64,000 nucleotides of DNA from Leucoraja erinacea (taxonomy: Eukaryota), in assembly GCF_028641065.1 (NCBI RefSeq), contig NC_073402.1, positions 28,396,001-28,460,000 of the forward strand, read 5' to 3'. The notes below the pieces were generated by a model, which saw nothing but the letters and a program-made list of their open reading frames with translations, was not told where the DNA came from and ran no database searches. Position 1 is the first letter of the stretch, and each line of letters starts with the position of its first letter. Below are positions 1-64,000 of the stretch, one piece after another. A program made the position numbers and the translations under genes.

Positions 1-390
1 CCTTTAGAGTGTCTTGTTATGTACAGTATGCTGCTGTGAAGTAGTGGAAGCATCTTGCATTAAATTCTAAAGCTGCCCTGTCACATCATCCTATGTCACT
101 AGCATGCCCATTAAAAATAATTAAAAAGTATTCCACAAAGGTAAAACATTGGATACACCTAGTCGAATAAAGAATCAAAGTGCCCAAACAGATTTCTTGA
201 TGGGCTTTAATTCACCTGGAAATGACAGTAGAGTAATCTAATCCCAGGCACGCGTGTCATATTATGCACACAAACAAGTCAACTCCAACAGATGCAATTT
301 CTGGCTATAAATTTTGTTTGAACAATGTGCATTTAATATGACAACTAGATGACATGTTATTACACAAGTTTCATGCTTAATTTATTTTAC

Positions 391-3300
391 CTGGCTTTGT
401 TGATTTGTTAGACCATTCATCAGAGCATCATTAGCACCAGCATATATTCCAACTGCACCCCCTTCATTTTGCATTGAAGTGCGCAAAGCTAGAGCAGATC
501 CCCCAGGTAAAGACTGTAAAAAAAGACATCCAAGCTAAGCTTCATTGGTCTATGAGGTTTGAATAAATATATGATTTACATTTTCAATGAACTTCAAATT
601 CAATTAATTCCAACAGTGCTGGGTATTCTTTCTCACGGCATCCATGGCAAATGATTGACCATTTTTCTTTCCCTTATTCGTAATCACCCACCCTATTCAA
701 TATCTCCACTCTTTATAATAAAAGGTGTTGAGTAGTAAAGATAGGTTCTGCATACACAAACATTCCTATGACACACCCTTGATAATAAAAATTACATTCT
801 AATTTGCTTTGGAAATTGATCAAACCCATACTGGATGTACACAATCGTTATTGCGCATTAAAACAAATTAGGAGCAATGCTCCTTAGCTCATACAAAGAT
901 CCTGCAATGTCAAAGTGGGATTGTCAATTTCATTCATGCATTCATGTCCCCTCCCTACGCGTTTGCATTTTACTTTTCCAGTTAGAAACTTTACCAAAAC
1001 CAATGTATGGGCCAAATACAATTAAATAGCTGACAATTATGGTGCAATATGATTTCTCACTTTGTTGCAGATGTAAACATTAGGTATCTAATGACAGAAG
1101 GCCCAGAGTTTCTCAAATATTTTAGTACTCACCTGTGGTTTGTTTAGCAACAAGTGTGCCTGCACCACTTCTAGCATGTGTGATGTTAATTCATTCATGT
1201 CTTCCAAAGGCATTATCTTAAAAGCTACCAAGCTCTTATTGTTCTACAAAGTATAATTGCAATGATCAGAAATCTGTTCATACAGCATCTTAAAATATTT
1301 AGAAAATACCAAATATCACAGTACAAAACTAAATTACAATAAACGTGCTCTATTTTTACAAATAGGACAATTAAGTTTATATACCACCGGGTGGCGCCAG
1401 CAAAAACTGCCTCGCTATTAGTCTGTCTGTCCCTTCCTTCTTTTGTCGTAATGTTTGTATGTGTTAAATGTATGTTTTTAGTGGTCTTTAGCTTGTTTTA
1501 TGTGGGAGGTTGGGGAGTCGGGGAAACTTTTTCTAATCTCTTACCTCGACAGAGATGCGATTTTAATCTCCGTCCGCACTATGGTCTAACATCGAGGAGT
1601 TGGGAGCCTTTGCTGGAGACTGACGAGAGCTCCACCGCGGACATACCATCACGGAGCTCGCGATCCCTATTGGGATCGCTTTGGTACTCCACCGAGGGTG
1701 CCTCGCGGTCTCTGGTCAGAAACTGACTTCGGGAACTCCAAGCCGCAGGAGCTTAGACCGTCCCGACACAGGGGCTTCGACCACCCCGACTGCAGATGGT
1801 TCGACTGCCCTGTCCGCGGGAGAAAAAAAGAGGAAGAAGATTGCCTTCCATCACATTGAATAATGTGGAATCCACTCTGGTGGATGTTTATGTTAACTTT
1901 TATGTAGTTGTGTGTCTTGGTGCTTTTTTTTTAGTATGGCTGTATGGTAGATCGAATTTCACTGTACCTTAATTGGTACTTGTGACAATAAACTGACCAT
2001 GAATTTACAGTGAGAGTACATAGAAACATAGAAAATAGGTGGAAGAGGCCATTCAGCCCTTTGAGCCAGAACCGCCATTCATTGTGATCACGGCTGATCG
2101 TCCCCAATCAATAACCCATGCATGCCTTCTTCCCATATCCCTTGATTCCACCAGCCCCTAGAGCTCTATCTAACTCAAGAAAAAGGACCTTGAATAATTT
2201 ACCTATATCGCTCTAACTCAAGAAAAAGGACCTTGAATAATTTACCTATATCAATCCCATTGGCCATTTACTCAGCCTTCTCTGCCATTTCAAGAGTTCA
2301 TCCAAATACTTAAATGCTACAACAGTACCTGCCTCACGATCCACACAGGTACTTTGTTCAAAATATCAACCACCCCTGACGTGAAAAATAATTGCTTAAA
2401 TCACGATTTGTCTCAAGTCTTCACACTCTAGTTAGAGGCATCTCTGCAAGATGAAATGTTCCTGGTCCCAATGTCTAATTACCCTAGATTCCTTTGCTGA
2501 TACCTTTAGCAGTAGTCAGTCAAAAGGGACCCAGGCAAAAGTCTCGCTGAAGTTCATTCAGACTATATTAATCTCACTGTCCTTCCTTATCAATTCTATA
2601 ATCTCTGGGTATATCCAATCCTATTGGTCAGACAGGGTCTCCTCTTAGAGGCATGCTGACCATCCTTGATTATTTCCTACTTTTCTAAGATAAATCAAGT
2701 CCCTCAATTTTTTACCCAATCATTGTGCTACCATGTCAGTCTCCGTTTATCCCTACTGCCCATCTTGAATAAAATAAAAGTACATCTGCTGCCCTCCACC
2801 AGTTATCAAACGGCTTGTGTAGAGAAGATGTATGAATTTCTATCAGAGCTTCAGGAACCCCTCCCCCTCCTTGCCTCCCATAGCAGCATGGATACCTCAA
2901 AGATTTTATCGAATGACAGTAACCTTCCAGAATGAATAGAGGAATTTGTTTGTAGACTGCAGAAAAGGGACCGACAGTCAGAATTAACATTATTCAAATC
3001 CTGTCTCCATCAGGCAGTCTAGTTCTCTTCTCAATTGAATATGAAATGTGTCCTCCATTCAGAAATAGGCAAAACACCTGATCACATTCAAGCTAAACAT
3101 AATTCTGCAAATAAAATGTCCTGTTTTTCACCATATAACTGTTAACCATTGCTATGCAGATTTTGAACATAATTGCTTTTATAGCTGGGCATTTAAACTA
3201 AACATTAATCAATAATAATAACAAACAAGTTACAAAAACTGACCTAGTTTGATACATCAATAGGACAAAAAAATGACCTGTATCACCTGGAATGATCGGA

Positions 3301-6300
3301 GATGGCCAGCTACTTTTACGTAGGTGCCTGGAGGAACCACAATATTCTCACTTCCAGCTTCCTGCATTAAAACAAACATCAGTGAAAAACAAAGTGAAGC
3401 AGAATATTTTCAAGCAGGCAAGAACAAATATAAACATGAAATAATGGCAATTATAGAGTTTGGAAAAGGGAAAGAAAGTTTATATATTATATCAGTGGTT
3501 AGATGTACCTTGTTATTCAGTCATAGGAATAAAGTTATCATGATTTGGCAGAAATCTAAACATATTAAAAAATGTTTTAGCTTCCAAGTTCTTTAGTTTA
3601 GTTTAGAGGTGCAGTGTAGAAACAGGCATTTCAGCCCACCAAGTCTATGCTGACCTGCGATCATCCATACACTTGTTCTATCCTACACGCTAGAAGCCGA
3701 TTAACCAACAAACCTGCACGGCTTAGGAATGTGGGAGGAAACTGGAGCACTTGGAGAAATCCTACACGGTCACAGGGAGAATATACAAACTTCATACGAC
3801 AGCACCCGTAATCAGGATCGAACCCAGGTCTCTAATGCTGTAAGACAGTAACTCTAACGCTGCGCCACTGTGCCGCCAAAAAAACATTAGGATCTGGAAA
3901 ACCATTCTTCAAATGGCTATACAAAAAAGCTGGAGAAACTCAGCGGGTGCAGCAGCATCTATGGAGCGAAGGAAATAGGCAACGTTTCGGGCCGAAACCC
4001 TTCTTCAGTCTGAGAAGGGTTTCGGCCCGAAACGTTGCCTATTTCCTTCGCTCCATAGATGCTGCTGCACCCGCTGAGTTTCTCCAGCTTTTTTGTGTAA
4101 CCTTCGATTCTCCAGCATCTGCAGTTCCTTCTTAAACACTTCAAATGGCTATGATGGGTGGGTTGCCGTTTGCCAGTTTCACTCAAGTCTTTCAAAATGT
4201 AACTTGAGAATCATCTATCAATGACATCTTTACCAACAATAATAACCATCATGTCAATCAGCCCATGTCCATATTGGTTCGCAGTAGAGATCGCATATCA
4301 TAACAATTCCATTTGTTCACGTTCTGCCCAAGGCCTCACAAATGAGTTCCCCACATATACCCATTCAATTCCCTTTTTAAAAGTGACCGTTTCCACCACA
4401 CGCAGATTACAAATACTCACGTTTAAAAGTTCCCCTTACATCCCTATATCACTTCAAATGTATCATTGACTCGTGAATTGTCAAAGAGAAAAGCTTCTAT
4501 GTACTCCTAAACATTATGATCTTGTACACCACATCAAATTCTTCAACTACTTGTTTTTCACCAACAACGACAAGGTATTCCAATTCATCATTGTATCCAA
4601 AATTCTTCATCCCTGGAATAATTCTAATAAATCTTTCTTGCATACTTCCTAGATTATTCACAATCTGTCCAAAGTATATTGACAATAACTGGAACAATAT
4701 TCTCATCATGGCTTATCCTGTGTATTACAAATGTTCAAAACTTCCCAACTTTTGATCTTTGCTGCTGCATCATTATCTCAGGAAACTAGAGATCTGTTCT
4801 TAGTCTTTTTCTTTCTCGTCAGGAAAGTCATTCAAAAACATAGGTTCACATGCGCACTGATATCTGCCTCACCACTACTCAACATTTCCCATGCCACGGA
4901 CACCCCAACATCACATCAATGGCCAATATTGCAAACCTGAACCATGGGTCCCTCCAAAAACTCAAGTCAATTCAACTCTTATTAGCAACCCTTTCATCGT
5001 CGTGACTATCCCTTGAGGTTGAGGATGACAGTCTACGTTCTGTTGTTTTTATGGACTCTCAGGTGGCTTATGAGTCCAATCCTGGCTTTGAAAGTTCATC
5101 GACATTCAGCACAGCTAATTCCAGATGGCAGATTGGGCTTTGGTTGTTGCTGCCTCTCTTTCCGTTTTCTTCTCTTTTCTTCTAATTCTGCGCATCTCTT
5201 GGCTTCAAAGGTCACAGTTCCTTCTTGGATTTTACACTTCTTGTGTAGGAAGGAACTGCGGATGCTGGTTTAAACCGAAGATACACACAAAATGCTGAAG
5301 TAACTCAGCGGGACAGGCAGCATCTCTGGAGGGAAGGAATGGGTGATGTTTCGGGTCGAGCCCCATCTTCAGAGTGAAGAAGTGTCTCGACCCGAAATGT
5401 AACCCATTCCTTCTCTCGCTGAGTTACTCCAGCATTTTGCGTTTATCTTCACTTTACACTTCTTTGCCCACGATATCATCTTCTAAATGTCCCATTAACC
5501 CATCTCACTGGCAAACCTGACCTCAGCCTATCACATATTCCATTTGTTTGATCAATCCCTTCCATCACCTTTGCTTCAATTTAAAACAACATTTTTTTGT
5601 TCCTTCCCAGTTTTGATAAAAATCTTCTGATCTAAAACATTAACTTTCCAAGAATACTGCCTAATCTGTTGGGCGTTAACTTTGTTTTATATTACCTTTA
5701 CCTGGGGGTTCCTGATTTTTAACTCCCAATGGTGGCCCAGACAGTTTACAACATGGATATTCTAACTCGCCTGAACTCCACATCTGCTGTTTTTCCAACA
5801 GTGCACACTTCTGTCTCAACTGCATCTCAGCTCGCCTGCATCTCAGCTCGCCTGCTGCTGAAATTTTCACTCCTTTTATCTCGATGGCAAGGCACTTTCC
5901 AGACTTTTATAAACCATTAATTTGAACTTCATTCAAAAATGTACAACTTAACCTGCTTAGCATCTGGTCCACACTTCAAATTTGAAAACACAGATTCTAA
6001 AAGCTTGCCAATGTCTTGCCCTACTTACTATGCAACCTCCACCATGCAACCCTTGGGTCTGTGCTCCTCTAAATTTTGCTCAGTCATATCTTCATCCATT
6101 GAATTATTAAGCACTGTAATTCCACTCGTGTTTTTGCTCCTCTGAGATGCACTTTAAAATCCATCCCTTTGAAAAATGCTACGTTCAAAATCTAAGCTAA
6201 ATATCATACTTTTGTTTCATTGTATCTTGAAAGACCGCCAAATGGTTTTTCTTCACTTTAGGTTCCACAAATGAAAATGTGCATGGGTATATGTTAGAAT

Positions 6301-9300
6301 AAGTTTACTTATTATACTTATTGTCATATATAACTTGAATTACATAAATGGATCTAGAAAATAAAATTTCTAGTTGAAACTACGAGAGGCATATTAATGC
6401 AATCACAAAGAAAGCCTACCAAAGCATCTGCTTCCTCAAAAGTTTGATAATCGATAGATAGATAGATAGATAGATCCTTTATTGTCATTCAGACCTTACG
6501 GTCTGAACGAAACTATGTTGCCTGCAGTCATACACAGAATCAATAATAACAAAACATACAATAAACACCAATTAAACATCCACCACAGTGAGTTCACCAA
6601 GCACATCCTCACTGTGATGGAGGCAAAGTCTTAGTTTCCATCTCTTCCCTCCTTGTTCTCCCTCTGCGCTGAGGCGGTCGATCCAGGCCGGAGATGCCGC
6701 TCTCCAGTCCAGCGGACCTCCGTGGTGATGTCGCCGCTGCCGAAAGCCGGAACGCAGTCTCCGCTCCGAGATGGCCCGCCACAGCATCAGCTCCGGGCCG
6801 CCGCCCCAGCTCCAGGTCGATGCCCCAGCTCCAGGTCGCCGCCCCAGCTCCAGATCCTGCAGTCTCCGCACCGGGCCGCTGCCCCAGCTCCAGGCCGATG
6901 CCCCAGCTCAAGGTCGCTGCCCCAGCTCCGGGTCCTGCAGTCTCCGCTCTGGGCCGCTGCCCCAGCTCCAGGCCGATGCCCCAGCTCCAGGTCGCTGCCC
7001 CAGCTCCGGGTCCTGCAGTCTCCGCTCTGGGCCGCTGCCCCAGCTCCAGGCCGCCGCGCCAGCTTCTGGTCCCGCAGTCGCTGCTCCAGGTCCCGCCGTC
7101 TCCGCTCCGGGCCGCTGCCCCAGCTCCGGGCCCCGCTGCATCAGCCCCAGGCCGCCGCCGAAAGCCAGAACGCCGCACCAGCAAGTCGGGCCACCGCTGC
7201 TCAGCCCCGAAGACGGCCAGCCTCTCGTTGGTAAGTCCTGGCTGGCTCTGCCTCCGGAGCCTCGGGGTCGGTCGCAGGCTGGAGGCCGCCAGCTCCGCCA
7301 TTAGGCCTCAGCGCAGACGGAGGCAGAGAAGGGGGATACGACATGAAAAAGTCGCATTCCCCCGAAGGAAGAGACAGAGAACATGTTCCACCCCCTCTAA
7401 CACAACCCAACAAACTAAAACTTAACCAAAACAAGACAAAAAAAACAACAGAAAAAAGTAAAGACAGACGGACTGCAGGCGAGCCGCAGCTGTTAACAGC
7501 GCCGCCACACCCAGAGGAATCCCACGCTGCTACATGGAGCCGAGGTCAGGATCAAACTCGTGCCTCTAGCATTGTAAGGTAGCAACTCTAACGTGACAAA
7601 ACCGGCGTCCGAGTTATTGTGTATTTTGTGTCCTTTACTGCTACTAGTGTAATGTATGTTTATTGACTTTTTTTCCAATAGTACTTTACATATTAACCCC
7701 CTTATTCGATTATAGTGGACAATCTTCTCCCCTCCACGAATGGCTAATAACGGACATCATCTCCCCACCCCATGTGGTGCATTATAGCGAAGGCTTACTG
7801 GATACATTAAGCATGACTTACATCAGTATCCACCCACTGTCTCACATCCATAGCAGGTGCTGTCATATCATCCAACTTGTACAGGATATTTGTTGGGGCC
7901 TTTTCTGAGTCTTTGATCACACCAACCACGGTTACCTGCAAATTGCAGATAGAATATAAATAAAATTAGAAACATCTGCAAATCCTTAGGTCAGAAAGCA
8001 GATGTGGAGAGAACCTGCAAAGTATTTCCAGTATATTTGTTTTTTACTTCACATTTCATATTGCTTCTAGAAGTGTTCCAGTGGATTGGAGTAGCAAATG
8101 TTACCCCATCATCTCAGAGAAAGGTGAGAAACCTATGATCTGCTCATCGGGAAAATGCTGGAATCTAGTATGAAAGATGTAATAACTGAGCACCTTGAAA
8201 AGACTAATAAGATTGTGCAGACAGCATGAAGTTAAGAAAGAAAAATCATTTTGACAAATCCACAGAATTTTTGAGGATGTGACTAGCAGAAAGGTTAACA
8301 GGGAACCAGAGGATTTGGTTTATTTGATTTTCAGATAACTTTTGATAAGGTTCAACAAAGGCAGTTGGTTACAAACTTAAAGCATGTGGAGATGAGAGTA
8401 ACATGCGGATATGGATTGAAAACTGGTTAAAAAATGAGAAAATCTTCCTCAGCTTCACAGGCTGTGACCAGTGGGATACTATAGGAATTGAAGTTTTGGT
8501 CATTGCTGCTCGTAATCTATGAAAATAATTTGGACGAGAAGCCCAAATGTCACATTTGTAACTTTGCAACAGATTCAAAACTGGATTAGATTGCGAGTAG
8601 GGAGGGGAGTGTGTGTAAGCTTAAGGATTGTAGACAAACTGAGTAAGTGGGTTCAGTGTGGAAAAATGATAGAGAGAGATTTTGTATGTTTCTAGATTTG
8701 TTTCATTTCTCTTAAATTATGGGGTGACATTTATTTGCTTCTCAAATCCACAGAATCGATATAATTTTAGAAGATGATTTCTAGTATTTACTATTTCAAA
8801 ACTCTGGGACATTGAGATTTATCTTTATTCTTTTAATATTATGTACTTTTATAAAATAAGATAATGATCTCAAATAATTTTCAGGTGCAGGTCCACCAAC
8901 GAATCTCATTCCCCCCCCCCCAAATCTGGACAAAATCCCAGAAGTCCCTCCGAAAATGTGGCCAGGTGAGGCGGTCAATTTCGACCTCATCAGGACTTCC
9001 ATGCAAATGGAAGGACTTCCAGCAGTCAAATTTACCCCCTGCGGCCAGGCCTCTGGAATTCTGGCCTGGACGAAACGGGCAAATCGGTTATCATAGCCGA
9101 CTTCCGCAGCCAATCGGCAGGTCGAATTTGCCATCTGCGGCAGGGGCTCTGCAACCCCTGATCGGCCGGAGCCGACAAATCCGTTCCCATAGCCGACCTC
9201 GGTCACAAATTTGCAGGCAGTATTCCCCCCCCCCCCCCCCCCCTCCCCAGGCCGTGACTTCTGTTGCTACAGCAAAATAGATAATCTAGAAAGGCTCTGG

Positions 9301-12300
9301 AACGAAGGGTGCTGGAAAATCGGTGGTGGACCTGTATTTCAAAGCAACTGTTACTGCAAAGATTATGTATACTCACAAACTGAACGACATTCGAATAGTA
9401 CTCTACGGATATCAAATCAGAGTATATTTAATTAAAGTTAAAGTTCTCATTCACCTGCGATAACTCCACTTCTCCAATTCTGAAAATATCCTCTGTTTGT
9501 ATAGCCGACATCAGCTGTGACACGGTACATGGAACAATTTGCTGGGTCCGGGATCTCTATTAGAGTGAAAATAAAGTTAATGCTACAAGGTCTTGGCTCA
9601 TCAGATCCATTATAACATTTTTTTTAGAGAAGGTAATCACGTTAAAAGATTACTATTCACAAACAGTTGTCCACGTAAAAGATGATGAATTTGGTGGGCA
9701 ATAAGTGTGGAGGAATCCTTCGGCTGTCCGAACAAGGGTCCCAACCCGAGATCTGACCATTACTTACTCAGATGCTGCTTCACCCACCAAATTCCTCTAG
9801 CAATTTGTTTTGCTTAAATTTCCAGCACCAGCATGAACCATTTTTGATGCACAATATGTAAATGTAATAATTAAAACTGTGCATGCGCAGTTTAAGATTT
9901 TTTTTAAAGCCGACTGACTGCCTATGCTGAGTAATTACTGTTGTAAACCAAAGTTAATGCAGCACCTATGGCTGCCATTTAAACGAGAATTTCCATATTT
10001 TTAAAAAGTGCACCTTTTGATGAACTTACATTTTTTTTGTCACTCTGGCTACCTCCAGCCTGAGAACCAAATCCTCCAGGCGATTGCATGTATCCTCCTC
10101 CTCCTCCAGCACCATCTCCAGAATTTCCATAACCACCATCAAAAGTACCTAGTAAAACAGTTTTAGAAATCAGCCACAAAAGTAAAATAAAAGCCATCTC
10201 CTTATCTCCTTATTTTTCTTTCCAAAGAGAAATGTTATCCCCCCCAGATGATACTATCTCTGGGAAAGGCCAGTATATAAACCCTATCTCTAATTTTCCT
10301 GGAAGAGTAGCTGGCACTCCATAATGCTTCCAGGAAGAGTTCCAGGAAGTGGAGCCAGCAACAAAGAAATTATAATGTATTTTCATGCAAGGATGATGTG
10401 GAACTGGGAGGGAGGTGGTGACATTCCAACATCCTTGTCCTTGGTGGAGACTTTACTAGTTTTAGAGATGCTGTCAAGGCAACCTGGAAGTTTAATCACA
10501 GAGCATTTTATAGATGGTATACACTGCAGCCACTGTGCCCAGTGGCAGGTACGAGATGCTAATTAAGTGGACAACCTTCTTCTGCAAGATGTTGAACTAT
10601 TTGAGTGACACCTGTAATGTTTGAGACCACGCAAGGCCCTGTTGTGACTAGCACAAGCAAAAGGAGAACACGTCCGACATCTTGTAAGTATGATTTATTC
10701 TGGCCCACCCAGGGACACTGCTCCAAGGTCACCTGCTCTCGATCACGAGGCAAAGCCCTTTATATTAAAGGGGCACAGGCATTTACATATTCATCACATC
10801 TCCCCCTTTACTTTAATTACAATTCTCCCCCTTCCCTTAAATTACCTTACATCCCCCCCCTTCAACGTTGGTCAAAATTAATAACTTGAACCTTAATGAA
10901 TTTAATGTGGATAAAGTACCACAAATAACACAGTGCTCGTCATACTACAAAACTATTAAAAAAATTGCCCAACAATTTTACATAACAAGTCGAGTTGGGG
11001 GTTTTGACAATCGCCCACTTCTCGTGCAAGTCGTCTTTCCAACTCGTTCTGTGTCATATTTCTGTTCTGTGCGAGTGTGGCTTGGCTCGCTTTGAGCCGA
11101 TTCCCCCACCACAGACCCTTGTGGTGCGGCCTGTGATAGTTCGCTTGAGTTTGGGAGACTAGCTCCTCCTGGGTGAGGGGTTCCTCCTTGTGGGAGAGTG
11201 TTCGCACTTGTCTGCTGCGTGCTGTCAGGGCATGGCTCAGCTGCTTCGTGCGCAGGTCGTATGTCCTTCCTGTTCCTGCGGAACTCTGTACCGCTCGGTG
11301 TAGAGATGACGTAGCTCCGAGGGGACAGGTTTTCTCTTGCAATACGGCCACGTTGCCACTCAGTTGGTTTGGCATGAAACCATACCTGTTGTTGTTGTTC
11401 CAGGCGCGGCAGCGGCTCGACGCTTGCCTTCGCATTGAAGTATGCTGCCTGTTTTTCTTGTCGGATGGCCAGTTGTGGTCCCATGGGAGGGACATGATGA
11501 GGCAGTAAGAGTGATAGAGGCGATGGCAATTTGCTTCTTAACAGTCTACTGTTCAGTAACTGTGAGGGGGCATAGCCGCCTGTCCCATCAAGTGGGGTGT
11601 TGCGGTATTCGAGGATGGCGTACATCGGGTCACGGCCGCTGCGTTTGGCTTTCCTCATGATACCTTTTATAGTTTGCACACAGCGCTCTATCTGCCCGTT
11701 GCTCTGTGGATATATGGGACTTGAGGTGACATGGGCAAATTCCCAGTCATCCTGGAACCTATGAAATTCAGCACAGACAAATTGTCTCGCGTTGTCAGTC
11801 ATCACCAAGTCAGGAATGCCATTCCGGGCAAACATGCCCTTCATCTCACGTATCACCGAATGTGACGTCATGTCTATCAGTTGCGCTATTTCTGGGTACT
11901 TGGAGTAATAGTCCACTACAAGCAAATGGTCAACTCCATCCAGATGGAAGATGTCTACGCCGACCTTAGACCAAGGTCTGCTGGGGATGAAGTGTGGTTG
12001 GAGCGGCTCGCTTGCTTGTGCTTTCCTTGTCGCCTGGCATATCGAGCAATTTCCAACAGTGTCCTCAATCTGTGCGTTCATTCCTGGCCACGCAAATAAA
12101 TTGCGGACTCGTTGTTTCAGTTTCACTACTCCCAGATGTGATTCATTTAGCGCGTTCAGCATCTGCCTCCGCATGCTTTGGGGGACTACGATTCGGTTTT
12201 CCCTCAAGACTAATCCGTCAACTTCAACCAGCTCGTCATGGTATGTATGAAACGGAGTCAAGTCCGAGGGCAGATCATGCCTGTTACTAGGCCAACCCTT

Positions 12301-15147
12301 CCTTATACACTCGCACAACAGTGTTAGGGTTCGATCTTTCTTTGTTTCAGCCTTGAACTGCGCAAGGCGCTCGTCTGACATGTGTAGGATGGCTTCTACA
12401 GCATGTATCACGTTCGGCAGTGCGGTGTACTCTTCCGCAGGTGTGTTTGCACTGGGCAGCCGGCTCAGGGCATCGGGGACAAACATTTCACGTCCCGGCT
12501 TCCACCGTATTTCCAGGTCGTACCGTAGCAGGTGCATTCGCATGCGTTGGAGCCTGGGGCTTAATTTGTGTAGTGGCTTGGCGAGCAAGCCTACTAATGG
12601 CTTGTGGTCAGTAAGAATTACTGTGCACTGACCAACAATGAAGTCATGAAACTTTCTGCATGCATACAGTATGGAGCACAGCTCCTTCTCTATAGTTGCA
12701 TAGTTGCGCTCGGCCGTGTTCACACGTCGTGATGCGTATGCAACAGGTCTCTCGTCTTGCATCAGGACCGCTCCAAATCCGCTGTTGGAAGCATCTGTGG
12801 CAATTGACACGGGCGCGTTCACATCGTACAATTTGAGTATGGGTGGTGAAGTGAGAAGACATTTCAGCTTGTCTACTGCATGTCTGTGCTTCTGCTCAAA
12901 ATGCCACGCTATTCCCTTTTCTGTTAGCTGTCTAAGTGGGGCGGTGATCTCTGAGAGGTTCGGAATAAACTTAGCCATGTATGTCACCATCCCCAAGAAC
13001 GTTTGCACTTCAGCCTTGTTTGTCGGGTATGGCATTTGTAGCAGCCTTTTGGCTGATTCGCCGATCATATTGTCGGGGACGTGGGCGGCTGTTGGGCGCT
13101 CTATTTAACGGGCAGTCGGGGGATCTGGAAAGATGTCCAATCTCTCCGCAGGTATAACATCTCATGTACTGAGCAGGGCAGTAGTTGCCTTTATGCGCGC
13201 GGGTGCATGACCGGCAGACGGTATCCTTACCAGAATCACGGATTTCTGTCTGTGTTTGGCTGGGTCGCGAATCCCTGCCTCGGCCCCAAGGCCGACTGGT
13301 GCTGTCCCGTTTCACATACTCAACTGTCTCTTCGGTGTCGATGGCGGTTGGGGCAATCTGCTTCATCTGTTCGGCTGCTGCTTCAGCTATCAGACACACG
13401 TCACTGCATTTTTCTAGTGTTAAATCATCGCATTGTAGTAGTTTTTCCCGGAGCGGCTGGCTGGTGATGCCGCAGACAATTCTATCTCGTAGCAATGAGT
13501 CATGGATAATGCCAAACTCACAATCTTTGGCTAAAGACTTCACTGCAGTCAGGTAGCTGGAGAAGGTCTCCCCTCGCCGCTGATTACGTGTATTAAAGAC
13601 ATATCTTGAGACAGTTAAGTTCTTTTTTGGATCACAGTATGTCTGAAACTTATCCTTCAGGGGTTGTATTTTGTCAGTTTCCTCCTGGGTAAACTCAAAG
13701 GTCTCATAAATCTCCTGAGCTGCCGGCCCGGCTACGTGGAGGAATGTTGCACAGCGAATATTATCTGGTTTATTTGTTAGTTCTGTTGCCGCCTCGTACA
13801 GCTGGAATGCCCTTATCCAGTCCTTATAATTCTTGGCCACGTTTCCTTGCATGGAGAGTGGTCCCGGTGGGCTTGAGTCCTGCCATTCTTTTCTTTAGGT
13901 TTTTTTTTTTTACTTTGACACCATGTAATGTTTGAGACCACGTAAGGCCCTGTTGTGACTAGCACAAGCAAAAGGAGAACACGTCCGACATCTTGTAAGT
14001 ATGATTTATTCTGCCCCACCCAGGGACACTGCTCCAAGGTCACCTGCTCTCGATCACGAGGCAAAGCCCTTTATATTAAAGGGGCACAGGCATTTACATA
14101 TTCATCACAACACCTATGTTGTTCTCATACATGCAATTGCAGAGTCCAGTTAGGTAATCAGCCCCAGTATCCCCTCCACCATTTCTGTAATCAAGAGATT
14201 TGTCTTTCTTCCACCCAGGCCAGCATCCCTTCTTTACTCCAGAATGGTTAATTGTCATAAGTACCAAGAACAGAACAATGAAATTCTTATTTGCAGCAAC
14301 ATAACAGGCCAGTAAATGCAATGCACATGGATAATAAACTCCAAACGTGCAAAAAAAAAGCCCAAAAGTGTTTAGTGCAACTAAATACAATCCATAGTTC
14401 AAGTACACATCATGTCATGCTCAGTGGCCTGATTGCTGCCTCAGTTTTTAGATTCCAATACTTTCTTCCTGGAGTGAAATGTGAGCATGACCAGGCTAGT
14501 GTGGGCCTTTAATCACATTGGCTGCTTTTTTTTCTGAAGCAGTTCCTTCCTAAATAATGCATTTTTCACTCTGAATCCCCAGTTCGCTAGATGACTGTGT
14601 GTAGTCATACAGCGTGGAAACAGGCCATTCGGCCCGACTTGTCCACACCGGCCAACATACCCAACTACACGTCCCGCCTTTGGCCCATATCCCTAAACAT
14701 GTCTTACCCATGTACCCGTCTAAAGGTTTCTTAAACGTTGTGATAGTACTAAATCATAAATTAAACTGAACCCATGTGTAGGAAGGAACTGCAGATGCTT
14801 ACACCGAAGATAGACACAAAATGTTGGAATAACTCAGCGGGAGAAGGCAGCATCTCTGGCGAGAAGGAATGGGGGACATTTCTAGTCGAGACCCTTCTTC
14901 AGACTTCACAGCTCAGTGTGAAGAAGGGTCTCGACCCGAAACGTCCCATTCCTTATCTGCAGAGATACTGCCTGGCCCGCTGAGTTACTCCAGCATTTTG
15001 TGTCCATGCTCCACAAAATGCTGGAGTAGAGAGCATGGAAAATGTTAGCACAACACTTTAACGTTGGTAAAGACGGCAGGTCGATTGCGATGAGACAGAC
15101 CCAAGCCGAGCCGGTGTGCCGCACTCACCCGCGCTGTTCCACATCAT
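391..15147 (-). CDS. RPA2: Replication protein A 32 kDa subunit, coding exons 1-7 (3' exons lie left of the window)
   Basis: Exons, all GT-AG and in phase: 15129-15147 (MMWNSA), 10030-10148 (GTFDGGYG...[21 protein letters not shown]), 9455-9556 ([18 protein letters not shown]...ELSQ), 7822-7935 ([38 protein letters not shown]), 3287-3361 ([25 protein letters not shown]), 1133-1243 ([18 protein letters not shown]...), 391-513 (...[10 protein letters not shown]). Total 663 nt = 221 codons; matches the vertebrate RPA32 N-terminal tail and OB fold. Confidence 0.96.
1389..1996 (+). mobile_element. Non-coding GC-rich retroposon with Rex1/Babar-like 3' tail
   Basis: GTGGCGCC head, T-rich tract, GC-rich body, a segment homologous to the 6453-7508 element (TTGCCTTCCATCACA...TGGTGGATGTTTA), and a 3' hairpin followed by TGACAATAAA. 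Confidence 0.55.
2017..2177 (-). mobile_element. CR1 LINE 3' end fragment
   Basis: (TTCTATGT)n tail on the minus strand; same 3' UTR as the CR1 copies at 44240-44412 and 46335-46555. Confidence 0.7.
2169..2252. repeat. 41-bp tandem duplication
   Basis: TCTAACTCAAGAAAAAGGACCTTGAATAATTTACCTATATC at 2169-2209 and 2212-2252. Confidence 0.9.
3592..3877 (-). mobile_element. tRNA-derived V-SINE (HE1-like)
   Basis: Minus strand reads GGCGGCACAGTGGCGCAGCG (A box)...GGTTCGATCC (B box), then a V-domain-like core (TTCTCCCTGTGACC...TTTCCTCCCACA) and a (CTAAA)n tail. Confidence 0.8.
3921..4138. mobile_element. Palindromic Penelope-like pLTR insertion with hammerhead ribozyme core
   Basis: About 88-bp inverted arms centred near 4009; intact core CTGAAGAAGGGTTTCGGCCCGAAACGTT on the minus strand at 3981-4008; 14-bp TSD CTTCAAATGGCTAT (3907-3920 / 4139-4152). 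Confidence 0.8.
5243..5452. mobile_element. Palindromic Penelope-like pLTR insertion (second subfamily), degenerate hammerhead cores
   Basis: Inverted arms centred near 5372; TSD TTTACACTTCTT (5231-5242 / 5453-5464). Confidence 0.75.
6453..7508 (-). mobile_element. About 1.05-kb non-coding GC-rich retroposon with internal minisatellite and Rex1/Babar-like tail
   Basis: Minus strand: GTGGCGGCG head, T-rich tract, GC-rich tandem array, hairpin at 6580-6620, terminal hairpin TTCAGACC-GTAA-GGTCTGAA, then TGACAATAAA and (TCTA)n. Confidence 0.65.
6790..7135. repeat. GC-rich minisatellite, ~18-bp monomer in ~78-bp higher-order units
   Basis: Repeated GCCCCAGCTCCAGG(T/C)CG(A/C)T monomers punctuated every ~78 bp by CCTGCAGTCTCCGC. 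Confidence 0.9.
8070..8670 (+). mobile_element. Old degenerate CR1 ORF2 fragment
   Basis: Decayed CR1 RT motifs (AANV.P, GKMLES, DF..FDKV, WIENWL) with frameshifts. Confidence 0.6.
8888..9334. mobile_element. Tc1/mariner-Tigger-like MITE
   Basis: TIRs CAGGTCCACCA...TGGTGGACCTG; TA on the right flank, TG on the left; GC-rich internal subrepeats (CATAGCCGAC). Confidence 0.6.
10613..10798 (-). repeat. 3' LTR
   Basis: Direct repeat of 13924-14109; TATAAA and AATAAA (10694-10699) on the minus strand. Confidence 0.95.
10978..13068 (-). CDS. Truncated Gypsy pol: RT thumb/connection, RNase H and integrase (no protease, no RT catalytic core)
   Basis: 696-aa ORF with [16 protein letters not shown] (RT thumb), TDAS / IEKEL / TDHKPL / DALSR (RNase H), N..HLG...C..C zinc finger, and VDIF / TDNA / NGQIER (integrase DDE); no YxDD or protease DTG/DSG motif. 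Confidence 0.9.
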   Translation of the reverse strand: MIGESAKRLLQMPYPTNKAEVQTFLGMVTYMAKFIPNLSEITAPLRQLTEKGIAWHFEQKHRHAVDKLKCLLTSPPILKLYDVNAPVSIATDASNSGFGAVLMQDERPVAYASRRVNTAERNYATIEKELCSILYACRKFHDFIVGQCTVILTDHKPLVGLLAKPLHKLSPRLQRMRMHLLRYDLEIRWKPGREMFVPDALSRLPSANTPAEEYTALPNVIHAVEAILHMSDERLAQFKAETKKDRTLTLLCECIRKGWPSNRHDLPSDLTPFHTYHDELVEVDGLVLRENRIVVPQSMRRQMLNALNESHLGVVKLKQRVRNLFAWPGMNAQIEDTVGNCSICQATRKAQASEPLQPHFIPSRPWSKVGVDIFHLDGVDHLLVVDYYSKYPEIAQLIDMTSHSVIREMKGMFARNGIPDLVMTDNARQFVCAEFHRFQDDWEFAHVTSSPIYPQSNGQIERCVQTIKGIMRKAKRSGRDPMYAILEYRNTPLDGTGGYAPSQLLNSRLLRSKLPSPLSLLLPHHVPPMGPQLAIRQEKQAAYFNAKASVEPLPRLEQQQQVWFHAKPTEWQRGRIARENLSPRSYVISTPSGTEFRRNRKDIRPAHEAAEPCPDSTQQTSANTLPQGGTPHPGGASLPNSSELSQAAPQGSVVGESAQSEPSHTRTEQKYDTERVGKTTCTRSGRLSKPPTRLVM
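13010..13886 (-). pseudogene. Gypsy gag with two zinc knuckles and a 1-nt frameshift near its start
   Basis: ORF 13010-13852 ([38 protein letters not shown]). Removing one C after the ATG at 13886 restores [15 protein letters not shown] in frame. Confidence 0.85.
13924..14109 (-). repeat. 5' LTR
   Basis: Direct repeat of 10613-10798; TATAAA at 14070-14075 and AATAAA at 14005-14010 on the minus strand; followed by the PBS. Confidence 0.95.
14775..15005. mobile_element. Palindromic Penelope-like pLTR insertion about 125 bp from RPA2 exon 1
   Basis: Inverted arms; plus-strand core GTGAAGAAGGGTCTCGACCCGAAACGTC at 14918-14945 with C3 mutated to G. Confidence 0.75.
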
Positions 15148-15400
15148 CCCTTAACCGAGCGCCCGGCGGACGAACACTGACCGCGGGGGCGCGCCCCGCC
15201 AGCAGAAAGCCCGCCAAACAGGCCTCGTCCACTCGCTCGCCTTCTTACTCAGAGCCCCCGGCCCCCCTTCAGCCAATCGGCGGCCAGGATGGCGAGAGGT
15301 GCTGTGACCACCCCCCACCGGGAGCGCGCACCTGCTGCCAGCAGTGAAGCATCTTTGGCCGCTGACATGTCTCATCCTGGCGGAGCCGCTGCCTCCCTTA
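15148..15400 (-). promoter_or_regulatory. CpG-rich RPA2 5' UTR / promoter
   Basis: Local CpG enrichment upstream of the ATG; GC box GGCGGGGC (~15193-15200), E2F-like TTTGGCGGG (15210-15218, minus strand), CCAAT (15273-15277). Confidence 0.65.
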
Positions 15401-15567
15401 AAGTGGCTTTAGTTTAGTTTAGGGGGTGGAAGATGGCAACCCTCACGTGGACCGCCCTGTTTCGACTAGTGCAATCAACTCGACGTGCACAAACGGAAGA
15501 TCAAATAGAACAAGTTGCCCTACAACTGTAGGGTGTGCACGCCACACAAAATAAGAAGTTTAGAGAT

Positions 15568-16130
15568 AGAAACATAGAAATTAGGTGCAGGAGTAGGCCA
15601 TTCGGCCCTTCGAGCCTGCACCGCCATTCAATATGATCATGGCTGATCATCCAACTCGGTATCCCGTACCTGCCTTCTCTCCGTACCCCCTGATCCCCTT
15701 AGCCACAAGGGCCACATCTAACTCCCTCTTAAATATAATAATAATAATAATAATAACTTTATTTGTTAAGCACCTTAAAAACAACCAAAGCTGACCAAAG
15801 TGCTGTACAGAAAAAAGAAAACAAGCAAGACATCATAAAACAGGCAGAACAACAGAACATACAACTAACACGAGGCGCATAAATTACATACAAAAATCCA
15901 AACAATAAATTAAAAAACATAAAACACAAGTACAAACAACGCAGCAAAACCAAGCAAATAAAGTTAATAAACAATTCGACACCTCACTGTTCTACAAAGG
16001 CCATGGAGAATAGATATGTCTTCAGGAGTGATTTAAAAACAGCTAGAGAATATAGCCAATGAACTGGCCTCAACTACCCTCTGTGGCAGAGAGTTCCAGA
16101 GATTCACCACTCTCTGCGTGAATCTCTGGA
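15568..16130 (-). mobile_element. CR1 3' end interrupted by a nested L2-like 3' fragment
   Basis: CR1 3' UTR at 15568-15737 resumes at ~16049; the insert has an (ATT)n tail and GTGCT...AAATAAA end; AATATA duplicated at both junctions. Confidence 0.7.
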
Positions 16131-16134
16131 ACTC

Positions 16135-16408
16135 TAGATACAGCGCAGAAACAGGTCCTTCGGCCCACTGAGTCTTCACCGACCAGCGACCCCCAAAGAT
16201 TAGCGCTACCCTACACACACACACACTTGATACAATTTACATTTATACAAAGCCAGACACGTCTTTGGAGAATGGGAGGAAACCGGAGCACCCGGAGAAA
16301 ACCCACGAGGTTACTGGGAGAACGTACAAACTCCGTACATACAGCACCATTAGTCAGGATCGATCCCTTATCTCTAGCGCTGTAAGGCAGCAACTCTGCC
16401 ACCGTGCT
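16135..16408 (-). mobile_element. V-SINE (HE1-like)
   Basis: Homologous to 3592-3877; similar copies at ~28830-29120(-), ~37745-38160(+), ~39085-39268(-), ~44484-44700(+) and ~60550-60650(+). Confidence 0.75.
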
Positions 16409-16494
16409 GGTTTGCTAACTTTTCCGATGCTCTGTGGAGAGTGCACATACATCTAACGAACTTGTGATGCAGTGTGAAAAATGCATAGAAATAT

Positions 16495-16859
16495 TTAGGA
16501 AGGAACTGCAGATGCTGGTTTACATCGGAGACAGACACAAAATGCTGGTGTATCTAGCAAAATGCTGGAGCGTCTATGGGGAGAAGGAATAGGTGACATT
16601 TTCGGGTCGAGACCCTTCTTCAGACTCAGTTTGTAAACCTCCAAGCCAGGAATCAATCTTCGGATGTAGACAAAAAATGCTGGAGAAACTCAGTAGGTGA
16701 GGCAGCATCTATGGAGAGAAGGAATAGGTGACGTTTTGGGTTGAGACCCAAAACGTCGCCTATTCCTTCTCTCCATAGACACTGCCCCACCCGCTGAGTT
16801 TCTCCAGCATTTTTTGTCTACTTTAGATTTTTCCAGCATCTGCAGTTCCTTCTTAAACA
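16495..16859. mobile_element. Two adjacent Penelope-like pLTR copies, the second palindromic
   Basis: 16495-16626 is a minus-strand copy; 16667-16859 is an inverted repeat centred on hammerhead stem II (TTTTGGGTTGAGACCCAAAA). Confidence 0.7.
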
Positions 16860-18102
16860 TCCATCTTGGGAACCTTTTTTGCATCCTTTTGTAAATAAAT
16901 CCTTAGCTGGGGTAACCAGAACTGCACCCAATATTCCAGAAGAGGTTAAAGACCAGCCACAATCGTATTAAATGGTAGACCAAACATGAAACCATAAAAT
17001 GATCTCCTCTTGCTTTTACGTTTTATGTTCTTGTGTTTTTTAATAAGAAGACATATGCTTAAATTAATTGGCAGAAACTCAGGGGATTTAAAAACATCAC
17101 CCGACTGGTCACTGTCTCAAAGGGTGGTACAGGCAGAAATGCTCAACTGCACTTAAGAAAAATGTAAAAGCCAATACCTGCTGAAATTGGGATGAGCAAA
17201 CAGTACTCTTTTCTAACTGGCATGGACCTCCTCTGCACCATAGATTTTTATGGTTTGTTGATTTTTTTCAGTTGATTTGTGTTCTGGATACAGAATCTTC
17301 ATGAATTCACTGTCGTTCATGATAGTGAATACAAAAGCTTTCAATAGTTTTACTGTGGTGGAACTACTTATATTTTAATAGGAGATAGTACAGCATGGGA
17401 ACATCTTTCAACCTGCTGGGTCCATATCGGACATCAGCTACACATTTATACTAATTTACATCAATCACATTTTTTTGTTTCCTCCACGTTTTTATTAACT
17501 CCCAGCAGATATCTAAGAGTGTTTCCAGTATTTTTCTATTGTGATTAAAGCCATAATAAAACTGCTAATTAACTGTGATCTTTATCAAAATATAAATATT
17601 GGCCAAGACATTGGTCCTGCTGATCTTTGATATATCATGAAAAGCGTAAATTCTGGCTGTGACACTGAAACTCTAGCACATTCTCCGCTGTGTGGTCAGA
17701 TAACGTGTCAGTTTAACATCGGATCCAAATTTTGCCACCTCTAAAAATGCCACACCTTTGTTACAGTTTTGGATTCCAGTGTCAATTTTGTGTTGAAATC
17801 TCTGGACTGAGATGTACAACCTTTGGGCACAGAACCCAAAGTGTATCCACCCAGCAAGTAGTAACTAACAGTAAACTTTTAAAAGCCACTACATTATTCA
17901 TTAATAGACAATAATCAGGGTGGAGGAAAACGAGATTAGTTTCTGCTGACAGTAAAATGAGCTTTATCTTGAAGTGCAATAAGACTTTCTTGACCTTTCA
18001 AAGAAGATATTGCCCAGGAGTCACAATAAAACTTAAAACTCTAGAACGTTGTTCATAATGCGGTCAAAAGATCAGTGCTATTGAAAAAGCTGCCACACAA
18101 CA

Positions 18103-21100
18103 ATGGGATTCCTGACCAATATTCTTTTCATTATGAACTGTGGAATAATTTTCAGTCAGCAAGGTAAGGGTATCTGATGTTTAATACAATTATTGTTGAA
18201 ATCTCTTAATAATAATAATAATAATAATAACTTATTTGTCTAGCACTTTTCATACAATTGAATGCAACCCAAAGTGCTTTCCACATAGACACAGGTCTAA
18301 ACAACAATACAATTTAAAACAGTAAGAATATAGGCATAAAAAGCACAGATTTATACAAAAATATAAAATGTAAACTTGAGAGTGTAAAAGGACATTGGAA
18401 GTAAAGTCAATTAAAAGCTTGATTAAAAAGATAACTTGCCGTTTAAAAATGTCAACTGAGTTGGCGTCCCTCGTAGCACTGGCTCGGGTATTCCACAGCT
18501 TGGGGGCGTCATTGAAAAAGGTTGCTTCACCAATTTTTTAATTGCTGCAGCATTGAGTGGCTAACAGGCCGGCATCCGCATACCTGAGTGCTCGAGTAGG
18601 GGCATAGGGAAGGAGGGACTCTGTAAAATATGCTGCTCCTCAGCCATTTAGGAATTTATAGACAAGAAAGAGGACCTTATAGTCTATCCTGGATCTCCCA
18701 GGGAGTCAATGAAGGGAATATAATACTGGGGATTATATATTCCCTTTTCTTGGTATTTGTTAAAAGCCGGGCTGTCGCATTTTGAATGAGCTGTAACTTG
18801 TTGATGGATTTTGAAGGCAGACCAGTAAATAAGCCATTACAATAATCAAGTCTGCTTGATATGAAAGCATGTATACGTTTTTTACAGTCATCTTTATCTA
18901 CCCTTTCTTATTCATGTCAATGATGTTACCTGCAAACCCACATGCTTTGATTTTGTATCTAAATGAGACTTTATCACAGGCCTTCTGAAAAATCCAAATA
19001 CATCATGTCCACTAGTTCTCCATTATTTAATCTACCAGTGATATATTTTTTAAAAAAAGCCTCAGTAGGTCATGAAATCCAATTTTGCTTTTATTAAATC
19101 CAGTTTGATTTTGTCTAATCCCATCAATCTTTTCTTAGTGTCTGAGTTAACGCAATCTTTACAATAGATCCAACCTTTACACTACTACTATTTTCCTGTT
19201 TACCCCTCAATTATTAAAAATAGTGCAGTAAAAAATATTTGCCACTTAAGAATTCCTCCAAATGTGGATTCCAAGCTGGGGTTTTCTTGTTTATAGGTGG
19301 TAAAACCAATAATATCCAAACAAATACTTTAAACTGCCCAATGATAGTATTTGGATTTTCTGATATGATTCTTACTTATTCTTTCAGGTGATGTTGGCAT
19401 TACTGGTGAGACTAGCTTCATTGAGCGCCCATTATTGCCTTTGAACCAAGTGGCTTGGCCAGCTATTTCAAAGGATAGTTAAAGACTCTGATGTCACAAA
19501 AAATATCACAATTGCATCAAATTTGTTTAATCTATATGACATTCGAGAACTAAAAATATCATGGTCAATTGACATTGTTATTTTATTTGTATTCCTGATT
19601 TATTCAATTAATTGATTTTAAATTCCTTTATTGCAGTTGTGTGCATTGAGCTCCTATCTTTGGATTATTAGTCTAAGAACATTATTGTATATCGCAATCT
19701 GATTCATTCAGACTACATATATTCATTCAGACTGCATATATATTTTTTTGTCAGGTTACTTTTGGCATATCACAGACCTTCATTGGGATCCTGATTACAA
19801 AATGACAGATGACCCAAATGCTGTATGCCCTTCATCCTCGAAACCTGTACCAAACCCAGGGAAATGGGGCAGCTACCTTTGTGATTCTAACTGGGAACTT
19901 ATTAACCTATCCATTTATACCATGAGAGACATTCACCCTCAACCAGACTTCATTCTTTGGACAGGGTAAGTATTTAACCATAGTAGAAATCAAAATTTAA
20001 TAGCTAGATTGTGAAATCAATATAACTAAGATTGCCCTCATGATTACCAAAGGTTATGCTGATTAAACAGATGGTGTCAATGTGTAATAGTGGGCAGCAA
20101 ACATACTTTGCATGTGGAAAAGGAAATAAGAACCCAAAAGGCTGTAAATACTCAGCAGACCAGGCAGCACATATGGACTAAGAAACAAGGTTAACAGTTC
20201 ATGATGCTAAACTTTAATCATCATCTTATTACAGATTTCCAGCACCTGCTGGACTTTGTGTTTGTATATCATTGAACATGACTACATTTCTCCTGAATGC
20301 CATAATGAATTTATCAGTCACATTTTATGGCACCTAGTTTTAGCTTCCATTCAAGTGAAAACATTTCCCCGTCTTATTAAGACCTTCATAATTTTAAATA
20401 CCTTCATCAGGGTTCCTCCTCTGTATTTTGTCTTTTTTTGCTTATGGAGACATGAAAAATGCACAGTACTCCAAATTACAAATCTATTTTGAATAAAGTT
20501 GATATACCTTTAACATGAATTTTCGGTTTTTAGTTCTATCCAAGAGGTATTTAAAATGGAATTGTGGAATGGAATGGTTCATTTTTGTTATTGGAGTTTG
20601 ATACAGTGTGTATGCTATTGCAGTACATTTCTACTACTTTTTCTTAGTTCACAATCATCAAAGGGACCAAAATCTGCTCCTGCAACACTGCCTTACGAGA
20701 AATTAAGCTAATGTAGTCATAACCTTAAAGTTGTGGGGAGCACAAGTAAAGGGGAATGGATCTGCTGCTTCTGGTAATTAATCATGTTCTCCTTTATGGA
20801 ACATTCAGTGATGACACCCCTCATGTTGCTGACAAGAACCTTGGTGAGGATACAGTGCTGAAAATAATTGGAAATTTAACCCATCTGATACAAGGGGTGT
20901 TTCCAGGTATGCGTCAAAACATAAAAAGTTAAATGAACATTAAATATAACTGTCTGAACTGTATTAGTGTGTGTGCATAGCCGGTGTGTAACAAATGGAA
21001 CCATCTGGCAGAACAATTGTCATTTTCATTGTCCAAGGTACTCAACTCATCTTTGGATGTTGCTGGCAATGCTGGCATTTATTGTCCATCCCTCAGAGTT

Positions 21101-24100
21101 AATCACATTGTCAGGTCTGGAGTCACATATATATGTCAGACATTGATTCAGAATGGCAACTGCTAGGTCAGTCATTTAATCACGATGCTACCATATCACA
21201 CTTACATAACATAGTACTGTATTTGCAGAGCAATTATTTTGTCACAACAAGTTGAAATCCACAGTTTACTCTCTGAACCTACTTTCTAAAGACGTTACTA
21301 ATACCTTAGTAAAGGGCCTGGATAGACTGGATATGGGAGGATGTTTGCACTAGAGGGAGAGTAAAGTCTAGGACCAGAGGCCGTAGTTTCAGAATAAAAA
21401 GACATACCTTTAGAAAGGAAATGAGGAGGAATTTCTTTAGCCAGAGGGTGGTGAATCTGTGGAATTCATTGCCTCAGAAGGCAGTGGAAGTCAAGCCAAT
21501 GGATATTTTTAAGGTGGAGATTGGTAAGTTCATGATTTGTACAGTTGTCAGTGGTTACAGGGAGATGGCAGAAGAATGGGGTTGAGAGGGAAAGATAGAT
21601 CAGATAGAACTTATCTACTTTTTATAAGCTATTTTTTTCAATTTTAATTAAAGATATTTGTGATTGTAAACTGAGCATCTGTTCACAGGTACTAAAGTCT
21701 ACTCTGCAATGGGAAATCATGACTTTCATCCAAAGAATCAATTTCCTGCTACCTATCATAGGATTTACAACAAAACAGCAGAACTCTGGACACCTTGGAT
21801 GAACCCTCAGTCTATCCTCAGGTTTAAGAAAGGTATGGATGGTAGGTCAAGACCACTCTCTAGTTGGCGATAGTTCAGTTGCCTGATAATGGTTGGGAAG
21901 AAACTGTCCCTAAATCTGGAGGTATGCTTTTTCACACTTCTTTACCTCTTGCCTATTGTCTATTGGGGTACTGATTGGGGATGATCAGCCATGATCACAT
22001 TGAATGGCGGTGCCGGCTCGAAGGGCCGAATGGCCTACTCCTGCTCTTATTGCCTATTGTCTATTGCCTGATAGAAGAGGGAAGAGAGGGGTGAGACTCA
22101 TCCTTTATTATGCTGGTGGTTTTGCTGAGGCAGTGTGAAATTTCGATGGAGTCAATGGATGGGAGGTTGGTTGGTGGATGGGAGGTTGTGACCTTGCACT
22201 AAACATTGTTCCCTTACACTGTAAAGGGCTCGAATGTAATCATGTATTGTCTTTCTGCTGACTGGATCGTACGCAACAAGAGCTTTTCACTGTACCTTGG
22301 ACCATAAACTAAACTGAACTGGCTTGTGTTATAGACTGGGCTCTGTGGTGTTCACTATCCTGGTCCATACTGCATGATCACAGGGCTGCCTTTTCTTTGG
22401 CCACAAAGAGTCCATTAGAATGGTAAGAGCCCACTGGTAAAAACACAAGAAACTGGATGCAATGCAAAATTAGAAAGAAACTAACAAAGGACGAGAACCA
22501 CATTTCTAAATGGCCCTCTTAACTGAACCGACCCCCGACGCATGTGGCAAGGCATCCAGGCCATCACAGACTATAGACCCACCAACACCACCCCCACATC
22601 CAGTGACAAATCCTTCCTTGAGGAGCTTAACCACTTCTATGGCCGCTTCGACAGGGACAATCTAGAGACAGCCATCAAGGCTGTGCTCCCTTGTGATCAC
22701 CAACCCCTCACACTCACCCCCTACGACGTGTACGTGGCACTGAGTAGGACTAATGCACGTAAGGCTGCTGGCCCTGACGGCATCCCCGGGCGCGTCCTCA
22801 GGGCCTGTGCTGCGCAGCTGACAGACGTCTGGACTGACATCTTCAACCTGTCACTTGCCCAAGCAGTTGTCCCCACGTGCCTTAAAACCACCTCCATCGT
22901 GCCAGTGCCAAAACACTCCACTGCGGCAAGCCTCAACGACTTCCGCCCAGTTGCACTTATCCCCATCATCACCAAGTGTTTCGAGAGGCTGGTCCTGGCA
23001 CACCTCAAAGGCTGCCTACCCCCCACACTGGATCCCTATCAGTTTGCCTACCGCAAGAATAGGAGTACGGAGGATGCCATCTCAACGGCACTTCACTCCG
23101 CCCTCTCCCACCTCGACAACAAAGACACTTACGTAAGAATGCTGTTCATCGATTACAGCTCAGCATTCAACACCATTATACCATCAAAACTGATCACCAA
23201 ACTCGGTAACCTGGGCATTGACCCCTCCCTCTGCAACTGGATACTGGAATTTCTAACCAACAGACCCCAGTCTGTTAGGTTAGACAAGCACACCTCTTCA
23301 ACCCTCACCCTGAACACCGGCGTTCCACAGGGCTGTGTGCTGAGCCCCCTCCTCTACTCCCTCTTCACCTACGACTGCACACCTGTACATGGTACTAACA
23401 CCATCATCAAGTATGCAGATGATACAACGGTGATTGGCCTCATCAGCAACAACGATGAGTCGGCCTATAGGGAGGAGATCCAGCACTTAGCAGCATGGTG
23501 CGCTGACAACAACCTGGCCCTTAACTCCAAGAAGACCAAGGAGCTCATTGTAGACTTCAGGAAGTCTAGGGGCGGCACGCACACCCCCATCGACATCAAC
23601 GGGACGGAGGTGGAAGGTGTTTCCAGCTTCAGGTTCCTGGGGGTCAACATCTCCGATGACCTCTCTTGGACCCACAATACCTCAACTCTGGTCAAGAAGG
23701 CTCACCAGTGTCTCTTCTTCCTGAGGATACTGAAGAAGGTCCATCTGTCTCCTCAGATCCTGGTGAACTTCTACCGCTGCACCATCGAGAGCATCCTTAC
23801 CAACTGTATCACAGTATGGTATGGCAACTGCTCTGTCTCCGACCGGAAAGCACTGCAGAGGGTGGTGAAAATTGCCCAACGCATCACCGGTTCCTCGCTC
23901 CCCTCCATTGAGTCTGTCCAAAGCAAGCGTTGTCTGCGAAGGGCGCTCAGCATCGCCAAGGACTTCTCTCACCCCAACCATGGACTGTTTACCCTCCTAC
24001 CATCCGGGAGGCGCTACAGGTCTCTCCGTTGCCGGACCAGCAGGTCGAGGAACAGCTTCTTCCCTGCGGCTGTGACACTACTCAACAATGTACCTCGGTG

Positions 24101-27100
24101 ACTGCCAATCACCCCCCCCGGACACTCCTCCCACAGGAAAAACACTATGACTGTATGCATGTAAATAGATTTATTTATTGAAATCAATAAATGTCGCTCT
24201 TCCAGGGAGATGCTAACTGCATTTCGTTGTCTCTCTACTGTATACTGACAATGACAATTAAAGTTGAATCTGAATCTGAATCTGAATCTTTTGATTGGCT
24301 TTAGGAGCTTTCTACACTGAGAAGCTGCTGAATCGAACAGACCAGCGTGTTATTGTCTTAAACACAAATCTGTACTACACCAGCAATAAGCTTCATCCTG
24401 GACTCCATGATCCCGCTGGTCAGCTCCAATGGCTTGATGAAATACTTTCAAAGGCAATAGCATCAAAAGAAAAAGTAAGTCATAGCTAATGTTTTGTTTC
24501 TGAGTTCAAATACCAAAGTGAATTATCTGTGTTTAAATGAATGAGTTGTCTCTTTAGCTCTCTTTCCTTTATTTTTTTTTAATCAAATCAAAATTAGTTA
24601 TAAGGTCATGGTTAGTAATTTTGCCATAATGCGAGAGATCTCTAAAGGAATCTTATGGGAGGGTGGGTGTGGCAGCAGTTCGATTTTTCCAGCATCTGCA
24701 GTTCTTTCTTAAGCAGTATATTTTCAAGTCAGATTGGTGTGTGACTTGGAAGGCAATCCATAGATGATGGTGTTCCCATGTGCATGTTGCCCTTGTCCTT
24801 CTTAGTGATGGAGTGCCAGGTCTGTGTGATTCTGTTGATGGCTTAGGCAAATGATTACAGTGCATTTTGTAGATGGTACACATTGTAATAGGTGCTGGAG
24901 GGAATAAATGTTTAAGATGGTGGATGATGTTCCAATTAAGTGTTCAATGGTGTCATATTTCTTTCGTGCTGTTGGAGCTGCACTCATCCAGGCAAATTCG
25001 GAGTATTCCATCAGGCACTTAAGTTCTGCTTGTGGGGGCTGGACATACTTTGGGGTGTCAGAAGTCGAGTCACTCACTGCAAGATAGCTGCAGTACCAAT
25101 GTAGATGATCTGCATGAGTTTCACTACACTGCGCGTTACTTGGGCAATGGGGCCAAACGTCCATGCACAAATGTTTGAATGCACGACACACTTTTTTAGT
25201 GTGATGAGGGCATTAGGTACCAGTCAGGGAAAGGAATAGTGGGATCCTGAAATCTTCCTAGGCTGACTATGACAGTTCCAGCATTGCCACAACTAAGAAC
25301 GTCCGACTCATCAATGTGTTTCACAGGGGAAAACGGTATTCCGAGCATTTTCTATGTTGTGTTTGAGGTTTTGAGTGTCAGCAGAATTTTGCCTGGGTAA
25401 AGCTCAGCAAAGATGGTTTAATAGGATCCTCAGGGGCAGAGCAAGTTTATTTTGAGCCAATTTCCTCATATTCCAGGGACCTGGGTGATGTCTGTGTGTG
25501 ATTAGCATATTCTCTTCAAGATCACATTGATTCCCTTCAGGTGCTTGGTTTTATCTCGCATCTCAAGATGTGCTGGTAGTCAGTTGTCTAAATACAGATA
25601 AAACCTTATTGTAGTCCTTTATTCTGTCCTGGGCCTCCTCCATTGTCAGAGTGAAGCCCAGTGCAAATTAGAGGAACAGCACCTCATATTTCACTTGGGT
25701 AGTTTACACCCCAGCGGTATGAACATTAACTTCAGATAGCCCTTGCTTTCTCTCTCCATCACCTCCCCTTTCCACTTCCCCCACTAGAATACTGTCTCCA
25801 ACCATTCTATCTTTGTCCCGTCCCCTCCCCTGAGATCAGTCTGAAGAAGGGTCTTGACCCGAAATGTCACCCATTCCGTCTCTCCAGAGATGCTGCCTGT
25901 CCCGCTGAGTTACTCCAGCATTTTGTGTCTACCTTCGATTTAAACCAGCACCTGTAGATCTTTCCTGTACAAACTGTATTGTAGGTTATTCCTAAAAATA
26001 ATCAAAATTATGTTGAAGGGCATGAATGAGAGAAAGTTGCAGGAAATAAGGAGATCGGCTTTTGGAAATTGGTGTGATTTGAATGGACTCATTCTTTGTC
26101 ATTATGAGTATAACCTGTTAAACTACATATGAAATGGTAATGTTATTGAGACCAGCTGAATATTATCCATATGTTCTCTACATATAGGTTTATATTATTG
26201 GTCATATACCACCAGGCTTTTTTGAAAAGAGGAGAGGAGTATCCTGGTTTCAAGAGGACTTCAATGAAAGATACATCAAAATTGTTCAAAAGTATCACAG
26301 TGTGATAGCTGGTCAGTTCTTTGGACATCACCATACTGACAGCTTCAGGATGTTCTATAGCAATTCAGGTAGTGAAATGTATATTTGTATCCCTTTCTTT
26401 CCTATAAACAGGTACCAGAATCAATTGATTAACACATACTAATTGATCAGGTTTAATATTTAAAATGTTTAAGAAGGAACTGCAGATGCTGGAATATCGA
26501 AGGTACACAAAAATGCTGGAGAAACTCAGCGGGTGCAGCAGCATCTATGGAGCGAAGGAAATAGGCAACGTTTCGGGCCGAAACCCTTCTTCAGACTGAT
26601 GGGGGGTGGGGGGCGGGGAGAAGAAAGGAAAAAGGAGGAGGAGGAGCCTGAGGGCTGATGGAGAGATAGGAAGGGGAGGAGACAGCAAGGGCTAACAAAA
26701 TTGGGAGAATTCAATGTTCATGCCCCCAAGATGCAGACTCCTAAAATGTTCTACAATGCCATTCAGCAAAGGATCAAGAATGGAGAATTCGGAGAAGTAA
26801 AGACCCAGATGATAAGATGTTTTTTTGAGACAGTTCATACAGAATGATGTCAATGGTGTTCAGGGAGAACATTCCAAAGACTATAAACTTTGCCACTAGT
26901 AGTACGACAATGGAAATGAGGTGGGGAGGTTTGGTGATGCAGAGGTTAAGGGGGAGTGGGGAGGCCAGAGCTGCATAGTAAAGGACCTTGCTATTGAGAA
27001 TATAGGAAACTACAGCTGTAAAGGAGTTTCAGAGATAGTAGTGAAAACATGTACATGCGTGAAGAGGAGTATAAGGAAAGGAGCAACGAGTAAAGGTTAA

Positions 27101-28118
27101 GAAATACAAATGTCCATTTCCTGACAAACAGTGTGATTTCACTTTTGAAAATCAAAGACGTTTGATAATGTGCCTTAAGTTTTGCAGCAGGTAAACGGAA
27201 TGTGATACTAAAATGTACATGTTTCTCTCAGGTTCTCCTTTAGGAGTTATGTTTATTGCACCTGGCATTACTCCATGGAAGACAACGTTACCCGGTGTAA
27301 AGAACGGAGCTAACAATCCAGGGATGCGATTATTTCAATATGACACAAAAACTTTGGAAATTAAGGTAAGAGGGATCCACACATGCTGCAATACATTTGA
27401 GAAGGTTCATATACTTGTGAATACTACAAGATGTTTAGGTGACATATCTAGCTGATCACTCAGCAGCTAAAACTGCTCTACTTTCAATATCAAAACGGTC
27501 AGACCAGCAGGTTAAATCTCATTCACTGTCTATGTAGGGTAAACTGCGTGTGCTGCAAATAAACTAGAACCCACAGAATGGGTAAATAACACCAACAATG
27601 TGCGATTTTTCATTTGTGCTATAAACCGGAGGCATTGCACCACACTATGTTTTAGTGGAATTGCGCATAGATACTGGCAATGAAACATCGAGCAAACATT
27701 TTAGTTATTCTCACCAATATTTGACATAGACTCACTCTAGCTTTTGACTTTCCTTCAGAATATGATGACATATTACTTCAATTTAAGCTATGCCAACACT
27801 GTGACTCCACTCTGGAAACAGGAATACAATTTAACAGGGGCGTTTGGAGTTCCAGATGGTACATTTCAATCTATGCAAATGGCACTGGATAAGCTGTGCG
27901 ATGATGATGAGTATCTGCAGAAATATTATAAATATAATTCTGTCAGTTATGATTTAAGCAAATGTGATGAGAACTGTAAAAATGATCAGATTTGTGCAAT
28001 CAAAGCAGTTGACTTTGTTCAATATAAGGAGTGTGTTCGAGGTGAGAGTTCTAATTGTGCTGCTACTTTGTCTATCATTCCATTACTGCTTATTTCTGTG
28101 TTGCCTCTTCAATTCTAA
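18103..28118 (+). CDS. SMPDL3B: Acid sphingomyelinase-like phosphodiesterase 3b, complete, 8 exons, 452 aa
   Basis: Exons 18103-18163 (signal-peptide-like [20 protein letters not shown], least certain), 19755-19965 (FWHITDLH...FILWTG), 20809-20906 (DDTPHV), 21689-21832 ([11 protein letters not shown]), 24305-24474 (LNTNLYY), 26188-26368 (GHIPPG...[10 protein letters not shown]), 27232-27365 ([16 protein letters not shown]), 27759-28118 (hydrophobic GPI-signal C-terminus). 1359 nt in frame; metallophosphoesterase motifs intact; syntenic between RPA2 and XKR8. Confidence 0.95.
18208..18900 (-). mobile_element. L2 LINE 3' fragment
   Basis: (ATT)n tail; decayed ORF2 end ([25 protein letters not shown]); homologous to 63400-64000. 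Confidence 0.75.
21310..21610 (+). mobile_element. CR1 LINE 3' fragment
   Basis: [20 protein letters not shown] motif. Confidence 0.7.
22527..24289 (+). mobile_element. 5'-truncated Rex1/Babar-type LINE in SMPDL3B intron 4
   Basis: Uninterrupted RT ORF, short 3' UTR with a hairpin, and (GAATCT)n tail. Confidence 0.9.
22542..24101 (+). CDS. Non-LTR reverse transcriptase (Rex1/Babar ORF2 C-terminal part; endonuclease missing)
   Basis: [54 protein letters not shown], and the Rex-type C-terminus [19 protein letters not shown]. Confidence 0.88.
25622..25970 (+). mobile_element. Penelope-like element 3' end: GIY-YIG C-terminus plus pLTR with hammerhead
   Basis: Translates [37 protein letters not shown], followed by a pyrimidine-rich UTR and core CTGAAGAAGGGTCTTGACCCGAAATGTC (25841-25868). 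Confidence 0.8.
26466..26740 (-). mobile_element. Penelope-like element 3' end with intact hammerhead core
   Basis: Minus strand encodes [15 protein letters not shown], then core CTGAAGAAGGGTTTCGGCCCGAAACGTT (26567-26594); TAAAATGTT repeated at both ends. Confidence 0.8.
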
Positions 28119-28341
28119 TCAAGTCAAGTCAAGTTTATTTGTCACATACACATACGAGATGTGCAGTGAAATGAAACTGGCAATGCTCGCGGACTTTTGT
28201 GCAAAAGACAAACAACAAAACAACCAAACAAATTATAAACACAGAACTTAGAAATAAGTTAAAAAGGAACATAAAAGTTAAAAACACACACAATTTTCGC
28301 GGAGCTGCCACAACGGCGACTGGACAGGGCCGCGCCATTTT
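28119..28341 (-). mobile_element. Short non-coding retroposon with Rex-like tail, immediately after the SMPDL3B stop codon
   Basis: Head AAAATGGCGCGG; tail TTTCACTGCACAT-CTCGT-ATGTGTATGTGACAAATAAA(CTTGA)n; near-identical tail fragment at 47378-47510. Confidence 0.65.
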
Positions 28342-30270
28342 TTTTAATTTTTTTTTTCCAGCAATACATATATTCACCTGAATAAGGATTATAAGAATGG
28401 TTGCCAACCAGCATAAGGGAAAACTAGCTTGTGGTAAAGCAATGGTATGGCCTATAAAGTAAGAAGGGATTACCAAAGGGATTTAGACAAATCATGAAAC
28501 TGGCCATCTAGTTCTCATCATTTGAACATCGTCAGTCTCCTGGATGTGCCTCAGGATTTTAGCTGCAAGTAAAGGATCAAAATCATTCTGATGATTCAGG
28601 AGAAATTGTCAAATGCTTAAGTCACCAATCACCTTATTGTCAATGTTACTTGGATTCTCTTTATTGTATCTTTTTTTAAAAACCTGATGTACACCATGAT
28701 GATATGGACACTAATTTCAACAGATTTTTTATTAAAAATTCTTTGATACTTCTTTTTGGTTTGTCGTGAATTGGATGAACAAAACAATTATATACACACA
28801 GCATGGTCAATTGGACCTATAAGCTAGAGACTGTGCCAACAATCAAACAACCATTTTCACTGATCTCATTTGATCCTTCTTACCTTACCTCCAAGTCTCT
28901 CCAAATTCCATCATTCACTTAAACTCAATGGTGCAATATACAGTGGCCAATTAATATACCAACTTGTACACCCTTGGGGTGTGTGAGGAAAACAGAACGT
29001 CTGGATGAATCCCACATATTCACAGGGAGAATACACAAAATCCATGCAGGCAGCACCGGAGATCAGGAATGAACCCAGGTTCGCAGAGCTGTGAAGCAGT
29101 GGATCTAGTAGTTATGCTACTATAGTTTACAGCTGATAGATGAGCTAATGAAAGAGAACCTGCACAGATTTATCAGAGATAACCCATGTATGACCACCAA
29201 ATGAATTTTGTGGGGTCAAGGAAAGAGCGTTCTCATCGCGACCCTGTTTCCACCAATCTTTCCACCGCTATGCACAAAAAGCACAAGACACCATTGTACG
29301 CAGATGTCGAGCTCTGGCTGAACGATTTTTAATCTTGTGATGTCTCGACAAGAAGAATTGAATTTTGTGATAATGGCTTTGCAGTAAATGATGTCTACAT
29401 TGGAAGTGCTTTATACAGTTAGATATAGATTCACACAAAAGTAAGGGGAAAGTTGCAAATCAAGGCCGCCACAGAAAATACAAAGCAAAATAAGAGAAGT
29501 GCACAATGTACAGAAAGGGACCAAGAAAAGAGTAGTAGGACATAGTGAAAAAGTTGATCCTGAGGTTCCTCTTAAATCTTTCCCCTCACACCTTAAGCCT
29601 GTGTCCTCTAGTTTTTAGAACCATCTGCCCTAAGAATAGGACAGTGAGCATTCACTTTATCCTTGTTTAATGCCCCCCCCTCCCCTCCCCTCTCTCTCTG
29701 TCATAGTAAAGGGTATTAATTATCATGGAAAGTTGCAACCAATTCATTGAAGGGTGGGGTAACATCCTTCCTTTCAACAACTGTGTGTACCAAACGGGAA
29801 ACATTAATTTGTACTCCAACCGCAGGCAGCAATGTGTAGGGGGTGGGGTGAGTTTTAGAAGAATTCCATTGCTCTGTCTTTGAGCCGTTCGATTGAGAAC
29901 ATCATTGGAAAAACCCTGAACTAGCGAGTTAAGAGATAAATGTGGCATTAAAAGTCACTGAGACTCCGAGCAAGAGGTTTCTCATTAGGCGAGGCAAAGA
30001 ACACTAGAGGGTGCCACTGAAGGGAGCACTGGCGATGTGTCCACTCTTGCCTGCTTGTGCGTTTTCTCTATAAATATTATACAATTAAAAGAGGGAAGTT
30101 CCTTGAAGACCACAGAGAGTAAAGTTAGACAAAATGTAGTGCGGGGCGGGGGGGGGGGACAAAAGTGAGCAGCAACGACGCAAAAACCAACCAACGTGTG
30201 CTGGGGAGGAGCAAATGTTTCAAAGAGAAGTGAGGGACCAGCGGCAACGTAAACTTTTTCCAGCACAAAG

Positions 30271-33200
30271 ATGTTCCCGGCCGATGAGATCCGCTTCTCT
30301 GTCCTCGACTTGGTCTTTATCTGGCTGGGTCTGGGCACTTTCCTCCTGGACCTCGGGACAGATGCCTGGGTCGCATTCTCCTTCTACTGGTCTGGAGATT
30401 ATTTTTGGGGCAGCGCCGTGTTGGTCTTGGTGTTTTTGTGCTCGGCGGTGGTGCAGCTGTTCAGCTGGTTTTGGTTTGCTGGCGATCGGCAGCAACTGGA
30501 GAGTTATTCCAACTCCGGACGCCTGCCAAAGTTGAAAGTCACCCCGGGAGACCGCGTCCTGGGCCTGTTGCACTGGCTACAGCTGGGATTCCTGGTCAGG
30601 TCAGTAAATGGTGAAGCTGGAGGCAGTGAAAAGTTGGGCGTCAACGCAACGGCACATGTGACAATTCAACACTGACAAACAAGCAGAAGTTTGAATTGTT
30701 GATTCAGAGTCAGAAGTTTGTGATCGATGGCAGAGAAATTCCATTAACGAACATTTTAGTAACATTATTAATGAGTGAGGTGGTTGATAAACCCAGCATG
30801 GCCGGTTCTTAACTCTCCTCTCAAGTTCATCAAAGATACAATGAATGTTGATCAACGATCTGTGAGATAATTAAACTAAAATCAAAATGTAAATAGAGAC
30901 AGAAAAAAATGCACATTAATATATCCAAGGATACATTTCACGATGGTTGGCAACATTGTGGTTACATTTCCTTTGGCAGCTGATACTAATGTATCTATTC
31001 TACATTTTCCTTGAACATCATCTCTTTTGATGTCTCGTTCTCACAACTTAGCCTTCCTTATCTCTGTCTCCCTCTCCCCTGACTCTCAGTCTGAAGAAGG
31101 GTCTCGACCTGAAATATCACCCATTCTTTCCATCCAGAGATGCTGCCTGTCCCACTAAGTTAGTCCAGCATTTTGTGTCTATCTGTAGTGTAAACCAGCA
31201 TCTGCAGTTCCTACACACACCACATATACATATAATGTATTATATAAATAATTTTTTTTTTCCACACAAACACACACATATAATNNNNNNNNNNNNNNNN
31301 NNNNNNNNNNNNNNNNNNNNNNNNNNNNNNNNNNNNNNNNNNNNNNNNNNNNNNNNNNNNNNNNNNNNNNNNNNNNNNNNNNNNNNNNNNNNNNNNNNNN
31401 NNNNNNNNNNNNNNNNNNNNNNNNNNNNNNNNNNNNNNNNNNNNNNNNNNNNNNNNNNNNNNNNNNNNNNNNNNNNNNNNNNNNNNNNNNNNNNNNNNNN
31501 NNNCATGTAAGCTCTGAGCTACATAGAGCAGGCATTGGTTTTGTTAAGTCACACTATTATTCTTTGTGTGACCAAGGTGGCTTTCCTCATGTATATGCTT
31601 TATGAAACAATGTGTTGTTATTTTTAACATTTGTGTTTTGCTCCATCAGGTACATAACAGCGTTGGAGCTGGGCTTCCGTGTGTACAAAGAAAAAGAAAC
31701 TATGGGCTTGCAGTACGCCATTTACCTGGCCTGTGATATCAGCATGTTACGACTTTTCGAGAGCATTTTTGAAAGTGCTCCACAACTCACACTGATGCTC
31801 TACATCATCATGCAGAAGAATCAAGTGGAGATTCACCAGTGTAAGTGCAGAGCTAGCTGGGTTATTTACCAGCAACAAACCACCTGCTGGAGGAACCCAG
31901 CCTGTCGGGCTTTGGTAAGGGTGTCAGAGTTTATGGGGAGATGGCAGGAGAATGGTGTTGAGATAGATCGAGATAGATTGAATGGACATGATGGGCCCAA
32001 TGGCCTAATTCTGCTCCCATTACTTATAAGTGTCTGTGGATGGAAACAAAATGACAAAAAGAACTATTGACAACTGTATTTCGCTTATCCTTTACAAAGA
32101 TAAAGTTAAGATTACAAAGGTCTCAGAGGCACTTCATATAATGAGAAGGGTCCTGACCCAACAAGTCACCTATCTATGTTCTCTAGGGATGCTGCCTGAC
32201 CCGCTCAGTTACTCCAGCATGTTGTCTGTTTTTCCTTGGTAAACCAGCATCTGCAGTTACTTGTTTCTACTTCAAATGACGATATTCCCTTTGCCTATGG
32301 ATTTTCAAAGGGGCCAGTGAACAAACTAATGGTAAACAAAGTGGTGAAGATAGAAAGCTTCTGTGAACCAATTTGTATTACAGAGACGGATAAAGTAGAA
32401 GATATTCCAATTGCATGGACCGGAATTTCTATCCACACTGGAAAGGAAGGAGGGTGAACGGCTTTTGACTTGGACCTCCATGCAGAGAGCTAAGCTTCTG
32501 AGGAGCGTCCTGTCTTCAAGAATCATTCAAAATCAGCTTGGTTCTGTAATGAAATATTTCAACAGCTGCTCCTCGACCTACGATGGGGTTACGTTCCGAT
32601 AAACCCATCATAAATCGAAAATATCGTAAGTCGAAGCATCGTAAATCGGGGAGCATCTGTTTATCTTTCACAATAGAACTAATGTGGTTATTTTCTAGGG
32701 GCTGTCACAGTGGTTAGTTCTGTGGTGCCATTTCTTCGCTCAAGCGACTGACCTACACATGAATTCCTTGAAATATGCCCTGTCGGTCGTTTATTGACCT
32801 GTGACACATCACAGCAAAAGCCACTCTGCGCGCACATAGTTGCCAACCATCCAAGAGTCGCTGACTGATCATCTTCAGATAATTTTCAACCTTCCTCCAT
32901 CAAAATGGAGAATTAAAAGACAAGTTTGTTAGCTAATTGGCTTGGCAGGATGGATTTATAAATGTGTGGGATAGTGTTTGTGTACATGTTGTTTTCTGGT
33001 CAGCACGGACCTGGCAGGCCGAAGGGCCTGTTTCCGCACTATAAACAAAATATTAAAAATATGCAATCTGCATATTTAGATCTTTTTTTCTTCCTTGACT
33101 GCTAGGAGCTGTCACAATAAATATCAAAACTAAATGTCACAAGAACTTGAATAAAATCTGTATCCAGTCACCTTTATTTATAGTATTTAAGAAGGATCTG

Positions 33201-35373
33201 CAGATGCTGGAAAATCGAGTACACAAAAAAGCTGGAGAAACTCAGCGGGTGCAAACACCTTTATTTATATCTGGGCTTCTTACAATAAAATTACTCATTA
33301 CTGGATGGCCTGAGGATAATATGCAGAATGTCACAGAACTGCTCTGGGTGTAAGAATGTTGGCTTCAATGAGTTATCTTATGACTGTGAGTGGGACTATT
33401 TTTAGAAATCTGTGGAGACACACTAGACTGTAGCTGCTGGAATCTAGAACAAAAAAAAAAAAACAGACTTCTGGAAGAACTCAGTGGGTCAAGCAGCATC
33501 TGTGAATGGAAATACGCACACAACGCCTCGGGGACCCATCTTCAGACTGCTGGTTTAGACAGAAGAAAGCTGGTAAGAAGTAGTGTGAGGAAGAGATGGA
33601 GCAACACCTGGTAAGTGATGGGTGGATACAAGGATTGATTGGCAAATGCTAATCAAAGTTACATTTGCACCCTTTCTCTTACCACCCCAATCCTCATTAC
33701 CATCTCGCCGACCTAATTCATCTGCCAGTCAACCCCTCCTTACCTGGATCCACCTATCACTTGCCAGCTCTTGCCTTGCCTGTTTCCCTCATCTCTTAAT
33801 ACCAGCTATCTGCGCCCCCTATTTCATCGGTTTGAAGAAAGGTTCCCATCCAAAACACCGTCTGTGCATTTACAAAACCTATCTAGGCTCTGTGGCAATT
33901 GAATATGTTTAACTTGCTTAAATGTTGTTAAGCTGGAAAGGGTACAGAGAAGATTTACAAGAATGTTGACGGGACTAGAGGGTCTGAGTTATAGGCAGAG
34001 GTTGAGTAGGCTGGGACTCTATTCCTTGGAGCACAGGAGGATGAGGAGTGATCTTATAGAGGTGTGTAACATCATGAGAGGAATAGATCGGGTAGATGCA
34101 CAGAATCTCTTGCCCAGTGTAAGTGAATTGAGGACCAGAGGACATAGGTTTAAGGTGAAGGGGAAAAGATTAAATAGGAATCTGAGGGTTAACGTTTTCA
34201 CACAAAGGGCGGTGGGTGTATGGAACAAGCTGCCAGAGGAGGTAGTTGAGGCTGGGACTATCCCAACATTCAAGAAACAGTTAGACAGGTACATGGATAG
34301 GACAGGTTTGGAGGGATATAGACCAAATTCTAGCAAGTGGGACTAGTGTAGCTGGGACACGTTGGCCGGTGTGGGCTGAAGAACCCGTTTCCATGCTGTA
34401 TCACTCTCTGACTCTATAACGTACAACTGTTTGAAGCATCTTCTGCTTGGTCGCACTAGGGACTTTTGGATTTGTTGTTTTGTACTATATTGGGGTTTTT
34501 TTTCCGTTTGCTTATTGTGTTATCTATCGACTACTGTATTTACAAACCTGTCGTGCTGCTGCAAGTTGGAATTTCATTGTACTGTTTTGTTACATATGAC
34601 GATGAAACATTCTTAACTGCCTCTTGGTCACTATTGATCCAATTTCCACAGATTTCTCCCTTGTGGCTTCTTTCCTCTCCATTGCTTGGGCTCTGCTGGA
34701 CTTTCATCAGTCCCTGCGCACATCTCTTTCTGACAAGATGCGTCTTCGATTCAAGTCGACTGTGCCGTACTTCCTGTGCCACCTGCTGCTCATCTGGCCC
34801 AGGATCATCAGCATTGCCCTCTTTGCGACCGTATTCAAACAGTATATCTTCTTGCACCTGGCTATAATTTGGCTGCCGATGTTCTTCTGGGCATGGCAGC
34901 AGGACACAACCTTTATGAACAGCTTTCCGGAAGAGGTCTTCTACAGAGGTACTGTGGCAGTGATCTTGTACTTCACATGGCTTAATATCGCTGAAGGAAG
35001 AACATTCATCAGGCAGATTATCTACCACTCATTCATGGCAGTGGATTGTGCAATCCTGGTTGGCTTTTGGTGGCTCCACAGAGACCCAGATTTAACTGAC
35101 CCCTACGCAATGCAGTTACTTATCGGAACATCATTATCTTATCTTATTGGTGTGGTTGTGAAATGTGTTTATTACAAGTATCTCCATCCCTTTGTTACGG
35201 CAGAGCACCTGCTCAGTACGGACGAAACGGACAGTTTACAGGAGGATGTATTTCGCTCAATCGGCGAGGACAGACCTTTGATGAACGAGAGAATGCAAAC
35301 CTTTTCCAATAGTTTTTACTCTGTACCTGAGGAAGACAGTCACGTCAGTAAAATGGAGGAAACTAAAATCTAA
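30271..35373 (+). CDS. XKR8: XK-related protein 8 (caspase-activated phospholipid scramblase), complete, 3 exons, 413 aa
   Basis: Exons 30271-30599 (FLLDLGTD.W...LHWLQLG), 31650-31840 (DISMLRLFESIFESAPQL), 34652-35373 (AWALLDFH, LLLIWPRI, ILYFTWLNIAEGRT, YYKYLHP, DETD). 1242 nt in frame; synteny SMPDL3B-XKR8-EYA3. Confidence 0.94.
31005..31215 (+). mobile_element. Penelope-like pLTR copy
   Basis: Core CTGAAGAAGGGTCTCGACCTGAAATATC (31091-31118, stem III mutated) and the family 3' end GCATCTGCAGTTCCT. Confidence 0.7.
31285..31503. other. Assembly gap in XKR8 intron 1
   Basis: Run of 219 N. Confidence 0.99.
32563..32659. mobile_element. 97-bp Tigger-like (MER47/Tigger5-like) MITE
   Basis: 23-bp TIRs CAG(C/A)TGCTCC(T/C)CGA(C/T)(C/T)TACGATG; TA TSD not preserved. 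Confidence 0.7.
33920..34420 (+). mobile_element. CR1 LINE 3' fragment
   Basis: ORF 33963-34346 (LSYRQRLSRLGLYSLE.RRMRSDLIE, RTRGH, FTQR.V.VWNKLP) plus 3' UTR. Confidence 0.85.
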
Positions 35374-38159
35374 ATCTATAATATTTTCTTACAATGCCAG
35401 TTTACAGGAAGGGACCTCCTCTGCCGCTGAATACATATTTATTTCAGGGCAAAATGTGCCATGTGGGCACATTTCAGCCGGAGTGTGCAAAGTTGAAGCT
35501 GGTCCTTGTAATGTTATTTTTGTTCCAAATGCCATCTCTCGAGGGCCACAATGCTGCAATGGGAGTCTGTCTGCCAACAACTGTAATATAACAATAAGCA
35601 AGTTATAGGTTCTCACTGTGAACCTTCAGCTTTGGATGTGCAATGGGGCCCGTGTGTGGAGGTGCACTGAACGGCTACAAAGATAACCGGCTCGTGATGG
35701 ATGTTGACAATATGTATGTGATGGTGACTCGACCCACTATATTCCTCATCTCAACCTCACCATCAGTTTTTAACTTTCAAACCCCTGACCTCACTGCGAT
35801 GCCCAGATAAAGGGCAATGTGGAAATCTGGTGTACGTAAGGCTAGATATTCGATTGGAAGACTCAACTCATGATGTGACACCATCAGGAGAAAGGACACG
35901 TTCAAGTTAACTTGTACATTTGGAAAAATCAATGTGTTTACAACATTTCCTCTTTGTAGTAATTGTGAAGGCAATTGCATTATTGATTGACATTATTTAT
36001 TCACCAAACAACGAGAATGTTCAACATTTGTTGTTGGGCTATTTAATAGCAAATTAATATCAGTATTAAGCCATGGGGAAACTGCTTTGATCACATTGCA
36101 CTGTGATCATCAGTAAACCAGAAATTTGCAAATCACTCCGCCTGCATTCAGCGGAACAATGAGTGATTCTAAACCACTTCCCAAATTCCTTAATTCCTGT
36201 CATAGTCGTATAAAGAAAATGAGTTAATTATACATATTATATAAAAATATTTTCTTTAAATCTAGCCTAGTGCTCTCAAGTGACACTGACATACTTTACA
36301 TTAATTGATGTAGATCTGGTACTATGCTTCAATTCTAAAATCAAGGAGATAAAAAAAGAACTAATATTGAAGTATACATTTACAGTGACTGAACATGATA
36401 ATTTAGTTTGTGTCAGTGTTGGCCAAGGAAGAGTTATCCAGTCTTGCCTTGCGAGGATAATCTGGATGGATCATTAGCAAAGGACATCTCTCTATCGCGA
36501 TATAGGGAAAAAGGAAACCAGCCTTTGGCTTCTTCGAATTAAACTGATCTCAAATGGGGAAAATACTAGCAGCAAATCAAGTGGCCATGACTGAAACACT
36601 TTGGAAACTGAAACACTGTAGAAATGTATGAATGGGATGATGCAACAGGTGAGGAAACAATCAAGCTGAGATATGGTCTGATTTTGTGTTTTGTGATAAA
36701 TTGTGCAATTAATATAGTCTTTAAAATGACTGCAAATTGTGAAGTGCAGAACACTATATGTAGAAGTGAATATCAAATGGGAAGTATTGCTAAGATTGGA
36801 TTTCACCCACTCAGGGCATAATAGACGTGCTCTCTGTATAGCATCAATGCTAAAGAGAAGCCGTGCAGATAAATGGGACCTATATTAATTTTTGTAAGGA
36901 GCTGTATTGACAGCCACTACTTGTCTGTCAGCTGATCACTGGGAATGGTGGCAGAGCTCAAAGAAACATGGCTTCTAGTGGGTTTTTTTTTTTTACCTCC
37001 TGTTCTATATTACACTCCAAATCTGTCCGTAAATGTGGAAACATGTTATGATAACTTGTGCTGTCTAGGGACAGTCAACATCGCAACAATGTCGGAAGCA
37101 CTAAGGCAGATTCCGCACGGTTTGTAACCAAGCCAATTTCCTGAACGGCCAAACTACTTCTGAAAGTGACGGCCAGATCACATTTATTTTTGATTTCCAT
37201 GTAGAAAATGGGTGATAACGATGTTTAAAGTTTCAGGATGCCTGTTGAAGTTTCTGTGTTGGTATTTCATTTAGAGAATGTGACAAAGGTGTGTGTGTGC
37301 AATGATTGGGAAAAACATGATCCAATTTACAAATCAATGTGGAAACGGTATTGAGTTGGGAATCGGGTTAATATTGATGTGCAAGTTCACATTGGTATAG
37401 TCGGGATGGGAAGCTGTTCATGCAGTGGAAAGCCATTCTCCAATTTCTTATGAATACTTGGTGCAGAAGAACGTACTGTGTGGATATGGACCATTCAAAG
37501 CAGATGTGTGTCTGGATATTTGAAGACCAATGTGTTTGTTATTTAGAGTAACACATTCTGTGATTGAAATGTTGAGTTACAACAATGTAACCTAATGGAA
37601 AATGTTCTGTTATTCCACTGGGCTAATTAGCCATCAAAATAAAATCAACAAGTTGTAGTGACTTATTTTAATTTGCTGATGCTTTTGGAAGTGTTAGTGC
37701 ATACTGGCTTTAAATCTGTATATTCACTCAATCTTGATACCCATAGCAGTAGGGAGTGCTGCCTTACAGCGCCAAAGATCCGGATTCAACCCTGTAAAGA
37801 GGAGTCGTAACACACTGTGTCTTTACTACTGTTTATTCATGATACACATACGTTGCTGCCCTAGCTGTTCGTGGTCTGTCACCGGGACTAGAGAGAGATC
37901 AATGGGTGGGAAGGTTGTAATTATACTTGTGATGTGGGGAGTGGTTAGTAATGGTGAGGTCACTATGTTAAAGGTACATGCACATGTCATCTACAAACCC
38001 TGACCATGGGTACTGTCTGGATGGAGTATGTATGTTCCACCTGTGAGTGCGTGGGGTTTTCTTCGGGTTCACCAGTTCCCTCCCACACTCCCAAGACATA
38101 TAGGTTTGTAGGTAATTGGCTTTGGTAAATGTGTAGGATAGTGTTAGTGTACGGGGATC

Positions 38160-39080
38160 ACTGATCATCCCCAATCAGTACCCCGTTCCTGCCTTCTCCC
38201 CACATCCCGACTCCGTTATTTTTAAGAGCCCTATCTAGCTCTCTCGAAAGCATCCAGAGAACCTGCCTCTCTGAGGCAAAGAATTCCACAGACTCACAAC
38301 TCTCTGTGAGAAAAAGTGTTTCCTCGTCTCCGTTCTAAATGGCTTACTCCTTATTCTTAAACTGTGGCCCCCTGGTTCTAGACTCCCCCAACATCGGGAA
38401 CATGTTTCCTGCCTCTAGTGTGTCCAAGCCCTTAACAATCTTATATGTTTCTATGCTGTAAGTCTAAAGTCAACTAGCTTCATGTTCCATATTGAATACC
38501 TTAACATTTCCAGCCCTTCCCACTTCTATACGTACCATTTATTAACATTTTCAGATGTATTTATTCTCTAAAGCCACTCACCACAGTAGAGAGGTCCTTG
38601 TTAGCTCATGACAGCTGTTTTAATGCTGCACAAGTGCTGACTTGCTAGTAGATACTCTATAACCAGGCAGCTCTTCATGCAGATCAAGGCCATCACCTCA
38701 ATCCCACCTGCAACAGTCCTCTGCCATTTCCAGATAATCACCCTTGGTTGCTAAGAGCTGCCAACTGCAAACTATCAGGGTTTAATGGGTCAGGGGATCA
38801 GGCAGAAGAAAGGGGTTAAGAGGGAAAGATACATCAGCCAATGTATAACACATTGTGGTGAGACTGCATTTAGAGTATTGTGTTCAGTTCTGGGCACCAT
38901 GTTATAGGATATTGCCAAGCTTGAAAAGATTCAGAAAAGATTTACGAGGATGTTGCCAGGTCTAGAGGGTGTGAGCTATAGGGAGAGGTTGAGAAGGCTG
39001 GGTCTCTATTCCATGGAGCGCAGGAGGATGAGGGGAGATCTTATAGAGGTGTGCAAAATCATGAAAGGAATAGATGGGGT
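38160..39080. mobile_element. CR1 fragments (38160-38455 minus; 38840-39080 plus)
   Basis: FSQRVVSLWNS motif on the minus strand; LEYCVQFW, SYRERL and RRRMRGDLIE motifs on the plus strand. Confidence 0.7.
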
Positions 39081-42062
39081 AAATCCACACACTCGCCACA
39101 ATTTTACCAAGCCAATTAACCTACAAACTTGTAAATCTTTGGAGTGGGAGGAAACCGGAGCACCCGGAGAAAGACCACACAGGTCACGGGGAGAATGTAC
39201 AAACTATACCCGTGAGGTCTCTGGCGCTGTAAGGCAGCATCTCTATCGCTCTGCCACCGTGCTGCCCATCTGTTCCAGACCCAAGTACACACTAAAGATC
39301 AGTTGGCACCACACCCATCACCACTCCCCGCAGGCAATCCAGCAACCGAACCAGATTGGCACAGACAAAAAATCTGCAAGTCTGAAAGTATCCGAGACAA
39401 CCAGGGTGTCAAGATTGTTTGTGTTTTACACTAATTGTAGATTTGATGGACAGAAATTATCTCGTGTCTGCCTCAAGGAGTTGTGAATTAGACGAACTGC
39501 AGCAAATCAAGGCTGTGTTTAAATCTGCTCTCCCTGAAGATACATTGGATCACTGGCCAATTTTGAAGGAGAGAACACTGGCTGGGATGCAATAGATGGC
39601 CTTTCAATGAATTGCTAAACCAGTGAGTAATACACTGAGGAACTAATGCGGCGGGCTATACAGGGAAAAGGGATGTAATGTCAATATGCAGAAGTGACAG
39701 GTCATAGAGTGATATAGCGTGGAAACAGGCCCTTCGGCCCAACTTGCCCCAGCTACACTGGTCCCACCTGCCCGCGTTTGGGCCATATTTGGCTTATACG
39801 TACATGGTAGTAGTCATTATCCAATTGAAAAATACCCCAAACAAAAATGGAGAATCTAGAAAGGTGGCTTTGAACAACACCCCAATCAGCCAATCAAACT
39901 TGCAATCTTGAATTGACTGGTATTAATTTTTTATTAACATCTTTACCACTACAAATTGGACAATTGTTACTTCTTACATAATTGTATCCCATGTGGCCAC
40001 ATAGCTGCCTGTATTGTATGAAACAAGTATTTAAGCAGATCACTCAATTATAACCTAAACAATCGTCAGATGGACCACTCAATGTCTCAATTCATGTAAG
40101 AAAACCACAGCAATTCACACGGCAATTGCATTTGTATTATTGCGTTACGGGAAAGTATGGACAGTTCTGCTGTTGACATCCGTGTATTATGCTGTGGTTT
40201 GTACCCGTGGTACAAACATTATGGACATTGGGCAGGTAACGCAGAGTGAAAAAAACATACATACATTAGTTTACAAAGCATAGAAAGCTTAAGAGAATAA
40301 TGTCAAGTGCATTACGGTGACTTTTGCCAAGATGTCATGATACTAAATATTTATATCACACTCCCAACTATTGAGGGGGAAAAAAGGCAAAATGGTCTTC
40401 ACAGTTGCTTGCGATAGTTTTTGTTCAACTACTGGCAAGGTCGCGGGAGATGACAGAACGATGACCACAGCTGATCCAAGTTGATCCCAAGGTGTACTAC
40501 CTTGAACTTAATTTGTCGCGTACAAATCATTCATCTTGGGAATGACACAGAAGATATTCATGTCACTATCTTTCAGATGATATTCAACACATTCTCTGCG
40601 TGAAGCATCATATCCAAACCTCCTATGAAATATTTCTGGTATATATTCCATAACTTGAACTCAATTTAATTTAAAACAATGGATCATGGTGCAAAATCCC
40701 AAATGCAAGGTAAGCACTGGATCAAAGAGAATTCAAACAAATTTTCAACATACAATTGCATTCCATATTTACGAATAAATAGTTCATAAATATTTTAAAT
40801 AAACAGCAGTAGGTCCAGCAACTATTTGTTTTTCTGTGTCGGTTTATTTATTCAGAGATGAACTAATACATGTTATTATCCGCACCTCAGATACCAGAGT
40901 TGCTCAAATCAAATATTTTCTAGGTGGCATTTGACTAAAAAAGGGAAAATCCACTTGTAATCACATAAAAATATGCCTGAACATTGAGTACAGCCGTTAA
41001 CAACAGAAAATCACTAATATAGTGACTCTGTTGTTGCCAGAGGATAGAATGAAGCATTTCAAATTTTGGAGGGAAAAACAGGATGAGGATCAGCATATTC
41101 CTTGTACCATTATATCAATTTATTGTCAAATTGTACAAAATATCAGAGACCTCCCTTTGATCTTTCCTCCTCCATCTCTCCCCAACCCCTCCAAACAAAC
41201 CTCCCTGCTGCGTCAGTTTCATCTCTTAGCGTTTTCCAGTTTTGATGAAAGGCCCTTCACCTGAATCATTAACTCATTTCACAAATGCTACCTAACCTGG
41301 GTATTCCCACCATTTCATTTGCTTTTAGTCGAGGCCATCATCTTCATCCTCCTTAACCACCAGGTAGCGTTAAAAAGGAAAATTAGCTGCTGATTTTGAG
41401 ATGCTATTTCATGCTCAGTCTACAGCCCTGCAACAGCACGGCAACATTCAGAATTACGTACAACCCAAGGAAAGCGTTTATTTTAAAAAATCTACCAGAA
41501 TTAAAAGACCCCAATTAAAATGAAGTCATATTTAAAAAAAAGTAGATAGGTCTGCTCCTTCAAATTTGTCAAAAAAAAAAATCTCCAATGCATTTCTGCA
41601 ACCAATTTCCCAATGTAACACTGCTGGATCCGACAATGCTTAAGTATAGATGTTGAGGAACATTTACACAGCAAGATTTCCAAAGAATGTCTTGCACACA
41701 GTCTCCTTATTAATAACAACAAAGGTTTCAGTGCATTTAAAAAGGAACAGGCACAGGCTTGACTACAGATCAATGCAAGATATGGTCTTATTTTAAAGAT
41801 CCAATTCAAAGGATTTTTGCATTTGAGCACATTTTAAAAACAGGGCAGTAATTTCACCCTATAAAAAGCTCTTGCACCCCGTGCATGTCTGTACTTAAGT
41901 TAATGCCCAACATTAATAAGCAGATCACTCCGATATCTGGACTGCTCACTGCCCTAACAGTTTTTGTCCAGGGTTGACAAGAATCATTATGAACATAGTT
42001 AGTGGTCCACACTGAAGCAAGATGCAAGCCACATGGAGCTCAGCTTTGTGTTCCTTTCCAGT

Positions 42063-63327
<21,265 letters not shown>

Positions 63328-63399
63328 CTGAAGAAAAGAAAAAAGTTATTCTTGGGAACTTACATTTATTATTCTTTAAAACTTTGATTTTAAGTAAGG

Positions 63400-64000
63400 T
63401 ATAATTGAAAATGCCGCTGCCAGAGTCTTGACCAACACCAAGAAAATGGACCACATTACACCTGTCCTTAAATCTTTGCACTGGCTCCCTGTGTGTAAGA
63501 GGATAGATTTTAAAATTCTGTTACTGACCTACAAGGCACTGAATGGTCTAGGTCCAAAATACATCTCTGACCTACTTGTTGTAATATGAGGCGCCTAGAC
63601 TCCTCAGGTCTTCAGGGATAGGTTTATTCTGTGTTCCCAGGGTCAGAACTAAAAAGGCTGAAGCAGCATTCGGTTTTTATGCTCCACACCTGTGGAACAA
63701 GCTCCCTGAACACCTGAGGTGTGCACAGACTGTAAGCGCATTTAAATCAGGCCTAAAAACACTGTTGTTCACTATAGCTTGTCCATAACCCGACATGCAG
63801 GTAATCTTAACCGTCTAATTTTAACCCTTTTATGTACTTTTTTAAATCGTTTTATTGTTTCATTGACGTTGTTTTATTATCCATATATTTGTCGTATTGC
63901 TTATTTTGCAATTTTTAATTATTGACTTTTTTTTTTCTTTCCTGTAAAGCACCTTGATTGCTGTTTGCACGAATGGTGCTATACAAATAAACTTGCCTGC
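63400..64000 (+). mobile_element. L2 LINE 3' fragment
   Basis: NAAARVLT, HITPVLKSLHWLPV, FKILLLTYKALNG and APHLWNKLP motifs; GTGCTATACAAATAAA end. Confidence 0.85.

Follow-up and report, generated by a model that had tools for sequence, protein, structure and literature searches.

Miniature head-to-head pLTR insertions of a Neptune-type Penelope-like element in Leucoraja erinacea, with 5′ ends concentrated at the front edge of a predicted hammerhead motif

The closest described counterpart of the insertions considered here is Pen2a of Adineta, in which an inverted, 5′-truncated copy lies beside a forward copy, a tail of 30–40 bp is present at one end only, a TSD encloses the product, and overlap and short palindromes occur at the 5′ junction (PMC3846280; overview in PMC8557442). 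A second counterpart is PAc, a Poseidon element of Anolis, whose purified protein nicks and extends both target strands and uses two adjacent internal RT start sites that delimit the tail; a dimer is predicted, hammerhead cleavage proved dispensable in vitro, and RNA ends mapping to the cut site were not observed in Anolis (PMC11167929). Minimal hammerhead ribozymes (min-HHRs) of metazoan Penelope-like elements (PLEs) share with our motif the core, an extra base before helix II, the G10.1–C11.1 pair and a loopless palindromic helix III, and in Schistosoma dual min-HHRs lie 100–700 bp apart on opposite strands (PMC4209133). Non-LTR retrozymes, finally, are similar in being non-autonomous, derived from a pLTR and equipped with a type I hammerhead (bioRxiv 10.64898/2026.07.22.740005).

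The stretch analysed here, hereafter the window, comprises 64,000 nt of contig NC_073402.1 of the L. erinacea assembly GCF_028641065.1 (positions 28,396,001 to 28,460,000). Its positions 3921–4138 consist of two pLTR ends of a Neptune-type Penelope element, joined head-to-head and enclosed by a 14-bp TSD, the two copies of which (3907..3920 and 4139..4152, + strand) are identical. Throughout, C3 of the hammerhead CUGA core is numbered 0, which puts the predicted cut between +27 and +28, and arms are called tail-less when their 3′ ends lie near +93 and tailed when these lie near +128. Specifically, the tail-less arm, of subfamily A, occupies 3921..4013 on the minus strand (element position ~+90 to −5) with its minimal hammerhead motif at 4008–3981 (minus strand), and the tail-bearing arm occupies 4005..4138 on the plus strand (−5 to +128), with a motif at 4010–4036 (+) whose core is short by one base and a tail at ~4103–4138. 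The arms have in common a 9-nt near-palindrome, TCAG-W-CTGA, at 4005..4013, whose centre base, 4009, lies one base upstream of the CUGA core and places the axis at −1. A transcript of 3921–4138 folds computationally into a single long helix of −176 kcal/mol. An empty-site check, as proposed in the initial annotation, succeeded for this insertion: one contig each from the public runs X18, X19 and X20 joins 3906 to 4139 with one TSD copy, those from X18 and X19 differing from the window at 2–3 positions per 390 flank bases; run X23 had no coverage of the flanks. Very similar chromosomes in three runs thus lack the insertion, which makes such insertions usable as markers.

All six sites (6/6) that the initial annotation had listed as head-to-head inverted pLTR arms proved to be such pairs. 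The other five are 5243..5452 (subfamily B; axis −1; exact 12-bp TSD at 5231–5242/5453–5464), 14775..15007 (arm ends −3 and −5, short spacer, axis ~−4; a TSD of at least 9 bp was sought and none found), 16667..16859 (both arms at +8; axis in the stem II loop, +13.5; duplication matching at 8/9 only, under the TSD threshold), 47176/47177..47364 (subfamily A; both arms starting at +10, axis +17; 13-bp TSD with one mismatch) and the asymmetric 52358/52359..52521 (arms +20 and +34; 4-nt microhomology; 11-bp duplication with two mismatches). With the finder used here, the TSDs ascribed to several of the six were clear in three, weak in one and absent in two. The axis, described as lying in or next to the motif at a slightly different base each time, is at or inside the motif in 5/6, but is the same (−1) at 3921 and 5243. 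An older pair missing from that list lies at 53422..53574 (13-bp duplication). Within one 14-bp duplication at 44748..45059 there are three arms, two inverted and one forward, in an order that begins with an inverted arm reaching −5, returns to ~+95 for another inverted arm and finishes with the forward one, which suggests re-initiation on the same target end. The window also contains single copies with 5′ ends at −3, namely a non-inverted, TSD-flanked one at 48455..48553 (−) and others at 16496–16626 and 52648–52752.

Longer copies in the window connect the arms to a coding element, extending upstream into the C-terminus of a GIY-YIG region. One of subfamily A (26464..26731, −) runs past the hammerhead into the 3′ UTR and the endonuclease end, and one of subfamily B (62295..62656, −), which includes the GIY-YIG region's C-terminal end, is resembled by copies at 25622–25972 (+), 42261–42404 (+) and 53746–54008 (−). 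At two loci elsewhere in the genome, copies continuous with arm sequence match RVT_1 (L119; E 6e-7) and GIY-YIG (L151; E 1e-4), and L119 carries a C-x4-C-x2-C linker upstream of its GIY-YIG region; a CX2-5CxxC linker between RT and EN marks Neptune/Nematis elements (PMC8557442). L119 is also a near-full-length example of the Pen2a type of product: its forward end is tail-less, its inverted copy is tailed and 660 nt long, and its TSD measures 12 bp. Having pLTRs at both ends, partial tandems, an inverted copy and a one-sided tail, the parent is, as judged from its sequence, an EN+ PLE, of Neptune type by its linker, and the statement that inverted pLTRs are a PLE insertion product is borne out. 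The pLTR and tail were joined directly to the ORF start in 17 of the best 30 matches to the ORF 5′ region, with a candidate ATG ~35 nt past the tail. These 17 copies begin at −2, +2, −6, −9 and −11 (five copies), +28 (one), +52 to +81 (five) and −63 or further (six).

With respect to the hammerhead, a minimal type I core is present, comprising CUGANGA, GAAA and UH, an extra base after position 9, G10.1–C11.1 and a palindromic helix III. The motif letters form the majority in all four subfamilies, with percentages biased high by rows aligned to the reference. Helix II has 4 bp in every subfamily, showing a one-sided U–A to U–G change and no double change, and helix I has 2 bp only (U–A or U–G, and G–C) in place of 4–5 bp; the motif differs in these helices from the min-HHRs of PMC4209133, but a D. 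virilis variant in that paper likewise has a 2-bp helix I. An Rfam search of the window gave no hammerhead match at E up to 1, and isolated regions had no unusual fold stability (z 0.42, 1.26 and −1.13). We speak here of a predicted min-HHR. The miRNA matches in the same search were dismissed as a mere effect of long hairpins, and a CPEB3/HDV-like match at 29200–29263 (+) fell below threshold (29.4 bits, gathering 35; E 9e-4), with no second copy in 1.62 Mb.

Building from the window, we counted arms in 156 stretches of 10 kb, positioned irrespective of content, which together with the window amount to 1.624 Mb; loci fetched by homology were excluded from the counts. Arms were found by BLAST with four subfamily references and paired when within 40 nt, a procedure that misses arms shorter than ~25 nt and in which ends are blurred by microhomology. 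The sample contained 719 arms, forming 128 head-to-head pairs, 9 tail-to-tail pairs, 29 direct adjacent pairs and 463 single copies. A classification as non-LTR retrozymes was rejected for this sample, as these are not head-to-tail units with a full hammerhead. At ~79 per Mb, or ~170,000 by extrapolation, head-to-head pairs are a large source of 150–230-bp near-perfect hairpins. TSDs were found at 50 of the 128 pairs as compared to 2/300 mismatched-flank controls, with lengths of 9–20 bp (41/50 within 12–17 bp). Among isolated single copies with a 3′ end, a TSD was detectable in 34/340, and age, target deletion and missed short arms are candidate reasons for the lower rate. One stretch, L135 (G000:C36:5,000,001-5,010,000), held 23 arms in 10 kb, among them four A-type palindromes with repeated 33-nt copies of +7..+40 by the junction, a pattern of stuttering RT or of local spread; similar tandem runs, of +20..+86, occur in L094 and L156.

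The two arms of a pair are not equivalent. One was tailed and the other tail-less in 82/93 classifiable pairs (35 were unclassifiable), the tail being 35 nt long, and the asymmetry held in 82/88 pairs without five amplified copies described below and in 45/45 classifiable pairs with a TSD. Single copies divide into 168 tailed and 171 tail-less. The longer arm was the tailed one in 31 pairs and the tail-less one in 31, with 20 equal, and because either arm may be longer, the arms are better read as two separately primed cDNAs than as a self-fold-back. Self-fold-back requires that the cDNA be the arm extending further upstream, and it cannot supply a tail that this cDNA does not have; a longer tail-less arm with a tailed partner (31/82) is not a product expected of it, contrary to the fold-back origin initially suggested. 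In terms of their 5′ ends, tailed and tail-less arms showed no difference (30 versus 27 of 82 ending no later than position 0; p 0.45), such as a model assigning one arm to each pLTR would predict. Short arms may have short partners more often than chance would give, as hinted by three structures with both arms long against ~three with one long arm. Arms of subfamily A were partnered with A in 56/59 cases (23% expected), and distances were smaller within pairs than between them in both A (0.073 versus 0.106; within lower in 17/20 pairs) and B (0.136 versus 0.157; 28/38). The arms within a pair have a single source, and later homogenisation of the arms could contribute to their similarity.

Junctions between the arms comprised 40 with overlap, 30 blunt and 58 with filler of at least 3 nt. 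Where junctions are symmetric, they fall on short inverted repeats, namely TCAG-W-CTGA at −1 and stem II at +13.5 (one window case), and a 7-bp repeat at +10..+24 of subfamily A, which corresponds to no hammerhead helix, gave a +17 axis in 5/28 A pairs and 0/51 B pairs (p 0.004). Symmetric junctions thus track short DNA inverted repeats, whether or not these are ribozyme helices. Among local −1-axis pairs, the centre base came from the tailed arm in five and from the other arm in three, and could be assigned to neither in five.

The 5′ ends of arms and single copies fall along a common cliff at −5..0, with a mode at −2/−3. Palindrome arms ended at or before 0 in 96 cases, at +1..7 in 31, at +8..19 in 50, at +20..30 in 23 and at +31..60 in 42 (n=242), and single copies in 119, 41, 24, 11 and 55 cases, respectively (n=250, 60 upstream-continuing copies removed). 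Neither distribution is uniform (p 3e-20 and 1e-14), and each has its maximum at the front edge of the motif; an early peak at +40 was a subfamily-mismatch artefact that disappeared with four references. The expectation that breakpoints would be unevenly distributed along the element therefore held, with 200/242 arm ends at or before +30, and so did enrichment at the hammerhead, but the latter is not specific to inversions, single copies being alike in this respect (195/250). In favour of the initial annotation, ends inside the motif (+8..+30) were commoner among arms (73/242) than among single copies (35/250; p 2e-5). Its attribution of the pattern to the ribozyme fold was nonetheless not supported, as the peak lies upstream of the core, where the whole motif has already been copied, and no excess occurs at the predicted cut: +27..+29 holds 3 single-copy and 4 arm ends (7 of ~510, a small sample, and a count that does not measure cleavage activity). 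Two copies start exactly at +28, the ORF-joined L190 and the single, TSD-flanked L123:8037, which are too few to show cleavage.

Genome-wide counts gave a consistent picture. The young subfamily-A core (0..+24) has 24,385 exact matches, in which the first upstream mismatch falls at −1 in 2,218, −2 in 1,956, −3 in 4,156, −4 in 2,584, −5 in 1,369 and −6 in 1,774, with 10,328 matching through −6. Corrected for a background mismatch of 3.2% (37/1,151 sites in 21 sampled copies), ~51.5% of young copies continue past this edge and ~48.5% terminate in the 6 nt that precede the CUGA core, the −5 and −6 classes possibly being inflated by sequence variants at those bases. Isolated single copies starting at −5..0 against unique flank made up 108/340, and 22/34 of those with a TSD. 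Ends further upstream were scattered from −51 to −2714 with no cluster among the 40 traceable of 211 arms reaching −3 or beyond; the long references lack some subtypes, and 67/129 single copies were grouped as extended. The exact symmetric 35-nt junction with the −1 axis has only 349 copies genome-wide, from which it follows that most edge ends are not fold-backs.

Taken together, these observations lead us to read the pairs as miniature inverted-pLTR insertions of the Neptune-type element, made of twin-primed short cDNAs that run off the RNA start just before the hammerhead, a reading to which we give a probability of roughly 0.6. Both cut target strands would each prime a short cDNA on element RNA, anew at every site, and both cDNAs would run off the RNA start and then be joined there. 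The element RNA probably holds the pLTR twice. Priming in the upstream pLTR would leave 95–130 nt to the RNA 5′ end and yield a run-off stub, and priming in the downstream pLTR would yield read-through (about half); if the two pLTRs of such an RNA were primed equally often, half the copies should stop and half read through, as observed. The cDNA ends may be joined via a nearby short inverted repeat (−1, +17 or +13.5), bluntly or with filler, and an end joined to the target instead would give a single stub. The axis would then lie near the ribozyme because the ribozyme forms the first 30 nt of the template.

A template RNA starting at ~−3, in an initiator-like TCAGTCT, is likely on sequence grounds. 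TCAGTCT at −5..+1 is kept in all subfamilies while upstream sequence diverges, and it fits the initiator consensus, YYANWYY. An RNA start at the edge also agrees with the 5/17 ORF-joined copies that begin at −11..+2, but two of these five begin at −9 and −11, 6/17 extend far upstream, the edge covers ~6 nt instead of a single position, and the arms have their twofold excess of ends inside the motif. A cap-derived G is weakly hinted at −3, found in 44/100 of the first listed −2 copies (p 0.002 against 30%, 0.04 against 35%), and not at −4 (31/100). Poly(A) reads from run X24, which carries another organism label, showed no pile of molecule starts in the 6% of the run covered, a signal that embedded stubs swamp; strands were equal over the stub region and no splice joint was supported. 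An internal TATA-less promoter is reported for Penelope (PMC2377424) and Inr-like motifs for Adineta pLTRs (PMC3846280). Points that weigh against our reading are the D. virilis RNA start, which lies ~120 nt upstream (PMC2377424, PMC4209133), and the low rate of TSDs among single copies (34/340).

We tentatively go further, at somewhat less than even odds, in proposing that the stubs, numbering hundreds of thousands, are run-off cDNAs that map the RNA start of a vertebrate Penelope, to a few bases, onto an initiator fused to the hammerhead front, the RNA being copied uncut, from either pLTR about equally, by a dimer that primes on both target strands. If so, the entire insertion cycle would be documented in the genome by these stubs, and the upstream run-off product would be a candidate for the intermediate from which the pLTR is rebuilt. 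As regards how Penelope builds its inverted ends and what its hammerhead does, the counts name the bases at which RNA would start, predict two primings per insertion and imply that hammerhead cleavage leaves little trace in the copies.

Of the alternatives, the best placed, although unlikely, is that a folded hammerhead, possibly protein-bound or dimeric, makes RT pause or switch template, after which the cDNA folds back on itself. It would account for the doubled frequency of ends at +8..+30 in palindromes relative to single copies, for the 15/123 pairs that are symmetric with at least 8 nt of overlap, and for a modal end (−2) that is the first base of helix I; moreover, the lizard hammerhead is protein-assisted (PMC11167929), and a bound complex could stop RT at the edge. 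At the peak, however, RT has already left all the helices behind, roughly half of the young copies extend past the edge, single copies show the same peak, and the +17 axis involves no ribozyme helix. Ordinary fold stability in the isolated regions and the 31 pairs in which a longer tail-less arm faces a tailed partner also weigh against it.

Less probable still is that the edge is a 3′ splice site, with a pyrimidine tract and CAG at −4..−2, and that the template of RT is either a splicing intermediate or a spliced RNA whose first exon is tiny. All subfamilies do have a long pyrimidine-rich stretch with CAG-T at its end, and the 5′ end of helix I is where the intron of D. virilis ends (PMC2377424, PMC4209133). 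The stubs, however, have no common upstream exon, visible TSDs abut or overlap their first bases, three older-type copies have CGG instead of CAG, and no GT–AG joint into −1 occurs among the 15 of 95 joints listed.

We consider it very improbable that the insertions began as longer palindromes whose centres were subsequently deleted through slippage across an extruded hairpin, the junctions being products of DNA repair. In the −1-axis A palindrome, the 15-nt near-palindrome at +10..+24 forms a direct repeat flanking the centre, and a single deletion between these repeats gives the +17-axis class (four identical junctions on different variants), but this accounts neither for the single copies with ends at −5..0 nor for the numerous asymmetric junctions that contain filler (58/128).

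Amplification of a single master palindrome, or of a few, in the manner of a MITE or SINE has a negligible chance of explaining the class as a whole, as there are 112 junction types among the 128 pairs and still 112 among the 123 that remain without five cargo copies, TSD length varies, the centre base comes from either arm, and identical junctions (+10/+10) carry differing variants in both arms, even if the −1 axis recurs (349 exact 35-mers) and amplification did occur in a minority. A MITE class was rejected on the same absence of a uniform junction or length, together with TSDs that are not short or fixed and asymmetric ends with a one-sided tail. Most head-to-head pairs, then, are independent insertion events, as initially proposed, apart from 5/128 that represent one amplified palindrome in another element. 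These five (L013, L033, L077, L086 and partly L250) are one tail-less/tail-less palindrome with common flanks, and they account for 5/11 exact −1-axis junctions and 5/10 tail-less/tail-less pairs. Their carrier is a 630–690-bp TIR element, exemplified by L013:329-1030 (G000:C3, ~20,000,330–20,001,030); its 4–5 copies in 1.62 Mb suggest several thousand per genome, and its TIRs and A/T-rich target may ally it with T2/Kolobok-type MITEs. Its TIRs resemble those of a 359-bp element at window positions 50869–51227, which has 76-nt arms with inner inverted repeats, is unrelated to the pLTR and is present as a single copy in the window.

In LINE-1 twin priming, both target strands prime cDNA and the inverted product, within a TSD, is joined by microhomology. 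L1, however, inverts different parts of one RNA, whereas in the present pairs both arms are copies of one segment, made from two fixed starts. Compared with Adineta Pen2a, both copies are only 60–130 nt long and their 5′ ends are piled at the hammerhead front edge. PAc belongs to the Poseidon clade and has an ORF that begins in stem II, whereas the present element has a Neptune-type linker and its candidate ATG beyond the tail; the text of PMC11167929 has no treatment of palindromic stubs, and its figures, such as Fig. S2 on genomic coverage, may already show the 5′ edge. Clustering of ends at the front edge of a PLE hammerhead was not found in searches of the open literature. In contrast to the dual min-HHRs of Schistosoma, the two motifs of a palindrome directly adjoin and would be enclosed within a single long hairpin, and in contrast to the head-to-tail arrays of non-LTR retrozymes, the copies are head-to-head pairs or single stubs. 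Inverted pLTRs, the one-sided tail, the TSD and opposite-strand hammerhead pairs are already in print, and the palindromes are not a new class of element defined by a ribozyme. The observation itself is real, and it is well explained as a miniature of this known product, with one testable inference.
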